From Hyphobacterium sp. (GTDB taxonomy: Bacteria > Pseudomonadota > Alphaproteobacteria > Caulobacterales > Maricaulaceae), in contig NZ_OZ245930.1 in NCBI RefSeq assembly GCF_965229905.1, forward strand, positions 2,407,327 to 2,471,326: DNA of 64,000 nt. The letters run 5' to 3'. The translations under genes were made by a program, and so were the position numbers. The notes under the pieces were generated by a model. It ran no database searches and had not been told where the DNA came from. It saw only the letters and a list, made by a program, of their open reading frames with translations. Positions 1-64,000 of the stretch are shown one piece after another (position 1 is the first letter of the stretch; each line of letters begins with the position of its first letter).

Positions 1-113
1 ATCTCCTTGTCGCCGGTGCTTACGGCCATTCGCGCCTTCGCGAATTTGTATTTGGCGGCGTCACCCGGACCTTGCTGGCTGCGACGGATGGTCCGGCCTT
101 GCTGTTGGCTCAT
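1..113 (-). CDS. 5' end of a minus-strand ORF running off the left window edge (MSQQQGRTIRRSQQGPGDAAKYKFAKARMAVSTGDKE...), function unknown
   Basis: ATG is the complement of cat 111-113 and the frame stays open to position 1. Third codon positions are mostly G/C. It is absent from the ORF track because it is truncated. No family recognised. Confidence 0.3.
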   Translation of the reverse strand, partial: MSQQQGRTIRRSQQGPGDAAKYKFAKARMAVSTGDKE

Positions 114-168
114 TGACGACGGGTCGCCGCGCAAGCTTAAATTCTGCCAACCGAGGGAGGCAAGTTCT

Positions 169-543
169 ATGGCGCTTTATCGAGTTGTGATGCGGCTGAC
201 GCGAAATCCCGGCACCAGCTTTCCCGATGGCGATGACCATCGTGGATATACGGTTGTCGCGCCGTTGAATGCCAGCGGACATCTCGATCTCGAACTCTGG
301 CGTGAGCATAAGGAACAATGCACAGTTCTCCGTTTTTCCCCGGACGAAGACGAGAAGGCGGATGGCTGGCTGACCCATCGCGGGAGCTACTGGTATTTCC
401 GGTATGATGAAGAAGACGAGGGACCTGATGAACCTGTGTTTCGCCTGGGCGACCACGTTCTTCGCAAGGGCGAGTACATCACCATCCACGAAGCCGATGG
501 TGAGGATCTGACACACAAGATCACCGACGTGGTGAAGGTCTAG
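169..543 (+). CDS. Small acidic hypothetical protein (124 aa)
   Basis: Internal ATG at 169 of the 7..543 ORF, preceded by GAGGGAGG (153-160). The upstream part of the ORF is R/C/W-rich and unlikely to be coding. No family recognised. Confidence 0.6.
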   Translation: MALYRVVMRLTRNPGTSFPDGDDHRGYTVVAPLNASGHLDLELWREHKEQCTVLRFSPDEDEKADGWLTHRGSYWYFRYDEEDEGPDEPVFRLGDHVLRKGEYITIHEADGEDLTHKITDVVKV

Positions 544-1529
544 CCGGCTTCCTCGACCACAAAGGCCATTCGATCGGCAGACGGCGATACGGCCAGCCGC
601 GTCACAGCACCGCTGCCGAGCGGCGACAAGTCGGCAACGGCCGTCCATTCCGCATTGTCAGACGTGCGGAATAGGAGCTGGCCGTCCGCGGCTGTAAACC
701 AGCCGAGTTCGCCCTCCGGTGTCGTGAATACGGCGTAATCCTGCGTTTCCCCCGGCAGCGCAAAAAGCTCGCTGACCGTCTGGCCGGCAAAACCGAAGCG
801 ATTGACAGTCCAGCTGCCGTCCGATTGCGGCAATGTGAAGTAAGCGGAATTGCCATCAGGCGACGTGTAGAGCGCGCGCCCGATTCCCGTCGTGATCTCC
901 GCCCGGCGGCCATTTTCGATGTCGACCCACAGAAGGGTGAAGGGGTCCGTCAGGGCAAACAACAGCAGCTGCGACTGATCACCTGACAAGGCGTAATAGC
1001 CGGCGGGTCCATAGTCATGGATGGGCGCTGTCGAGCCGCCTTCCAGGCGCTGACGCCAAGCCTGACCGCCGACCTGACCGGGCGGCTGGTGAATGTAGGT
1101 TACCGACCGGCCGTCCGGCGACGGGCGCGGTGAATACTCGCTTTCGTCCGGCGTCCGGGTGATGACGCGAATGTCGCCGTTGGCGCTTCGATAATGGATG
1201 TCGGTGTTGGCGCCGGACGTCTCCGTCGTGAAATAGAATCCGCCGGACGAATCGAAGGCCGGCTGATTGTCGTAATTACTACGCGCCGTGACGACTTCCG
1301 GCGTCCCGAGCACAGGCTGGCCGTCAATCCAGGTCAGTTCCGCGACCGCAATGTCGTTCGCCGGCAAACCGGCCGCGTTGTCCTGCGCGTCGTCCGCCGT
1401 CGATGCTTCCTCGGCTGTATCAGCGCCCGCCGCTTCTTCGCCGGCATCCGCCGGCGCGATATCGTCAGATGCGCTGCAAGCCGACAGAGCCAGGAGTGCC
1501 GACGCAGAAAGGAACAAGGCGCGCATCAA
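540..1529 (-). CDS. Lipoprotein with TolB-like / PD40 beta-propeller repeats
   Basis: N-terminal signal with lipobox (LLALSAC). Ala/Asp/Glu-rich linker. Repeated PD40-type motifs (SPRPSPDGRSVTY, YTSPDGNSAYF). Start lies 7 nt downstream of the KAS III-B stop. Confidence 0.8.
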   Translation of the reverse strand: MMRALFLSASALLALSACSASDDIAPADAGEEAAGADTAEEASTADDAQDNAAGLPANDIAVAELTWIDGQPVLGTPEVVTARSNYDNQPAFDSSGGFYFTTETSGANTDIHYRSANGDIRVITRTPDESEYSPRPSPDGRSVTYIHQPPGQVGGQAWRQRLEGGSTAPIHDYGPAGYYALSGDQSQLLLFALTDPFTLLWVDIENGRRAEITTGIGRALYTSPDGNSAYFTLPQSDGSWTVNRFGFAGQTVSELFALPGETQDYAVFTTPEGELGWFTAADGQLLFRTSDNAEWTAVADLSPLGSGAVTRLAVSPSADRMAFVVEEAG

Positions 1530-1535
1530 TGGCTC

Positions 1536-2654
1536 CTAGCGTTTTTCGATGATGGCGGCACCGCAGCCATAGCCGGCGCCGAATGCGCACAGAAGTCCGC
1601 GCTCGCCGGTGTCCATGTCGTCGGAGTTAAGGTCAAATGTCATCAAAACGCTTGAGGACGAGGTATTGCCGTACTCGTTGAGAATGATCGGTGCAGCGTC
1701 GGCATCCGGCTCCCGCTCGAGCGCCTTTTTCACAACGGCTTGGACGATCCGGATGTTGGCCTGGTGAAGCCATCCGCGGCGTATGTCCTGTGGCTTGTAG
1801 CCAAGATCCGATATCAATTGCGATGAAACCGAAGACGCCAGCGGGATAACGTCGCGGAACACGCGGTGTCCATCCTGGTCAACAAACGCTTCGAACTCAT
1901 CACCCTCTTCGAATTCGGTATGATTCATGAAGCCGAAATCGGAGCGCAGCGCGTTGGACCAGCGTGTTTCCAGGCGCACACCCTGGAGTTCCCATCCGCC
2001 AGGCTCGCGGTCACCGGCTTCCAGCAGGACGGCAGCAGACGCGTCGCCGAAAATGAAGTGAACCTCGCGGCGACGATAGTGGTTGATGGCGCTCATGACT
2101 TCCGGGCAAACGATGAGAATCGCATCGGCCTGTCCGGTGCGAATCAGCTCGCGCGCCTGTTGCATGGCGAAGATTGCCGAGGCGCAGGCCATGGTCATGT
2201 CGAACGCCCAACCGCGTGTCATGCCGAGCGCATTCTGTATTTCGACGGATACCGCCGGGAAATTCCGTTGTTGAGCGGACGATGCGACGATCACGCCGTC
2301 CACGTCGTCGGCGGTGCGGCCTGCTTTTTCCAAGGCCTTGCGTGCCGCCGACAGCCCGAACTCGGCCTGGAATGCCAACGCTTCCTTTTCGCGATGGGGA
2401 ATGCGCGGGCGCATCCGGTCGATGTCCATCAGGCCGGCCTTGTCGACGACGTGACGGTTCATGATACCCGATGCCTGCTCGATAAACTGCTCGCTCGAAA
2501 ACGGGATCTCGTTGATCTCGCCGCGTGCGATCGCGTCGGCATTCTCTGTGTTGAACCGTTCGGCATAAGCATTGAAAACCGCGACAAGTTCGCTGTTGCT
2601 TATGCTCGCGTCCGGAACGGTCCAGCCGACAGATCGGATTATGCAGTCTCTCAT
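1536..2654 (-). CDS. FabH-like beta-ketoacyl synthase III family protein (paralog B, 372 aa)
   Basis: Thiolase-fold KAS III signatures. Putative catalytic Cys in DMTMACASA, His in WLHQANIRI, Asn in NEYGNTSSSS, and C-terminal GLLCAFGAGY. Its ATG overlaps the stop of paralog A (ATGA at 2651-2654). Confidence 0.85.
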   Translation of the reverse strand: MRDCIIRSVGWTVPDASISNSELVAVFNAYAERFNTENADAIARGEINEIPFSSEQFIEQASGIMNRHVVDKAGLMDIDRMRPRIPHREKEALAFQAEFGLSAARKALEKAGRTADDVDGVIVASSAQQRNFPAVSVEIQNALGMTRGWAFDMTMACASAIFAMQQARELIRTGQADAILIVCPEVMSAINHYRRREVHFIFGDASAAVLLEAGDREPGGWELQGVRLETRWSNALRSDFGFMNHTEFEEGDEFEAFVDQDGHRVFRDVIPLASSVSSQLISDLGYKPQDIRRGWLHQANIRIVQAVVKKALEREPDADAAPIILNEYGNTSSSSVLMTFDLNSDDMDTGERGLLCAFGAGYGCGAAIIEKR

Positions 2655-3772
2655 GCCGCTCGTTTCTCCAGGATCACCGAGCCAATAGAATAGCCGGCCC
2701 CGAACGAACAGAGCAGGCCCTTTTCGCCATCCGAGAAGCCGTCCGAATGACGATGGAAGGCCACCAGCGACCCAGCCCCTGCCGTGTTTGCAAATTCGTC
2801 GAGGATGACCGGGGCCTCGTCAGGCGTGAAATCGCGGTCATAGACTTTGCGGGCGATCATCAGATTCATGTTGATATTGGCCTGATGCAGCCATAGCCGC
2901 TTCAAATCATTTGCCGCGAGCTGGTTTTCTTCCAGCTGGCTGCGGATCAAGTCTGCCACCATCGGGCACACTTCCTTGAAGACCTTGCGGCCCTCTTGCG
3001 TGAAGTACCGGTCCTCGAACTCCGGTTCCGGCGTTTCGCTGGCATTCAAGAAGCCGAAATTCGACCGGATATTATTCGAATATGCCGTTTTCATTTTTGT
3101 GTTGAGGATGGCCCAGCCGTCTTGATCGCGATTATCCCGTTCGATGAGCAATGCAACGGCAACATCGCCGAAAATGAAATGGCTGTCGCGGTCCCGGAAG
3201 TTGAGCTGCGGCGTGGTGATCTCGGGCGTGACGAGCAATATCGATCGTGCCTGACCTGTGGCGATGGCATTCACCGCGTTGATCAGGCCAAACGTGCCCG
3301 AGGAGCAGGCAACCGACATGTCATAACCGAAACCCTCAATGCCAAGCGCATCCTGTATCTCGATGGCGATACACGGATAAGTCCGTTGCATTGTGGTTGC
3401 CGAGCAGATCACCCCGTCAATGTCTTTCGGATCGCGATCCGCGGCGGCCAAGGCCTGCTTTGCCGCGGCGATGCCGGCTTCTGCCATGATCGAGACCTCG
3501 CCATCGCTGCGGCGCCGGACTTCAGGCCGCATTCGCATGATATCGAGGACACCAGCCTTATCGATCGTGTAACGAGATTTTATGCCGGATGCTTTCTCGA
3601 TGAAGCCCGTCGAGGACGGGGCCTTAGCTTCGATCTGGCCGGCGGCAATCGCGTCGGCATTGTCCGCATTCCATTGCTCTACCCAGGCATTGAAACACGC
3701 GACCAGCTCTTCATTGCTGACGCTTTCTGGCGGCGTCCAAAGGCCGCTCGAGCGGATTGTTACACCGGTCAT
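2651..3772 (-). CDS. FabH-like beta-ketoacyl synthase III family protein (paralog A, 373 aa)
   Basis: Cys in DMSVACSSG, His in WLHQANINM, Asn in DEFANTAGAG, and GLLCSFGAGY. Alignable over its full length with paralog B. Longer than classical FabH because of an N-terminal insertion (FNAWVEQWNADNADAIAAGQ...). Confidence 0.85.
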   Translation of the reverse strand: MTGVTIRSSGLWTPPESVSNEELVACFNAWVEQWNADNADAIAAGQIEAKAPSSTGFIEKASGIKSRYTIDKAGVLDIMRMRPEVRRRSDGEVSIMAEAGIAAAKQALAAADRDPKDIDGVICSATTMQRTYPCIAIEIQDALGIEGFGYDMSVACSSGTFGLINAVNAIATGQARSILLVTPEITTPQLNFRDRDSHFIFGDVAVALLIERDNRDQDGWAILNTKMKTAYSNNIRSNFGFLNASETPEPEFEDRYFTQEGRKVFKEVCPMVADLIRSQLEENQLAANDLKRLWLHQANINMNLMIARKVYDRDFTPDEAPVILDEFANTAGAGSLVAFHRHSDGFSDGEKGLLCSFGAGYSIGSVILEKRAA

Positions 3773-3791
3773 CTAATCTCGCTGCCCCTTC

Positions 3792-4025
3792 TTAGCGACC
3801 GTCCGGATCGTAGACGGGTTGACGGTCCTGACGTTCCGCCTCGCCGGTCCTCGGGTTTTCACAAACCCATTCCCCTCGCGCGACAGGATCGGTCGAGCGC
3901 GACTGCCGGCAATCGCGGTCCGACATTTCCTGCGCCGTCATCTCGTCGCGGTTTGTGGGCCATTCGAACGTGGAACACCCTCCCAAAACGAACGCGGCCA
4001 AGCCTGTAATGAAAGCGCGGCGCAT
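3792..4025 (-). CDS. Small lipoprotein (77 aa), function unknown
   Basis: Internal start gives MRRAFITGLAAFVLGGCS (lipobox LGGC). GGAGG lies 6 nt upstream. Its ATG overlaps the tag stop codon (TAATG). Confidence 0.6.
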   Translation of the reverse strand: MRRAFITGLAAFVLGGCSTFEWPTNRDEMTAQEMSDRDCRQSRSTDPVARGEWVCENPRTGEAERQDRQPVYDPDGR

Positions 4026-4618
4026 TATCGACCTCCCATTGATCGGACTTCGGCATGGCGCGGGCACTCTATCAAATGATCGTTCACCATGCCGACCGCC
4101 TGCATGAAGGCATAGACGATAACAGGTCCGCAGAATTTGAAACCCCGCTTCTTCAGGTCCTTCGACAGCGCCTCACTTAGCGCCGTCTTGGCGGGAACTT
4201 CAGACATTTGCGACCAGATATTCTGAATCGGTTGACCGCCGATGAATTCCCAAAGGTATTCCGAGAAGTCTTCCCCGTTATCGCACATGTCCAGCCAGAT
4301 CCGCGCACCGCCAATGGCCGCCTGGATTTTGGCGCGCGAGCGGATGATGCCCGGATTGGCGAGCAAGCGGTCAATGTCGTCATCACGATAACGCGCAACC
4401 TTTTCGGGATCGAACTGGCTGAAAGCTTCGCGGATCGTTTCGCGCTTGCGCAAGATCGTTATCCAAGCCAGCCCGGCTTGCATACCGTCGAGCACAAGCT
4501 TCTCCCACAGCGCGCGCGAGTCATATTCGGGCACGCCCCATTCGGTGTCGTGGTAACGGGCATAGAGTGGATCATCGTCCGGCGCCCAGGGGCAACGGCT
4601 CAGCGTGGGTGCGGTCAT
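4025..4618 (-). CDS. tag: DNA-3-methyladenine glycosylase I
   Basis: Canonical Tag N-terminus (RCPWAPDDDPLYARYHDTEWGVP), a length near 190 aa, and a C-terminal Cys/His motif (DHLIECPRH). Confidence 0.9.
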   Translation of the reverse strand: MTAPTLSRCPWAPDDDPLYARYHDTEWGVPEYDSRALWEKLVLDGMQAGLAWITILRKRETIREAFSQFDPEKVARYRDDDIDRLLANPGIIRSRAKIQAAIGGARIWLDMCDNGEDFSEYLWEFIGGQPIQNIWSQMSEVPAKTALSEALSKDLKKRGFKFCGPVIVYAFMQAVGMVNDHLIECPRHAEVRSMGGR

Positions 4619-4663
4619 GAGGGAGCTTTAGCGGCCTCATCGCGCCAAGGCGAGAGCCGGCTT

Positions 4664-5440
4664 TCAGTCGTTGGAAGGCAATACGATGTCGACCAACTTG
4701 CCTTCGACAGTCGGCGCGGCCCCTGCGTTCGCAAGCCGGTCGGTACGAATGCGGGCGATGGCGTGTTTCCCATCGGCAGACGTCAGTTGGCCGATGATTA
4801 TGTCGCCGGCCTTGATATCCTGGCCTTGATCCAGCGGGCCGGACTGACTGACGATTAGAACTGAACGTTTTCGAATCGTACCACGCCGCTTCATGCGAGA
4901 CAGAACCTCTTGGCCAATGAAGCAGCCTTTTTTCCAGGCGATACCGCCGTAAAGATCGAGATTTACGTCGGTTGGAAATACCTCGGCTTCGCCATAATCG
5001 CGACCGAATGCAGGCACTCCCGCAGCGATTTCCCGGCCCACCTGAACAGCCGATCCATCGGAGCTCGCCTCTGGTGCTTGAATTTTGCGTCGCGGCAAGG
5101 CGCCGGACCGCGGGTCGGCTTCACCGGATCCGACCAATACGGCATGTTCCGCCGACACATCAATCTGCACATCGGCGCGCAAGCGGTAGAGGGAAAGTCG
5201 CTTGACCAAGCTCTCGGCGACTCCATGCCAGATGTCGAGGAAAACACCGTTCTCGCGGCCATGGATCAGAAAGTCGGCCAATATCTTGCCTTGCGGCGTT
5301 AGCAAGGCACCCGTGCGGATTTCGCCGGCGGAAAGCCCGCCCATATCGGTTGTGATCACACGCTGCAGGAAGTCGTGCGTATCCTTGCCCGTAATGGTGA
5401 TCACGGATCGGTCAGAAAGGATTGTGTCGGGCGCGGCCAT
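4664..5440 (-). CDS. ygfZ: Folate-binding YgfZ/CAF17 family protein (Fe-S cluster repair/tRNA modification associated)
   Basis: Conserved KGCFIGQE motif and GcvT-like fold signatures. Start chosen at the internal ATG 5440 (MAAPDTILSDRSVITITGKD), which avoids overlap with the divergent GT9 gene. Confidence 0.85.
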   Translation of the reverse strand: MAAPDTILSDRSVITITGKDTHDFLQRVITTDMGGLSAGEIRTGALLTPQGKILADFLIHGRENGVFLDIWHGVAESLVKRLSLYRLRADVQIDVSAEHAVLVGSGEADPRSGALPRRKIQAPEASSDGSAVQVGREIAAGVPAFGRDYGEAEVFPTDVNLDLYGGIAWKKGCFIGQEVLSRMKRRGTIRKRSVLIVSQSGPLDQGQDIKAGDIIIGQLTSADGKHAIARIRTDRLANAGAAPTVEGKLVDIVLPSND

Positions 5441-5504
5441 GCATGGGATATGGCATTGAGGCTGCCGCTGGCCAAGGGGGCGGGCATGAGCTAATCCGCT
5501 CGAC

Positions 5505-6464
5505 ATGAAGCGCATCCTCTTCATCACCTCGACACGGATCGGGGACGCGGTGATCAATTCGGGCGTGTTGGATTATCTGGTGCGCCAGTATCCGGAAGCG
5601 CGCGTGACCATCGCCTGCGGACCGCTGGCACAGCCAGTGCTGGAGCATTCGCCCGGTCTTGAACGCCTGATTATCGTCCGCAAAAAGCCGCTCGGTTTGC
5701 ATTGGTTGGGATTGTGGCGCCGTGTGGTAACCCGGCACTGGGATCTGGTCGTCGATCTGCGCGGATCCGCCATCGCTTATCTGTTGCGCGCACGTCAGCG
5801 GGAGGTGCTGAAGCGAACGCGCGTCAAAATGCACAAGGTGCGCGAAGCGGCCGGCGTGATGCGGCTCGATCCACCGCCGGCTCCGCGCATCTATCTGCCC
5901 GCCGACGCCCGCGAACGCGCCCTTCAATTGTTGCCGCCCGGCCGCGAGTATCTCGTTGTCTGCCCGTCTGCGAGCTTGCCGTTCAAAATGTGGCCGGCGA
6001 GCAATTTTGCTGACGTGGTGAAGGCACTCGTTTCGCCCGGCGGCGCCATGGCAGGAGCGGGCGTCGTGATCGTTGGCGGTCCCGGCGATGAAGAACACGC
6101 GATGCCGATAAAGAACATACTTCCAGACGCCGGTGTGCTGGATTTGACTGGCAAACTCTACTTGTCCGATGTCGCCGCAGTCGTCGAACGCGCGCGGTTG
6201 TTCATCGGCAATGATTCCGGCGTGATGCACATTGCTGCGGCCATGGGCGCGCCGACACTCGGTTTGTTCGGGCCGTCCGACGAAATGCTGTATGGTCCAT
6301 ACGGAGACAAGTGCGCGACCGTTCGCGGGCCGCGCGGGTTGGAGGCGACGCTGTCGGAGTTTCCGAACTGGCGGCAGCATCCAACGAGTCTTTTGGAGGA
6401 TTTGCGGGTGCCGATCGTAATCAAAGCCGCAGAGAAATTACTAGAGCGCACGGAGGAAATATGA
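5505..6464 (+). CDS. Glycosyltransferase family 9 (heptosyltransferase-like)
   Basis: N-terminal ILFITSTRIGDAV and C-terminal GNDSGVMHIAAAMGAPTLGLFGPS are typical of ADP-heptose:LPS heptosyltransferases. Confidence 0.85.
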   Translation: MKRILFITSTRIGDAVINSGVLDYLVRQYPEARVTIACGPLAQPVLEHSPGLERLIIVRKKPLGLHWLGLWRRVVTRHWDLVVDLRGSAIAYLLRARQREVLKRTRVKMHKVREAAGVMRLDPPPAPRIYLPADARERALQLLPPGREYLVVCPSASLPFKMWPASNFADVVKALVSPGGAMAGAGVVIVGGPGDEEHAMPIKNILPDAGVLDLTGKLYLSDVAAVVERARLFIGNDSGVMHIAAAMGAPTLGLFGPSDEMLYGPYGDKCATVRGPRGLEATLSEFPNWRQHPTSLLEDLRVPIVIKAAEKLLERTEEI

Positions 6465-7804
6465 GCCGGACATTTGACCTGATCATTCGAGGTGGAGAGA
6501 TCGCCAATCATGCTGGCCGCGGTTCGGGCGATGTTGGCGTCAAAGACGGCAAAATCTCGGCGATCGGCGATCTCGGCCAAGCCGATGCGGGCGAGGTCTT
6601 TGATGCGCGCGGCCTGACGGTTCTGCCGGGCGTGATCGACAGCCAGGTGCATTTCCGCGAACCGGGACTTGAGTGGAAGGAAGATCTGCAATCAGGATCG
6701 CTGGCTGCGGTAATGGGAGGGGTTACGGCGGTGTTCGAGATGCCGAACACCGAGCCGGCAACAACGGATCCGGATGCGCTGAATGACAAGCTGAAGCGTG
6801 CGGCCAATCGCATGCATTGCGATCATGCGTTTTTCGCAGGGGCGACAAACGAAAACGCCGAGCTGCTCACCATTATGGAACAGATGCCGGGATGCTGTGG
6901 CGTCAAGGTGTTCATGGGCGCATCGACGGGCTCTCTCCTGGTTCAGGACGATGCGGGCGTGGAGCGGGTGCTGCGGGCAATCAAACGCCGTGCAGCCTTC
7001 CACAGTGAAGACGAATACCGATTGGCTGAGCGGCGTGGGTTGGCGCGCGAAGGAGACTGGACCAGTCATCTCGACGTGCGCGATGCGGAGGCCGCGATCA
7101 AGTCCACCCATCGCCTGGTGCGGATTGCGCGCTCGACCGGAAAACGCATCCATGTCCTGCACATATCGACCAAGGAAGAGGTCGACTTCCTGCAGCATCA
7201 TCGAGATGTCGCAAGCTGCGAAGTTACACCGCAGCATCTGACGCTGGCCGCGCCGGAAGCTTATGAAGAATTGAAGGGGTTTGCGCAAATGAACCCGCCG
7301 ATCCGGACGGCCGATCACGTTGCGGGGCTGTGGAAAGGCGTGGCGCAAGGCTTGTTCGATGTCGTGGGCTCCGACCATGCGCCTCACACCCGCGAGGAGA
7401 AAGCCAAGCCCTATCCGCAAAGTCCAGCGGGCATGCCGGGCGTGCAGACACTGGTGCCCATCATGTTGACCCATGTCGCTGAGGGACGGTTAAGCCTGGA
7501 GCGGTTTGTCGACCTGACGAGCCATGGCGCGCAGCGGATCTTCGCGATCGCCAACAAGGGCCGGATGGCGGTCGGCTGGGATGCCGACTTCACAATCGTC
7601 GACCTGAAAGCGGAACGCGAAATCACCGAGGATTGGATTGCCTCGAAATGTGGTTGGTCGCCCTTCACGGGGTCCAAAACGAAGGGCTGGCCGATGGCAA
7701 CAATCATTCGCGGTCAGACCGTGATGCGGGAAGACGAATTGTTGAAGCCTGCAACCGGTCAGCCGATCTCCTTCATGGAAACCCTGCCGGAGGAAGACGC
7801 TTGA
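6461..7804 (+). CDS. Dihydroorotase-like cyclic amidohydrolase (447 aa)
   Basis: Metal-binding DSQVHFREPG, GSDHAPHTREEK, and an N-terminal beta-sandwich (DLIIRGGEI...VKDGKISAIG). ATG 6461 overlaps the GT9 stop (ATGA), with GGAGG upstream. I cannot decide whether it is the housekeeping PyrC. Confidence 0.8.
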   Translation: MSRTFDLIIRGGEIANHAGRGSGDVGVKDGKISAIGDLGQADAGEVFDARGLTVLPGVIDSQVHFREPGLEWKEDLQSGSLAAVMGGVTAVFEMPNTEPATTDPDALNDKLKRAANRMHCDHAFFAGATNENAELLTIMEQMPGCCGVKVFMGASTGSLLVQDDAGVERVLRAIKRRAAFHSEDEYRLAERRGLAREGDWTSHLDVRDAEAAIKSTHRLVRIARSTGKRIHVLHISTKEEVDFLQHHRDVASCEVTPQHLTLAAPEAYEELKGFAQMNPPIRTADHVAGLWKGVAQGLFDVVGSDHAPHTREEKAKPYPQSPAGMPGVQTLVPIMLTHVAEGRLSLERFVDLTSHGAQRIFAIANKGRMAVGWDADFTIVDLKAEREITEDWIASKCGWSPFTGSKTKGWPMATIIRGQTVMREDELLKPATGQPISFMETLPEEDA

Positions 7805-8568
7805 TGGGCGAGCGGACGAGTTTCTACTTCTTCGACATCGACGAAAACATCCTGCACCTGCCAACCAAAGTTCACCTGCTCAACACGGTGACCGGCGAGG
7901 AAAAGACGATGTCGCAGCGGGAGTTCGAAGGCATCCGCGCCTATCTCGGTGTAGCAGGTGACTGGGAAGATTGGGCGGCGCCGCCGGAAAAAGCGTTTCG
8001 CGAGTTCGCAGACGGCAAGGATCGTAATGGCGAGGAATATTTGCATCGTGATATTCGCCGCGCGCTCAAGACGGATCAGTGGAAGGGGCCGTCTTGGGAC
8101 ATCTTCCGATACGCCGTTTTGAAGAAACGTCCGATCGCGGTCGTGACCGCGCGGCAGCACTCGCGAACAACCATCAAGGAAGGCATCAACCTGCTCTGCG
8201 AGGCCGGCGAGATACCGGAAAACCCAGACTATGTTTCGATCTTCGGCGTTTCGAATCCTGACGTGAAAGCCGAGCTGGGCGCGCATCTGACCACAGCCGG
8301 GCTGAAGCGGAAAGCCATCCGTATGTGCGTAGAGCGCGGTCTCGACGCATACGGCCGCGATCTGCCGCACAGTTTTGGAATGTCGGACGACGATCCGAAA
8401 AACGTCGACCTCATCACGTCGGCCATGCTCGAGTGCAAGATCGATTATCCCGACAAGCGGTTCTTCGTGATCTCCACCAATCGCCGCCAGCATGTGAAAC
8501 TGGAAGTGTTTCCGCCGCACAAGGAAGAATCCAAGCTGCGGGCTGCAGAAGGCGACTATTACGGCTAG
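7804..8568 (+). CDS. HAD-superfamily-like hydrolase, function unknown
   Basis: HAD motif I-like FFDIDEN, motif II-like VVTAR, and motif IV-like GMSDDD. Its ATG overlaps the upstream stop (TGATG). Confidence 0.6.
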   Translation: MGERTSFYFFDIDENILHLPTKVHLLNTVTGEEKTMSQREFEGIRAYLGVAGDWEDWAAPPEKAFREFADGKDRNGEEYLHRDIRRALKTDQWKGPSWDIFRYAVLKKRPIAVVTARQHSRTTIKEGINLLCEAGEIPENPDYVSIFGVSNPDVKAELGAHLTTAGLKRKAIRMCVERGLDAYGRDLPHSFGMSDDDPKNVDLITSAMLECKIDYPDKRFFVISTNRRQHVKLEVFPPHKEESKLRAAEGDYYG

Positions 8569-8993
8569 TCCAGCACTTCGTTCAGAAGCGCCTGACTCAT
8601 TTGCGCACCGCGCCGTGCGAGGTTGCGGCGCTGCGCTTCGGCTTCCGCGCCGCAGCGGACCCGCGAACGCTGCTCGACCTGATAACCGTCATTGAACGCA
8701 TCGATCAGCCGTTCACGGCGGTAGCCGGAAATCGGCGCTTCGAGCTGGAGCAATTCGATCATGCGCGCGCGCCAATGCTGTGCATCGCTGCCTTCACACG
8801 CATAGGCGAGATAATGCAACTGGCCGAGTGTGTAGGCAAGATAGGGCAGGGTGCGGCCCGGATCACGGAACGGATCGGCACGGCTCTCCGCGTCTTCCTG
8901 TACGGCCGACACCGGCTCGGTCGTGCCGGGCTTGGTTTGGGCCAAGGCAGGCGAGATCATCGCCAGCGACATTAGGACAGCGAGCCGTTTCAT
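8565..8993 (-). CDS. Secreted conserved hypothetical protein (resembles the alphaproteobacterial TIGR02301 family)
   Basis: Internal start gives a signal peptide (MKRLAVLMSLAMISPALAQ). Conserved-looking core LGQLHYLAYACEG...HWRARM. Family name is from memory only. Confidence 0.6.
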   Translation of the reverse strand: MKRLAVLMSLAMISPALAQTKPGTTEPVSAVQEDAESRADPFRDPGRTLPYLAYTLGQLHYLAYACEGSDAQHWRARMIELLQLEAPISGYRRERLIDAFNDGYQVEQRSRVRCGAEAEAQRRNLARRGAQMSQALLNEVLD

Positions 8994-9025
8994 GCCGATA
9001 ATTTTGCGCAGGAATGTGACCAGGT

Positions 9026-9415
9026 CTAGGCGGGGGTGATCACCTGGCGAGTGCGATCCCAGCTTACGCGTTGCATCGCTTCGAGGACCGGTACAAATTC
9101 GGCGGCGTCCGCATCGTCTGCCGGCACCGGTTCGCCGCTGATCCATTCGGCCTCGAAATCGATCAACACGTAGTGGGTATCGTCCATGATCGAATCCACG
9201 ACATCGATCAGGCGGACGATCCGCGCCTTGACGCCCGTTTCTTCCTCAAGCTCCCGCAAGGCCGCTTCGTGGACGGTTTCGCCGAAATCCATTTTGCCAC
9301 CCGGGATCGACCAACATCCTTTCAGGGGCTCGCGTCCCCGCTTGACAAGCAGGACGTCATCGCCTCGGCGGCAGACGACGCCGACGCAGGCGAAAGGGCG
9401 CTTGGATTCAGACAT
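9026..9415 (-). CDS. NUDIX hydrolase
   Basis: Nudix box GGKMDFGETVHEAALRELEEETGV. Confidence 0.85.
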   Translation of the reverse strand: MSESKRPFACVGVVCRRGDDVLLVKRGREPLKGCWSIPGGKMDFGETVHEAALRELEEETGVKARIVRLIDVVDSIMDDTHYVLIDFEAEWISGEPVPADDADAAEFVPVLEAMQRVSWDRTRQVITPA

Positions 9416-9479
9416 TGGACTCCTTGACGCTGGTTATCGGTGCACGAAGCTAGAGCGAAACAGCTCAAAGGGCAGCCCC

Positions 9480-10082
9480 ATGTGCGGACGCTATGACATT
9501 GAGGTCGATCCCAAAACGCTGAGCGCGATGCTGGGTCTCGATGTGCCGGATTTCATAGCCGATCCGGATTTTTCTCCGGGCGATACCGGGCCGGTGATCG
9601 CAGTTGGCGCCGATGGCGAAACGCGGGTGGTGCTGATGCGCTGGGGGCTCGAGCCGGGCTGGATGACGACGCGGCCCAAGCGGCCGATGTTCAATGCACG
9701 GTCGGAAACGGTTGCAGAGAAGCCCATGTTCCGGGCGGCGTTCAGTCGCAAGCGTGCCCTGGTTCCGGCGCTGGCCTTCTATGAGTGGACCGGTCAGCCG
9801 GGTGCCAAGACCAAGTGGCGGTTCTCGAAGCGCGATGGATCGCTGCTGGTCTTTGCCGGGCTCTGGGAAGTGCGCGATCATGGAGATGGCGAGAAACGGC
9901 TGACCTTCACGGTGCTCACCACGACGCCGAATGCGGACACCGAAGCCTATCACGACCGCATGCCGGTAATTCTCGATGAAAACGCTCAGAAAACCTGGCT
10001 CGATGCGGACGCGGATCCGGACTTCCTGCTTGAAATGACTGCGCCGGCCCCTGATGGAACGCTGAAAGTCGAGGCGGCTTAG
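9480..10082 (+). CDS. SOS response-associated peptidase (SRAP/YedK family, abasic-site processing)
   Basis: Start at MCGRY gives the catalytic Cys2. Also RWGL, MFNARSET and YEW motifs. Confidence 0.85.
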   Translation: MCGRYDIEVDPKTLSAMLGLDVPDFIADPDFSPGDTGPVIAVGADGETRVVLMRWGLEPGWMTTRPKRPMFNARSETVAEKPMFRAAFSRKRALVPALAFYEWTGQPGAKTKWRFSKRDGSLLVFAGLWEVRDHGDGEKRLTFTVLTTTPNADTEAYHDRMPVILDENAQKTWLDADADPDFLLEMTAPAPDGTLKVEAA

Positions 10083-11107
10083 CTGCGGAGGAAGTCGCCG
10101 TGAAGCTGAATGGTCGATTTGCGCCCGACATCGGCGGCACATCCGTCCAGCCAAGCGCTGGCGGCGTCGCGGCCGGCATCGCGTAATGCCGTCAGTGACG
10201 ACCAGCGCGTATCGTACTTCGAATCGCGGCGCAGATTGCGAACGGCGTCGTCGCCGCGAATTGCGTGAACCAGCATGTCGCGGAAGTTCTCGCGCACCTC
10301 GCCTTTCAATTGGTCGTTGGCGAGCAAATCCTTGACGAATGCCAGGGCGCGCAGTTCCGCAAGGAGCGAGGCGTTAAACGTCACCTCGTTGACGCGGTTC
10401 ATGATGTCGGCTGCCGATTTGGGCGTGTCGTCGCGTTCGATCGGATTGAGATTGACGATCAGAATGTCCCGCGGCGTGTCGGCATAGTAGAGCGGCCAAA
10501 TCGCAGGATTGCCGGTGAAACCGCCATCCCAATAGGGCTCGCCATCGATTTCGACTGCCTGAAACAGGAAAGGCAAGCAAGCCGAGGCGAGCACGGCATC
10601 GGCTGTGATGTCGGCCGCCGAGAAAATCCGCGGCCGCCCGGACTTCACGGATGTTGCGCAGATGAAGAGCTGCAATTCCTTGCAATGAGGCAAGGCATTG
10701 AAATCAATGCATTCCTCGAGAATGTTGCGCAACGGATTGTAATCGAAGGGATTGAGATCATACGGGCTCGTTATCCGCGACAGGGCATCCATGAACGGAA
10801 ACAGCTGACCGGCGATATCGGCTCCAGGCAGACCTGTCGGGTGGAAGGCGGTGCCTGATCGCGAGACTTTCCGCCAGAAGGTGTCGAGCGCCTCGCGTCC
10901 GCCGTCGAGGCCGTCGCGGCGCACGCCGTCAGCATAGACAGCGGCATTCATTGCGCCGGCGCTCGTCGCGGTGATGGCGGCAGGCCGGATGCGGCCATCT
11001 TCCGCCAATTTGTCGAGCACGCCCCATGTAAACGCGCCATGCGCACCGCCGCCTTGCAGGGCGAGCGATATCGGGGCGCCCGGATTATTGCGCGGTCCAG
11101 CCGCCAT
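10079..11107 (-). CDS. Patatin-like phospholipase family protein
   Basis: Oxyanion motif LALQGGGAHGAF, a nucleophile-elbow variant ATSAGAMNA, and the DGG Asp motif (YWDGGFTGNP). The start is uncertain: ATG 11107 and ATG 11128 both lie inside the 3' end of bdhA. Confidence 0.75.
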   Translation of the reverse strand: MAAGPRNNPGAPISLALQGGGAHGAFTWGVLDKLAEDGRIRPAAITATSAGAMNAAVYADGVRRDGLDGGREALDTFWRKVSRSGTAFHPTGLPGADIAGQLFPFMDALSRITSPYDLNPFDYNPLRNILEECIDFNALPHCKELQLFICATSVKSGRPRIFSAADITADAVLASACLPFLFQAVEIDGEPYWDGGFTGNPAIWPLYYADTPRDILIVNLNPIERDDTPKSAADIMNRVNEVTFNASLLAELRALAFVKDLLANDQLKGEVRENFRDMLVHAIRGDDAVRNLRRDSKYDTRWSSLTALRDAGRDAASAWLDGCAADVGRKSTIQLHGDFLRS

Positions 11108-11885
11108 CAACCTGAAACGCTGCGCCATTGCAAGATGCGCCGGCGTCCGACACGAGATAGACGAGCAGGCCCACCAGCTGGTCGTATTCGACAAATTTTT
11201 TCGTCGGCTGTGCCTTCAGCATTACGTCCCTTACGACCGCCTCCTCGCAGATACCGCGCGCTTTCGCGGTGTCCGCAATCTGTCCATCGACCAACGGTGT
11301 TCGGACATAGCCGGGGCAGATCGCATTGACCGTAATGCCGGCCTCGGCGACCTCCAGGGCGACCGTCTTGGTCAATCCCATAACACCGTGCTTGGCGGAG
11401 ACATAAGCGGATTTATAGGGCGAAGCGACGAGGCCGTGAGCGGACGAAATGTTCACGATCCGGCCGTATTGGTTTGCCCTCATATACGGCACCGCAGCGC
11501 GTATGGTGTGAAAGGCGCTCGTCAGATTGACGGCGATGATTGCGTCCCACTTTTCCGGCGGGAAGTCTTCGATCTTCGCTACATGTTGAATGCCGGCATT
11601 ATTGACCAGAATGTCGATCCGGCCGAATTCGCGGACCGCAAAGTCGACGAGATCTGTTGTTTCGTCGGCCTTCATCATGTTGGCAGGGTGGTATCGCACC
11701 TCGATACCATGGCGTTTGGCCATGCCGGAGCGGAGCGCTTCAATTTGGTTTTTGTCGCCAAGGCCGTTGAGCACAACGTGCGCGCCGGCCGCGGCGAGAC
11801 CTTCGGCCAGGGCGGCACCGATGCCGCTCGTCGAGCCTGTGACGACGGCGACTTGGCCTTGAAGATTAGCGGTTTGGGCTGTCAT
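11085..11885 (-). CDS. bdhA: 3-hydroxybutyrate dehydrogenase (SDR family)
   Basis: VVTGSTSGIGAALA cofactor motif, YVSAKHG catalytic motif, PGYVRTPLV, and a length near 260 aa, all typical of BdhA. Confidence 0.8.
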   Translation of the reverse strand: MTAQTANLQGQVAVVTGSTSGIGAALAEGLAAAGAHVVLNGLGDKNQIEALRSGMAKRHGIEVRYHPANMMKADETTDLVDFAVREFGRIDILVNNAGIQHVAKIEDFPPEKWDAIIAVNLTSAFHTIRAAVPYMRANQYGRIVNISSAHGLVASPYKSAYVSAKHGVMGLTKTVALEVAEAGITVNAICPGYVRTPLVDGQIADTAKARGICEEAVVRDVMLKAQPTKKFVEYDQLVGLLVYLVSDAGASCNGAAFQVDGGWTAQ

Positions 11886-11936
11886 GCGGGTGCGGTTAGC
11901 AGATTATGCTGCATTGCACCATAGCGGAATTTCGCG

Positions 11937-12728
11937 TCACGCGGCCTTGCGTACCGATTTCGGTGCGGGTTGCGGCCGGCGGAATTCCAAACGGTCCTCT
12001 CCGGAGGCTTCGGCATCCAACCGATAGCCCTCGACGTTGAATCTCATGAGATCGGCGGGATCCGTGATCCGGTTCTCGATGATCCAACGTGCCATCAGGC
12101 CGCGCGCCAGTTTTGTAAACATGAAGAGCGCGCGCGATTTGCCGTCCTTGTCTTCCTTGAACGCCACATCGATCACACGGCCTTTCAGCGTTTTACGATC
12201 CACCGCCTTGAAATACTCATTCGATGCAAGGTTCAGGACAATATCGTTGCCAGATTTTTCCAGTGAGTCGTTGAGTGTTCTTGCGATGTCAGCACCCCAG
12301 AAATCATAGAGCGTTTCGCCTCTTCGCGTATGGAGCTTGGTTCCCATTTCCAGCCGGTATGGCTGAATACGATCCAACGGCCGCAGCACGCCATAAAGCC
12401 CCGACAAAATCCGCAGGCAGTCCTGTGCCCATTCGAGGTCAGACGTGTCGAACCGGTCCGCCTGGAGGCCACGGTATACATCGCCAGCAAAGGTCAGAAT
12501 TGCGGCCTTGCCTTCCGTGTTTTCCGGATCGAATGCCTTGAAGCGCTCAAAATTCAGCTGAGCCAAATCATCGGACAGGCCCATCATGTCCTGGATTTTC
12601 CGGCGCGTGAGGTTGCGCGTGGTCTTTGACAGAACGGCCGTACGGTCCAGCAATTCCGGCTGGGTTGTGGCCGTCGACTGCGGATTGTCGAAATTCATCA
12701 ACTTGGCGGGCGAAAGTAGAACGAGCAT
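11937..12728 (-). CDS. yaaA: Peroxide stress protein YaaA (UPF0246)
   Basis: Canonical N-terminus MLVLLSPAK and a length near 260 aa. Confidence 0.9.
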   Translation of the reverse strand: MLVLLSPAKLMNFDNPQSTATTQPELLDRTAVLSKTTRNLTRRKIQDMMGLSDDLAQLNFERFKAFDPENTEGKAAILTFAGDVYRGLQADRFDTSDLEWAQDCLRILSGLYGVLRPLDRIQPYRLEMGTKLHTRRGETLYDFWGADIARTLNDSLEKSGNDIVLNLASNEYFKAVDRKTLKGRVIDVAFKEDKDGKSRALFMFTKLARGLMARWIIENRITDPADLMRFNVEGYRLDAEASGEDRLEFRRPQPAPKSVRKAA

Positions 12729-12785
12729 GGCAATCTCCTCCCGACAGAACTAGGCGGAATGGCGCCGGATTTAAAGGGCTATGCG

Positions 12786-14192
12786 TCAGCGTACAGGGAT
12801 CAGCACGCGCGGATTCATCAATCCCTGCGGATCAAGCGCGGCCTTTACCGTCCGCATGAGTTCAACGTCGAGCGGCCGGCGCTCCGCAAGCTCATCGGCC
12901 TTGAGGGTCCCGACCCCGTGCTCGGCGGCAATCGATCCGCCATATTTCTGGACAAGATCATAGATTGCGGCTGTGGCGGGCTCACACGCCTTAAGGAATT
13001 CATCGCCGGCGCCGGCATTCTTGTGCGCGACATTAAAATGGACATTGCCGTCACCGACATGGCCGAATGCAATCACATTGGCGCCGTCGACGTGGCGGGC
13101 GGCTGCCTCGCTGGCCTCCTCGATGAAGGCCGCGATCCGCGAAACGGGGATTGAAACATCGTGCTTGGCGGCTTTGCCGTGCGCCTTCTCGGCTTCCGCA
13201 ATGGGTTCTCGCAATTGCCACAGCGCTGCGGCTTGCGTTTCGCTTTCGGCGATCACGGCATCCGCGACGAGATGAGAGTCAAAGGCCTCTTCGAGCGTGG
13301 CCTCCATTGCGCTGCGGCCCTCGCCGCGGCGGCCGGCACCAATCTCGATCAGGGCATACCAGGGGTGGGGCTGTGCGAGCGGGTCTCGCGTGCCGGGAAT
13401 GTGTTCCAGCACCAATTCCAACGCGTTGCGCGGGATGAGTTCCAATGCCGAGAGCGCGCCGCCAGAGGCTGTCTTGGCCAGCCCGAGCAATTTGACGGCG
13501 GCGTCGGGCGAGGGAATGCCGGCGAAGGCAATGGTGGTTTCGGCCGGACGGGGAAAAAGCTTCAATGTGGCGGCGGTTACGATGCCGAGCGTGCCTTCCG
13601 CACCGATGAAGAGCTGTTTCAGATCATACCCCGAATTGTCTTTTCGCAGACCGCGGAGACCGTTCCAGACCCGCCCGTCAGGCAGCACGGCCTCGATGCC
13701 GAGCACGAGGTCTCGCATCATTCCATAACGCAGCACGTGTACGCCGCCCGCATTCGTCGAGATCAGCCCGCCAATGCTGGCGGATCCCTGCGATCCGAGG
13801 CTTAACGGGAATAGGCGATTATGCGCTGCGGCTTCCTGCTGGATCGTTTCAAGGATGCAACCGGCTTCCACTGTCATCGAATCGTTTGCCGGATCGGTTT
13901 CGCGGATCGTGCGCATGCGTGTAAGCGACACGAGGATTTCGCCGTGCGGGATGGAGCCACCCACGAGGCCCGTGTTTCCGCCTTGCGGCGTGACCGCGAC
14001 GCCTGCCTTTGCACAAATCTCGACAATTGCCGCCACCTCGTCGGTCGAGGCGGGCTTCATCAGCAGCGGCGTTTCACCTTCCCAGCGCCCGCGCCAGTCA
14101 CGGACATGTGGTGCCAGCTCATGGGGATCATCGCTCCACCCTTTCGAGCCCACGGCCGATTTGAGTGCGTCGATGGTCTGCGGCGTCATCAT
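12786..14192 (-). CDS. FAD-linked oxidase (GlcD / D-2-hydroxyacid dehydrogenase-like)
   Basis: FAD_binding_4-type segment (VTPQGGNTGLVGGS...) and a C-terminal oxidase domain ending in HGVGTLKADE. Confidence 0.85.
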   Translation of the reverse strand: MMTPQTIDALKSAVGSKGWSDDPHELAPHVRDWRGRWEGETPLLMKPASTDEVAAIVEICAKAGVAVTPQGGNTGLVGGSIPHGEILVSLTRMRTIRETDPANDSMTVEAGCILETIQQEAAAHNRLFPLSLGSQGSASIGGLISTNAGGVHVLRYGMMRDLVLGIEAVLPDGRVWNGLRGLRKDNSGYDLKQLFIGAEGTLGIVTAATLKLFPRPAETTIAFAGIPSPDAAVKLLGLAKTASGGALSALELIPRNALELVLEHIPGTRDPLAQPHPWYALIEIGAGRRGEGRSAMEATLEEAFDSHLVADAVIAESETQAAALWQLREPIAEAEKAHGKAAKHDVSIPVSRIAAFIEEASEAAARHVDGANVIAFGHVGDGNVHFNVAHKNAGAGDEFLKACEPATAAIYDLVQKYGGSIAAEHGVGTLKADELAERRPLDVELMRTVKAALDPQGLMNPRVLIPVR

Positions 14193-15142
14193 GATAGGTC
14201 CCGTGGTGCGGCGGCGCGTCGCAGCCGGTCATTGATGGCTTCGCCCAGACCTTTATCCGGAATAGGGGCCACCGCAATGGCGCGGGCACCACTGGCGTCG
14301 AGCCGCCGCAGATAGGCGAAAAGATTGGCAGCCGCTTCGTCCAACCGGCCGGTTGGCGACAGATTGAGATCGGCAGGCCAGTCCGGGCCAAATCCAAGAT
14401 ATACTTCGCCGGAACGGGGAGATTTGGCGTTAATTCGGAGGCTGGCTGCCGGTGCGTAATGACTGGCCAGCATGCCAGGCGAAGCCTTGGGCGCGTCAGG
14501 AGCGGGCGAACCCAGCCTGCCTGCAACGGCTTCGATCTCCTGGCGGCCGATTCCGCCCTTCCGCAAGAGAAGCGGCGTCTCCCCATCAAATCCGATGACC
14601 GTGGATTCAAGGCCGACAGAGCAGGCCCCGCCGTCCAGAATAATGTCGACGCGGTTGCCGAGGCCGTCGGCAACATGTTGAGCCGTCGTCGGGCTGATGG
14701 CGCCCGAGGGGTTGGCGCTCGGCGCCACGAGGGGGCGGCCTGTGGCCGCGATCAGGCTGCGGGCGACGGCGTGACCGGGACAACGGACGGCCAGCGTATC
14801 GAGACCGGCGCTGGCAAGCTCGCTCACCGGGCAGTCTGGCCGGCGCGGCAGAACGAGCGTCAGCGGACCCGGCCAGAACGCCGTCGCGAGCCGTTCTGCC
14901 TCGGGTGTGAAAACGACCAGCTGCCGCGCCATTTCGAGATCGCTGACATGCGCGATCAGCGGATTAAAGCGGGGCCGGTTCTTGGCCTCGTAGATCCGGG
15001 CGATGGCCTCGCCGTTGGTGGCGTCGGCAGCGAGGCCATACACTGTCTCGGTCGGCATTCCGACCAGCTGGCCGGCCCGCAGCTTCTCCGCCGCTCTTGT
15101 GATCGCGTCGGCCGTCGCTGGGGATATGCGGTTGCGGTTCAT
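14189..15142 (-). CDS. tsaC: L-threonylcarbamoyladenylate synthase (Sua5/YrdC family, long form)
   Basis: MPTETVYGLAADA, SANPSG, and a C-terminal Sua5 domain. Internal ATG 15142 chosen. Its stop overlaps the start of the downstream oxidase gene (ATGA). Confidence 0.85.
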   Translation of the reverse strand: MNRNRISPATADAITRAAEKLRAGQLVGMPTETVYGLAADATNGEAIARIYEAKNRPRFNPLIAHVSDLEMARQLVVFTPEAERLATAFWPGPLTLVLPRRPDCPVSELASAGLDTLAVRCPGHAVARSLIAATGRPLVAPSANPSGAISPTTAQHVADGLGNRVDIILDGGACSVGLESTVIGFDGETPLLLRKGGIGRQEIEAVAGRLGSPAPDAPKASPGMLASHYAPAASLRINAKSPRSGEVYLGFGPDWPADLNLSPTGRLDEAAANLFAYLRRLDASGARAIAVAPIPDKGLGEAINDRLRRAAAPRDLS

Positions 15143-15183
15143 CACCGGAGCTAGCGCCGAGCCACGGGGCCGATCAAGTCCCG

Positions 15184-15738
15184 TTAGCGGGTGGCTTCGA
15201 TATGCAGCCGAACATCGACCGTGCTGGCTGAACCGCCCCAATTGCTATTGCCGATTCCAAATTCGTCGCTGACGATTGCGAGTTCGCCGTCGGCAACCGC
15301 CCGATCGCCCTCAATCGAGAGCCTGAACAGAAGTTCGGCGGGTTGCGAATTGCCGCGTAAGGTCAATGTTCCGTTTGCGCGATAGCATTCGCCATCGCCG
15401 TCAGAACAGTCGGACGACACCGAAACGATTTCGGAAGAGAACACGGCAAAGGGATGGTGCTCGGCATCAAGCCCATCATCACCGGTCATCTCCGCATCAT
15501 ACTGGGGATTGCCCGTCTCACCGCTGTCCACCGCCACACGGCCTTCGATGCGAGCTTCGGCCAGATCATCCGGATCAAAGCGAATGTCGGCTTCAAAGTT
15601 CGAAAAGCTGCCGGTCACTTCACGGCCGAATGCCTCGGTTATGATCTCGATACTGCTCGCGTCACTGTCGAGTTGCCAGTCGGATGCGATGGCCGGCGCT
15701 GTGATGAGAGCGGCCAAACCAAAAGGGAGGAAGTTCAT
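15184..15738 (-). CDS. YceI family periplasmic protein
   Basis: Signal peptide, then the YceI-like pattern (WQLDSDASSIEI...GSFSNFEADIRFD). Confidence 0.8.
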   Translation of the reverse strand: MNFLPFGLAALITAPAIASDWQLDSDASSIEIITEAFGREVTGSFSNFEADIRFDPDDLAEARIEGRVAVDSGETGNPQYDAEMTGDDGLDAEHHPFAVFSSEIVSVSSDCSDGDGECYRANGTLTLRGNSQPAELLFRLSIEGDRAVADGELAIVSDEFGIGNSNWGGSASTVDVRLHIEATR

Positions 15739-15741
15739 GAA

Positions 15742-16326
15742 TCAGCCTTTGGGTCGGATAAAAACGATCATGCGGGACAGCACGTCGTCCCGATTGATAA
15801 AGTGATGCTTCAATGCGGCGCCAATATGGAGCGCGAGCAGAACAAGGATGGCCCAGGCACCCGCGCTGTGAGCGCGGGAGGTTGCATCGTGCAGGCCTTC
15901 GCTTTCCGGAGCGATGGCCGGGATGGGCAGGCTCTCAACATTGAACAGAAAGCCTGGAATGCCGGAAGCGGAAGCCGTCACCCAGCCGCCAAGCGGCATG
16001 CCGATCATCAGCGCGTAAAACCCCCAATGCGTGGCTTTCGCGGCAAACCTTTCCCACGGGGCCATGCCGCCAGGAAGGGGCGGAGCCGGATGCACGAGAC
16101 GCCAGCCCAAGCGTGCCAGGCTCAAGGCAAGAATGATCAAGCCCCACGTCTTGTGCCAGTTGTAGACCAGAGCCACCGTTTGAATGTCGACGTCCGGATC
16201 GCCGGCAAACAAGGCGTCGCGCAAATCCTCGGCCTGCCATCCGATAAAGATCATCATCAAAATGAGGATGGCGATCACCCAATGCAGGGTGATTGCGACT
16301 GTCGTGTAACGTTTCGATTCGGCCAC
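15742..16326 (-). CDS. Cytochrome b561 family protein
   Basis: Four predicted TM segments with conserved His residues (ITLHWVIAIL..., NWHKTWG, THWGFY, ALHIGAALKHH). Confidence 0.85.
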   Translation of the reverse strand: MAESKRYTTVAITLHWVIAILILMMIFIGWQAEDLRDALFAGDPDVDIQTVALVYNWHKTWGLIILALSLARLGWRLVHPAPPLPGGMAPWERFAAKATHWGFYALMIGMPLGGWVTASASGIPGFLFNVESLPIPAIAPESEGLHDATSRAHSAGAWAILVLLALHIGAALKHHFINRDDVLSRMIVFIRPKG

Positions 16327-16329
16327 TGA

Positions 16330-16929
16330 TCAGTTCTCCCGCAAAAATTCGGCTTCGATCCGAATTCTGACCTCGTCGCTTGCAATCGCGGACGGGATCA
16401 GCGGGCCAATGCCAAAATCGCTTCTGGAAACCAGCATATCGGCTCCAAAACCGATCGCATCCCTGTTTTCGAGAAAGTTGAAGTTTCCACCGTAGAATTC
16501 AATGTCCATCGTGACCGGACGCGTCTCGCCGCGGATGGTCAGCAGACCCTCCGCAACACCGGTCAGCTCCCCCGTCGTCCGGATGTCGGTGGCTTCGAAT
16601 ATGATCTGGGGATGCCGCTCTGCCGAAAACCAGTTCCGGCCTCTCAGGGTGGCGTCAAATTCGCGATTGCCCGTTGATACCGAAGACGCCTCGATGATCG
16701 CGTTCAGCCGGGTTTCCATCGGACGTTCCGGGTCGAAGGTGAGGCTGGCATCAATTGTATCGAAGCGGGCCGTGTACCAAGCCAGTCCAAAATGCCGCGA
16801 CCGCCAGGTAACCGACGTATGAAGCGGATCAAGGCGCCATTCGCCGCTCGGCAGCAAGCGGGGATCTTGCGTCGGCGCGCTGGCGCAAGCGGTGAGCATG
16901 ACGAGCAAGAAGAGCGGAATGCATCGCAT
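16330..16929 (-). CDS. YceI family lipoprotein
   Basis: Lipobox (LVMLTACAS), then a YceI-like core (WRLDPLHTSVTW...FDTIDASLTFD). Confidence 0.8.
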   Translation of the reverse strand: MRCIPLFLLVMLTACASAPTQDPRLLPSGEWRLDPLHTSVTWRSRHFGLAWYTARFDTIDASLTFDPERPMETRLNAIIEASSVSTGNREFDATLRGRNWFSAERHPQIIFEATDIRTTGELTGVAEGLLTIRGETRPVTMDIEFYGGNFNFLENRDAIGFGADMLVSRSDFGIGPLIPSAIASDEVRIRIEAEFLREN

Positions 16930-17024
16930 GGTGCGACAGATAGCCTAATTTCGATCACACCCAAATGCTCGACGCCCGGATTTCGGACGTTATCTTTCGC
17001 ATGGCACCAGATTGAGGAACCGTC

Positions 17025-18806
17025 ATGTATCGCGCGCCAATCAAAGACCTCCGCTTCGCGCTTGAAGAAATTGCCGTCATGGACGGGCTCAAGACGACCG
17101 GTGCGTTTCCGGATCTGTCTTCCGATCTGACGGCGGCCATTCTGGAAGAAGCCGGAAAGTTCTCCAACGATGTGCTCGCACCACTCAACCGGCCCGGGGA
17201 CATGGCTGGCTGCAAGCTCGAAGATGGGGTGGTCACAACCCCGCCCGGCATCAAGGAGGCTTACGCACAATTCGTCGAAGGCGGCTGGCAAGGTCTCCAG
17301 TTTCCGGCCGAACATGGCGGCATGGGGCTTCCACGCGCGCTAGGTGCGGCGGTCATGGAGACCATGCAATCGGCCAACATGGCGTTCAGCCTGGGTCCGA
17401 TGCTGACCTTCGGGGCGATCGAGGCCTTGATTGCGCGTGGATCGGACGATCAGAAGTCGACCTATCTGCCTAAGCTCATGACCGGCGAATGGTCGGCCAC
17501 GATGCAGCTGACGGAACCGCAAGCCGGTTCGGATGTCGGCGCCTTGCGGACCAAGGCCGAGCCGAATGGCGATGGCAGTTGGTCAGTTACCGGACAAAAG
17601 ATTTACATCACCTGGGGTGAACACGATTGCGCCGACAACATCATTCATTGCGTGTTGGCGCGCACTCCGGACGGCCCGTCCGGCACCAAAGGCATTTCCC
17701 TGTTTCTGATTCCGAAATTCCTGGTGAATGAGGACGGGGCGCTGGGCGAGCGCAACGCGATCAAGGCGATCGGGCTCGAGCATAAGATGGGTATTCATGG
17801 CAGCCCGACCTGCGTCATGGAGATGTCAGGTGCCAAGGGCTGGCTGATCGGCGAGGAATTCGGCGGCATGGCCGCGATGTTCATCATGATGAATGCTGCC
17901 CGGCTGGCGGTTGGGGTGCAGGGCGTGGGAATTGCCGAACGCGCCTATCAGCAGGCCTTGGCCTATGCGCTCGACCGCAAGCAAGGCCGCGCTCCCGGTG
18001 TGGAGGGCGAAGCTCCGCACGCCATTATCCACCATCCGGATGTCCGCAACATGCTGACGACCATGAAAGCGAAAATCGAGGCGGCGCGCGCGATTTGCTA
18101 CCTGTGTGCCGTGGCCGCCGACGAAGCGGAGTTCGAAGAAGACGACGAAGACCGCGCCTTCGCCAAGCGCCGCGAAGAGCTGCTGACTCCCATTTCGAAA
18201 GCCTGGTCAACAGATGTCGGCGTCGACGTGGCGTCGCTCGGGATCCAGGTGCATGGCGGCATGGGCTTCATCGAGGAGACCGGCGCCGCGCAGCATTATC
18301 GCGACGCGCGGATCGCGCCGATTTACGAGGGAACGAACGGTATCCAGGCGATCGATCTTGTTGGCCGCAAGCTGAGGATGGCCGGTGGGGCGCCGTTGCG
18401 GGAATTGCTCGAGGATATCCGTCAAACGGTTGAGGATTGCTCGACATCCTCCAATCCGGAATTGCCGAAACTGGCCAAGCGACTTGGACCGGCGGCCGAT
18501 GCTCTTGAAGCGGCGGCGGCCTGGCTGACCAAACCCGGCCGCGACCGGTCTGACATGTTGTCGGGTGCGACAGCCTTCCAGACGCTCGCGGGCGACGTGA
18601 CCGGTGGCTGGTTGCTATGCGTCGGGGCGGTGGCGGCGCAACGCCGGCTCAAGATGAATGAGGGGGATTCAGCCTACGCTGAAGGCAAGATCCGGTTAGC
18701 CCGGCATTTTGCCGAAACGGTTCTTCCGCAGGCACCTGCAGCGCTGGCCGGCATCCAGGCCGGGGCCGGACTGCTGGCGGACGAGGTCACGTTAAACGCC
18801 GGCTAG
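17025..18806 (+). CDS. Long-type acyl-CoA dehydrogenase (593 aa)
   Basis: ACAD motifs (LTEPQAGSD, GIHGSPT, YEGTNGIQAIDL) plus a C-terminal extension domain. GAGGAA RBS before ATG 17025. Confidence 0.9.
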   Translation: MYRAPIKDLRFALEEIAVMDGLKTTGAFPDLSSDLTAAILEEAGKFSNDVLAPLNRPGDMAGCKLEDGVVTTPPGIKEAYAQFVEGGWQGLQFPAEHGGMGLPRALGAAVMETMQSANMAFSLGPMLTFGAIEALIARGSDDQKSTYLPKLMTGEWSATMQLTEPQAGSDVGALRTKAEPNGDGSWSVTGQKIYITWGEHDCADNIIHCVLARTPDGPSGTKGISLFLIPKFLVNEDGALGERNAIKAIGLEHKMGIHGSPTCVMEMSGAKGWLIGEEFGGMAAMFIMMNAARLAVGVQGVGIAERAYQQALAYALDRKQGRAPGVEGEAPHAIIHHPDVRNMLTTMKAKIEAARAICYLCAVAADEAEFEEDDEDRAFAKRREELLTPISKAWSTDVGVDVASLGIQVHGGMGFIEETGAAQHYRDARIAPIYEGTNGIQAIDLVGRKLRMAGGAPLRELLEDIRQTVEDCSTSSNPELPKLAKRLGPAADALEAAAAWLTKPGRDRSDMLSGATAFQTLAGDVTGGWLLCVGAVAAQRRLKMNEGDSAYAEGKIRLARHFAETVLPQAPAALAGIQAGAGLLADEVTLNAG

Positions 18807-19180
18807 ACCCAGAAAGTTGTGGGATCTGGATTGGGACGGCCGTCGACGAGACGGATCAGTCCGACGACAACGCGGATGATCACCCAGAATGTCCAGAGCA
18901 GCCAGATTGCGATTGCGATGGGCAACAAGATCACCGTCAGCGCACATGCAAGCGCGATGAGCAAAAGAATGACGGCATATACCAGCGTGCGGAGCTGAAA
19001 CGCATAGTGCGATGCAAGCCAATCGGGCGATTTATCGTAGCGAAGCCAGGCGATGATCGCCGCAATGAGCATGGTCAAGAAATTGGCCGGCCCGATCAGA
19101 AACAGCACGTAGCATATTGCCACAAGGATCCGCTCATTGGGCTGCATCTGCGAATCGGTGCCAGGAGTCACGTTTTTCAT
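18803..19180 (-). CDS. Small integral membrane protein (DUF4870-like)
   Basis: Three to four TM segments. ERILVAICYVLFLIGP...AWLRYDK...HYAFQLRT resembles DUF4870; this is from memory. Confidence 0.6.
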   Translation of the reverse strand: MKNVTPGTDSQMQPNERILVAICYVLFLIGPANFLTMLIAAIIAWLRYDKSPDWLASHYAFQLRTLVYAVILLLIALACALTVILLPIAIAIWLLWTFWVIIRVVVGLIRLVDGRPNPDPTTFWV

Positions 19181-19281
19181 TCTTGCCTCAATCGAATCGA
19201 ATGCCTTGGCGGCTTGTGTTCATAGCGTGCCCACCGCACCATGAAAGTATGGCCGGAATAGGCCTTGGCAGGACAGAATAA

Positions 19282-19509
19282 ATGCAGCGAATTCAGACAC
19301 GATTGCGATTGGGTTACGGATTGGTGTTGGGCGGCGGAGTGGCGCTCGGATTGATTCTCGCATTCGATGCCTTTGTCGGCCTGGTCCTTCCCTTTCCCTG
19401 GTCCCTGATCTGGCTTTTGCTGTGCATGATTCCAGCGGCCGGTCTTTCGATCGTATTTCTAACGGCAGTGCAGGAACGCAAGCCCGTTCAGCTGGAGGAG
19501 GCCGAATGA
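19282..19509 (+). CDS. Small two-TM membrane protein
   Basis: Hydrophobic 75-aa ORF. Its stop overlaps the ybjQ-like start (ATGA at 19506-19509). Confidence 0.5.
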   Translation: MQRIQTRLRLGYGLVLGGGVALGLILAFDAFVGLVLPFPWSLIWLLLCMIPAAGLSIVFLTAVQERKPVQLEEAE

Positions 19510-19826
19510 CATTGCCCGTCACAATGGCTCACGAGATTCCCGGTCGAGAGATCGGCGAGGTCATCGGGATTGCGCGTGGCAGCGTGGTTAAGGCGCGTTT
19601 TTTCGTGCGTGACATATTCGCATCGCTACGAAATCTGATCGGCGGCGAAGTGAACGAATATTCGGAGCTGCTGGAAGAATCGCGCGCGGAAGCCTTTCAG
19701 CGAATGCTGGCGCATGCAGAGCAATTGGGTGCGCACGCGATCATCGGCTTTCGTTTTTCAACCTCGACCATTATGGAGGGGTCTTCTGAGATCCTCGCTT
19801 ACGGAACGGCGGTAAGATTCAAGTGA
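19506..19826 (+). CDS. YbjQ family protein (UPF0145)
   Basis: Typical YbjQ sequence (GEVIGIARGSVV...NLIGGEVNEYSELLEESR...AIIGFRF). GGAGGAGG RBS upstream of ATG 19506. Confidence 0.8.
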   Translation: MTLPVTMAHEIPGREIGEVIGIARGSVVKARFFVRDIFASLRNLIGGEVNEYSELLEESRAEAFQRMLAHAEQLGAHAIIGFRFSTSTIMEGSSEILAYGTAVRFK

Positions 19827-20608
19827 TGTCGATTATCAAGCGGATGGCCGGGAACGCGGCCGGTGAAGTCATGGATACCGTCCGGTTTTTCGCCGGAGTG
19901 GCCGGTGTGTGGCTGATCATCATAACCTTCCTGTTTGCGCCCTTCCACATTCCGTCCGAAAGCATGCAGCCCTCGCTGGAAGTCGGCGACCGGGTGCTGG
20001 TTTCGAAGTGGGCGTATGGGTATTCGCGGCATTCGCTGCCGCTCGGCCTTGGATATTATGTGCCGGAGAGCGTCGACTTCCGTTTGTTTCCGAGAACGCC
20101 CGAGCGTGGCGATGTCGTGGTCTTCCGTACACCCGCGCAGCAGCGGAATCTGATCAAACGCGTGATCGGATTGCCCGGCGACATTATTGAAGTGCGTGAA
20201 GGACGGCTTTTCATCAATGGCGTGATTGTCGAACGCGAACCCTTGGAACAGCGCACCTATCGGCCGCATGCACGGCCGAACCGGTCGGTGACCGTAACGG
20301 CGTTTACCGAAACGCTGCCCGGCGGTGTTGAGCATCCGATCTACGAGCAATCCGATTTCGAGGCGCTGGACAATGCCGGGCCATTCCGGATCCCGGCGGA
20401 CTCGGTTTTCGTCATGGGCGATAACCGCGATAGCTCGACCGATAGCCGGGTACCGCCCAATCCGCGCAGCCCGGCCAATGGCGGCCCGGGCTATATCCAA
20501 TTGACCGAGGTGGTCGGCCGCGCTGAAACGGTGATGTTCACTTTCAAGCGCTGCCGGGATGAAGCCGGGATTTATTGCCCGACCGGCCGCGTCTGGCGAG
20601 GTCTATAA
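19823..20608 (+). CDS. lepB: Signal peptidase I
   Basis: Catalytic Ser box SESMQPSL, Lys box (IKRVIGLPGD), and GDNRDSSTDSR. Confidence 0.9.
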   Translation: MMSIIKRMAGNAAGEVMDTVRFFAGVAGVWLIIITFLFAPFHIPSESMQPSLEVGDRVLVSKWAYGYSRHSLPLGLGYYVPESVDFRLFPRTPERGDVVVFRTPAQQRNLIKRVIGLPGDIIEVREGRLFINGVIVEREPLEQRTYRPHARPNRSVTVTAFTETLPGGVEHPIYEQSDFEALDNAGPFRIPADSVFVMGDNRDSSTDSRVPPNPRSPANGGPGYIQLTEVVGRAETVMFTFKRCRDEAGIYCPTGRVWRGL

Positions 20609-20627
20609 GCGTTGCGGGAGAGCACAG

Positions 20628-21500
20628 ATGTCACTTGAAGGAAAAACGCTGTTCATTACCGGTGCCAGCCGCGGCATCGGCCTTGCCATTGCTGAACGCT
20701 GCGCACGCGACGGAGCCAACATTGTCGTTGCCGCGAAGACAGCCGAGCCGCATCCGAAGCTCGACGGCACGATTTTCACAGCGGCTGAGGATATCGAGAA
20801 GGCGGGCGGGAAAGCCCTGCCGCTGGTCGTCGATATCCGCGACGAAGCCAATGTCGAAGAGGCTGTCGCCAAAGCGGTTGACCATTTCGGCGGCATCGAT
20901 GCCGTGATCAATAACGCATCTGCCATTTTCCCGATGAATACGAAGGATACGCCGGTAAAGCGTTGGGATCTGATGCATCAGGTGAATGCGCGCGGAACCT
21001 ATCTCGTCACGCAGAAATGCCTGCCACATCTCGAGAAGGCCGCGAATCCACACATTCTGGCTCTATCGCCACCGCTCGACATGGATGTGAAATGGTTCGC
21101 GCCGCATGTCGCCTATAGTAGCGCCAAGTTCGGAATGAGCTTGTGCATTCTTGGATGGTCGGGCGAGTTCAAGGGCAAGATTGCCGCCAATGCGATCTGG
21201 CCGCGGACCGCGATTGCGACCGCAGCTATTGCCAATGTGCTGGCCGGCGAAGAGGCGTTCAAGAACTGCCGCAAGCCGGAAATCCTGGCCGATACCGCTT
21301 ATCTCGTCTTGAACAAGCCGGCGTCCGAATTCACCGGGAACTTCATCATCGACGACAGTTTCCTGGTGTCCGAAGGTGTCACCGACCTCGATCAGTATTC
21401 GGTGTCTCCGGGTGAGGAATTGTTGCCCGATTTCTTTGTGCCAAGCTCGCCGCCAGCGCCTGATGGCGTCAAGATCATGGACATTCAGCTGACGCATTAA
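20628..21500 (+). CDS. SDR family oxidoreductase (HSDL2-like)
   Basis: TLFITGASRGIG cofactor motif, YSSAK catalytic motif. GGGAGAG RBS before ATG 20628. Confidence 0.85.
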   Translation: MSLEGKTLFITGASRGIGLAIAERCARDGANIVVAAKTAEPHPKLDGTIFTAAEDIEKAGGKALPLVVDIRDEANVEEAVAKAVDHFGGIDAVINNASAIFPMNTKDTPVKRWDLMHQVNARGTYLVTQKCLPHLEKAANPHILALSPPLDMDVKWFAPHVAYSSAKFGMSLCILGWSGEFKGKIAANAIWPRTAIATAAIANVLAGEEAFKNCRKPEILADTAYLVLNKPASEFTGNFIIDDSFLVSEGVTDLDQYSVSPGEELLPDFFVPSSPPAPDGVKIMDIQLTH

Positions 21501-21632
21501 ATCCGCGCGCAAAATGTGAATTGCGTTTTTCGCAAAAGTGCCATTATAGGCGCTGGAGCGTCGTACTCTGCGGAGCCCATCCGCCGGATTTTTCGTGCCT
21601 GTCGACGCAGGCCATTTGGCGTTCATCAAGCG

Positions 21633-22037
21633 ATGTTACTTATTGATACTTATGCTGGCCCCAGTTCAATTGAGGGGGTTGGCGTTTTCGCCGCAGAATC
21701 GGTGCCCGCCGGCCAGCGCGTGTGGACACTCGATCTGCGCATTGATCGTGTTTTCACGCATGAAGAGCTCGAGCATGCGACGCCGCTGTTCCGGCAGTTT
21801 GTCGAGCGATACGCCTATTTCGATCCGTCGCTCAACGGATATCTGCTGGATGGCGATCATTCGCGTTTTCTCAATCACAGCGACACGTCGTGTATCGAGT
21901 TCCGCGCGGACGGCGATGGTTATGCGCGGCGTGATATTCACGCCGGCGAAGAATTGACCTGCGATTACGCGGAGTTCATGCCGGCCCTGGTCATTCTGCC
22001 TTCGCGCGTCGGTGCGTTCAATTCCCAGCAGAACTGA
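21633..22037 (+). CDS. SET domain-containing protein (putative lysine methyltransferase, 134 aa)
   Basis: GVGVFA at the N-terminus, FLNHS pseudoknot motif, and GEELTCDY. Start chosen at MLLIDTY. Confidence 0.75.
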   Translation: MLLIDTYAGPSSIEGVGVFAAESVPAGQRVWTLDLRIDRVFTHEELEHATPLFRQFVERYAYFDPSLNGYLLDGDHSRFLNHSDTSCIEFRADGDGYARRDIHAGEELTCDYAEFMPALVILPSRVGAFNSQQN

Positions 22038-22077
22038 CCGCTTGGCGGGTCTTGCCGCCGCGGGTTAGACCTGCGGC

Positions 22078-23016
22078 ATGAAGACCGTCATCCTTTCCGC
22101 CGATGCTGGATTTGAGCACCGGCTTCCACCGCCGCATCCGGAGAATCCAGCCCGCTTGCGTGCTGTGCTGGATGCTTTCGCGGATACGCCCTCGCTCCAG
22201 AATGTCGAGCGAATCGAAGCCCGCCGCGCAACACGCGACGAAATTGCGCGCGTGCACATCCACGCGCATGTCGAGGCCGTTTTCAACGGCGAGCCGGCGG
22301 ATCACGAAGCCTTTCACGGATTCGACTTCGACACATTCATGTCGCGCGGGTCGCTGGAGGCCGCCCTACGCGGTGCCGGTGCGGCTGTGCAGGCCGTCGA
22401 TCTCGTCATGGCCGGCGAGGCGGAGGCGGTGTTCTGCGCCACACGCCCGCCAGGTCATCATGCGGAACGCGATCGGCCTATGGGGTTTTGTCTTTTCAAC
22501 AATGTCGCTATCGCTGCGATGCATGCGGTGGAGACGCACGGATTGGCCCGTGTCGCGATCATCGACATCGATGTGCATCATGGCAATGGATCACAGGATA
22601 TGGCCGAGCATGAGCCCCGCTTGGTGTTCGGGTCCATCCATGAGTCGCCGCTTTATCCCGGCACCGGGCATGAGAACGAGACGGGGCTGAATGGCAATGT
22701 GGTCAATGTCACGGTGCCTGCCGGAACGGATGGAACGGGCTGGCGTACGCGTCTGGACCGGGATCTCATCGGCGCGCTCGAAGCGTTCAGACCTGAATTC
22801 ATTCTGGTTTCTGCTGGCTTTGATGCCCACCGGCTGGACCCGCTAGCCAGCGTTGCGCTCGACGAGCGCGATTTCGTTTATGCAGCTGAACGCCTAGCGG
22901 CCTTTTCTCGCCGCACAGCGTCTTCGCGGCTTGTCTGTTGTCTGGAGGGCGGTTACGAACTGGGCGCGCTGGGGCGGTCCGCTGCAGCCTTCGTCGAAAC
23001 CTTGGCGGCTGTGTAG
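22078..23016 (+). CDS. Histone deacetylase-family protein (acetylpolyamine/acetyl-lysine amidohydrolase-like)
   Basis: RPPGHHAE, FCLFNNVAIAA, DIDVHHGNGSQ and GGYEL are classical Zn-dependent HDAC/AcuC motifs. Confidence 0.9.
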   Translation: MKTVILSADAGFEHRLPPPHPENPARLRAVLDAFADTPSLQNVERIEARRATRDEIARVHIHAHVEAVFNGEPADHEAFHGFDFDTFMSRGSLEAALRGAGAAVQAVDLVMAGEAEAVFCATRPPGHHAERDRPMGFCLFNNVAIAAMHAVETHGLARVAIIDIDVHHGNGSQDMAEHEPRLVFGSIHESPLYPGTGHENETGLNGNVVNVTVPAGTDGTGWRTRLDRDLIGALEAFRPEFILVSAGFDAHRLDPLASVALDERDFVYAAERLAAFSRRTASSRLVCCLEGGYELGALGRSAAAFVETLAAV

Positions 23017-23021
23017 GGGAC

Positions 23022-23654
23022 ATGCCGTCAACGGCCCGTTCGCCCCGTTCTGCGGAATCCATGCCTGAGTCGCCCGTTCAGACCGTTGCCTCTGCCGGCC
23101 CGATCACGATTGTTCGTCATGGACGGCCGAATGCCGACCGGACCGTACGCATCGACTGGGAGGGCTATGAGGACTGGTGGAAAGGATATGACGCCGCCGG
23201 TCTGGCGCCGGGTCAGGAACCGCCGGCGCCGCTCGTCGAGGCGGCCGCCGAGGCAAAAGTAATATTCTCCAGCACGTTACCGCGCGCCATTGAGACCGCG
23301 AAAGCAGCTGCGCCAGACCGGAAGCTGGTGATCGATGCGGATTTTGTTGAAGCGCCGTTGCCGCCCCCACAATTGCGGGGGACGTTGAAGCCCGGCACCT
23401 GGGGCGTCTATGCGCGGGTTTTCTGGTGGATGGGATATGCGCGCGGCATGGAAACAAGGCGCGAGGCCGAATTGCGCGCCGAGCGCGCCGCCGACAAGTT
23501 GGTGATTGCGGCGCAACGGGGGCCAGTTGTGCTGTGCGCGCACGGTTGGTTCAACCGGATGCTGCGTCCAGCGCTGCGCCGCCGCGGGTGGAAATGCGTC
23601 AAGGATGGTGGTGACACCTACTGGTCAAGCCGAACCTATAAGCCGATAGGCTAG
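23022..23654 (+). CDS. Histidine phosphatase family protein
   Basis: RHG motif (ITIVRHGRP) and a second His motif (VLCAHGWF). The start is uncertain (ATG 23022 or 23061). Confidence 0.7.
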
Positions 23655-23718
23655 GCGCATCCAATTGCGGGCGCCCAGCGCTTTCCCTAATGTGCAGAGC
23701 CGAAATCAGGAGTTTGCC

Positions 23719-23964
23719 TTGTCCGACTCATCCCAGACAATCGCCAATATGAGCTTCGAAGCGGCACTGGCCGAGCTGGAAAATATCGTCCAGCAGCTGG
23801 AATCCGGCGATGTCGAATTGGAAAAATCAATCGCGATCTATGAACGGGGTGCAGCATTAAAAGCGCATTGCGAGGCCAAGCTGCGTGAGGCCGAGCTCAA
23901 GGTCGAGAAGATCGTGTTGGACGATAAAGGGCAAGCGCGTGCGGAAGACGCCGACCTCGGCTGA
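23719..23964 (+). CDS. xseB: Exodeoxyribonuclease VII small subunit
   Basis: [34 protein letters not shown] is typical of XseB. TTG 23719 sits 6 nt after AGGAG. ATG 23749 is an alternative start. Confidence 0.8.
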
Positions 23965-24869
23965 TGCAGGATTCCGCCACCATGGATGATTTCCGGTTAT
24001 TGCTGGCCGAGACTGCGGACCGGGTCACCGTGGCGATGGACGCCTTGCTGCCACGCACCACTGGCCCGGAAGGGCCGGTCCTGTCGGCGATGCGCTATGC
24101 CGCCCTTGGACCCGGCAAAAGGCTCCGGCCGTTTATTGCGATCGAGGCGGGCCGCATGGTCGGCGCGGGAGAGAAGGGCCTGTTGCGGGTCGCCACCGCA
24201 ATTGAATGCATTCATGCCTACTCGCTGATCCACGATGACCTGCCCTGCATGGACGATGACGATGTCCGGCGCGGCCGGCCCACAGTGCATCGCGAGTATG
24301 ATGAAGCCACCGCGGTGCTGGCGGGCGACGCCCTGCAGACCTTTGCCTTTGAACTGCTTGCGAGTCCCGACACCGATTCCAGCGCCGCCAAACGGCTTGA
24401 GCTGATCTCGCGGCTGGCACAGGCGGCAGGTGCGCGCGGCATGGTTGGCGGGCAAATGATCGATATGCATGCCGACCGTATGGACGCCGACATCAATGTC
24501 ATCACGCGCCTGCAACGGATGAAGACGGGCGCACTGATCGCGTTCGCGGCCGAAGCCGGTGCTATACTGGCGGGAGCGCCGGCTGACGTTAGAAGGGCGC
24601 TTGAGGGTTATGCGCACGATATCGGGCTGGCTTTTCAGATCCGCGACGATCTGCTGGACGCCGAGGGCAATGCCGCCGAAGCCGGCAAGGCGGTTGGCAA
24701 GGACAAAAACCAAGGCAAGGCCACTTTTGTGACGATTCTTGGCCTTGAAGGTGCGCGAGACAGGGCGCGTCGTCTTGCCGCGCAAGCGAAGGATCACCTT
24801 GATCCTTTCGGTGAAAGTGCAAAGCTTTTAAGACGCGCGGCGGACTATGTGCTTGAACGGCGCTCATAG
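23964..24869 (+). CDS. ispA: Farnesyl diphosphate synthase / geranyltranstransferase
   Basis: First Asp-rich motif DDLPCMDDDDVRRG and second motif IRDDLLD. Its ATG overlaps the xseB stop (TGATG). Confidence 0.9.
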   Translation: MQDSATMDDFRLLLAETADRVTVAMDALLPRTTGPEGPVLSAMRYAALGPGKRLRPFIAIEAGRMVGAGEKGLLRVATAIECIHAYSLIHDDLPCMDDDDVRRGRPTVHREYDEATAVLAGDALQTFAFELLASPDTDSSAAKRLELISRLAQAAGARGMVGGQMIDMHADRMDADINVITRLQRMKTGALIAFAAEAGAILAGAPADVRRALEGYAHDIGLAFQIRDDLLDAEGNAAEAGKAVGKDKNQGKATFVTILGLEGARDRARRLAAQAKDHLDPFGESAKLLRRAADYVLERRS

Positions 24870-24888
24870 GCAATGAAAGCGAAAGCCA

Positions 24889-26805
24889 ATGGCTTCCACC
24901 ACCCCGATCCTCGATAGCGTGACGTCGCCAGCCGATCTCAAGGACATGAAAATCGAGACGCTTCGGCAACTCGCAGATGATGTGCGCACGGAAACGATCG
25001 ATGCGGTGTCGACAACGGGCGGACATCTCGGCGCCGGGCTTGGCGTGGTCGAGCTTACCGTGGCTTTGCACCATGTTTTCGATACGCCGAAAGACATCCT
25101 GGTCTGGGATGTCGGCCATCAGTGCTATCCGCACAAGATTCTGACTGGCCGCCGCGACCGGATTCGCACATTGCGGCAGGGCGGAGGGCTGTCAGGCTTC
25201 ACTAAACGCGCGGAAAGTGAGTACGATCCCTTCGGCGCGGCGCATGCCTCGACCTCGATTTCCGCTGCACTCGGTTTTTCCGTGGCACGGGACCTTAAAG
25301 ACGAGGATCAAAGCGTGGTTGCCGTCATCGGCGACGGTGCGATGTCGGCCGGCATGGCCTACGAGGCGATGAATAATGCCGGCGCGCTGGGGCAGCGCCT
25401 GATCGTCATCCTCAACGACAATGACATGTCCATCGCTCCGCCGGTCGGCGCGATGAGCCATTATTTCGCCAAGCTGGTGTCATCGCGCGGCTACCGTTCC
25501 TTCCGCAAGATGGGAAAGGCGGTGGCCAAGGCCGTCGGTCTCGAGAAGACGATCCGTAAGGCCGAGGAATACGCGCACGGCATGGCCGTTGGCGGAACGC
25601 TGTTCGAGGAGATGGGCTTTTACTATGTCGGGCCGATTGACGGGCACGATATGGAAGCGCTGACCCAAGTCCTAAAAAATGTAAAGGAATTCGACCGCGG
25701 GCCTGTGCTGGTTCATGTCGTTACGCAGAAGGGCAAAGGGTATGCCCCGGCCGAAGAATCCGACGACAAATACCATGGTGTCGCCAAGTTCAATGTGGTG
25801 ACCGGAGAGCAGAAGAAGTCCGCTGGCGGGCCGCCCAGTTATACCAAGGTATTCGCCCAGTCGCTGATCAAGCAAGCCGAGAAGGACGACCGGATTTGCG
25901 CCATCACGGCGGCAATGCCGGGCGGCACCGGGCTGGACCTCTTCGGCGAAGCTTTTCCCGAGCGGACATTCGATGTCGGCATAGCCGAACAGCATGCGGT
26001 GACGTTCGCTGCCGGCCTGGCCGCAGCGGGTATGAAACCGTTTGCAGCGATCTACTCGACCTTCCTGCAGCGCGGCTATGACCAGGTGGTGCACGATGTC
26101 GCGATCCAGAAGCTGCCGGTGCGATTTGCAATCGATCGAGCCGGGTTGGTCGGAGCGGATGGCGCGACCCATGCCGGCTCGTTCGACATTGGCTATCTCG
26201 GTGTCTTGCCGGGATTTGTCTTGATGGCGGCTTCCGATGAGTGCGAGCTGGCACGAATGGTTGCAACCTCGGTGGCGATTGACGACCGGCCAAGCGGTTT
26301 CCGCTATCCGCGGGGTGCCGGCCTCGGCGTTGACCTTCCCGAAATGGCGGAACCGTTGGAGATCGGCAAGGGCCGGATAATCCGTGAGGGTTCACGGATC
26401 GCGTTGCTCTCGCTGGGCGGGCGCCTGCAGGAAGCGCTAAAAGCGGCCGACGAACTGGCGGCGCGGGGTCTGTCCACCACCGTCGCCGATGCGCGCTTCG
26501 CCAAACCTCTGGACGAGGACTTGTTGCTCCGGCTGGCGCGCGAGCACGAAGTGCTGATCACGATCGAAGAAGGCGCCCGCGGCGGTTTTGGCGCGTTCGT
26601 TCTGCATTTGTATGCCGAGCGGGGCGTGCTCGATAGCGGGTTGAAGATCCGAACCATGACGCTGCCGGACATTTTCCAGGACCAGGATACGCCGGACGCG
26701 ATGTATGCAGAAGCCGGGCTTAATGCGCCCCACATCGTGGCTTGCGCATTGGATGCGCTGGGCCGCAATGAAGAAGCTGCGGCCGTGATCGGCGCGGCAC
26801 AGTAG
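24889..26805 (+). CDS. dxs: 1-deoxy-D-xylulose-5-phosphate synthase
   Basis: Full-length Dxs signatures ([47 protein letters not shown]). Conserved xseB-ispA-dxs order. Confidence 0.95.
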
Positions 26806-26807
26806 TC

Positions 26808-27542
26808 GTGACGAAAACCCGGCTCGACCTATATCTTGTCGAGCATTGCGGATTTGAAAGCCGGGCGCGGGCGCGCGAGGCGATCACGGCCGGGCTTGTG
26901 TCGATTGACGGTAGAGTCATAACAAGGCCCTCGGCGGCCGTGACCGATGGTGCACTGGTCGAAGCCAAGCCCTTGCATCCCTATGTCAGCCGCGCGGCGC
27001 TGAAACTGGCGGGTGCGCTTGACGCATTTGATGTCGAAATTGCCGGCAAGGACTGCCTTGATATCGGTGCGTCAACCGGTGGTTTCGTGGAGGTATTGCT
27101 GGCGGCGGGCGCCCGAAGGGTGATTGCCGTCGATGTCGGCACAGGGCAGCTGCACGCACGGCTCCGGGACGATGAGCGCGTGACATCTCTGGAAGGACAG
27201 GATGCGCGGGACCTCACCGCGGAACAGGTTTGCCAGCCGGCAATCATTACCTGCGATGCCAGCTTTATCGGCCTGGCGAAAGTGATCGAGCGCCCGCTTT
27301 CGCTGGCCGCCGATCACTGCGACCTGATCGCTTTGTTCAAGCCGCAATTCGAGGTCGGACGGCTGGCCGTCGGAAAAAGCGGCATTGTCAAAGACAACGC
27401 CGCCCTTCAGGCGGCGCTGGAACGGTTCCGGATCTGGCTGAACGGCCGTTACGGATTCGAGATTTGCGGAATAATCGACAGCCCGATTTCGGGCGGGGAC
27501 GGAAACAGAGAATTCCTTATCCACGCCCGGAAACGTGGATAA
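26808..27542 (+). CDS. tlyA: TlyA family rRNA (cytidine-2'-O)-methyltransferase
   Basis: S4 domain (RLDLYLVEHCGFESRARAREAI) and FtsJ-like SAM motif (CLDIGASTGGF). GTG start at 26808. Confidence 0.85.
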   Translation: MTKTRLDLYLVEHCGFESRARAREAITAGLVSIDGRVITRPSAAVTDGALVEAKPLHPYVSRAALKLAGALDAFDVEIAGKDCLDIGASTGGFVEVLLAAGARRVIAVDVGTGQLHARLRDDERVTSLEGQDARDLTAEQVCQPAIITCDASFIGLAKVIERPLSLAADHCDLIALFKPQFEVGRLAVGKSGIVKDNAALQAALERFRIWLNGRYGFEICGIIDSPISGGDGNREFLIHARKRG

Positions 27543-27550
27543 GGTTATCC

Positions 27551-28240
27551 CTACTGGGCCGGCCGCCAGATGCCGTCGATGCCCTGGCACATATAGACAT
27601 CATTGGCGCTGACGGTGCCATACTGGTTCTGGCTGCGGGTCGTCATCCAGCGGCAATTGTCGGTTTGGGGCGCAGACGCCTGGTAAATTCGGCTTTCACC
27701 GACCGGCGCGCCGGCCAGGCCCTCATTGCCGTAATAGATGCGGTTCTGGTCCGGCTGGTAATCATAAGAGTCGTAGCCGTAGTCCGTGCGGCTGTGATGG
27801 TCATTGTAATAGGGATCGCGATAGCCGTAATCGTCGCCGTAATAGCCGGAATCCCGATAGCGATAGTCGGGCTGGCAAGGTTGCCCGCCGGCCACTCCGG
27901 CGCCAACCAGCGCACCGATACCGGCGCCGGCGACGACCGCGACATCATTCTCGTGACGCTGATTATAGTGGTGATGGCGCCCGCGATGATAGCCGCGTCC
28001 GTGATATCCGCGATAGCCATAATGGCGTCCGCGGTAATTGTCGCGGTCGTCGATCTCATCCTCGATTTCCGCGCCGATCACGCCGCCGATGATAGCGCCG
28101 ACGATCGCGCCTGCGACCTGGCGGCCCTGGCGGTTGGCTTCGCAGTCGGCCTGCGACGCATAGCGATTCTGGGCTTCAGCGGCCGGTATGAACGCCGCTG
28201 CGGCAGCGGCCGAAACGAGGAAGGTGCGGAAACCGATCAT
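27551..28240 (-). CDS. Secreted Tyr/Arg/His/Asp/Gly-rich protein with two glycine zippers and a Cys-containing C-terminal domain
   Basis: Start at ATG 28240 gives a signal peptide (MIGFRTFLVSAAAAAAFIPAAEA). Glycine zippers VAGAIVGAIIGGVIGA and VVAGAGIGALVGAGVAGG. Low complexity such as YRGRHYGYRGYHGRGYHRGRHHHY and DYRYRDSGYYGDDYGYRDPYY. The C-terminal motif CRW...VYMCQGIDGIW is shared with the neighbouring gene. Confidence 0.75.
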   Translation of the reverse strand: MIGFRTFLVSAAAAAAFIPAAEAQNRYASQADCEANRQGRQVAGAIVGAIIGGVIGAEIEDEIDDRDNYRGRHYGYRGYHGRGYHRGRHHHYNQRHENDVAVVAGAGIGALVGAGVAGGQPCQPDYRYRDSGYYGDDYGYRDPYYNDHHSRTDYGYDSYDYQPDQNRIYYGNEGLAGAPVGESRIYQASAPQTDNCRWMTTRSQNQYGTVSANDVYMCQGIDGIWRPAQ

Positions 28241-28316
28241 GGCAGAACTCCGTTCTCTAGGCCGGGTTTTCCGGCGTCTGTTCAAGATTTACGCCATTCG
28301 CGATGAGCCCCGGATG

Positions 28317-28350
28317 AACAAAAAGCCGGCTCCCATTCAGGAACCGGCTT
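28317..28350 (-). terminator. Putative rho-independent terminator after the RGG-protein gene
   Basis: On the minus strand: GCCGGTTCC-TGAATG-GGAGCCGGC (one mismatch), followed by TTTTTGTT. It lies about 25 nt downstream of the stop at 28373. Confidence 0.5.
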
Positions 28351-28372
28351 TCTGCTTGTCTGCCGCTTGAGC

Positions 28373-29644
28373 TTATTGGTGGCGGGCGACCTGCCAGCGG
28401 CCATAGCGGTCCTGGCACATGCGGACTTCGTCGATCACGAAGCTGCCGTCCGGCATGTAGATCTCCGCATCCCCCCAACGGCACCGCCGGCCGCCATAAT
28501 GGTAATAGTCGCGGGCCACCACGACGCCCCGCACACCCGTATAGGGATTGTGCCAGTAGTACGGGCTGCCGTGCGTGAACGAGTAGTTGACGGCATAGTG
28601 GAACTGGCCGCGATCGCAATCGTTCAGCGCGGAACCGAGGCCGGCCCCGATAAAGCCGCCAACGATCGCACCCGCCGCATCATCGTCCGCAACCGCGACC
28701 CCGAAGATGGCGCCGAGCAGTGCGCCGGCGAGGATCTGGTCGCCGTTTGAACGGCAGCCGCGGTCGTAATAGCGGTAATTGTAGCGGTCATAGCCGTAAT
28801 CATAGTAGCGCGTGTGATAGCGCCAGGAATGGCGCGCCGGCACGCGATAGCTGCGATAGTAGCGACGCGCGTCATGACGGCCGTTCACATATCCGCGGCG
28901 GTAGGCGCCGTGATACGATCCACGCGTCGCGCGGCGACCGTCGCGATAGCCTTGGCGATATCCACCGCGCGTCGTATGGCGACCATCGCGATAGCCGTGG
29001 CGATATCCACCGCGGCGGCCGTCATATAAGCCATTACGGTAAGCATTCTGCCGTCCGCCACGGCCGCGATAACCGTCACCGCGCCCGCCATGACCGCCGC
29101 GATAGCCGTCGCCCCGGCCACCTCTGCCACCACGATATCCGTCGCCCCGGCCACCACGTCCGCCACGATATCCATCACCGCGGCCTCCACGTCCGCCGCG
29201 CGTGCCATGGCCATCGCCGCGATTTCCGCCGCGTGAGCCGAAATCGCGTATGTCCGCGTGGTTTACGCCGCCGGTTTCATTAGGCAGGACCGGCACCGTC
29301 CGGCGACCGCCGCCACCAGCACCATTGCCGCGGCCGCCCCGGCCACCGCGGGCGCCGTCACCCCGTCCGCCTTGACCGCCGCGAGCACCATCGCCGCGGC
29401 CGCCGCGGTTACCGCCGCGAGCACCATCGCCGCGGCCGCCACGGTTACCGCCGCGGGCCCCGCGATCCTGGGGTTCACCGACCTGGCCTCTGGCGATATC
29501 GCGCCGGTCCTGCAGATTTGCGCCGCGCAACTGGTTTTCTGCTTGTTGCACAGCCGCTTCCGCCTCGGGCGCATCGATCGCGAACACAAGCGATACCGCC
29601 AAGCTGGATGCTGCAATCAGGCAGGAATTCTTGAAATTGAGCAT
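28373..29644 (-). CDS. Secreted RGG/RGD-repeat protein with Arg/Tyr-rich region, glycine zipper and Cys-containing C-terminal domain (423 aa)
   Basis: ATG 29644 is preceded by GAGGAGAGG and gives a signal peptide (MLNFKNSCLIAASSLAVSLVFAIDAPEAEA). Repeats GGNRGGRGDGAR x2-3 and RGGRGGRGDGY x4. An R/Y tract (GYRHGYRDGR...RYYDYGYDRYNYRYYDRG). Glycine zipper ILAGALLGAIFGVAV...GAIVGGFIGAGLGSAL. C-terminus CDRGQF...YYWHNPYTGVRGVV...CRW...VRMCQDRYGRW. Confidence 0.8.
   Translation of the reverse strand: MLNFKNSCLIAASSLAVSLVFAIDAPEAEAAVQQAENQLRGANLQDRRDIARGQVGEPQDRGARGGNRGGRGDGARGGNRGGRGDGARGGQGGRGDGARGGRGGRGNGAGGGGRRTVPVLPNETGGVNHADIRDFGSRGGNRGDGHGTRGGRGGRGDGYRGGRGGRGDGYRGGRGGRGDGYRGGHGGRGDGYRGRGGRQNAYRNGLYDGRRGGYRHGYRDGRHTTRGGYRQGYRDGRRATRGSYHGAYRRGYVNGRHDARRYYRSYRVPARHSWRYHTRYYDYGYDRYNYRYYDRGCRSNGDQILAGALLGAIFGVAVADDDAAGAIVGGFIGAGLGSALNDCDRGQFHYAVNYSFTHGSPYYWHNPYTGVRGVVVARDYYHYGGRRCRWGDAEIYMPDGSFVIDEVRMCQDRYGRWQVARHQ
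29068..29199 (-). repeat. Four imperfect in-frame 33-nt tandem repeats encoding RGG(R/H)GGRGDGY
   Basis: Plus-strand units: gataaccgtcaccgcgcccgccatgaccgccgc / gatagccgtcgccccggccacctctgccaccac / gatatccgtcgccccggccaccacgtccgccac / gatatccatcaccgcggcctccacgtccgccgc. Confidence 0.85.
29381..29452 (-). repeat. Two near-identical in-frame 36-nt tandem repeats encoding GGNRGGRGDGAR
   Basis: gcgagcaccatcgccgcggccgccgcggttaccgcc versus gcgagcaccatcgccgcggccgccacggttaccgcc, a single-nucleotide difference. A more degenerate copy lies immediately before, at about 29348-29380. Confidence 0.85.
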
Positions 29645-29747
29645 GGATTGCCTCTCCTCTCGGGATAGCCGCGAAGCGCGACCCATTGCCGGAAGGTTAA
29701 CGAAGCCGCCATGACCCTAACATGAACGCCTGGTTCAGGTCCGGCGG

Positions 29748-30836
29748 TCAGCCCACCTGACCGCGATGGCGAAGATACTGGTCCGCCAGAACCAGCGCCA
29801 TCATCGCCTCGGCGACCGGCACCGCCCGGATGCCGACACACGGGTCGTGCCGACCGCGGGTTTCGATCGTCGTCTCGTTGAAATCGCGATCGAGGGTCCG
29901 GCGTTCGATCCGGATCGAGGAAGTGGGCTTGATAGCCAATCGCAGGACAATGTCTTGTCCCGTGGATATCCCGCCGAGCACGCCGCCATTTCTGTTGGAT
30001 AAGAAGACCGGACCGTCTTCGCCGGCACGCATCTCGTCGGCCGCGTTCTCGCCGCGCAGGCCGGCCGCTTCGAATCCGGCACCGACCTCGACGCCTTTGG
30101 CGGCGGGTATCGACATCATGGCGCCGGCGAGTTCGGCATCGAGCTTGCCATAGACAGGCTCGCCCCAGCCAGCGGGCACGCCGCTGGCGACGACCTCGAC
30201 GACGGCACCGGTCGAGGAGCCCTCGCGGCGAAGCTGGTCGAGACGCTCTTCCCAGCGGGCCACGCTGCCGGCATCGGGCGAGAAGAACGGGTTGCGATCG
30301 ATCTCCTCGTCCGACCAGCTGCCCCGGTCGATGGCGAGATCACCAATCTGAATGAGCGCGCCGCGAATCCGGATGTCCGGGCCGAGCACCTGACGGGCGA
30401 CAGCGCCTGCGGCGACACGCGCCGCGGTTTCGCGTGCCGATGAACGGCCGCCGCCGCGGTAATCGCGCAGCCCGTATTTGGCATCATAGGTGTAATCGGC
30501 ATGGCCCGGCCGCCATTTGTCGCGGATCGCATCATAGTCCTTCGACCGCGCGTCCTGATTCTCTATCAGCAGCGAGATCGGCGCCCCCGTGGTCACCGGT
30601 CCGCCGGTGCGATCGTCCTCGAATACGCCGGACAGGATCTTTACCCGGTCCGGTTCCTGGCGCGGCGAAACATGACGGCTCGATCCCGGACGGCGCCGGT
30701 CGAGCCAGGGCTGGATCAGGTCCTCGGACATTGGCAGGGCGGGCGGACATCCATCGACCACGACGCCGAGCGCCGGACCGTGGCTTTCGCCCCAGCTCGT
30801 CATTCTGAACAGTTTCCCGAATGTATTGTGAGACAT
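29748..30836 (-). CDS. aroC: Chorismate synthase
   Basis: [21 protein letters not shown]-terminus, [18 protein letters not shown], and RHDPCVG. Confidence 0.95.
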
Positions 30837-30885
30837 GACCGGCCCTTTTGCGCTGACCGCAAACTAGATCAGCGTTTTGGCGGCG

Positions 30886-31383
30886 TCACGCTGCCGAGCG
30901 GGCCTTTCGCAGCCAGGCCGCGAACCGGGCCGCCGGAGCCGCGCTGGCAAATTCGTCGATGAATGCGGTCAATCCGCCGGACGATGCGCTCGGGGCCGCC
31001 TCTTCTGTGTCCGCGTGAATGATGATGCGGGCTTGCAGGTTTTCGTCACCGACCGCCGCTATCGTCGTCCCGGATGTGACGTTTGGAGGTATCCGGAAAA
31101 CGGCGTTGCGGCCGCCGATCCGGGCGGTCCGGGTGATGCCGGAAGCGGCCTCTTCCGGGCTCAAGGTAAGATCCAGGCATTCCGGAGCTGCGCGCTCGAG
31201 ATGGCGGACGGCCCGGATGATTTTCGCGAGCTCGGAAAGGGCGGTACGGTTCGCCGTTCCCGTGTCGGGATGCAGGGCAAAGGCACGCTTCCGGAACGCC
31301 GCCTTGGCTTGTGCCAGGCTGGCGCCTCGGTCGAGGCCCAGGGCCGCCAGCGCGGCGCGTGTATCGGGATCATCCGCCCACAT
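30886..31383 (-). CDS. J-domain-containing protein (165 aa)
   Basis: J-domain helix II/III with an HPD tripeptide (AKAAFRKRAFALHPDTG). The C-terminal half has no recognised domain. Confidence 0.65.
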   Translation of the reverse strand: MWADDPDTRAALAALGLDRGASLAQAKAAFRKRAFALHPDTGTANRTALSELAKIIRAVRHLERAAPECLDLTLSPEEAASGITRTARIGGRNAVFRIPPNVTSGTTIAAVGDENLQARIIIHADTEEAAPSASSGGLTAFIDEFASAAPAARFAAWLRKARSAA

Positions 31384-31463
31384 AAAGCGAAACCTAATGT
31401 GAGGAGGGTTCCCGATTGGTTGACGCCGGCAAACCCTCTATATGCGGGACAAAGGAGACGCCG

Positions 31464-32129
31464 ATGACCGCGAAAAAGGACCAGATTCCGCCGTCGCCGA
31501 GCGCGGAAGAATATCAGGCCGCCGCCGATGCCAATGAGGCCGAGATCTTCGACAAGGCCAATCCCTACGCTCTGTTCGGTGACTGGCTGGCCGACGCGAA
31601 GGCCAAAGAAATCAACGATCCCAATGCGATGGCGCTGGCCACTGCTGACACGGACGGACTGCCGGATGTGCGGATGGTCTTGCTGAAAGGCTTCGACGAA
31701 AACGGCTTCGTTTTCTATACGAATCTGGACAGCGCAAAAGGCCGTCAGCTGGCAGACAACCCCAAGGCTGCGCTGTGCTTTCACTGGAAATCGCTGCGGC
31801 GGCAGGTCCGTATCCGCGGGACGGTTTCACCGGTCGATCCGGACGAGGCCGATGCCTATTTCGCGAGCCGCGCCCGTGACAGCCGGATCGGCGCCTGGGC
31901 ATCCAAACAGTCGCGGCCGCTGGAGAGCCGGTTCGCACTGGAAAAAGCGGTGGCCCGGGAAGCCGCTAAATTCGGCCTCGGTGCGGTGCCGCGGCCCGAC
32001 TTCTGGTCGGGGTTTCGGCTAAATCCCTTGCATTTCGAGTTTTGGCGCGACCGGCCTTTCCGGTTGCACGATCGACTGGTGTTCGAGCGCGGCGAGGCGG
32101 GCTGGGCGACGCAGCGCCTTTATCCTTGA
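31464..32129 (+). CDS. pdxH: Pyridoxamine 5'-phosphate oxidase
   Basis: [44 protein letters not shown], and the C-terminal [17 protein letters not shown] lies 6 nt before ATG 31464. Confidence 0.9.
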
Positions 32130-33046
32130 GCGCGGGACCGCACGAAGGCCTGCAGCGCGGACGCCACGCGTGAGGTCGCTGTCAGCTTGTCCTTCAGGGG
32201 CAGGGCGATCGGCGGATCGATATTCGTCTTGTTGACATCAACGACATAGATGCGGCCGTCATTGCGATCGCGCAACACGTCCATCGCTCCCCATTCCAGC
32301 CCCATGCGCGCGGCAAATTCGATCAATTGCGCCAGCTCCTCGGCGGAAAACGCCTCGGCGGTTTCGACCAGCTTCACTTCGCAATTGATATTGGTGAAGC
32401 GCTTGCCGATTTTCCGCTTCTTGATGAACAGCAACGGCATTTCGCGGCCGACGATGACGCAGCGGTAATCAGCGACCTGGTCCTCACCGCATCGGTTGTC
32501 GATCAGACGCTGATAGGCGCGGCCTTCGGTCTTGGCTACCGGAGCGTGCAGAACGCGGCCGTCGTGGGCGCCATTGACCTCGGATTTCTCAACCACCGGG
32601 CCGACGAATCGCTCGGGATCGACGCCCACTGCATAGCCGAAAGTCTGCTCGAATATGCGTGCCACATGTGTTTTCGATACGTCGCAGCATGCGAAATTCA
32701 TGTGCGCGGCTGTGGCTGGCAGTGCGGGCAGGGGGGCGACGGTCTTGTCTTCGAAATAGATGGTGAGGTCGGCGCGGCTTTCATCTCGGACCACGCGGCC
32801 CCCGATCGCATGCGTGCAGGCCCAGATAAAATACCAGGGACGCGGCTGGTGCGGGGTGAAGGCGATCCGCGGGCCGCGGCGGCGCAGCGACATGATGCGC
32901 CAAACCTCCATACAGAAATAAAACACCAGCCAGTTCAGGCAGACCGCGATGAATTTGCGCCTCAAGGGAAGCTGGTGACCCGTGCTTTTCACGGAGACCA
33001 CCCCGTCCCGATAAGCCCAGTCCGACCACCAAAAGGCGCTGTTCAT
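32120..33046 (-). CDS. ATP-grasp-like hypothetical protein
   Basis: The C-terminal half resembles an ATP-grasp fold ([42 protein letters not shown]). The start is uncertain (ATG 33046, 32911 or 32893). The 3' end overlaps pdxH convergently by 10 nt. Confidence 0.5.
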
Positions 33047-33146
33047 GCCTGACGTCCATCCCTGCCGCCCGCTGCGCGGGCACACGCAATTGTGATTAAC
33101 GGCCCAAGCCTTGCGAGGGAAGCCCTGAAACGAGCGGGACTGTATC

Positions 33147-33317
33147 ATGCCGGCATGGATCGAGACGTTGAATTTTCTCTCCGCGCGCTTGCGGCGGGCG
33201 GTTTTCGTCCTGCTGGCACTCGCAGCCCTTCAGGCGATCCCCGGGGCGTTGGCCGTTAACGACGGGGCCGGCGACCTGCATTCCGATAGCCTCACACTGC
33301 GCCGAGCTATTGATTGA
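33147..33317 (+). CDS. Possible 56-codon ORF with a signal-peptide-like N-terminus
   Basis: MPAWIETLNFLSARLRRAVFVLLALAALQAIPGALAVNDGAGDLHSDSLTLRRAID. GC-rich third positions. It is below the ORF-track size cutoff, has a weak RBS, and lies in the gap upstream of the permease genes. Confidence 0.25.
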   Translation: MPAWIETLNFLSARLRRAVFVLLALAALQAIPGALAVNDGAGDLHSDSLTLRRAID

Positions 33318-33371
33318 CTTTCCAGTGCACCGCATGAACGGTGCGTCAAAACCACCAGGGTCAGTGCGTAA

Positions 33372-34304
33372 ATGCTCGGATATGTTGCCCGGCGAATTCT
33401 GATCGCCGTTCCCACAATACTGGTGATAATCACGGTCGCATTCTTCATGATGCGTGCGGCGCCGGGCGGTCCCTTCGATCTCGAACGGCCGATGCCGGAA
33501 GAAGTCCGGCAGAATATCCTCGAGCATTTCGGTTTCGACCGCCCGTTGCACGAACAGTATGTCTCCTATCTGGGCGGTCTGGCGCAAGCAGATCTCGGTC
33601 CTTCGCTGCGGTTCCGCGACAAGACCGTCTCGGACATCATTGTCGAAGGATTTCCGGTCAGCGCCACCATCGGTGCGTTGTCGATCCTTCTGGCACTCTT
33701 TGTCGGATCCATATTGGGATCATTAGCCGCCTTGCGGCAGAACAAGGCGACCGACTTCGCGGTCATGGGCTTCGCGATGGGCGGGATCACCATCCCGCCC
33801 TTTGTGATGGGACCCATTTTGGCGCTGGTGTTCGGCCTTTATCTAGGGCTTCTGCCAATGGGCGGACTGGATCCGCGGCTGGGCATGACGCCCGAACGCT
33901 TGGTGCTGCCCGTCGTCACACTTGCGCTTCCGCAAATCGCTATTGTGTCGCGGCTGATGCGCGCGAGCATGATCGAAGTGCTGCGCTCCAATTATATCCG
34001 CACCGCGCGGGCCAAGGGCCTGTCCGGTCCGGCGGTTCTGTTCCGGCATGCGCTGCGCGCTGCGATCCTGCCCCTGGTCAGCTATATCGGGCCGGCTTCG
34101 GCCGCTCTGGTGACCGGCTCGATCGTGATCGAACAGGTTTTCCAGCTGCCGGGCATCGGCCGGCAATTCGTGATGGCGGCCCTGCAGCGGGATTATACCG
34201 TCGTAATGGGAGTGGTCATTCTTTATGCGTCGCTGATCATCCTGCTGAACCTCTTGGCGGACCTGATGTATGCGACGCTTAACCCGCGGGTGAAGTTCGA
34301 GTGA
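33372..34304 (+). CDS. Peptide/nickel ABC transporter permease (OppB/DppB-like)
   Basis: N-terminal MLGYVARRILIAVPTILVIITVAFFMMRAAPGGPF and EAA-loop region (YIRTARAKGLS). Confidence 0.9.
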   Translation: MLGYVARRILIAVPTILVIITVAFFMMRAAPGGPFDLERPMPEEVRQNILEHFGFDRPLHEQYVSYLGGLAQADLGPSLRFRDKTVSDIIVEGFPVSATIGALSILLALFVGSILGSLAALRQNKATDFAVMGFAMGGITIPPFVMGPILALVFGLYLGLLPMGGLDPRLGMTPERLVLPVVTLALPQIAIVSRLMRASMIEVLRSNYIRTARAKGLSGPAVLFRHALRAAILPLVSYIGPASAALVTGSIVIEQVFQLPGIGRQFVMAALQRDYTVVMGVVILYASLIILLNLLADLMYATLNPRVKFE

Positions 34305-35206
34305 GCACGACCATCGGATCCAAGCTGAACGCGGAAGCGCTCGAAACCGCCGCCGTTGAAGGCCGTTCGTTGTGGGACGATGCGCTGGCGCGGCTGTTGC
34401 GCAACAAGGCAGCCGTCGGCAGCATGATCGTATTGGGCCTGCTGGTGCTGATCGCGGTCGTGGGGCCCTTCGTGTGGCCGCACAGCCATGAAACGATTTA
34501 TCGAGATCGCGTGTGGTTGCAGCCGACGCTCGAGAACTGGCACATTTTCGGCACCGACGCGCAAGGCCGCGACCTGTTTGCGCGGACGCTCGTCGGGTTG
34601 GGCGTTTCGCTGATGGTGGGCGTTGTCGCGTCATTCGTATCACTGGTGATCGGCGTCCTTTGGGGCGCAACGGCCGGATTCGTCGGCGGCCGGGTCGACC
34701 AGATCATGATGCGCATTGTCGACGTGCTCTATTCGCTGCCCTTCATCTTCTTTGTGATCATCCTGATGGTGGTGTTTGGCCGGAACATCATCCTGATCTT
34801 CGTCGCGATCGGCGCGGTGGAGTGGCTGACCATGGCGCGGATCGTGCGCGGGCAGACCATTTCGATCAAGAATATGGAATTCGTCGAGGCGGCGCAGGCC
34901 GCAGGCGTTTCGCGGCTGTCGATCATCCGCCGCCACATTATTCCGAACGTGCTCGGCCCGGTGATCGTCTATGTGACGCTGACCATCCCCGTCGTCATTC
35001 TGGCGGAAAGCTTCCTGAGCTTCCTGGGGCTGGGTGTGCAGGAGCCGCTGACCTCGCTCGGCCGGCTGATTGCTTCGGGAGCTCAAGACATGCAGATCGC
35101 GACCTGGACGCTGATCATCCCCGCCGCGACCATGATGCTGACGCTGTTCTGCTTCAACTTTATCGGCGATGGCGTCCGCGACGCCATCGATCCGAAAGAC
35201 CGCTGA
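34301..35206 (+). CDS. Peptide/nickel ABC transporter permease (OppC/DppC-like)
   Basis: OppC-type N-terminal domain and EAA loop (FVEAAQAAGVSRLSIIRRHIIPN). Its start overlaps the upstream stop. Confidence 0.9.
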   Translation: MSTTIGSKLNAEALETAAVEGRSLWDDALARLLRNKAAVGSMIVLGLLVLIAVVGPFVWPHSHETIYRDRVWLQPTLENWHIFGTDAQGRDLFARTLVGLGVSLMVGVVASFVSLVIGVLWGATAGFVGGRVDQIMMRIVDVLYSLPFIFFVIILMVVFGRNIILIFVAIGAVEWLTMARIVRGQTISIKNMEFVEAAQAAGVSRLSIIRRHIIPNVLGPVIVYVTLTIPVVILAESFLSFLGLGVQEPLTSLGRLIASGAQDMQIATWTLIIPAATMMLTLFCFNFIGDGVRDAIDPKDR

Positions 35207-36004
35207 TCAGCGTTCGCGCCGCACGCGCAGCGCCCGGCCGGTGCCGTTGATCTGCAGGAAGTAGCTGTCGAGGGCGGCGCGGCGGATTTCCGCAAACATT
35301 TCCTCATTGTCATTGTAGCGGAAGCGGTCGGTGTTCGATTGCACCCAGACCTGGCCATTGGTCATGTAGAAGCGGTGGCGGCCATAGCCGATCTCGCGAA
35401 TACGCTCGATCTGCATGACGATGCGTTCGACGCCGCCTTCATTGTCGCGCTCGACGACCTGCACGCCATTGATGGGTTCGGCGTCCGAGGGACGGGTATT
35501 GGTTTCGCTGCCCCGGTTGAACAGGCCGAGACGCGGCATGCGCGAAAAGACCCCGCCGCTGTCCTCGCCGGTTTCCGGCGGGCTGGCTTCGGGTTCGGGC
35601 GTGTCCGCGCGGGCCATTTGCGTCGACGGGACCGCTGGCTCAGCGGCGGTGCCGGTCCCGGTGCCGGCCATGCGTTCCGGCGTGGTGCCGGGATCGAGTG
35701 GATCCGGCGCGTTCGAACTGCCGCGGAACAGGGAGAGGCTGAGCCCGGGCATGCTCGGCAGGTCGAAGCCAAACGAATCTCTCTCCACACCTTCGATATC
35801 GGTCCGGTAGACCGCAACCAGGCCATCGTCGCGTTCGCCGGCCAGACGCATGGCCGCGGCATCGAAACAGGCGAGGCGTGCGCCTTCATCGGTGATCCCC
35901 TGACAGCGCAGAATATCGTCGATCGGATCGGTCGTCTGCGCCAGGGCCGGCGATGTCAGCGCCAGCCCGCAGGTGAAAACCGAGGTCAGATAGATGTGTT
36001 TCAT
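35207..36004 (-). CDS. Secreted hypothetical protein (paralog 1 of a tandem pair)
   Basis: Signal peptide (…LTSPALAQ), CQG...RLACFD motif, Pro/Thr/Glu-rich linker, and a conserved C-terminal domain (…TNGQVWVQ…AALDSYFLQINGTGRALRVRR). Confidence 0.7.
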   Translation of the reverse strand: MKHIYLTSVFTCGLALTSPALAQTTDPIDDILRCQGITDEGARLACFDAAAMRLAGERDDGLVAVYRTDIEGVERDSFGFDLPSMPGLSLSLFRGSSNAPDPLDPGTTPERMAGTGTGTAAEPAVPSTQMARADTPEPEASPPETGEDSGGVFSRMPRLGLFNRGSETNTRPSDAEPINGVQVVERDNEGGVERIVMQIERIREIGYGRHRFYMTNGQVWVQSNTDRFRYNDNEEMFAEIRRAALDSYFLQINGTGRALRVRRER

Positions 36005-36038
36005 GGCGTGTTCCCTGATGGCGGCTGGCCGCCCGTTA

Positions 36039-36701
36039 TTATTGCTCGCGCCGGGCCCGGAACCAGCGGCCCCGCCCGTTGAGCTGCATCATGTGCGATC
36101 CGAGCGCCGCGCTGCGAACGCCGACGAACATCTCGGTGAAGGGCTGGCGCCGTGAGTAAAGCACCCGCGTATCGTCGATCTGGCGCCAGACCTGTCCGTT
36201 CTGCAGGGTGATGATCATCCGGTCATAGGCGTCGCGGCCGATGTCCTGCACGGCGAGGCCCTCGATCCGGGTAATTTCACCGGCGTCGTTGCGCTCGACG
36301 CGCCGCGCCGCGACCGTTGCGGACGCCGCCGCACTGTTGGTGGTCGACGCGACCGGATCCGCGCCGGCCGCAACGGCATCGGCGAGATCGGCAGATGCGG
36401 TCCCGGACATGGACGGCAGGCTGACGGAGGGCAGGCGCGGCAGGCGGAATTGCGGGATGTCCAGGCCGTAGGTGGCTTCCTCTGCGGCCTCGATCTCGGA
36501 TCGCTCGACGGCGACGAGTTCGCCTGCATTCTCCGACCGGTAAAGCGCTTCGACCTGAGCATCGAGGCAGGCGAGGCGGTCGGCATCGTTCTCGAGGGCG
36601 CGGCAGGAAAAGAGCGGAGAGAGCGGCGAGTCGCCCGACTGGGCCAATGCGGTTGTTGAAGCCAGCGCTGAAATGAGGATGGCCAGTAATCGGGTGTTCA
36701 T
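36039..36701 (-). CDS. Secreted hypothetical protein (paralog 2 of a tandem pair)
   Basis: Start at ATG 36701 (MNTRLLAILISALASTTALAQ). Same architecture as paralog 1: CRA...RLACLD motif, Ala/Ser-rich linker, and C-terminal …QNGQVWRQ…AALGSHMMQLNGRGRWFRARR. Confidence 0.7.
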   Translation of the reverse strand: MNTRLLAILISALASTTALAQSGDSPLSPLFSCRALENDADRLACLDAQVEALYRSENAGELVAVERSEIEAAEEATYGLDIPQFRLPRLPSVSLPSMSGTASADLADAVAAGADPVASTTNSAAASATVAARRVERNDAGEITRIEGLAVQDIGRDAYDRMIITLQNGQVWRQIDDTRVLYSRRQPFTEMFVGVRSAALGSHMMQLNGRGRWFRARREQ

Positions 36702-36829
36702 GGTTAACTTGCTATCGCTTGATGAGTTTCGCAGACTATGCGTGAGCGTCAGGTCGCTGTCGACCGTGTGACGCAATGCCATGTGAAGAGTTTTAGACTG
36801 ATCGATCGGGAACGGAGAGGGTCCTGACC

Positions 36830-38482
36830 ATGCTTAAGAATACAAGATTCCATACCGCGCTGCTGATGGCAGCTTCGAGCCTGACGCTAGCAGCTTGCGG
36901 CGGCGGTGGCGATGTCGATGCCGACATCGTCGTTTTGCACCGGGGCAATAGCGCCGAACCGCTGACGCTGGATCCGCACAAGGCGAGCGGAACGTGGGAG
37001 AACAATATTATCGGTGACATGTTCATCGGCTTGTTCACGGACGACGCCCATGGCGCCCCGATCCCCGGTATGGCGGAGAGCTGGACGGTCAGCGAAGATG
37101 GCCTGACCTGGACGTTCGAACTGCGCGAAGCGGTCTGGTCGGATGGCGAACCGGTGACGGCTGGCGATTTCGAATACGCTTTCCAGCGCATTCTTAATCC
37201 GGCCACGCTGGCGCAGTATGCGTCGCTGCTCTATCCGATCGAAAATGCCCAAGCGGTCAATTCGGGCGAAATGCCTCCGGAAGCGGTCGGTGTCGAGGCG
37301 ATCGACGACAATACGCTTGAGATCCGGCTCGAAAACCCGGCCCCCTATCTGCCGGGCCTTCTCACTCACTACACGACCTTCCCGGTGCCGAGCCATGTTG
37401 TCGAGGAATTCGGCGATCAGTGGGTCCAGCCGCGCAATATCCAGGTGAACGGTCCATACCGGCTGGTGCAGTGGGCGACGAACAATTTCGTTCATGTCGA
37501 ACGCAATGAGCGTTTCTTCGACAATGAAAGTGTCTGCATCGACGAGGTGTTCTACTATCCGACGGTTGATGCAGCGGCGGGTGTGCGCCGCGTTCAGAAC
37601 GGCGAATTGCACCTGAACAATGAATTCCCGGGCCAGCATATCGACCGGCTGCGCCGCGAGATGGAGGAATATGTCCGGGTATATCCGTACATGGGCACCG
37701 TTTATTTCTCGATCAATAACGAGATTGACGGCTTCGCCGACCCGCGCGTGCGCAACGCGCTCGGCATGGCGGTCAACCGGGAATTCCTGGCCGAGGAAAT
37801 CTATCGCGATGGCCGGTCTGCCGCGTATTCGCTGGTGCCGCCGGATGTGGCGAACTATGCCGGCGGGGTGAGCGCTGAATGGGCTTCGCTGTCGATGGAC
37901 GAGCGCCGTGAGCTTGCCCGCGAATTGCTTCTGGAAGCCGGCTTCGGCCCGGACAATCCGCTGGAGTTCGAATACTCGCACCGTTCGACGGGCGACAATC
38001 CGCGCATCGCGCCGGTGGTGCAGCAGGACTGGGAAAGCATCGCCGACTGGGTGAATGTCGACATCGTCCAGATCGAGACGCAGATCCACTATGAAAATCT
38101 CCGCTCGGCCGACTATCAGATCGGCGATGGCGGCTGGATCGCGGATTACAACGATCCCTACAACTTCCTCTTCCTGGCGGAAGAACGGTCGATCCCGATG
38201 AATTATTCGCGCTACCGCAATCCGGAGTATGACGATCTGGTTGCGCGCGCGAACCAGGAGCTGGACATGGAAGTCCGGGCCAGCATGCTGGCCGATGCCG
38301 AGCAGATGATGATCGACGACATGCCGATCGTGCCGATCGTGTTTTACGTCAACCGCGCCGTGGTCAGCCCCGAAGTGACGGGTTGGGAGGACAATATCGT
38401 CCACATCCACCGCACGCGCTTCATGTGCCTGGAAGGTGCGCAGGCAGAAGCCGGAAGCTCCGGCGATTCATCGGCCGACTAG
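36830..38482 (+). CDS. Peptide ABC transporter substrate-binding lipoprotein (SBP family 5)
   Basis: Lipobox (SLTLAACGG). Family-5 SBP features (EPLTLDPHKA, GMAESWTVSEDGLTWTFELR, GGWIADYNDPYNFL). Confidence 0.9.
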   Translation: MLKNTRFHTALLMAASSLTLAACGGGGDVDADIVVLHRGNSAEPLTLDPHKASGTWENNIIGDMFIGLFTDDAHGAPIPGMAESWTVSEDGLTWTFELREAVWSDGEPVTAGDFEYAFQRILNPATLAQYASLLYPIENAQAVNSGEMPPEAVGVEAIDDNTLEIRLENPAPYLPGLLTHYTTFPVPSHVVEEFGDQWVQPRNIQVNGPYRLVQWATNNFVHVERNERFFDNESVCIDEVFYYPTVDAAAGVRRVQNGELHLNNEFPGQHIDRLRREMEEYVRVYPYMGTVYFSINNEIDGFADPRVRNALGMAVNREFLAEEIYRDGRSAAYSLVPPDVANYAGGVSAEWASLSMDERRELARELLLEAGFGPDNPLEFEYSHRSTGDNPRIAPVVQQDWESIADWVNVDIVQIETQIHYENLRSADYQIGDGGWIADYNDPYNFLFLAEERSIPMNYSRYRNPEYDDLVARANQELDMEVRASMLADAEQMMIDDMPIVPIVFYVNRAVVSPEVTGWEDNIVHIHRTRFMCLEGAQAEAGSSGDSSAD

Positions 38483-38552
38483 ACACGCGCCAGGCGCACA
38501 GACTTGCGGCCCTCCTCCGAGCGCGTAGATTGCGGGCTCGGGGGAGGGCTTT

Positions 38553-39737
38553 TTGATGACGGATGCGGTATCCGATGCCGTCGTCGCGGATTCCGCGGCC
38601 AGCGAGGCCCGCGCCGCGCAACGCGCGTCGCGCTCGCGTTTCAGCACGGAAACGGACGGGATTTGCAGCAATTGCGGCACGCCGCTGAAAGGGCGTATCT
38701 GTCACAGCTGCGGACAGGACTCGGACAGTTTCCACCGCCCGGTCTGGTCGCTGCTGTGGGAGGTGCTGGACGGGCTGATCGGACTGGACGGCCGCTTGTG
38801 GCGGACCGTGCCGGCGCTGATGTTCCGGCCGGGCTATCTGACCCGCAAGTATCTTGAGGGCGTCCGCGCGCGCTACGTCCAGCCATTCCGGCTCTACCTG
38901 TTTGCCAGCATCCTATTCTTCTTGCTGTTCGGGCTCGGCAATTCGGGATGGAATAATGTGGTCATCCCGCAAGCCGAGTTGTCCGAGGAAGACCGCGCGG
39001 CGCTGTCCCAGGAGCTTGAGCGGATCGCCGAGGACAATCCGACGGCTTCTGCCGAGATCCAGCAGGCGATCGATAATCTGGCGGGCGATCCGAGTGAAGC
39101 CGGCGATGCCGCCGAGATCGCCGCGGCTGCGGCGGTATCCAGCGAGAGCCTCCGCGCCGACATGCGTGATCGGGTCCGCCGCATTCTGCTGCCGGAGGAG
39201 TATCCCGATGAAGGCGCGCCGGATTCATCCGAAGTTGTGGTCGGCGACCCTGAAGATCTGCAGGTCTCGTTCGAGATCGAAGCGCTGGCCGGCTTGCCCT
39301 TGGCGGCACGTCAGCAGCTTGCGCGGCAGCTGGAAAGGGTGATCGACGATCCGGCGCTGCTGTTCAGCGCCATGGAGCGCTGGCTGCCGCGGCTATTGTT
39401 TGTGCTGTTGCCGATCTATGCGCTCATCCTTGCAATTGGCCAGGTCTGGCGCCGAGGATTTTATTTCTACGATCATCTGATCGTCTCGCTGCACTTTCAC
39501 GCCTTCCTGTTCGCGCTGTTCATCCTCATGCATCCGATCGGGCTGCTGGTTGGCGGATTGCCGTACCTGATCTTTTTGATCTGGAGCAATATCTATCTCT
39601 ACCGCATCCATCGGGTGGTCTATGAGCACGGCCGGTTCATGTCCGTTTTGCGGACGCTGACGCTGGATCTCACCTATCTCGTCGTGCTCCTGCTGGCGAC
39701 GGTCGTCCTGGTTTTTGTCGGACTGTTATTCGCCTGA
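38553..39737 (+). CDS. DUF3667-like zinc-ribbon membrane protein
   Basis: N-terminal CSNCGTPLKGRICHSCGQ zinc ribbon, followed by several TM segments and an acidic central loop. Family name is from memory. Confidence 0.7.
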   Translation: MMTDAVSDAVVADSAASEARAAQRASRSRFSTETDGICSNCGTPLKGRICHSCGQDSDSFHRPVWSLLWEVLDGLIGLDGRLWRTVPALMFRPGYLTRKYLEGVRARYVQPFRLYLFASILFFLLFGLGNSGWNNVVIPQAELSEEDRAALSQELERIAEDNPTASAEIQQAIDNLAGDPSEAGDAAEIAAAAAVSSESLRADMRDRVRRILLPEEYPDEGAPDSSEVVVGDPEDLQVSFEIEALAGLPLAARQQLARQLERVIDDPALLFSAMERWLPRLLFVLLPIYALILAIGQVWRRGFYFYDHLIVSLHFHAFLFALFILMHPIGLLVGGLPYLIFLIWSNIYLYRIHRVVYEHGRFMSVLRTLTLDLTYLVVLLLATVVLVFVGLLFA

Positions 39738-39738
39738 T

Positions 39739-41520
39739 CTAGCGCGGCTGGATGACTGGTGAGCGTAGCTCCTGACCCGGCTGCGCCGCCTGCCTTGCCT
39801 CGATCAGGGCGCGCATTTCGGGCGCCTCCATGATCGCATTGAGACGGGCGAGCGATTGTGCGGAATCGGCGGAAACGCCGAAGAGCTCCTGGAAGGCTTC
39901 GAACGGCGTCCGCTCGCGCGGGAAGCGTTGGATCGACACCGACTGACCGGCGTTGATTCCCGCCAGCCGCCGGGCGGCATCGACCGCTTCCATGAAGCCC
40001 CCGATCTCATCCACCAGACCCCGCTCAAGCGCCTGCTCGCCTGTCCAGACGCGCCCGCGCGCAATCTCGGCGACGCGCTCGCGCGACAGGTCGCGGCCTT
40101 CGGCGACCCTCTCTGTGAAATCCTCATACACATTGCCGAGTTCCGCCTCGATGGCCGCACGCTGGCTATCCGTCCAGCTTTCGTTCGGTGAGTAGGCGCC
40201 GGCAAACTCGCCGCCAACAGATACCTGTTCGAAATTGATGCCGATCAAGCCGAATGCGCCGTCGAGATTGATCTTGCCGCCATAGACGCCGATCGAACCG
40301 GTCAATGTGGTGGCGTTGGCGATGATGTGATCAGCGGGTGCCGCTATGTAATAACCGCCCGACGCGGCAGCCGCTCCCATGCTCACCACCACAGGGATGC
40401 CGTCATCCTGGGCGCGGCGAACCGCATCCCAGATCTGATCGGACGCAATCGACGATCCGCCCGGTGAATCGATGCGGACGATGATGGCGCGCGTCCCGTT
40501 GGCTTCAGCGGCGTTGGTGATGGCTTCGGCCATGGCGTCGCCGCCGATCAGCGGATTACCGCCAAAAGGTGAGGAGACGCCATCGCCGGTCACAATTGCG
40601 CCCTGGCCTTCGACGAGCGCGATACGCGGGCCGTAGGCGTTCAGCGCGCCGCTGAGCCGATAGTCTTCGAGTTCCGCAAACTCGGCATTGCCGCCGGCCC
40701 GTTCGAGAATCGCGGCGCGGGCCGCGGCGACATGGCCGAGCTGATCGACGAGGCCGGACTCGCGGGCAGCTTCCGCGCTGTGCGGGGCCTGCTCGATCAG
40801 CGTTTGCAGGCGCGCGGCGTCAAGTGTGCGCCCCGCAGCCGCGTTGGCGATGGCGGTGTCATAAATGGACCCGAAATAGGATAGCGTTGCTTCGAGATGT
40901 TCGGGTGTGAATCCGTCTTCGGTGTAGGCGTTCGGGGCGTTCTTGTATTCGAGAAACTGGATGAAATCGGCGTCGATCTCGAACCGGTCGAGCGCGGCTC
41001 CGAAGAACCCGACTTCGCCGGCAAGGCCGGCCGTCGCGAAACTCGCCGTGTCCTGAAGCCAGATCTCATCGGCGCTGGCGACGGCCAGATAGGTCGTTAC
41101 GGATGTCGAATTGAAGCCCTGCGAGTGTACGATGACCGGGCGGCCGGTTTCGCGGAAGGCGGCGATCGCACGATTCAATTCCTCGGCCTGCGCCGGCGAC
41201 ATGCCGAACTCATTGGCCCGGACGAACAAGCCGGCGACACGGTCGTCACGCCCGGCCCGGTCCAACAGGCGCACAACATCGACGATCGGGGCCGGCTCGG
41301 CAAAGGCGAAGGGCGAGCGCGACTGCTGGTCGAGCCGGCCTTCACGCAGATCCAGTTCCAGCACCAGGCGGCCGGACGGCAGGCCGGCGGCTTCTTCGGC
41401 GTCAGCCGTCATTGCCGCGATGAACGCGCCGAGCACGATGAAAAGCAGGATAATCGCCAGCACCGATCCGATGATCACGCCGAGAATCGAGCCGAACAGG
41501 GTGATGAAAAACTGTTTCAT
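39739..41520 (-). CDS. sppA: Signal peptide peptidase SppA, 67K type
   Basis: N-terminal TM anchor and two tandem ClpP/crotonase-like S49 domains (…RIDSPGGSSIASDQI…, MGAAAASGGYYIA). Confidence 0.9.
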   Translation of the reverse strand: MKQFFITLFGSILGVIIGSVLAIILLFIVLGAFIAAMTADAEEAAGLPSGRLVLELDLREGRLDQQSRSPFAFAEPAPIVDVVRLLDRAGRDDRVAGLFVRANEFGMSPAQAEELNRAIAAFRETGRPVIVHSQGFNSTSVTTYLAVASADEIWLQDTASFATAGLAGEVGFFGAALDRFEIDADFIQFLEYKNAPNAYTEDGFTPEHLEATLSYFGSIYDTAIANAAAGRTLDAARLQTLIEQAPHSAEAARESGLVDQLGHVAAARAAILERAGGNAEFAELEDYRLSGALNAYGPRIALVEGQGAIVTGDGVSSPFGGNPLIGGDAMAEAITNAAEANGTRAIIVRIDSPGGSSIASDQIWDAVRRAQDDGIPVVVSMGAAAASGGYYIAAPADHIIANATTLTGSIGVYGGKINLDGAFGLIGINFEQVSVGGEFAGAYSPNESWTDSQRAAIEAELGNVYEDFTERVAEGRDLSRERVAEIARGRVWTGEQALERGLVDEIGGFMEAVDAARRLAGINAGQSVSIQRFPRERTPFEAFQELFGVSADSAQSLARLNAIMEAPEMRALIEARQAAQPGQELRSPVIQPR

Positions 41521-41658
41521 GAAACCGTCCCGAATTGCACATGTTGGATGTCATCATGCGCATATCGTGCCGAATTAGGCGAGGGAAAGTCCGCAAGCGC
41601 ATCCCGCGCCTGCGGCGGGCTGTATCGATGCCATGAAGGGGCGGGCGGCGGAATTGAA

Positions 41659-41735
41659 TGGTCGGAGTAGCAAGATTCGAACTTGCGACCCCCGCCTCCC
41701 GAAGACGGTGCTCTACCAGGCTGAGCTATACTCCG
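41659..41735 (-). tRNA. tRNA-Pro (anticodon CGG)
   Basis: Minus-strand sequence CGGAGTATAGCTCAGCCTGGTAGAGCACCGTCTTCGGGAGGCGGGGGTCGCAAGTTCGAATCTTGCTACTCCGACCA folds as a cloverleaf by hand. Anticodon loop is TTCGGGA. CCA is encoded. Confidence 0.9.
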
Positions 41736-41855
41736 ACCGGAGCGCGGGCTTATAACCACATCATTCGCGGGATTCAATCACTACAGCATCCGCCCGTTGC
41801 ATCATCTGCAGTGAGTCGCTATCTAGCGCCTCCGCCGGGCTGATAGGCCCGCTGC

Positions 41856-41930
41856 TGGGGCGTCGCCAAGTGGTAAGGCATCGGTTTTTGGTACCGACAT
41901 TCCCAGGTTCGAATCCTGGCGCCCCAGCCA
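41856..41930 (+). tRNA. tRNA-Gln (anticodon TTG)
   Basis: TGGGGCGTCGCCAAGTGGTAAGGCATCGGTTTTTGGTACCGACATTCCCAGGTTCGAATCCTGGCGCCCCAGCCA is very close to E. coli tRNA-Gln(UUG). CCA is encoded. Confidence 0.9.
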
Positions 41931-42432
41931 TCATTTCCCGCCGACATCCGAGTGCAGACCGCCGGGCCCGCCAGCGCGTGCCGCCGGCATTGCTGCGAGC
42001 CGGCAGAACAAATTATCGTGATGCCCCGCCGAAGCGCGATTTCTTCAGGCGCTGCGCATGCTGCATTCGCCTTTTGGGGCAATGAGAAGACGGCAATTCC
42101 CGGTAGAGGCGAGAAAATGGCAGTTAATGGCTGCTTCAACCGCATTCGACCGGAGTCTGTCTATTGATTGACGCGCATCACTTCGGTAGCGTCTTTCATT
42201 AAGAAGGCGTAATTCGCCAAACGAGACGGAAGGAAAACTTCCGCGAAGCGAGGGGAAGGGGTCAACGCGAGTTTCTTCCCAACTTCTATGGAATCTGCAG
42301 GTTCGGGCCGGCGTGCTAGCCGTCCGGCCTCAGAACAAGCAGGGGCTAGACCGGTGCGGGGGCACCGGAAAGCACAAATAGTCAGTCAGGCGTGGCGGAT
42401 CTCAACCCGCGCCGTTCAATGTGAGGCGAGAC

Positions 42433-43203
42433 ATGGCGAACTTGAATAAATGGCTTCGCACTTCAGTCGCAGCAGCGGTGTTTTCCGTTGGCGTGGCCGG
42501 TATTGCGGATGCGCAAATCCAGCAAGCGCTAAACACGGGTGCGCAATCCACGCAAGACGGAGCCAGCACCCAAAGTCAGATCGATCAGCTTGATGACGAT
42601 CGGACCAATGCGGAACTGGAATACCGCGCGCTTCTGCAGCAAATCGAAAGCCAGCGGCTCTATGTCGCGCAGCAGGAAGTGTTCATTCAGTCGCAGCAAA
42701 ACGAAATCGATTCGTTGCGGCTGCAGATCGACAGCGTCGGCAATATCCAGCGCGACCTCATCCCGATGCTGCGGGAAATGGCCGACGGCCTGCGCCAGTT
42801 TGTCGAGCTGGATCTGCCGTTCCAACACGAGGAACGCCTGGAACAGGTGGACGAGCTCTACGACCTGATCGACGATCCGGAAGTGTCGGCGGCCGAGAAA
42901 TACCGCGTCATTCTGAACCGTTACGAGATCGAAGCGTCCTATGGCCGCGGCCTGCGCACCTTTTCGGAATCGACCATCGAGAACGAACAGGATGTGACGT
43001 TCGAATATCTGCAGATCGGACGCGTCGCGCTGATCCGTCAGAACCCGGATGACAGCCTGTCGATGCTGTATCGCGGTGCGCCTGACTGGGTCGACGTGCC
43101 GTCGAGCCATGCCAACGACGTGAACCGTGCTTTCCGCATCGCGCGCGAAGTGACGACGCCGGAAGTGTTCACCGTGCCGCTTCCCGGCTCGGAAGATCAG
43201 TAG
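42433..43203 (+). CDS. DUF3450-like periplasmic coiled-coil protein (TtpB-like, TonB2 system)
   Basis: Signal peptide, then a long coiled coil. It sits first in a Ttp/TonB2-type cluster. ATG 42433 follows GAGG. Confidence 0.7.
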   Translation: MANLNKWLRTSVAAAVFSVGVAGIADAQIQQALNTGAQSTQDGASTQSQIDQLDDDRTNAELEYRALLQQIESQRLYVAQQEVFIQSQQNEIDSLRLQIDSVGNIQRDLIPMLREMADGLRQFVELDLPFQHEERLEQVDELYDLIDDPEVSAAEKYRVILNRYEIEASYGRGLRTFSESTIENEQDVTFEYLQIGRVALIRQNPDDSLSMLYRGAPDWVDVPSSHANDVNRAFRIAREVTTPEVFTVPLPGSEDQ

Positions 43204-43227
43204 TTCGGCCCTGACGGAGACATTGCG

Positions 43228-44631
43228 ATGAAACTCAATCTCAAGACCATTGCCGCAGCGGCCGTCCTCGGGATCGCCACTGTCGGAAGTGCTATGGCGC
43301 AACAGGCGCCGGCATCCAGCATCAATGAATTGCTCAACCGCCTGCGTTCGGACGTGCGTGAGGCATCCCAGGAAAACCAGCAACGCCTGCAGGAATTCCG
43401 CCAGGCGCGGAACCAGCAGACCTCGCTTCTCGCCGGAGCCCGCTCGACGTTGGCCGGCCTTGAAGCCCAGGCCGACAGCCTGGAAGCGCAATTCGCCAAC
43501 AACCAGGTCCGCATCGACGAGCTGGCTGAAGAACTGCGCGCTGCGCAGGGCGAATTCGGCGAGCTGTTCGGTGTCGCGCGCCAGACGGCCGGCGAGTTCG
43601 GCTCGTTGATCGAAGGTTCGCTGGCCAGTGCTCAGCACCCGGGCCGTGCCGGTCCGCTCCTGGAACTGGCGAACAGCCGCGTCCTCCCGACGCGGACAGA
43701 ACTCGACACGATCTATCGGTCGATCACCGAAGAAATGATCTATCAGGGCGAGATTGCCTCGTTCGACGCACCGGTCGCCGACCTCGACTGTTCGGGCGAT
43801 TACGATGTGACGCGCGTCGGTGTGTTCGTGTCCTACGCCATGTGCGGCGGCAATCCGTCCTTTACGCGGTGGGCGCTGCCGGAAAACCCGGTCGGCGATG
43901 CCGATTTTGTGCTGACAGCCCTGCCGTCGCAGCCTCCCGGCAACATTCTGGGAGCCGCGTCCGCGCTCTACAATGCCGAGCCGGGCGAAATCGTATCCGG
44001 TCCGGTTGACCCGTCGCGTGGGGGCCTGCTGCTGGTCTATCGTGACATTCCGGACCTCGGTCAGCGTATCGAGCAAGGCCGTATCGTTGGTAAGATCATC
44101 CTCGGCCTGCTGGCCGTGTCGGTCGCCTTCGGCCTGTTCCGCCTGCTGATGCTGGTCCTCGAATCGATGGCCGTTGCCGGTCAGAAGCGCCGCTCGACCC
44201 CGTCGAAAGGCAATTCGCTGGGCCGGGTCATGCTGGCCTATGAATCGGTCAAGGATCACAATGAAGAAGTGATCGAGATGAAGCTGGACGAGGCGATCCT
44301 GCGGGAAACGCCGAAGCTGGAGTTCGGTCTCAACTTCCTGAAGCTCGCAGCCGGTATCGCGCCGCTGCTGGGTCTTCTGGGAACGGTGACCGGCATGATC
44401 CGGACCTTCACCCAGATCACGCTCTTCGGTACGGGTGACCCGCGCATCATGGCCGGTGGTATCTCGGAAGCCCTGGTCACCACGGTGCTGGGCCTTATTT
44501 CCGCCATCCCGCTGTTGTTCCTTCACAGCTTCGCAGCGAGCTTTGCACGCGGCGTTCAGCAGACGCTGGAAGAACAGGCGGCCGGTATTGTCGCCCGACA
44601 CGCAGAAGAGCGCGCTGGCCGGTCGGCTTAA
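43228..44631 (+). CDS. Large MotA/TolQ/ExbB proton-channel family protein (TtpC-like)
   Basis: Signal peptide, a periplasmic coiled-coil domain of about 280 aa, and a C-terminal three-TM MotA/ExbB core (LLGLLGTVTGMIRTF). Confidence 0.85.
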   Translation: MKLNLKTIAAAAVLGIATVGSAMAQQAPASSINELLNRLRSDVREASQENQQRLQEFRQARNQQTSLLAGARSTLAGLEAQADSLEAQFANNQVRIDELAEELRAAQGEFGELFGVARQTAGEFGSLIEGSLASAQHPGRAGPLLELANSRVLPTRTELDTIYRSITEEMIYQGEIASFDAPVADLDCSGDYDVTRVGVFVSYAMCGGNPSFTRWALPENPVGDADFVLTALPSQPPGNILGAASALYNAEPGEIVSGPVDPSRGGLLLVYRDIPDLGQRIEQGRIVGKIILGLLAVSVAFGLFRLLMLVLESMAVAGQKRRSTPSKGNSLGRVMLAYESVKDHNEEVIEMKLDEAILRETPKLEFGLNFLKLAAGIAPLLGLLGTVTGMIRTFTQITLFGTGDPRIMAGGISEALVTTVLGLISAIPLLFLHSFAASFARGVQQTLEEQAAGIVARHAEERAGRSA

Positions 44632-44646
44632 GGGGAGGTCCACACA

Positions 44647-45168
44647 ATGGATTTCCAAACAGCTCTTGGCGGACTGAACGAGTTTCTCGATCGCGGCGGC
44701 TTCGTGCTCGTCTGGATCATGGGTCTCACGTTCGTGATGTGGGCTTTCATCCTTGAGCGTCTCGCCTACTTCTTCTTCGCCCAGGCGGGCGATGCGAAGC
44801 GGGCGCTCAAGGAATGGTCCGCACGGTCCGACCATACGTCGTGGACGGCTCACGCCATTCGCGACCAGCTGATCTCCGAGGCGAAACAGAAGGCGGAGAA
44901 CAATGTCGAGCTCGTCAAGACGCTCGTCGCGGTGGCTCCGCTCTTCGGTCTCCTCGGTACGGTGACGGGCATGGTTTCGGTGTTTGACGTGATGGCCGTA
45001 TCCGGCTCGTCGGACGCAAGGGCGATGTCGGCGGGTGTGTCCCGCGCGACGATCCCGACCATGGCCGGCATGGTGGCGGCATTGTCCGGTCTGATTTTCT
45101 CAAATCAGATCGAACGGCTCGCCAAGCGCCGTACCGCGATCCTCGCCGACCAGCTTGAACTGGAGTAG
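44647..45168 (+). CDS. exbB: ExbB/TolQ family proton channel
   Basis: Three TM segments and LFGLLGTVTGMVSVF. GGGGAGG RBS. Confidence 0.9.
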   Translation: MDFQTALGGLNEFLDRGGFVLVWIMGLTFVMWAFILERLAYFFFAQAGDAKRALKEWSARSDHTSWTAHAIRDQLISEAKQKAENNVELVKTLVAVAPLFGLLGTVTGMVSVFDVMAVSGSSDARAMSAGVSRATIPTMAGMVAALSGLIFSNQIERLAKRRTAILADQLELE

Positions 45169-45173
45169 CGGCT

Positions 45174-45587
45174 ATGCGCAGACGCAAGCAAAGAGGAAAC
45201 GATCAGGCCGAAGTGAACATGACGCCGATGCTCGACATCGTGTTCATCCTGCTGATCTTCTTCATCGTGACCGCGACCTTCCTGCAAGAGCAGGGGTTCG
45301 ACATGCGGCCGCCGCCGCCCAGCGATGAACCGCCGAACACGGAATCGAACCCGGTCATTCTCGTGCAGATCGACGCCGAGAACCGGGTGTTCGTGAACCA
45401 GCGTTCGACGAGTGAAGACCGGGTGTTGGCGTCGGTTCAGCGGATCCGTGCCGAAGCGCCGAACAGTGCGGTTCTGATCGAACCCAATAACGAGGCCGAA
45501 ACCGGCACCGTGGCGTTGATATGGGACGATATGCGATCAAATGGCATACCCGTTTCCATCCAGCGCCAGCAGGGCGACGGCAATTAA
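45174..45587 (+). CDS. exbD: ExbD/TolR family protein (copy 1)
   Basis: NMTPMLDIVFILLIFFIV TM signature plus a periplasmic domain. Confidence 0.9.
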   Translation: MRRRKQRGNDQAEVNMTPMLDIVFILLIFFIVTATFLQEQGFDMRPPPPSDEPPNTESNPVILVQIDAENRVFVNQRSTSEDRVLASVQRIRAEAPNSAVLIEPNNEAETGTVALIWDDMRSNGIPVSIQRQQGDGN

Positions 45588-45602
45588 CTCGGGGAGTGAA
45601 AC

Positions 45603-46007
45603 ATGGCTCGACGTGTGAGCCGAGTACAGGCTGAAGACGAAGAAGTCGAACTGAACATGACGCCGATGCTGGACGTGGTGTTCATCCTGTTGATCTTCTT
45701 CATCGTCACGGCTGTGTTCGTGAAAGAACCGGGTGTCGATGTATTTCGCCCCGATGTCAGCGGAAGTGAGCGCATGAAGCCGACGCTTCTGGTCGCCGTC
45801 ACCTCCGAGGACGAGATCTGGATCAATCGCGACATCTACGAGATGAACCAGGTCCGCGGCGTTCTCGAGCAGTTGCTGTCCGAGAACCCGCGCGCCGAGG
45901 CGATGATCCAGGCGGATGAGGGTTCACCAATCGGGACGGTCCTGGATATCCAGGAATTGCTGACCGAGCTGGGTGTTGAGGAAATCAACATCTCGGATGA
46001 ACCATAG
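45603..46007 (+). CDS. exbD: ExbD/TolR family protein (copy 2)
   Basis: NMTPMLDVVFILLIFFIV. Paralog of the preceding gene. Confidence 0.9.
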   Translation: MARRVSRVQAEDEEVELNMTPMLDVVFILLIFFIVTAVFVKEPGVDVFRPDVSGSERMKPTLLVAVTSEDEIWINRDIYEMNQVRGVLEQLLSENPRAEAMIQADEGSPIGTVLDIQELLTELGVEEINISDEP

Positions 46008-46016
46008 GAGGCTGAT

Positions 46017-46634
46017 ATGGGTAATATTCTTCGTCTCATCATCGGCGTTCCGATCGCCCTCATCGTGACCTTTGCGCTGTTCGCGCTGATGCAACGGCTG
46101 ATTTTCGTCGAAGAAGTCGAAATAGACGATGCGGGAGATGAGTACAGCTTCGACATCAATCCGCAGGTGGAAGAGGTGAATGCGCGGACCCGCGATACGT
46201 CGATCGAAGACGTGCAGCAGGTCGATCCGCCGCCCCCGCCGCCGCAGATCGAGCGCCAAGCCGCCGACCTGCCGACGGAAAGCCTGTCGACGATCGTCGG
46301 TAATATTCCGGAGTTCGACACGCCGGAGCTGAATTCCGGCAATGTCAGCTTCAACGTGTCCGACCGGGACGCCCAGCCGCTGGTCCGCATCCCGCCGCAA
46401 TATCCGGTACGCGCCGCCGAGCGCGGCCTGGAGGGCTATTGCGACATGTTGTTCAACGTGTCGCCCGATGGCACGCCAGTGGACATTCAGGCGACCAACT
46501 GCACCAGCAGCATGTTCGAACGCTCGTCGATCCGGGCGGTTGAACGCTGGCGCTACAGCCAGCGGATCGTCGACGGCGTGCCGCAGATGCGGCGCGGTGT
46601 TCAGACGCGTATCGAGTACGAACTGTCCGACTAG
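46017..46634 (+). CDS. tonB: Energy transducer TonB
   Basis: N-terminal TM anchor, a short Pro-rich tract (DPPPPPPQ), and a TonB C-terminal domain (PPQYPVRAAERGLEGYCDMLFNVSPDGTP). Confidence 0.85.
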   Translation: MGNILRLIIGVPIALIVTFALFALMQRLIFVEEVEIDDAGDEYSFDINPQVEEVNARTRDTSIEDVQQVDPPPPPPQIERQAADLPTESLSTIVGNIPEFDTPELNSGNVSFNVSDRDAQPLVRIPPQYPVRAAERGLEGYCDMLFNVSPDGTPVDIQATNCTSSMFERSSIRAVERWRYSQRIVDGVPQMRRGVQTRIEYELSD

Positions 46635-46699
46635 TTCGGTCCATTGCTAGCGGGCGGTGCGGGGAGCGCTGCCGGGCTGGGAGAAACAGAGGTGAGACG

Positions 46700-48193
46700 A
46701 TGCTAAGCCGTCTTTTTATATTGGCAGTTTCCTCCATGGTCGTGCTGTCCGTGGCCATTCCGGATGCCGATGCGCAGCGCCGCAATCGTAACCAGGACGA
46801 GCAGGGCAGCAATGCCGAGAACCGGACCATGTCGGCCGCGATCGGCGAGCCGGTTCTGGCCGCGCAGGAATGCCTCGATGCCGAGAATTATACTTGCGTG
46901 ATCAACTCGTTGACGCCGCTTCTGAACGGCGAAATCAACTCCTTCGAGCGGTTCGTCATTCTGCGGATGCGCGGCGTGGCCTATTACAGCCAGGACCGCA
47001 CCGAGCAGGCGATCAACGACTTCCTTGGCGCGGTGAATACCGGTATTGCGACGACCGATGAAGAAGTGCAGCTGCGCCTCAATGTCGGTCAGCTCTACAT
47101 CATTACCGAGCGCTATTCGGAAGGCATCCGCCAGATGGAATTGGCGGTGCAGGCCGGTGCCCAGCTGACGCCGAACCTGGCGCTGATGCTGGCCCAGGCC
47201 TACGCCCAGGCCGAGCGTTATACCGAGGGCCTGCGCTACGCCGAAATGCAGTATAACATGGCCAGTCCGCGCGAGCGGCGGAATTACGACATGCTGCTGT
47301 TCTATTACCAGCAGCTGCAGCGGGTTCCCGACCAGCTGCGCCTGATCTCGGACATGGTTGAGCGTTGGCCGGCGGATCGCAATATCTGGACCTCGCTGGT
47401 GGCGCTGATGGCGCAAACCAACAATGAGTCCGGCGCGTTCGAAGCCAACAAGCTGATGTATCTCAACGGGATGCTCAATGAAGAGCGGGAATTGGTGCGT
47501 CTGGCGCAGTATTACAGCTACTTCGAATATCCCTATCGCGGAGCCGTGATTCTCGAGCGCGAAATGAATGCCGGGCGTGTCGAGCGCACCCGCACAAATC
47601 TGGAAGTCCTCGCGAATATGTGGCGTCAGGCACGGGAATTCGACCGGGCGATCCCGGTGCTGGAAGCCGTCGCCCGACAAGGCAGCGGCGAAGATTATCT
47701 GCGTCTGGCTGAGGCCCTGTATGAAGAAGAGCGTTTCGCGGAGGCCGAGACCGCTTTCGAATCGGCCATTAGCCGCGGCGGACTTAATCGCCCGGGCGAT
47801 GCCATCGCGCTTCTGGGCACGGTCCGCTACGACCAGAACAATCGGCAGGGCGCTTTGCAGGCTTTCCGCCAGTGCGGGCAGTATTCCTACAGCCGGCGGA
47901 CCTGTAATGGCTGGGTCGAGTTCATCAGCAATGAGATCAATGCCGAGCGGCAGCGCGCCGAGCTTCGCGTCCGCGTGAACACCGAAGAGTGCCGCAACAC
48001 GGTGCGTGAAGCGATCAATCTGGTGACGATCACGGGTAACGAGTCCGACTTCGATGCGGATGGCAATGCCATCATCGACGTGCCGGAGCGCTGCCAGGGT
48101 TTCTTCAATGAACGCGGTGAACAGATCGGCGGCTATGGCTTTACCGCCGCGGCCGCTGACGAAGGCGAGGCAGACGGCGCCGACGCCGGCTGA
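46700..48193 (+). CDS. Secreted tetratricopeptide-repeat protein (TtpD-like)
   Basis: Signal peptide and multiple TPR-like helical repeats. Its position after tonB matches Ttp/TonB2 clusters. Confidence 0.75.
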   Translation: MLSRLFILAVSSMVVLSVAIPDADAQRRNRNQDEQGSNAENRTMSAAIGEPVLAAQECLDAENYTCVINSLTPLLNGEINSFERFVILRMRGVAYYSQDRTEQAINDFLGAVNTGIATTDEEVQLRLNVGQLYIITERYSEGIRQMELAVQAGAQLTPNLALMLAQAYAQAERYTEGLRYAEMQYNMASPRERRNYDMLLFYYQQLQRVPDQLRLISDMVERWPADRNIWTSLVALMAQTNNESGAFEANKLMYLNGMLNEERELVRLAQYYSYFEYPYRGAVILEREMNAGRVERTRTNLEVLANMWRQAREFDRAIPVLEAVARQGSGEDYLRLAEALYEEERFAEAETAFESAISRGGLNRPGDAIALLGTVRYDQNNRQGALQAFRQCGQYSYSRRTCNGWVEFISNEINAERQRAELRVRVNTEECRNTVREAINLVTITGNESDFDADGNAIIDVPERCQGFFNERGEQIGGYGFTAAAADEGEADGADAG

Positions 48194-48218
48194 TCCTGAT
48201 TTCAAAGGAAAGACATCA

Positions 48219-48247
48219 AACCCCGGTCCGCGGACCGGGGTTTTTTG
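48219..48247 (+). terminator. Rho-independent terminator
   Basis: Perfect palindrome CCCCGGTCCGCGGACCGGGG (48221-48240), followed by TTTTTTG. It lies 25 nt after the TPR gene stop. Confidence 0.75.
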
Positions 48248-48346
48248 TTGGCTGGAAATGGCCGCGGCAGCGTCGCGGCTTCGCCGCATTCTTACGGAAT
48301 TGTCATCTGCGGGGTTGAGGGGGCGCCTTGGAAGGGGAGCGCCCAA

Positions 48347-48958
48347 ATGCAGCGTTTTTTACGCACATCCGTGAGCCTGCCGCTGGCCGGCCTGATCACC
48401 TTTTCGCTGGCCATGCTGATGACCTATCTGATCAGCGTTGAAGGCGAACCGAAGCCCGCCGGCGAAGAGCTTGTCGTCGAGCTGTTTCCCTATGTCGAGC
48501 GGGTCGATCCACCCGGCCGTGTATCCATTGAACCGGTCGATGCGGTCGAGCCGCCACCGCCATTGCCGGTGATTCCTGTCGAGACCGCGGGTCCGCCCGA
48601 TGACGATTTGACGATTGTCATCGGCGAAGTACCTGATTTCGCGGATCCGTCCATCGACGGTGCGCGGTTTCATCGCCGAATCGCCGATCAGGATGAAATG
48701 CCGGTGGTGCGCATTCCGCCGGTGTATCCGAACCGGGAAGCGGAACGCGGGATCGAAGGGCAATGCACGGTCCAGTTTGATCTCAACACGAACGGACAGC
48801 CGTTCAACGTCCGCAGCGGTGCTTGCGCGTCGCCCGGCTTCGCCCGCGCGTCGATACAGGCGGTCCAGCGTTGGCGCTATGAGCCGCGGGTTGAAAACGG
48901 CCAAGCGGTCACGCGCTCGAATATGAGCGTGACGCTGGATTTCACGCTGAACGACTAA
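48347..48958 (+). CDS. tonB: TonB family protein (second copy)
   Basis: ATG 48347 follows GGAAGGGGAG. TM anchor, Pro-rich tract (EPPPPLPVIPVE), and a TonB C-terminal domain (PPVYPNREAERGIEGQCTVQFDLNTNGQP). Confidence 0.8.
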   Translation: MQRFLRTSVSLPLAGLITFSLAMLMTYLISVEGEPKPAGEELVVELFPYVERVDPPGRVSIEPVDAVEPPPPLPVIPVETAGPPDDDLTIVIGEVPDFADPSIDGARFHRRIADQDEMPVVRIPPVYPNREAERGIEGQCTVQFDLNTNGQPFNVRSGACASPGFARASIQAVQRWRYEPRVENGQAVTRSNMSVTLDFTLND

Positions 48959-48969
48959 GCGAAAGGGCA

Positions 48970-48995
48970 GGGGCGGCCGCGCCGGCCGCCCCTTT
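48970..48995. terminator. Hairpin between convergent genes (possible bidirectional terminator)
   Basis: GGGGCGGCC-GCGCC-GGCCGCCCC followed by TTTGG. It lies between the tonB2 stop (48958) and the ptrB stop (48999). Confidence 0.5.
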
Positions 48996-48998
48996 GGT

Positions 48999-51257
48999 CT
49001 ATTCCGCCGCGGCGGTGCTCAATTCGGCAACCTCGGCATCGGCAAGGCCTACCGTCATCAGCGCGAATGCCCAGTTCTCGGCGGTTTCCCGCAGACTGTC
49101 GAAACGGCCGGAAGCGCCGCCATGGCCCGCACCCATATTGGTGCGCATCAGGGTCAGACCATTGTCGGCGCGCGTCGCGCGCAGGCGGGCCGTCCATTTG
49201 GCCGGCTCCCAATAGGTGACGCGCGGATCGGTCAGGCCGGCGGTGGCCAGGACGTGCGGATAGTCGATGGCTTCGATATTGTCGTACGGGCTGTACTCCG
49301 CAATCGTGTCATAGGCTTCCGGATCTTCGATCGGATTGCCCCATTCGGGCCATTCCGGCGGGGTCAGCGGCAAGGTCGGATCGGACATGGTATTGATCAC
49401 GTCCACGAAGGGCACGGCCGCAATCGCTCCAGCAAACAGGTCCGGCTGCAGATTGATCGCCGCACCGACGAGCAGGCCACCTGCCGATCCGCCATAAGCG
49501 ACCATGTTGCCGCGCGAGGTGAAGCCTTGTGCGACAAGCGCCTCGCCGGCCGAGACAAAATCGCGGAAGGTGTTGATCTTGTTTTCGAGCTTGCCGTCGA
49601 GATACCAGCCATAACCGCGCGCCTGACTGCCCCGGATATGCGCTATGGCATAGATCATGCCGCGATCGACCAGCGAGAGCGGTGTCACCCGGAAGGCTGC
49701 CGGAATGGTAATGCCGTAGCTGCCATATCCGTAAAGCATCAGCGGTGCGGTACCGTCGACCGGCGTGTCGCGGTGATAGAGCAGGGTGACCGGAATTTGT
49801 TCGCCATCATGGGCGGGTGCCATAATGCGGCGCACAACATAGTCCGCCGGATCGTGACCGGACGGTATTTCCTGGCGCTTGCGCAATTCTCGCTCACGCG
49901 TGGCCATGTCGTAATCATAAGTCTCTTCCGGCGTCGATGGCGATTCATAGCTGAAGCGCATTGTATCGGTCGCAAACTCGAAGCCGGCGTCCACGCCCAG
50001 CGAATAGGCTTCTTCCGCGAAGGCAATGGTATGTTCCTCACCGCTTTCGAGATGGCGAACGATAATGCGCGGCAATGCATCCTCGCGTTCGACCCGGACC
50101 ATCCAGTCGCGGAAACCCAGCAAGCTAGTGACCAGCGTGCCGGGGCGGTGATCGATCACCGTTTCCCAGTTCTCGCGCTGCGGTGCATCGATCGGCGCGC
50201 GCATGACCTGAAAGTCTACCGCACCGTCAAGATTCGTGAGGATGTAGAAGCCGTCACCGGTCTCGGTCAGCGAGTATTCGACATCGGTCTCACGCGCCGA
50301 GACCAGGATGGGATCGCTCGCCGGATTATTGGCATCGATCAGGCGCACCTCGCTGGTCGTGTGACCGGAGGTCGAAATCACGACATAGGTGTCGCCCGCC
50401 GTATTGCCGACATTGACGAAAAAGCCGTCATCCGGCTCGTCATAGACGAGTTCACTATCCGCTGCGCCGCGATCCTGGCGATAGACGCGCTTCGAGCGCC
50501 CGTTGGCATCGCGCCAGACCCAGAACAGGGTCGAGGAATCGTTCGCCCAGGCGAAATCACCCGTGCTTTCATCGGTCAACGTGGCGATGTCTTCCCCGGT
50601 GGTAAGGTCGCGGATCCGGATTTCGTAATATTCGGAACCCCGCGTATCGACGGACCAGGCGAGATAACGGTGGTCGGGGCTGTGCGCGATCGTTCCGAAA
50701 TCGAGGTATTCGATGCCGTCTGCCTCGACATCGCCATCGAGCAGGATCTGTTCGGCGTCTTCCTCCGGCGAGGCCGGGTCGACGGGGCGGCGGGCGAAGA
50801 CCGGGTACTGCCCGCCCTCGCGGAAGCGGGTGTAATACTCAAATTCGCCGTCGCGCTCGGGCACCGAGCTGTCGTCCTCGCGGATGCGGCCGCGAATTTC
50901 CTGGAAGATACGTTCCTGGAGCGCCTCGGTCGGCGACATCACCGCGTTGTAGTAGGCGTTCTCCGCCTCCAAATGGGCGCGGATGTCGGCCTGCAACACC
51001 GAAGGATCGCGCATGACTTCCTGCCAGTTATCGTCGCGCAGCCAAGCGTATTCGTCGGTGCGGGTGCGGCCGAGCTGCTCAATGGTGAGCGGGCGTTGTT
51101 CGGCGGTCGGAGCGCTGATCTGCAGCGCACGATCAATCAGGGTCATTTCGGGCGTCTCTATGTTGGCGTCGGCCGCGGTACCGGTCTCGTCGCTGGCAGG
51201 CTGGCTGCAAGCCACAAGCAGCGACAAGGCAGCGAGGGCGGGCAATTTGCGAAGCAT
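48999..51257 (-). CDS. ptrB: S9 family serine peptidase, oligopeptidase B-like lipoprotein
   Basis: Lipobox (SLLVACSQ). N-terminal beta-propeller and a C-terminal catalytic domain with GGSAGGLLVG (Ser) and GAGHGG (His). GGGAGGAAG RBS before ATG 51257. Confidence 0.9.
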   Translation of the reverse strand: MLRKLPALAALSLLVACSQPASDETGTAADANIETPEMTLIDRALQISAPTAEQRPLTIEQLGRTRTDEYAWLRDDNWQEVMRDPSVLQADIRAHLEAENAYYNAVMSPTEALQERIFQEIRGRIREDDSSVPERDGEFEYYTRFREGGQYPVFARRPVDPASPEEDAEQILLDGDVEADGIEYLDFGTIAHSPDHRYLAWSVDTRGSEYYEIRIRDLTTGEDIATLTDESTGDFAWANDSSTLFWVWRDANGRSKRVYRQDRGAADSELVYDEPDDGFFVNVGNTAGDTYVVISTSGHTTSEVRLIDANNPASDPILVSARETDVEYSLTETGDGFYILTNLDGAVDFQVMRAPIDAPQRENWETVIDHRPGTLVTSLLGFRDWMVRVEREDALPRIIVRHLESGEEHTIAFAEEAYSLGVDAGFEFATDTMRFSYESPSTPEETYDYDMATRERELRKRQEIPSGHDPADYVVRRIMAPAHDGEQIPVTLLYHRDTPVDGTAPLMLYGYGSYGITIPAAFRVTPLSLVDRGMIYAIAHIRGSQARGYGWYLDGKLENKINTFRDFVSAGEALVAQGFTSRGNMVAYGGSAGGLLVGAAINLQPDLFAGAIAAVPFVDVINTMSDPTLPLTPPEWPEWGNPIEDPEAYDTIAEYSPYDNIEAIDYPHVLATAGLTDPRVTYWEPAKWTARLRATRADNGLTLMRTNMGAGHGGASGRFDSLRETAENWAFALMTVGLADAEVAELSTAAAE

Positions 51258-51324
51258 CTGGCTTCCTCCCAAATTCGAATTGACGGCACTTTACTTCGCG
51301 CGCCGCAAATGGCCATCGCGCTCA

Positions 51325-52563
51325 TCAGGTTCGGCGCCGCACGGACAGGATCGGCGTGAAAACGGCGATCAGTCCCAGCACGATCGCCAGTCCTGCCATT
51401 GGAATCAGAACCGATTCGCGAGGTCCGAGCGCGGCAACGACAAAGCCCATGATCAGCGCGCCCATGGGCATGCCGCCAAACAGGCCAAGCTGGTAGACGG
51501 ACATGATCCGCGCCATCATTTCCGCCGGCGCGTTTTCCTGTACGACGGCGCGGCTCAAGGAAATGGCGACGCCGGCGCCCAACCCCCAGAAAAAATCGAG
51601 CGCATAAAGGCCGGCGAGCGGGATCGGCAGGGCAAGTCCGCCGAGGCTGATCACCGTCACCAGCTGGGCCAGCATGACGGCCCGGCCCGGACGATCGATA
51701 TGGCCGAACTTGGCCAGCAGCGCATTGGCGATGAAGGCACCGATCCAGAACACTACCAACAGGCTGGATAAGGTGCCGTAGCCGGCGCCGTAAACGTCGC
51801 GCACGAGGACCGGTATCACCACAAAAAAGGCGCCGCCGACGACGAAGAATCCGACGGCCACCATGATCGATGTCATTGACGCGATGACCGGCGATGCCAA
51901 CACGGTTCGCACGCCGTCGACCAGATCCTGCAGGGCGTGGGTCGCCTCGGTCCGTTTGGCTTTCAGGCGTGGCAGTCCGGCCGTTGCGATGACGCCCAAC
52001 AGAAATCCCGCGGCCTGCAGGAACAGCAACAGGCCCGGCCCGGTCCAGCGGGCGAGATAGCCCGCGCCCATGCCGGTGATTTGTCCGGCGAATTGGACGA
52101 GGGAGGCGATCACCACAGCTTTCTGCAGTGTCAGCACGCGGCCCGACCGGTTGGCGATCCGGACCACGGCGTTGATGGCGGAATCGCGGGCCGGCAGCAC
52201 AAAAGCGCCGCATAAGCCCACCGCGACCGCATAGCCGATCAGCAGCCAGTAGGTCAGGGCGCCGGATAACAGCAAGGCGCCCAGAATGGCAGCCAACGCC
52301 GCAGCCAAACCATAGAAAATGATGAGAATGCGCCGCCGGCCGCGGCGTTCCGCCAGCACGCCTGCGGCTGGCAACAGGAACAGCATCGGCGCGGTCAGGG
52401 CCATTTGGGCCAGCCCGAGGCGTTCGGGGGATTCTGCGAGCGTGAAATAGACGATGCCCGGAAACAGGGTGGTTTGCAGGCCGAAGCCGAAAAACCAGCC
52501 CGCCACGATCACCAGATAGGCGGCAAAGGGTGCTGGGCTCTGTCCTGTCGAGCTGTCTGTCAC
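51325..52563 (-). CDS. MFS transporter
   Basis: About 12 TM segments and an MFS loop motif (LAERRGRRRILI). Start proposed at GTG 52563, preceded by GGGGGGCGGA. The longer ORF extension is Arg-rich and lacks TM segments. Confidence 0.75.
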   Translation of the reverse strand: MTDSSTGQSPAPFAAYLVIVAGWFFGFGLQTTLFPGIVYFTLAESPERLGLAQMALTAPMLFLLPAAGVLAERRGRRRILIIFYGLAAALAAILGALLLSGALTYWLLIGYAVAVGLCGAFVLPARDSAINAVVRIANRSGRVLTLQKAVVIASLVQFAGQITGMGAGYLARWTGPGLLLFLQAAGFLLGVIATAGLPRLKAKRTEATHALQDLVDGVRTVLASPVIASMTSIMVAVGFFVVGGAFFVVIPVLVRDVYGAGYGTLSSLLVVFWIGAFIANALLAKFGHIDRPGRAVMLAQLVTVISLGGLALPIPLAGLYALDFFWGLGAGVAISLSRAVVQENAPAEMMARIMSVYQLGLFGGMPMGALIMGFVVAALGPRESVLIPMAGLAIVLGLIAVFTPILSVRRRT

Positions 52564-52690
52564 TCCGCCCCCCAGCGAAAACCTGACGACCACTAGAGCA
52601 GCCTTTCGCGGTGGTGCAAGGCGGCAGGGCACCGCATACGCTTGTTTAACGTCTTGGCAGGCATTTTGACCGCCGGAAACGGACGGACCG

Positions 52691-53791
52691 ATGGGCCAGG
52701 CAGAACCGCTCACCTTAACCGAAACCACCGCGGCGACCGGACGTGCGCGCTCGGTGCTGGCCAAGCGGCTGGCCGATATCATTTGCCTGCCGTCCAGCGT
52801 TATCGGGCCACAGGAACGGTGGATTGTCGGCGATTTGCTGCACGAGATTCTCCGGAACAGCGATGCGGCGATCCGCCGGCGCTGCGCGGAGCGGCTGGCG
52901 GAAATCAAGGACGCGCCGGCCAATATCGTGAAGCTGCTGGCAGCGGATACCATCGGTATTGCCGCGCCCCTGCTGGAGCATTCGGAAGCCTTGTCGGATT
53001 TCGATTTGATGGAGGTCTGCCGCCTGGGAAGCCTCGATCATCGGGTGATGATCGCCAGCCGCGAAACGGTGTCCGAAACGGTGTCCGCGACGCTGGCCTC
53101 CGTGGGCGAACCGGCAGTCGTCACTGCTTTATTGCGTAACGACCATGCGCGGCTTGCGCCGCCGACGGTCTCGCATCTGGTCTCGCTTGCCGAGGATGAG
53201 CCGTCATACGTCAAACCTTTACTCAAGCGCGGCGAGTTGCGGCCGCGGGCGGCGCTGCAGCTGTTCTGGTTGTGCGACCATGAAAGCCGCAAGGCCATCC
53301 TCAACCGGTTTGCCGTCGGGCGTACGCTGATGATCGAAGCGGCCGAGGATGTGTTCGGCTTCGCCGCCGAAGAGGGCTGGAACGATCCGCTGGTGAACCG
53401 GGCTCTGAAATTCGTCGACCGGCGGCAGCGGAACCGCCAGGCGGGCGAAGACAGCGCATACGGGTCGCTGGAGGGGGTGATCGCCACCATGCGCAGCGAA
53501 GGCCCGACGCCGGCGCTGGTCGAAGAGCTCGCCCTGCTGGCGGGAATCAGCGACGCGTTGGCGGAACGTGTCTGCGGCGATCTAGGCGGCGAACCGGCGG
53601 CGATCCTTTGCAAGGCGACCGGCGCGGACCGCGACGTGCTCAACACATTTTGCGAGGCTTTCCAAGGCCTTGTCGGCGGCGGTGGGCGCGATCGCGCCTT
53701 CCAGATCTATGATGGCTTGTCGGTCGAAAAGGCACAGACGGTGCTGCGGTATTGGGACCTTTCGAAGGCGGCTGAATCCCGCTCACGCTGA
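52691..53791 (+). CDS. Conserved hypothetical helical-repeat protein (DUF2336-like)
   Basis: Helical repeat pattern and length resemble the alphaproteobacterial DUF2336 family. Assignment is from memory. Confidence 0.6.
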   Translation: MGQAEPLTLTETTAATGRARSVLAKRLADIICLPSSVIGPQERWIVGDLLHEILRNSDAAIRRRCAERLAEIKDAPANIVKLLAADTIGIAAPLLEHSEALSDFDLMEVCRLGSLDHRVMIASRETVSETVSATLASVGEPAVVTALLRNDHARLAPPTVSHLVSLAEDEPSYVKPLLKRGELRPRAALQLFWLCDHESRKAILNRFAVGRTLMIEAAEDVFGFAAEEGWNDPLVNRALKFVDRRQRNRQAGEDSAYGSLEGVIATMRSEGPTPALVEELALLAGISDALAERVCGDLGGEPAAILCKATGADRDVLNTFCEAFQGLVGGGGRDRAFQIYDGLSVEKAQTVLRYWDLSKAAESRSR

Positions 53792-53899
53792 CCCATCTGC
53801 TGCCATGTGCACGAATCCAGTCGAGATACTGGTCAAGCCGGTTGGCCATCGTTAAAAGCTCCCAACGAACGCGTCCGCGGCGGAGTTTCGGGAGGACTT

Positions 53900-54382
53900 A
53901 TGATCTACGGGGTGAGCCTGAGCCTGGTGCTGGCGCTGCTGTGGTGGGTGCTCTCGGGCTATGACAAGATTGTCCTGCTCTCCTTTGGCGCCGCGAGTGT
54001 TGTGATCGCGATGATTCTGGTGCTCCGGATGCGGATCCTCGACCGCGAGACGGCACCGTTTCTGCGCCTTGGCACTTTGATCCCTTATTACACATGGCTT
54101 GGCAGCGAGATCGCCAAGGCCAATGTCGGCGTCGTCAAGGCGGCCCTCAAACCGGAAATCGATATCACGCCGCGGCTGGTGCGCGTGCCGGTGGAAGCCG
54201 ATAGCGACCTGGCGCGCTGCGTTTTCGCGAATTCCATTACACTGACGCCGGGCACGGTGACGGTCGAGATCGAGGATGACGCCTTTCTGGTGCACGCGAT
54301 CGATGGCAGCTTCACCGCGCCGGAAGGCTTTGCGGAAATGAATGCGAAGGCCGCGCGCGCCACCGATGGAGGCGCGTCATGA
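53900..54382 (+). CDS. mrpE: Mrp/Mnh/Pha antiporter subunit E
   Basis: ANSITLTPGTVTV motif. GGGAGG RBS before ATG 53900. Confidence 0.8.
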   Translation: MIYGVSLSLVLALLWWVLSGYDKIVLLSFGAASVVIAMILVLRMRILDRETAPFLRLGTLIPYYTWLGSEIAKANVGVVKAALKPEIDITPRLVRVPVEADSDLARCVFANSITLTPGTVTVEIEDDAFLVHAIDGSFTAPEGFAEMNAKAARATDGGAS

Positions 54383-54696
54383 TGGATTGGGTGAATCTGG
54401 CCGGCGTGCTGTCCATGGCGCTGGCGATGGCGATCATGCTGGGGCGCCTGTTCGCCGGGCCGACGCTTTATGACCGGGTCCTGGCCGCGAACTCGTTCGG
54501 CACCAAGACCGTGTTGCTGCTGCTGATCTTCAGCCTGCTGGTTGGTCGCGGAGATGGTGTTGATATTGCTTTGCTTTATGCGCTGATCAATTTCATCGCG
54601 ACGATCGCGATCCTGAAATTCTTCCGCTATCGCTCGCTGGAAATCGCACTCGCACAGATGTCTTTGCGGCGGGCGATTGATGGGGAGGACGAGTGA
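54379..54696 (+). CDS. mrpF: Mrp/Mnh/Pha antiporter subunit F
   Basis: Three-TM protein with GPTLYDRVLA. 4-nt overlap with mrpE. Confidence 0.8.
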   Translation: MMDWVNLAGVLSMALAMAIMLGRLFAGPTLYDRVLAANSFGTKTVLLLLIFSLLVGRGDGVDIALLYALINFIATIAILKFFRYRSLEIALAQMSLRRAIDGEDE

Positions 54697-55055
54697 TGGA
54701 AGCGCTGCTCCTGATCCGCGACATTGTCAGCATCGCGCTGATGGCCACCGGCATCATTTTCGTGCTGGCCGGGGCGGTCGGCGTGGTCCGTCTGCCGGAT
54801 TTCTACACACGGATCCATGCGGCCGGCGTAACCGACACGCTGGGCGCGGAGTTGATCGTGCTGTCGCTGATCCTGCAAGCCGGCTTCACGCTGCTGGCGG
54901 CTAAGCTTCTGCTGGTCGGTTTTATCCTCTTCCTGACGAGCCCGACCGCCACGCATGCCGTTGCGAATGCGGCGCACCGGGCCGGGCTCAACCCGCTCCT
55001 GTCGCGGCATCAGCCGAAGCACCCGCGTGACGCGGACACTGAGGAGGCGTCGTGA
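54693..55055 (+). CDS. mrpG: Mrp/Mnh/Pha antiporter subunit G
   Basis: RLPDFYTRIHAAGVTDTLG motif. 4-nt overlap with the upstream gene. Confidence 0.8.
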   Translation: MMEALLLIRDIVSIALMATGIIFVLAGAVGVVRLPDFYTRIHAAGVTDTLGAELIVLSLILQAGFTLLAAKLLLVGFILFLTSPTATHAVANAAHRAGLNPLLSRHQPKHPRDADTEEAS

Positions 55056-55618
55056 CCGAGTTCGACTGGACGCAATTGCTCGACTATGCGCTGATGGCGA
55101 TGCTGGTCAGCGTCGCCATCGCGATCGTGCGGCTGCGCAATTTGTTCGCTGCCGTCATGCTGATGGGCGTTTACAGCCTTTTGTCGGCGGCTTGGTTCGT
55201 GTCTTTGGACGCGGTTGACGTAGCCTTCACTGAAGCCGCTGTCGGCGCGGGGATTTCGACCGTGCTGATGCTGGCGGCGATGCTTCTGACCGCGCGCGAA
55301 GCCGACCCGGTCGGTGCGGGGCGTCATTGGGCGGCGCTGATCGTGGTATCCGTCACCGGCGCAGCGCTGTTTTATGCGGTTGGCGACATGCCGGTCTATG
55401 GCGACATCAATTCGCCGGCAAATTCTGGACCTGGCATGGATTACGTCACCTCGACGCCGAGCGAAGTGGCGATCCCCAATGTGGTGACCGCCGTTCTGGC
55501 CAGCTATCGGGGTTTCGATACATTCGGTGAGACGGTCGTGATCTTCGCGGCCGGCCTTGGTGTCATGCTCCTCTTGGGCCTTCGCGGCCGCAAACCCGGC
55601 CAGGAGGACAAGCCGTGA
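55052..55618 (+). CDS. DUF4040 / MrpB-N-terminal-like membrane subunit (MbhD-like)
   Basis: DVAFTEAAVGAGISTVL motif and multiple TM segments. 4-nt overlap with the upstream gene. Confidence 0.75.
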   Translation: MTEFDWTQLLDYALMAMLVSVAIAIVRLRNLFAAVMLMGVYSLLSAAWFVSLDAVDVAFTEAAVGAGISTVLMLAAMLLTAREADPVGAGRHWAALIVVSVTGAALFYAVGDMPVYGDINSPANSGPGMDYVTSTPSEVAIPNVVTAVLASYRGFDTFGETVVIFAAGLGVMLLLGLRGRKPGQEDKP

Positions 55619-56058
55619 CCCCGCATCTCGTTCTCCGCGTTGTTTCGAAACTGCTGATCCCGCTGATCGTCGTTTTCGGCCTCTACGTCCATTTCCATGG
55701 CGATTACAGCCCGGGCGGGGGCTTCCAGGCCGGCACGATCGTGGCCGCGGGTGTGATCCTCTACGCGCTGATTTTCGGCGTCAGCAACGCCCGCAAGGCG
55801 GTGCCGCCGGTGTTCGTGAAATTCCTCGCGGCGTTCGGGGTGCTGCTCTATGGCGGTACGGGCGTCGTCTCGTTTTTCATGGGCATGAATTATCTCGATT
55901 ATGACGCGCTGCATCCGGACCAGGTCCACAAGACCGGCCAGCATATCGGCATCATCCTGATCGAGCTCGGCGTCCTGACCACGGTGTTTTCCGTCATGAT
56001 GATGATTTTCTATGCGTTTGCCGGCCGCGCGCCCGACATCCCGGAAGAGGAGTGGTGA
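55615..56058 (+). CDS. mrpB: Mrp/Mnh antiporter subunit B
   Basis: HGDYSPGGGFQAG motif. Four TM segments. Confidence 0.8.
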   Translation: MTPHLVLRVVSKLLIPLIVVFGLYVHFHGDYSPGGGFQAGTIVAAGVILYALIFGVSNARKAVPPVFVKFLAAFGVLLYGGTGVVSFFMGMNYLDYDALHPDQVHKTGQHIGIILIELGVLTTVFSVMMMIFYAFAGRAPDIPEEEW

Positions 56059-56591
56059 TGATCGAGATCATCGCGGAACGCTTCAATTTCATCGTTGTCA
56101 TCATCCTCATGATGACGGGTCTTTATGCCGTGGTGGCGACGGGCAATCTGGTCAAGCGGCTGGTGGGGCTGTCGCTGTTCCAGACCTCGGTTTTTCTGCT
56201 CTACATCACAACGAGCAAGGTGTTCGGCGGCCAGCCGCCGATCTTGCCTTATCCGCTGGAATACGGCGATGGTCATGGCGGCGAGGGATATGGCGAAGAA
56301 GGCTATGCCGCGGCCACCAGCCATGCGGCGGACCCTGTTCCCGAGGCGCTCGCCGAGCCGGTGCCGGACGATATCGAACCGGTCGCCGATGCGGTCAGCT
56401 ACAGCGCCGAGGTGATCTATTCCAACCCGTTACCCCACGTACTGATCCTGACGGCGATTGTGGTGGGGGTGGCCACGCTGTCGGTCGGCCTCGCCCTCGT
56501 GGTGCGGATCCGCGAGACCTATGGCTCGATCGAGGATGACGCGATCAACAAGGCCGACTATGCGGTGGACAGCGCCGGGGGTAAGAGCTGA
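56058..56591 (+). CDS. mrpC: Mrp/Mnh antiporter subunit C (NuoK-like) with a long internal insertion
   Basis: NLVKRLVGLSLFQTSVFLLYI and PLPHVLILTAIVVGVA flank an acidic Gly/Pro-rich insert of about 65 residues. ATG 56058 (TGATG overlap) is preferred over GTG 56052. Confidence 0.8.
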   Translation: MIEIIAERFNFIVVIILMMTGLYAVVATGNLVKRLVGLSLFQTSVFLLYITTSKVFGGQPPILPYPLEYGDGHGGEGYGEEGYAAATSHAADPVPEALAEPVPDDIEPVADAVSYSAEVIYSNPLPHVLILTAIVVGVATLSVGLALVVRIRETYGSIEDDAINKADYAVDSAGGKS

Positions 56592-58120
56592 TGGAGTTTC
56601 TGGCTTCCCTGATGCCGGCTGTGGTCACCGAACACGGCGCGGCGCTCATCGTCGTCGTGCCTTTGCTGTCGGCCGCCATTGCCGCGGTGATGCCGAACGG
56701 CAAGATCGGCTGGGCTATCGCGCTGATCGCGACGATCGCCTCGGCACTGATCGCCATCAGCATCACCGTCGATGTCCAGGCCAATGGCGTGATATCCTAC
56801 GCCATGGGCGGCTGGCAGCCGCCGGCCGGGATCGAGTTCCGGATCGATGATCTCAATGCGGTCCTGCTGCTTCTGATCGGGTTTACCGGCGTATTGAGCG
56901 TGATCTACGCGCTGCCGAGCGTTGCTGACGAGATTGCCGACAATCGCCAGGCGCTCTTCTATTCGGCTTTCCTCGTCTGCTTTGCCGGCCTTCTGGGCGT
57001 GGCGATCACGGGCGACGCCTTCAACATGTTTGTGTTCCTCGAGATCTCGTCGATCTCGACCTATGTCCTCGTCGGCATGGGCGCGTCGCGCGACCGGCGG
57101 GCGCTGACGGCGGCCTACAATTATCTCATCCTCGGCACGATTGGCGCGACCTTCTTCGTCATTGGCGTCGGCTTCCTCTACATGGCGACCGGAACGCTGA
57201 ACATGTTCGACATGGCCGGGCGCATTCCGGAGTTGAGCGACAGCCGCGTGGTGCAGGCGGCCTTCGCCTTCATCATCGTCGGTCTGGGCCTCAAAGCGGC
57301 GATGTTCCCGCTGCATCTCTGGCTGCCGAACGCCTACGCCTATGCGCCGAATTTCGTGACGGTCTTCCTGGCAACGACGGCGACCAAGGTGGCCTTCTAC
57401 ACGCTGGTGCGATTCGCGTTTGACGTGTTCTGGCCAGAGGCGACCTTCGTTGCCATCAGCTTCCTGTGGATTTTCGCCATTCTCGGCATCATCGGCATGG
57501 TGGTGGCCTCGGTGCAGGCCGTGTTCCAGCACGATGCGCGGCGCTTGCTGGCGTTCTCCTCGGTGGCACAGGTCGGCTATATGATGCTGGGCCTGGGCAT
57601 CGGCACGCTGGCGGGCGTTTCCGCGGGCATGCTGCATCTTGTCAATCACGCCATGATGAAAGGCGCGCTGTTCATGGCGCTCGGCGCGTTCGCGATCCGC
57701 TTCGGCGTCCGCCGTATCTCCGATCTCAACGGGTTCGCACGGTCCATGCCGTTTACCGCCGTCGCATTCACCATTGCGGGGCTAAGCCTCGTCGGCGTCC
57801 CGATGACGGTCGGCTTCTGGTCGAAATGGTATCTCAGCGTCGCCGCGTTCGAGAATGGCTGGTGGTGGGCGGTTGCTGTGGTGATCCTATCCTCGCTGAT
57901 CGGCGCCGCCTACGTGGCGCGGATGCTGGCCGCCATCTGGGTGGCCGAACCGCATCACGACCGGAAAGGCGATATCGCGCATGCCCGCGCGCCTTTGCTG
58001 ATGCTGGTGCCGATGTGGGTGCTCGCGATCGCCAATGTCTGGTTCTTCTTCGCGCCTGACTTCCTGATATCGCTGACGAATGCGGCTGCCGACGCGGCGC
58101 TCGCCGGAGCGACACGATGA
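56591..58120 (+). CDS. mrpD: Antiporter-like subunit, MrpD/NuoN/NuoM family (copy 1)
   Basis: Proton-conducting membrane transporter signatures (WLPNAYAYAP, SSVAQVGYMMLG, LVNHAMMKGALF). Confidence 0.85.
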   Translation: MEFLASLMPAVVTEHGAALIVVVPLLSAAIAAVMPNGKIGWAIALIATIASALIAISITVDVQANGVISYAMGGWQPPAGIEFRIDDLNAVLLLLIGFTGVLSVIYALPSVADEIADNRQALFYSAFLVCFAGLLGVAITGDAFNMFVFLEISSISTYVLVGMGASRDRRALTAAYNYLILGTIGATFFVIGVGFLYMATGTLNMFDMAGRIPELSDSRVVQAAFAFIIVGLGLKAAMFPLHLWLPNAYAYAPNFVTVFLATTATKVAFYTLVRFAFDVFWPEATFVAISFLWIFAILGIIGMVVASVQAVFQHDARRLLAFSSVAQVGYMMLGLGIGTLAGVSAGMLHLVNHAMMKGALFMALGAFAIRFGVRRISDLNGFARSMPFTAVAFTIAGLSLVGVPMTVGFWSKWYLSVAAFENGWWWAVAVVILSSLIGAAYVARMLAAIWVAEPHHDRKGDIAHARAPLLMLVPMWVLAIANVWFFFAPDFLISLTNAAADAALAGATR

Positions 58121-59577
58121 GCTGGTCTCCCGAGCTCGCCCTTCTCGCGGCATTGGTCATTCCGCTCATCGGCGGCGTGTTTGTCAGCCTGTTGGGCAAG
58201 ATGCCCAATCTGCGCGAAGGCGCCACATTGGCCGCGGCCGTGCTGCTGGCGGTGAATGTGGCCTATCTCGTTTCGGTGACGGGCGACCGTCCCGAGCTGA
58301 TTTATGCAATCGGCGATACTGGCCTGTCTTTCGGCTTCCGCCTGGAGCCGTTGGGAGCTCTGTTTGCGGCGGTGGCGAGCGGGCTCTGGATCGTCAATTC
58401 GCTTTATTCCATCGGCTATATGCGCGGGAATAACGAACCGCATCAGACCCGTTTCTACGTCTTTTTCACAATCGCCATTGCCTGCGCCATGGGCGTTGCG
58501 CTGGCGTCCAACCTGTTGACGATGTTCCTGTTCTACGAGGCGCTGACGCTGTCGACCTATCCGCTGGTCGCGCACAAGGGCGATGACAAGGCACGGCGCG
58601 GGGCGGCCATCTATCTTGCCATCCTGCTCGGCACCTCGATCGGTCTTCTGCTTCCCGCGATCATTGCCACGCAGTTCATCGCCGGGTCGACGGAATTTAC
58701 CGTTGGCGGCCTGCTGGCATCCGAAGCTTCGCCGCTGGTGGCCAGCGTCCTTTTGATCCTGTTCGCTTTCGGGATCGGCAAGGCCGCCCTGATGCCGGTG
58801 CATCCCTGGCTGCCGAACGCCATGGTCGCGCCGACGCCGGTCTCGGCCTTGCTGCACGCCGTGGCCGTCGTGAAGGCCGGTGTTTTCGCGATCCTGAAAG
58901 TCGCGACCTACATTTTCGGCCCGGAGCTGATCCAGTCGGCGCCAGCGTCGAGCTGGCTGGCCTGGATCGCGGCGATTTCGATCGTGCTGGCCTCGGTCAT
59001 CGCGATGTCGAGCAATAATCTCAAACGCCGTCTGGCGTTCTCGACCGTTTCGCAGCTGTCATACGTGACGCTGGGCGCGATGATCGCAGCTCCGCTCGCG
59101 CTGCTGGGCGCTGCGCTGCAGATCGTGATGCACGCCTGGGGCAAAATCACGCTCTTCATGTGCGCGGGCGCGATTTATACCGCGACCAAGAAAACCGAGA
59201 TATCGGACATGCGAGGGCTGGGCCGTTTGATGCCCTGGACGTTTGGCGCGTTTGCGGTTGGCGCTTTCTCGATCATCGGTTTGCCGCCTTTCGGCGGCAT
59301 GTGGCCGAAACTCTATCTGATGTGGGGCGCCGCCACGACCGGACAGCAGGCGCTGATGGTGGCGTTGATCCTCTCCTCGGTGCTCAATGTTGCCTATCTG
59401 CTGCCTATCCCGGGGCGCGGCTTCTTTGATCCGGCGCCCAAGACCGGCTTGAAAAAGCCGGGGCCGGTGTTCGCCGTGCTGCCCCCTGTGATCACGGCTG
59501 CCGGCGTGACGGCGCTGTTCTTCCTGATCGGCCCGCTGACCGATTTCCTGGCCCCCGTTTTCGGTTTGGAGCTTTAA
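58117..59577 (+). CDS. mrpD: Antiporter-like subunit, MrpD/NuoN/NuoM family (copy 2)
   Basis: WLPNAMVAPTPVSALLHAVAVVKAG, STVSQLSYV, and HAWGKITLFM. 4-nt overlap with the upstream gene. Confidence 0.85.
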   Translation: MSWSPELALLAALVIPLIGGVFVSLLGKMPNLREGATLAAAVLLAVNVAYLVSVTGDRPELIYAIGDTGLSFGFRLEPLGALFAAVASGLWIVNSLYSIGYMRGNNEPHQTRFYVFFTIAIACAMGVALASNLLTMFLFYEALTLSTYPLVAHKGDDKARRGAAIYLAILLGTSIGLLLPAIIATQFIAGSTEFTVGGLLASEASPLVASVLLILFAFGIGKAALMPVHPWLPNAMVAPTPVSALLHAVAVVKAGVFAILKVATYIFGPELIQSAPASSWLAWIAAISIVLASVIAMSSNNLKRRLAFSTVSQLSYVTLGAMIAAPLALLGAALQIVMHAWGKITLFMCAGAIYTATKKTEISDMRGLGRLMPWTFGAFAVGAFSIIGLPPFGGMWPKLYLMWGAATTGQQALMVALILSSVLNVAYLLPIPGRGFFDPAPKTGLKKPGPVFAVLPPVITAAGVTALFFLIGPLTDFLAPVFGLEL

Positions 59578-59578
59578 A

Positions 59579-59896
59579 ATGAGTGACCCGACCCCCACAC
59601 CGGAAGCGCCAGCGGGCGACGACAATGTTCATCCCGCGGCCAAGCCGTTTCTGTGGCTGGACACCAAATGGGCCCGCCGCGCGCCATTCTGGATTTTCGG
59701 CGGTCTCGCGCTGCTCCTTCTGGTGCTGGAGGCGTTCAGCCCGCTGCATCCTGCCTCGAAATGGGACGACGTTTTCGGCTTCTACGAGATCGAGGGCTTT
59801 TTCGGGTTCTGCCTGGCCGTGCTGATGGGCTGGCCGCTGCGCCGTCTGCTCGGCCGTCCGGAAGACTATTACGACCAGGAGGGTGATCATGACTGA
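59579..59896 (+). CDS. Small two-TM membrane protein embedded in the Mrp-like cluster
   Basis: The ORF starts 1 nt after the upstream stop and overlaps the next gene. Two hydrophobic segments and an acidic C-terminus. No family recognised. Confidence 0.55.
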   Translation: MSDPTPTPEAPAGDDNVHPAAKPFLWLDTKWARRAPFWIFGGLALLLLVLEAFSPLHPASKWDDVFGFYEIEGFFGFCLAVLMGWPLRRLLGRPEDYYDQEGDHD

Positions 59897-61604
59897 TCTG
59901 ATCACCGCGGGCCTATCGCCCGCGCTTCCGGTCATTCTGGCGGGCCTGCTCGCCGCTGTCGTGCCATCCTATGCGGTGCGCAAATCGCTGATGCTGATCG
60001 CGCCATTGGCGGCAGCTGCGATCTGGTTCCTGACCCCTGAAGTCGGCATTTTCGGTATCGTCGAATTGGCCGGCTTCACGTTCGAGACTTACCGGTTCGA
60101 CGCCTTGTCGCGGGTCTGGGGATTGATCTTTATCCTCGTGGTTTTCCTGAATGCGATCTATGCGCTGCACGACCGCGACCGGCTGCAGGATGCGACAACG
60201 CTGATCTATTCCGGTGCGGGGCTGGGCGCGGTATTTGCCGGCGACCTCCTGACGCTGTTCTTCTACTGGGAGCTGACGGCGATCAGCTCGGTTTTCCTGA
60301 TCTGGGCGAGCCGCAACCAGGCCGCTTTCCGTGCCGGGCTGCGCTATCTCGCGATCCACGTCCTGTCGGGCGTGATGCTGCTGGCGGGCGCCATTCTCTA
60401 CGCCAATCACACAGGCAGCTGGCAGTTCAACGCGATCGACGTCAATGCGCCGGGCGGTCTGTTGATGCTGCTCGCCTTCGGCATCAAGGCGGCCTTCCCC
60501 TTGCTGCACAACTGGCTGCAAGACGCCTATCCGAAATCAACGGCGATCGGGGCGGTGGTGCTGTCGGCATTTACGACCAAGCTTGCGATCTATGCGCTGG
60601 CGCGCGGTTTCGCCGGGCTCGACATCCTTGTGTGGGTTGGCTCCATCATGGTGGCCTTCCCGGTTTTCTATGCCGTGATCGAGAACGATCTGCGCAGGGT
60701 GCTGGCTTATTCGCTCAACAACCAGCTCGGCTTCATGGTGGCGGCCATCGGGGTGGGAACCGAGCTTGGCCTGAACGGCGCCGCAGCGCACGCCTTCGTG
60801 CATATCATCTACAAGGCGCTCCTGTTCATGAGCATGGGCGCGGTGTTGTTGCGGGTGGGGCATACCAAGGCGTCGGATCTCGGCGGGCTATACAAGTCGA
60901 TGCCGTTTACAACCGCCTTCTGTCTCGTTGGAGCGGGGGCAATCTCGGCCTTCCCGTTATTCTCGGGCTTTGTCGCCAAGGCGCTCACGCTCGCGGCCGT
61001 AGCCTATGGCGGTTATGAAATCCCGTTTGTTATCCTGGTGTTCGCATCGGCCGGTGTGCTGGAGCATTCCGGGATCAAAATCCCATATTTTGCCTTCTTC
61101 CATCACGATAACGGCCACCGCGTAAAGGAAGCGCCGTTCAACATGCTGCTGGCGATGGGGCTGGCATCATTCCTGTGTATCTATCTCGGCGTCAATTACG
61201 GTGTCCTCTACGACCTGCTGCCCTATCCGGTGGAGTATGCGCCCTACACGTTCGACCATATTGTCGGACAAATGCAGCTCCTGCTGGCCGCGCTTTTCGC
61301 GTTTACCTTCCTGGTCAAGTTCAAGCTTTATCCGGCGGAAAGGCGAACCGTGATTCTCGACACAGACTGGTTCTACCGGCGCGTCGGTGACGGTCTCTTC
61401 CGATGGGCCTGGGCGATGGGCGACCGGCTGATGGCCGCGATCGGCAACCGGTTTGGTACCGCCTGCCGGAACGCATCGGGCAAGCTGTTCAATCTGTTCA
61501 GTCCGGCCGGGGCGTTAAGCCGCGACGTGCCGAGCGGGATATTGGCGATCTGGACCAGCATCCTTTTAGGACTGGTCATGTTGATCGCCTATCTGGCCGG
61601 CTGA
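59889..61604 (+). CDS. Antiporter-like subunit, MrpD/MrpA(NuoL)-like family (copy 3)
   Basis: WLQDAYPKST, YSLNNQLGFMV and HAFVHIIYKALLFM. ATG 59889 lies 5 nt after AGGAGGG and is preferred over GTG 59883. Confidence 0.85.
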   Translation: MTDLITAGLSPALPVILAGLLAAVVPSYAVRKSLMLIAPLAAAAIWFLTPEVGIFGIVELAGFTFETYRFDALSRVWGLIFILVVFLNAIYALHDRDRLQDATTLIYSGAGLGAVFAGDLLTLFFYWELTAISSVFLIWASRNQAAFRAGLRYLAIHVLSGVMLLAGAILYANHTGSWQFNAIDVNAPGGLLMLLAFGIKAAFPLLHNWLQDAYPKSTAIGAVVLSAFTTKLAIYALARGFAGLDILVWVGSIMVAFPVFYAVIENDLRRVLAYSLNNQLGFMVAAIGVGTELGLNGAAAHAFVHIIYKALLFMSMGAVLLRVGHTKASDLGGLYKSMPFTTAFCLVGAGAISAFPLFSGFVAKALTLAAVAYGGYEIPFVILVFASAGVLEHSGIKIPYFAFFHHDNGHRVKEAPFNMLLAMGLASFLCIYLGVNYGVLYDLLPYPVEYAPYTFDHIVGQMQLLLAALFAFTFLVKFKLYPAERRTVILDTDWFYRRVGDGLFRWAWAMGDRLMAAIGNRFGTACRNASGKLFNLFSPAGALSRDVPSGILAIWTSILLGLVMLIAYLAG

Positions 61605-61607
61605 GGC

Positions 61608-61682
61608 TTATCCTCTGTATTTCACGATGCACGCCTAGGTCGCACCTGGACATTTTGATCCATAGATAGGAAAGTTATCCTC
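61608..61682 (+). promoter_or_regulatory. Three DnaA-box-like motifs upstream of the DnaA-domain-IV-like gene
   Basis: TTATCCTC at 61608-61615, TGATCCATA at 61656-61664, and TTATCCTCACA at 61675-61685. Compare the DnaA box TTATCCACA. Function untested. Confidence 0.25.
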
Positions 61683-61734
61683 ACATCGCACGGCTGCGCT
61701 TAGGATCGATCCGAAGCGAAAGACGGACATCATC

Positions 61735-62082
61735 ATGTGTGGACAACAATTCCTGGAAAGAGACCTGGCGCGGGCCCGGCTGGCGCGTGAGGCGGTGGCA
61801 TTCGCGTTCAACGTTCCGCCGGATGAGATCGCCGCACCGACCCGGCGCTCCTCGCGCGTCGCTTTCGCCCGGCAGGTGGCGATGTATCTCGCCCATGTGG
61901 CGTTCGAGTTGAACCTGGCGCGGGTCGGGCAGGCTTTCGGCCGCGACCGCTCGACAGCGTCTTACGCCTGCCAGATTGTCGAGGACCGGCGGGACGATCC
62001 TGCTTTCGACGCCTGGCTCGACGGTTTGGAAGACTGTCTGCGCACCGCGCCAGATCCAATGATCCTGGACGTGCTGCAATGA
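61735..62082 (+). CDS. DnaA domain IV-like helix-turn-helix protein (GafY-like candidate)
   Basis: RVAFARQVAMYLAHVAFELNLARVGQAFGRDRSTASYAC matches the Bac_DnaA_C pattern (ARQ.AMYL...IG..FGRDHSTV). Confidence 0.75.
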   Translation: MCGQQFLERDLARARLAREAVAFAFNVPPDEIAAPTRRSSRVAFARQVAMYLAHVAFELNLARVGQAFGRDRSTASYACQIVEDRRDDPAFDAWLDGLEDCLRTAPDPMILDVLQ

Positions 62083-62816
62083 GCGCCTCGCCACGCTGGA
62101 TCAAGCGGCTGGCGGTCCCCGGCGCGCGGCTGCGCGCCGTGCCGGGCCGGCCGGATGACTTTGTCGTGCTGCCGGGCGGCGATTTGCGCCGGCGGCCGCT
62201 GGCGAAGGTCAGTGCCGATGCCGTCCGGCAAGCTCGCGGCGAGGGCTGGATCGCAGGGAATATGGAAAACGGCTTCGTCCTCGCTTATGCGCCGGAAGCG
62301 CTGGCGATCCGCCAAAGCGGCGATTTCGCGGCGCCGCACAGTCAGACCGAAAACCGGGCGGTTGCCAGCGATGATGGCGAGGTCCGGCACCACCTGGTCA
62401 ATATCGCCGATTCTCCGCTGGCGCGCTGGCGCAAGCCGCGCGGGAAGGCCGTTAAAGCCTGGCTTAGCGCCGGGGAATTCGAGGCCGGTGAGAGATTGCG
62501 TGGCGATTTCCACAGATCGACACTCAGCGAGCGCATCACGTCGGATTGGGACAGCTATCTGACGCCGGTTCGCGGCGGGCAAGGCGGACGGGGCGTGGAG
62601 GACGCGCCGCCATCGGCGCTGGCGGCGAAGGCGCGGGTACAAGCCGCGCTTGATGCGGTCGGGCCGGGGTTTGACCGGGTTCTGTCCTCGGTCTGCCTGC
62701 GCGAGTTGGGGCTGGAAGCCTTCGAGCAGGACGAAGCCTGGCCACGGCGATCGGGCAAGGTGGTGCTGAAGCTGGCGTTACAGCGGCTCGCGCGGTTTTA
62801 CGGCCTGCCGGCTTAG
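62079..62816 (+). CDS. Hypothetical protein, DUF6456-like with a sigma-region-4-like C-terminus (GafZ-like candidate)
   Basis: 4-nt overlap with the upstream HTH gene. The C-terminal LRELGLEAFEQDEAWPRRSGKVVLKLALQRLARFYG looks like an HTH. Family assignment is from memory. Confidence 0.6.
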   Translation: MSASPRWIKRLAVPGARLRAVPGRPDDFVVLPGGDLRRRPLAKVSADAVRQARGEGWIAGNMENGFVLAYAPEALAIRQSGDFAAPHSQTENRAVASDDGEVRHHLVNIADSPLARWRKPRGKAVKAWLSAGEFEAGERLRGDFHRSTLSERITSDWDSYLTPVRGGQGGRGVEDAPPSALAAKARVQAALDAVGPGFDRVLSSVCLRELGLEAFEQDEAWPRRSGKVVLKLALQRLARFYGLPA

Positions 62817-63244
62817 GCGGCGATCCCGGCTTCGGTGCGGATGCGGGCGATCATTGCGTTGAGCCCGTTTGAACGCTGTGGCGAGAGATGCTCCGACAAT
62901 CCGATCCGCGACAGGACTTCGCGCGCATCGATATCGCCGATCTCGTCAGGATGACGTCCGGAAAAGAGGCGGACGAGGAGGGCGGCGAGGCCCTTCACGA
63001 TATGGGCGTCAGAATCCGCGCGGAAGCGGAAGGTGTCGCTGCCGGATTCGTCAATGACGAGCCAGACGCGGCTGGCGCAGCCCTTGACGCGATTGTCCTC
63101 GGTTTTCTCACCCTCTAGCAAGGCTGGCATTTCGCGACCGAGATCGATCAGATAGCGGTAGCGCGACTCCCAGTCGTCGAGGAATTCGAATTCCTCGACC
63201 AGAGCATCAATATCGGCTTCGGTTTCCGGCTGCATAGGCGGCAA
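62813..63244 (-). CDS. sufE: SufE family cysteine desulfuration protein
   Basis: Conserved RVKGCASRVWL active-site Cys motif and a length near 140 aa. Confidence 0.85.
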   Translation of the reverse strand: MPPMQPETEADIDALVEEFEFLDDWESRYRYLIDLGREMPALLEGEKTEDNRVKGCASRVWLVIDESGSDTFRFRADSDAHIVKGLAALLVRLFSGRHPDEIGDIDAREVLSRIGLSEHLSPQRSNGLNAMIARIRTEAGIAA

Positions 63245-63274
63245 ATATAATGCCGCTGCGGCGGGAACAAGGGA

Positions 63275-63580
63275 TCAGGAGGTTTCGGCTGCAGTCGTTT
63301 CGCGTTCGTCGAGCCAGTTTTCGACGCGTGACAGGGTCTCGTCGGTGGCAATCGAAACGAGACCACCGGCCTCGCCGGCCATGTCGCAGAGTGCGGGGAG
63401 ATCGGCGCAGACCTGCTGGAGCCGTTGTCCCTGCGCGATCACCTGGCTGATCTCGTCCGGTGTTTCCATCCCGTCGCTGGAGACCAGGCCGACAGGCGCA
63501 AAGGCCGCCACTACGGCGATCCAGAATGCAGCGCGGAATAGAAATCCAATCGGCACGGCCACTCGTCTCCTTCGATGCAC
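63275..63580 (-). CDS. Small membrane-anchored protein (DUF5330-like)
   Basis: N-terminal hydrophobic FLFRAAFWIAVVAAFAPV. The alternative start GTG 63562 follows AAGGAG and may be the true start. Confidence 0.5.
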   Translation of the reverse strand: MHRRRRVAVPIGFLFRAAFWIAVVAAFAPVGLVSSDGMETPDEISQVIAQGQRLQQVCADLPALCDMAGEAGGLVSIATDETLSRVENWLDERETTAAETS

Positions 63581-63758
63581 AGTTCTCCCAGTGCAAGAAA
63601 GAGGCTAGCCAAAGCCTCGCCGGTTTTCCAATAATTCCCGATTTGATGACCAATAAAGCCAAAAACGGATCCGACGAATTCTAATAAATAAAATGCCGGG
63701 ATGTTTTTTTACTGTGTGTTTACCCTGTTCCGGATCGGGACTGCCAGCCCGCGACCGG

Positions 63759-64000
63759 TCAGTCCCGCCGCGCCTGCGCCGCTTCGAGACACTGTGAAAC
63801 GTCCAGCAGGGCGTGTTGGGCGATGCAGAAAGAGTCCTCGTATTCGAAATGGGCGGCGGCCACGCACTGCGCGAGATTGACCCGTGCCCATTCGATACAG
63901 CGCTGGGCGAGCGGGTCGGCCAGCAGGGTCTGCAGCGAATCTTCGGTAAAGCGGTTGTCGTCGCCGATCGCCCGCAGCGCGGCGATTGACAGGATGCGGC
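63759..64000 (-). CDS. 3' end of a minus-strand gene entering from the right window edge (…RILSIAALRAIGDDNRFTEDSLQTLLADPLAQRCIEWARVNLAQCVAAAHFEYEDSFCIAQHALLDVSQCLEAAQARRD*)
   Basis: Open frame from the window edge to the TGA (complement of 63759-63761), with coding-like composition. The listed ORF 63709..63891 is an Arg-rich alternative frame. No family recognised. Confidence 0.5.
   Translation of the reverse strand, partial: RILSIAALRAIGDDNRFTEDSLQTLLADPLAQRCIEWARVNLAQCVAAAHFEYEDSFCIAQHALLDVSQCLEAAQARRD

Follow-up and report, generated by a model that had tools for sequence, protein, structure and literature searches.

We identify in Hyphobacterium (Maricaulaceae, Caulobacterales) what appears, from comparison of sequences, to be a genuine protein-coding gene for an exported, RGG-rich protein. 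It would belong to a Maricaulaceae-specific branch of the glycine-zipper/17-kDa-surface-antigen superfamily, distinguished by a low-complexity region of ~190-350 residues, Arg-rich, essentially Lys-free and cationic, lying between the signal peptide and the zipper. The architecture that an initial annotation of the window (the entire 64-kb stretch of DNA analyzed) had assigned to this protein, namely a Sec signal, RGG low complexity, an Arg/Tyr tract, a zipper and a Cys-containing end, proved to be right; its treatment of the expansion as an oddity of a single protein did not, an Arg-rich, Lys-free region being present in every family member. Binding of polyanions by this region is the most plausible role, and we tentatively propose that the protein acts as a membrane-anchored, Arg-only polycation that would tether anionic polymers of the cell envelope.

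Reading frame, public annotation and locus

The locations of the gene, its subdomains and its flanking elements are given in Table 1; the predicted mature protein has a calculated mass of ~42.8 kDa and pI of ~10.6. Relative to the homologous repeat region of relative L014, differences are distributed 26/28/105 over codon positions 1/2/3, with 79 synonymous and 45 non-synonymous codon changes, and purifying selection acts on the Arg-rich region. An in-frame signal peptide occurs 188-379 residues 5' of the zipper in 71 of 72 complete Maricaulaceae loci, which have the same overall architecture despite unrelated repeat sequences. Because of the third-position bias and the consistently in-frame signal peptide, we judge the frame proposed initially to be the real one. 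An upstream in-frame ATG at 29686 would provide a longer alternative start, which is unlikely because GAGAGGAGAGG precedes the ATG at 29644 and the start codon of relatives aligns with this Met; in the upstream alignment relatives carry AGGAG at the position equivalent to GAGAGGAGAGG.

Table 1. Coordinates and defining attributes of the locus within the window
Feature	Position	Strand	Attributes and basis
RGG-rich exported protein, complete CDS	28373..29644	minus	423 aa + stop; ORF translation
Shine-Dalgarno-like sequence	29651..29661	minus	GAGAGGAGAGG; 6 nt 5' of ATG 29644
Conserved upstream element	29708..29729	minus	GCGTTCATGTTAGGGTCATGGC; PWM, upstream alignment
Sec (SPase I) signal peptide, aa 1-30	29555..29644	minus	MLNFKNSCLIAASSLAVSLVFAIDAPEAEA / AVQQ; n-region, h-region, cleavage motif
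RGG/RGD array 1, aa 57-115	29300..29476	minus	unit G-A-R-G-G-N/Q-R-G-G-R-G-D; 36-bp repeat x 2.2
Non-repetitive island, aa 116-140	29225..29299	minus	25 aa, TVPVLPNETGGVNHADIRDFGSRGG; between the two RGG arrays
RGG/RGD array 2, aa 141-200	29045..29224	minus	unit RGGRGGRGDGY; 33-bp repeat x 4.2
Arg/Tyr/His/Gly tract, aa 201-296	28757..29044	minus	alignment
Glycine-zipper helical hairpin, aa 297-343	28616..28756	minus	C-RSNGDQ-ILAGALLGAIFGVAVA-DDDAA-GAIVGGFIGAGLGSALN-D-C
Folded C-terminal domain, aa 344-423	28376..28615	minus	AlphaFold2, PF16998
Intrinsic terminator hairpin	28312..28355	minus	17-bp stem, then U-tract; 3' of RGG-gene stop codon
Second element copy	28300..28321	minus	TTGTTCATCCGGGGCTCATCGC; 5' of paralog; PWM
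Tandem paralog	27551..28240	minus	229 aa; WP_421785933.1, exact sequence

Public records contain only a 171-aa C-terminal fragment of this protein, which would begin at Val253 (GTG; residue 267 if counted from ATG 29686). That this fragment is the sole product, with the upstream repeats non-coding or read in another frame, would agree with those records, with a wrong-frame 265-aa gene called upstream in relative L001, and with the existence of ORFs in alternative frames. We consider it extremely improbable: the codon-position bias and the signal peptides described above fit the long frame, a strong ribosome-binding site is present at ATG 29644 but not at the GTG, and the fragment would lack an export signal, yet carry the four invariant Cys and belong to an exported superfamily. 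The failure of gene callers is accounted for by the composition of the ORF, because Gly and Arg codons raise the GC content at codon position 2 (to 0.58). The premise that the RGG/RGD expansion had not already been characterized is borne out, the region being absent even from public annotation, and we found nothing in the literature on PF16998 or on exported bacterial RGG proteins.

The conserved upstream element, in which TGAAC-N5 precedes a pair of directly repeated G[TC]TCAT motifs spaced at 11 bp, probably serves as a promoter element or as an operator of the response-regulator type; it occupies the same position in 81 of 82 loci. A PWM scan of the 64-kb window located the two copies in Table 1 and none further, and co-directional TCA-N8-TCA cores lie 5' of both genes in 81 of 82 loci. 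CenR, an alphaproteobacterial envelope regulator of the OmpR family, has a published direct-repeat motif (T[G/C]A-N8-T[G/C]A) that sits upstream of the promoter and co-directional with the gene (PMC9275681); the element cores appear to fit this motif, which consists of six specified bases only. A Pho box was rejected, sharing only the TCAT cores. Patterns for EcfG (GGAAC-N16-CGTT), CtrA (TTAA-N7-TTAA) and Caulobacter sigma-70 are absent upstream of the gene, a sigma-70 consensus scan found no promoter, and an Rfam search of the window returned two tRNAs only, with no leader or riboswitch upstream of the gene. The terminator folds at -40.5 kcal/mol (z = -4.7; 0 of 200 shuffles as stable), and the RGG-rich gene has its own ribosome-binding site and terminator.

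The downstream gene, whose product is recorded under the title 'hypothetical protein [Hyphobacterium sp.]', encodes in order a signal peptide, a Cys, zipper helix 1, a cationic R/H/Y loop, zipper helix 2, a Cys, an acidic Tyr/Asp tract and a C-x20-C C-terminus. Alignment of profiles (hhalign) relates it to the main family with 97.6% probability (E 2.7e-12). It is the next gene 3' of the main gene, in the same orientation, in 74 of 82 loci, and its acidic tract, with ~15 Tyr, is net negative in 64 of 65 cases. The pair was found in every Maricaulaceae genus examined, among 80 genome loci returned. Gene context differs between genera: the Hyphobacterium neighborhood contains aroC, tlyA, dxs and ispA, that of Oceanicaulis lgt and a ctpA-like gene. 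What is conserved is a two-gene module with a homologous neighbor and a shared operator-like element.

Export signal, zipper hairpin and C-terminal domain

The Sec signal peptide recognized initially is well supported: all genera retain its n-region, h-region (mean Kyte-Doolittle 2.43) and AP-x-A-x-A cleavage motif. No lipobox was found; the signal ends AEA|A, its sole Cys lies in the h-region (KNSC-LIAAS) and is not preceded by a hydrophobic stretch, and a lipobox is also absent from the signal peptides of all 70 relatives. The hairpin, bracketed by the invariant C297 and C343 (alignment columns), has helices with hydrophobicities of 2.46 and 1.31 and was not modeled with confidence (AlphaFold2 pLDDT 30-45). 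As for the glycine zipper claimed for this segment, the GxxxG pattern is visible (GALLGAIFG...GAIVGGFIGAGLG), but the Pfam match is below threshold, Gly-zipper_Omp/YMGG models reaching E ~1e-3 and zipper-family scores of 19.3 and 18.7 bits falling short of the respective cut-offs of 25 and 28.9. Among 15 family members, zipper models match at E<=0.01 as PF13441 (nine members), PF13488 (five) and PF05433 (four).

The predicted Cys-containing globular C-terminus is confidently modeled (AlphaFold2 pLDDT 85-90) as one helix and a 4-5-stranded antiparallel sheet, and contains two of the four Cys that are invariant in the protein. A link to the glycine-zipper/17-kDa-antigen families, suggested at the outset as an HMM comparison, holds, though marginally for the Hyphobacterium protein: PF16998 (17kDa_Anti_2) scores 23.6 bits with the full-length sequence and 26.8 bits with the isolated C-terminal 127 residues, against a gathering threshold of 26.6, and matches 13 of 15 members at E<=0.01. 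Foldseek comparison of this domain with PDB entries to April 2026 gave no match at E<0.001, SlyB included, the top hits being weak NTF2-like folds; a sequence-profile search of the PDB yielded nothing meaningful, NCBIfam gave zero matches, and domain searches detected no RRM, KH or other RNA-binding domain.

A profile search of the wider superfamily retrieved 10 representatives at E<=1e-30 and 1421 at E<=1e-3; among the 149 newly listed (of 150 listed), 115 are <=210 aa. Relatives are lipoprotein or Sec-signal forms, and several place a periplasmic RcnB domain N-terminal to the same zipper and C-terminal module. Three groups are instructive. The 17-kDa surface antigens (PF16998 + PF05433 'Glycine zipper 2TM'; e.g. 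the short form P0038) share the module order, a zipper hairpin followed by a small Cys-containing alpha/beta domain; typical examples have 150-200 residues and carry a lipobox or short signal immediately ahead of the zipper, whereas the Hyphobacterium protein has an SPase I signal, ~265 additional Arg-rich low-complexity residues, a conserved R/Y tract and the two Cys bracketing the hairpin. The RcnB-glycine-zipper fusions (P0048, P0057, P0061, P0072, P0082) likewise join the zipper and C-terminal module to a variable extracytoplasmic N-terminal module, but theirs is a folded RcnB domain containing Lys rather than Lys-free polycationic low complexity. The enterobacterial lipoproteins SlyB, YfgH and OsmB resemble our protein in having a GxxxG two-helix hairpin, predicted in the outer membrane, in regulation by envelope-related systems, which is putative for our protein, and in a proposed envelope-stabilizing role under stress (10.64898/2025.12.22.696046). 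They differ in that the RGG-rich protein lacks a lipobox and has no fold match to any PDB entry; ring oligomers as in SlyB are not indicated for our protein, and SlyB-type proteins are without the long cationic region.

Composition and turnover of the Arg-rich region

The low-complexity region of the RGG-rich protein (~265 residues of Arg, Gly, Asp, Asn and Tyr) contains 18 RGG and eight RGD tripeptides and carries a net charge of +37 with no Lys. The full 423 residues include 102 Gly, 71 Arg and 35 Tyr, with a single Lys in the n-region of the signal peptide. The RGG count is of overlapping occurrences; the eight RGD, at residues 71, 83, 94, 142, 155, 166, 177 and 188, agree with the earlier tally. 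The repeat units reported then, GGNRGGRGDGAR and RGGRGGRGDGY, correspond to tandem DNA repeats of 36 bp (2.2 copies, 97% matches) and 33 bp (4.2 copies, 80% matches) detected by Tandem Repeats Finder. Array 1 is 85% R+G+D+N (net +9) and array 2 is 87% (net +10), the copy number of the latter varying in alignments of close relatives. Of the description of ~170 residues as almost only Arg/Gly/Asp/Asn, the richness in these residues stands but 'almost only' does not, since they make up 76% of residues 57-230. The island between the arrays includes an LPNE[ST]GG motif, retained in alignments of Hyphobacterium relatives; LPNETGG was rejected as a sortase signal for its wrong spacing and the lack of a hydrophobic tail after it. 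The Arg/Tyr tract first noted from the sequence is present (pLDDT 30-60, low to moderate, when modeled with the C-terminus by AlphaFold2), and its last ~40 residues (SWRYHTRYYDYGYDRYNYRYYDRG) are conserved in sequence across genera. Used alone as a homology query, residues 60-252 gave 8000 word candidates and none at E<=1e-3, composition-bias correction removing them.

Across loci from 80 genomes the region contains 15-41% Arg and 0% Lys, with a net charge of +7 to +54 that is positive in every member examined; mature family proteins have four Lys in 27,340 residues, against 2.4% in other long ORFs of the window. Amino-acid flavor differs by genus: Hyphobacterium uses RGG, Oceanicaulis RRE/RRD, Glycocaulis Q/R/S/P and Maricaulis RDR/RPD, the sister genera of Hyphobacterium having no RGG. 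In the Hyphobacterium clade the region consists of RG/RGG units with regularly interspersed Asp, changing in length by slippage of the 33/36-bp repeats.

In composition-preserving shuffles of residues 56-200, the eight RGD observed compare with 1.06 +/- 0.97 and the 16 RGG with 6.2 +/- 1.9 (0 of 20,000 shuffles reaching either count), although copies arising by DNA tandem duplication are not independent. This excess of RGD, and the spacing of the RGG motifs, would favor a eukaryote-like protein that binds host integrins or undergoes RNA-binding phase separation in the manner of FUS and nucleolin. RGG/GAR regions are recognized by tri-RGG or di-RGG motifs spaced by 0-4 residues, and tri-RGG spacing is present here (e.g. 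RGGRGGRGDGYRGGRGG). This reading is nonetheless very unlikely. The number of RGD ranges from one to 10 in Hyphobacterium relatives and, in most other genera, from zero to three; in its place homologous units have RGE, RGN, RND or GND, and the closest complete genome has RGE throughout the first array. Integrin binding, as had been suggested for host adhesion, is unsupported because RGD is not conserved and arises from the 33/36-bp tandem repeats, of which it is a by-product rather than a host-binding signal; the organism, moreover, is a free-living or alga-associated marine bacterium of the Caulobacterales. RGG is wholly absent in other genera, and the signal peptide would place the region outside the cytoplasm, away from RNA, in a protein in which no RNA-binding domain was found. 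Nor is the region homologous to GAR domains, to which it had been likened, being one genus-specific flavor of the Arg-rich, Lys-free region. It shares with FUS, nucleolin, fibrillarin and LAF-1 its composition and its tri-RGG spacing with interspersed Tyr, a likeness from which disorder and affinity for polyanions are expected, but it arose independently by local repeat expansion, has Asp in every repeat, gives way to RRE/RRD or Gln-rich sequence in sister genera, and is predicted to be extracytoplasmic, without an RNA-binding domain.

Candidate roles at the cell envelope

In the role we tentatively prefer, the signal peptide would be cleaved and the disulfide-stapled zipper hairpin would enter a membrane from its periplasmic face; SlyB, YfgH and the 17-kDa antigens, taken as analogs, make the outer membrane the likeliest. 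The long polycationic region and the C-terminal domain would both then lie to one side of that membrane. With a charge of +37 here and +7 to +54 family-wide, the Arg-only polycation would bind anionic polymers of the envelope, its guanidinium groups contacting phosphate, carboxylate or sulfate, candidate partners being lipid A/core phosphates, anionic phospholipids, peptidoglycan carboxylates and acidic polysaccharides, and would serve as an electrostatic tether or envelope stabilizer rather than as a sequence-specific ligand. Stabilization of the outer membrane has been described for glycine-zipper lipoproteins (bioRxiv preprint 10.64898/2025.12.22.696046). The tether is consistent with the conserved cleavage motif, the four invariant Cys of which two bracket the hairpin, the exported and partly RcnB-bearing relatives, the universal Arg-rich, Lys-free cationic region, the conserved two-gene module, and the apparent agreement of the element cores with the motif of an envelope regulator (PMC9275681). 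A cytoplasmic Arg-rich region was rejected as incompatible with the conserved AxA cleavage motif and invariant Cys pairs, and with the even number of hydrophobic helices separating it from a domain that is extracytoplasmic in relatives. Several observations weigh against the tether. The lipobox that would account for a route to the outer membrane is absent, and the SlyB analogy thereby fails on a defining feature; the hairpin model is of low confidence, and Foldseek against the PDB gives neither SlyB nor another match. Sec export of a +37 polycation is expected to be difficult, and marine ionic strength weakens simple electrostatic binding. The CenR assignment rests on a six-base motif, and the flavors (Gly-rich; ER-rich and possibly helical; Gln-rich) would also fit a pure spacer.

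Display of the Arg/Tyr/Gly region outside the cell, as a surface or matrix adhesive for eDNA, acidic and sulfated polysaccharides made by the cell or by algae, mineral surfaces or holdfast material, is a more doubtful proposition. The Arg/Tyr/Gly/Asn-rich composition and the name 'surface antigens' borne by relatives are in keeping with it, and Arg-only cationic charge is well suited to sulfate and phosphate binding. Hyphobacterium strains are reported with diatoms and Symbiodiniaceae cultures (PMC7661000, PMC9101544), an association that would suit such an adhesive. Against it, RcnB domains in the same position of relatives point to the periplasm, and the neighborhood, itself variable between genera, includes aroC, tlyA, dxs and ispA and no secretion-system or holdfast gene.

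It is unlikely, though the tandem arrangement, homology and shared upstream element of the two genes speak for it, that complementary charge and cation-pi contacts join the polycation to the acidic Tyr/Asp tract of the co-regulated paralog in a hetero-oligomer, gel or condensate at the membrane. The consistently opposite signs of the two regions are as this pairing would predict, but their charges are very unequal (~-6 against +20 to +50), and a strong terminator divides the genes into two transcription units. An inert spacer or entropic brush, for which only length and disorder would matter, without specific binding, and which might position the anchor or exclude other macromolecules, seems quite unlikely. 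Variable length (190 to 350 residues), shifting repeat number among close relatives and the change of sequence and flavor between genera are what it would lead one to expect; the invariably positive charge and the use of Arg to the complete exclusion of Lys would be needless for a spacer, and purifying selection on the region also argues against it.

A contact-dependent, two-protein glycine-zipper bacteriocin like CdzC/CdzD of Caulobacter (PMC5380434) is highly improbable: the adjacent pair of glycine-zipper genes in a member of the Caulobacterales and a weak Bacteriocin_IIc match of the RGG-rich protein (E 0.54) recall it, but the Hyphobacterium proteins are much larger, have Sec rather than type I secretion signals, are accompanied by no transporter or immunity gene among their neighbors, and have the distribution of core genes rather than of an accessory weapon.

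To our knowledge, RGG-type regions have so far been studied mostly within eukaryotic cells. The Maricaulaceae family offers a natural experiment in low-complexity evolution, in which sequence and amino-acid flavor turn over between genera while Arg-richness, positive net charge and near-total exclusion of Lys are held fixed, a pattern that would point to a physical role in the cell envelope specific to the guanidinium group. Public records truncate a whole conserved protein family of marine Caulobacterales, omitting its signal peptide and about 200-350 residues, so that proteome-wide surveys of disordered or exported bacterial proteins will overlook it. The conserved paralog and shared operator make the system tractable in cultivable strains of Hyphobacterium, Maricaulis and Oceanicaulis. 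We regard it as rather unlikely that the exported RGG-type polyelectrolyte condenses or gels at the envelope or surface, with the acidic tract of the paralog or with an anionic polymer such as LPS, eDNA, polyphosphate or sulfated algal polysaccharide; if it does, the Maricaulaceae would possess a protein-based envelope or adhesive layer whose chemistry (RGG, RRE, Q/R) has been re-invented in each genus.

Reading frame and signals of the RGG gene

Public protein collections hold just the last 171 residues of the RGG protein, begun at an internal GTG and labelled "hypothetical protein" or "surface antigen" from Hyphobacterium sp., and the 423-residue product was not found in them. Annotation of the closest complete genome places a wrong-frame gene of 265 residues across the repeats (positions 4207-5004 of family locus L001). 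The family locus there spans 4161-5516, and public calls either cut the family to its last ~171 residues or split the gene.

Comparison with relatives allowed us to weigh the possibility that this annotation is right. When aligned codons of the repeat region were compared between the window and a relative (L014), differences numbered 26, 28 and 105 at codon positions 1, 2 and 3, respectively, with 79 synonymous versus 45 non-synonymous codon changes. Among loci from 80 species-representative genomes, a canonical in-frame signal peptide was located 188-379 residues (median 310) 5' of the glycine zipper in 70 by script and in one other (L018) by eye; eight run off the contig, and the signal peptide was missing from one (L074). 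The sequences lying between signal peptide and zipper are unrelated from genus to genus. The 171-residue form would have no export signal, though its superfamily is an exported one and it contains the four invariant Cys. Codon-position bias, the in-frame signal peptides and the biological implausibility of the 171-residue form together show, on comparative grounds, that translation uses the long frame, and the first two uphold the frame in which the initial annotation had read the gene. Gene callers probably miss it because codons for Gly (GGN) and Arg (CGN) push up the GC content of second codon positions (0.58 in this gene); the same codons make three overlapping wrong-frame ORFs appear "coding" by a GC-frame heuristic, and a crude GC-frame caller likewise chose wrong-frame ORFs at this place.

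A ribosome-binding site, GAGAGGAGAGG, lies 6 nt 5' of the ATG at 29644, whereas an upstream ATG (29686), which would give a longer form, has none, and relatives start at the Met equivalent to ATG 29644. A terminator hairpin (17-bp stem, -40.5 kcal/mol, z = -4.7) lies 3' of the stop codon. The product contains 102 Gly, 71 Arg and 35 Tyr, its one Lys falls within the signal peptide, and residues 31-296 have a net charge of +37 (pI 11.4). Eight RGD and 18 overlapping RGG tripeptides were counted in the translation, and Tandem Repeats Finder reported a 36-bp repeat in 2.2 copies (97% matches) and a 33-bp repeat in 4.2 copies, which encode the 12- and 11-residue units described initially; the initial observation of an exported protein with eight RGD tripeptides in RGG-rich repeats is confirmed. 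Both tripeptides exceed their frequency in composition-preserving shuffles (RGD, 8 observed versus 1.06 +/- 0.97; RGG, 16 versus 6.2 +/- 1.9), an excess expected from tandem duplication of one unit, so that the copies are not independent events.

Features of the RGG gene, its paralog and their upstream regions (window positions; residues are those of the RGG protein unless stated)
Feature	Position	Strand	Residues or basis
RGG gene ORF	28373-29644	-	423 aa + stop
Signal peptide			1-30
RGG array 1			57-115
Non-repetitive island	29225-29299	-	116-140
RGG array 2			141-200
Arg/Tyr/His tract			201-296
Glycine-zipper hairpin			297-343
Folded C-terminal domain			344-423
Overlapping wrong-frame ORF	28367-28750	+	
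Overlapping wrong-frame ORF	28885-29214	-	
Overlapping wrong-frame ORF	29258-29668	+	
Tandem paralog	27551-28240	-	229 aa (paralog)
Conserved upstream element, RGG gene	29708-29729	-	upstream-region alignment
Conserved upstream element, paralog	28300-28321	-	upstream-region alignment

Composition of the Arg-rich region across genera

Every full-length family member has a low-complexity stretch between signal peptide and zipper, with 15-41% Arg, 0% Lys and a net charge of +7 to +54, and its flavour changes with genus: RGG, GNRGG, RGD and RGE in Hyphobacterium, RREARRED-type Arg/Glu/Asp in Oceanicaulis, Gln/Arg/Ser/Pro in Glycocaulis, and RDR, RPD and PGR in Maricaulis. Judged by these comparisons, the Arg-rich region is the family hallmark and RGG a local flavour only. 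Across all mature family sequences Lys accounts for 4 of 27,340 residues (0.015%), versus 21% for Arg. The mature RGG protein of the window (28376-29554, minus strand) has no Lys, compared with 2.4% in other long ORFs of the window, and the paralog is almost free of it (0.26%). This exclusion reaches into the folded domain as well; avoidance of cross-linking by L,D-transpeptidases and guanidinium-specific binding are candidate reasons.

Within Hyphobacterium the composition is steady (R 20-25%, G 19-35%, D 7-12%) and repeat number differs among close relatives. Conservation is good at one spot only, an LPNE[ST]GG island that separates the two arrays and is a possible short linear motif. Its form is [LVM]PNE[ST]GG in loci L001, L004-L010 and L014, and in deeper branches [IV]P[ND]E.(G)G. 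A sortase signal was considered for the island and rejected, as no hydrophobic tail follows it.

The initial annotation had likened the repeats to eukaryotic RNA-binding RGG domains, noted RGD as the classical integrin-binding tripeptide and named adhesion to eukaryotic hosts among several possible roles. The tripeptide varies from one to ten copies among Hyphobacterium relatives, with D, E, N, S or Q at the homologous position, and the first array of the closest complete genome reads RGE throughout. Since RGD is not conserved and its third residue is swapped, it is best read as a by-product of a unit consisting of Arg-Gly plus one acidic residue, and integrin binding is without support. A search with the Arg-rich region alone found no homologs, and the region appears convergent in composition with eukaryotic GAR domains and unrelated to them. 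The proposed architecture and unusual composition are thus borne out; RGD adhesion and a eukaryote-style function for what is a genus-level flavour are not.

Family, superfamily and predicted structure

The repeat-free C-terminus retrieved 19 clusters only among 5.8 billion proteins, and each comes from Hyphobacterium, Oceanicaulis or an unnamed source. A genome scan yielded 80 family loci, all named ones being Maricaulaceae (Hyphobacterium, Maricaulis, Oceanicaulis, Glycocaulis, Marinicauda and Alkalicaulis). A 1,882-bp contig labelled Synechococcus sp. BA-132 (NZ_JAYGIB010000147.1; locus L027) bears a typical Maricaulaceae member with an N-terminus nearly identical to that of L025; the contig is probably that of a co-cultured heterotroph and the gene not one of Synechococcus.

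An exhaustive profile search delimited a tight family of 10 representatives (E 1e-30 or better) and, around it, a broad superfamily of 1421 (E 1e-3 or better). Typical superfamily members have a classical form, in which a signal or lipobox is followed by a glycine zipper and a small domain; 115 of 149 newly listed representatives (150 listed of 1421) are no longer than 210 residues. One representative (P0065) has a low-complexity extension of Gln/Gly/Asn/Arg/Asp. Another (P0038) is of the classical short form and passes both PF05433 and PF16998, and five from other bacteria (P0048, P0057, P0061, P0072 and P0082) carry one or two RcnB domains N-terminal to the same zipper and C-terminal module. 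RcnB is periplasmic and acts in Ni/Co homeostasis. In general, the zipper and C-terminal module seem to anchor, from the C-terminal side, extracytoplasmic regions that differ between proteins.

PF16998 just reached threshold on the window protein's C-terminus scanned alone (26.8 versus 26.6 bits) and matches 13 of 15 family members. In the AlphaFold2 model the folded domain is confident (pLDDT 85-90), with a helix lying against an antiparallel sheet of 4-5 strands, and the glycine-zipper hairpin is poorly resolved. A fold search against the PDB gave no match at E below 0.001, either to SlyB or to any other entry. Four Cys are invariant across the family, two of them flanking the hairpin, suggesting that a disulfide formed in the periplasm staples it.

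The tandem paralog, a shared upstream element and a proposed envelope role

The RGG gene has housekeeping neighbours, aroC on its upstream side and tlyA, dxs and ispA on its downstream side, replaced by others in Oceanicaulis. In 74 of 82 loci the paralog is the next gene downstream, in the same orientation. Its homology with the main protein extends from zipper helix 2 as far as the C-terminal pair of Cys (hhalign 97.6%, E 2.7e-12). A cationic R/H/Y loop parts its two glycine-zipper helices, and the tract after its zipper is rich in Tyr and Asp, with a net negative charge in 64 of 65 orthologs. Between the paralog and a convergent tlyA-like gene (26808-27542, plus strand) is a hairpin with a 13-bp stem (27515-27544), likely a shared bidirectional terminator. 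Elsewhere in the window, two divergent tRNA genes stand 120 bp apart (41662-41735, minus strand; 41856-41927, plus strand; Rfam RF00005, 63.1 and 62.5 bits).

Both genes are preceded on the coding strand by the element cGTTCAT-N5-G[CG]TCA[TG], comprising a pair of direct repeats (period 11 bp) and followed after ~10 nt by a TA..nT motif. Exact matches were present in 81 of 82 loci, at no positions but these two, and a PWM built from its sites gave these two hits only within the 64-kb window. Paired direct repeats of 11-bp period beside a promoter element are what OmpR/PhoB-type response regulators typically recognise. The element's invariant cores, TCA-N8-TCA, agree with the motif published for CenR, T[G/C]A-N8-T[G/C]A, an essential alphaproteobacterial envelope regulator whose regulon is dominated by exported proteins (PMC9275681). 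Because that motif specifies six bases only, CenR is a lead, not an assignment, as candidate regulator of both genes.

Genome comparison shows the RGG protein to be a predicted exported glycine-zipper protein whose disordered region is cationic, uses Arg only and is under selection; its gene is paired and, to judge by the element they share, co-regulated with the paralog. We infer that the hairpin would insert into a membrane from the periplasmic side, with both flanks held on one side; this would most likely be the outer membrane, by analogy with glycine-zipper lipoproteins, which stabilise it (10.64898/2025.12.22.696046). Two points weaken the analogy: the RGG protein has no lipobox, and it gave no structural match to SlyB. 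The polycation would bind anionic polymers of the envelope and so tether or stabilise it electrostatically, and its regular acidic residues may ease Sec export. Less probably, the region might act as a surface adhesive or, less probably still, might assemble with the paralog by charge complementarity, the acidic tract of the latter, opposite in charge, suggesting a possible partner. An inert spacer is less favoured, since the charge is positive in all members and Arg is used exclusively, which argues for binding over mere spacing; a Cdz-like bacteriocin is among the alternatives we favour least.

The RGG protein is, by its sequence features, a predicted envelope protein of the glycine-zipper/17-kDa-antigen type bearing an unannotated, Lys-free, Arg-rich disordered region. 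With its function as we infer it here, three things form a coherent, testable module: composition rules conserved across a rapidly evolving region, a paralogous partner, and an operator common to both genes.
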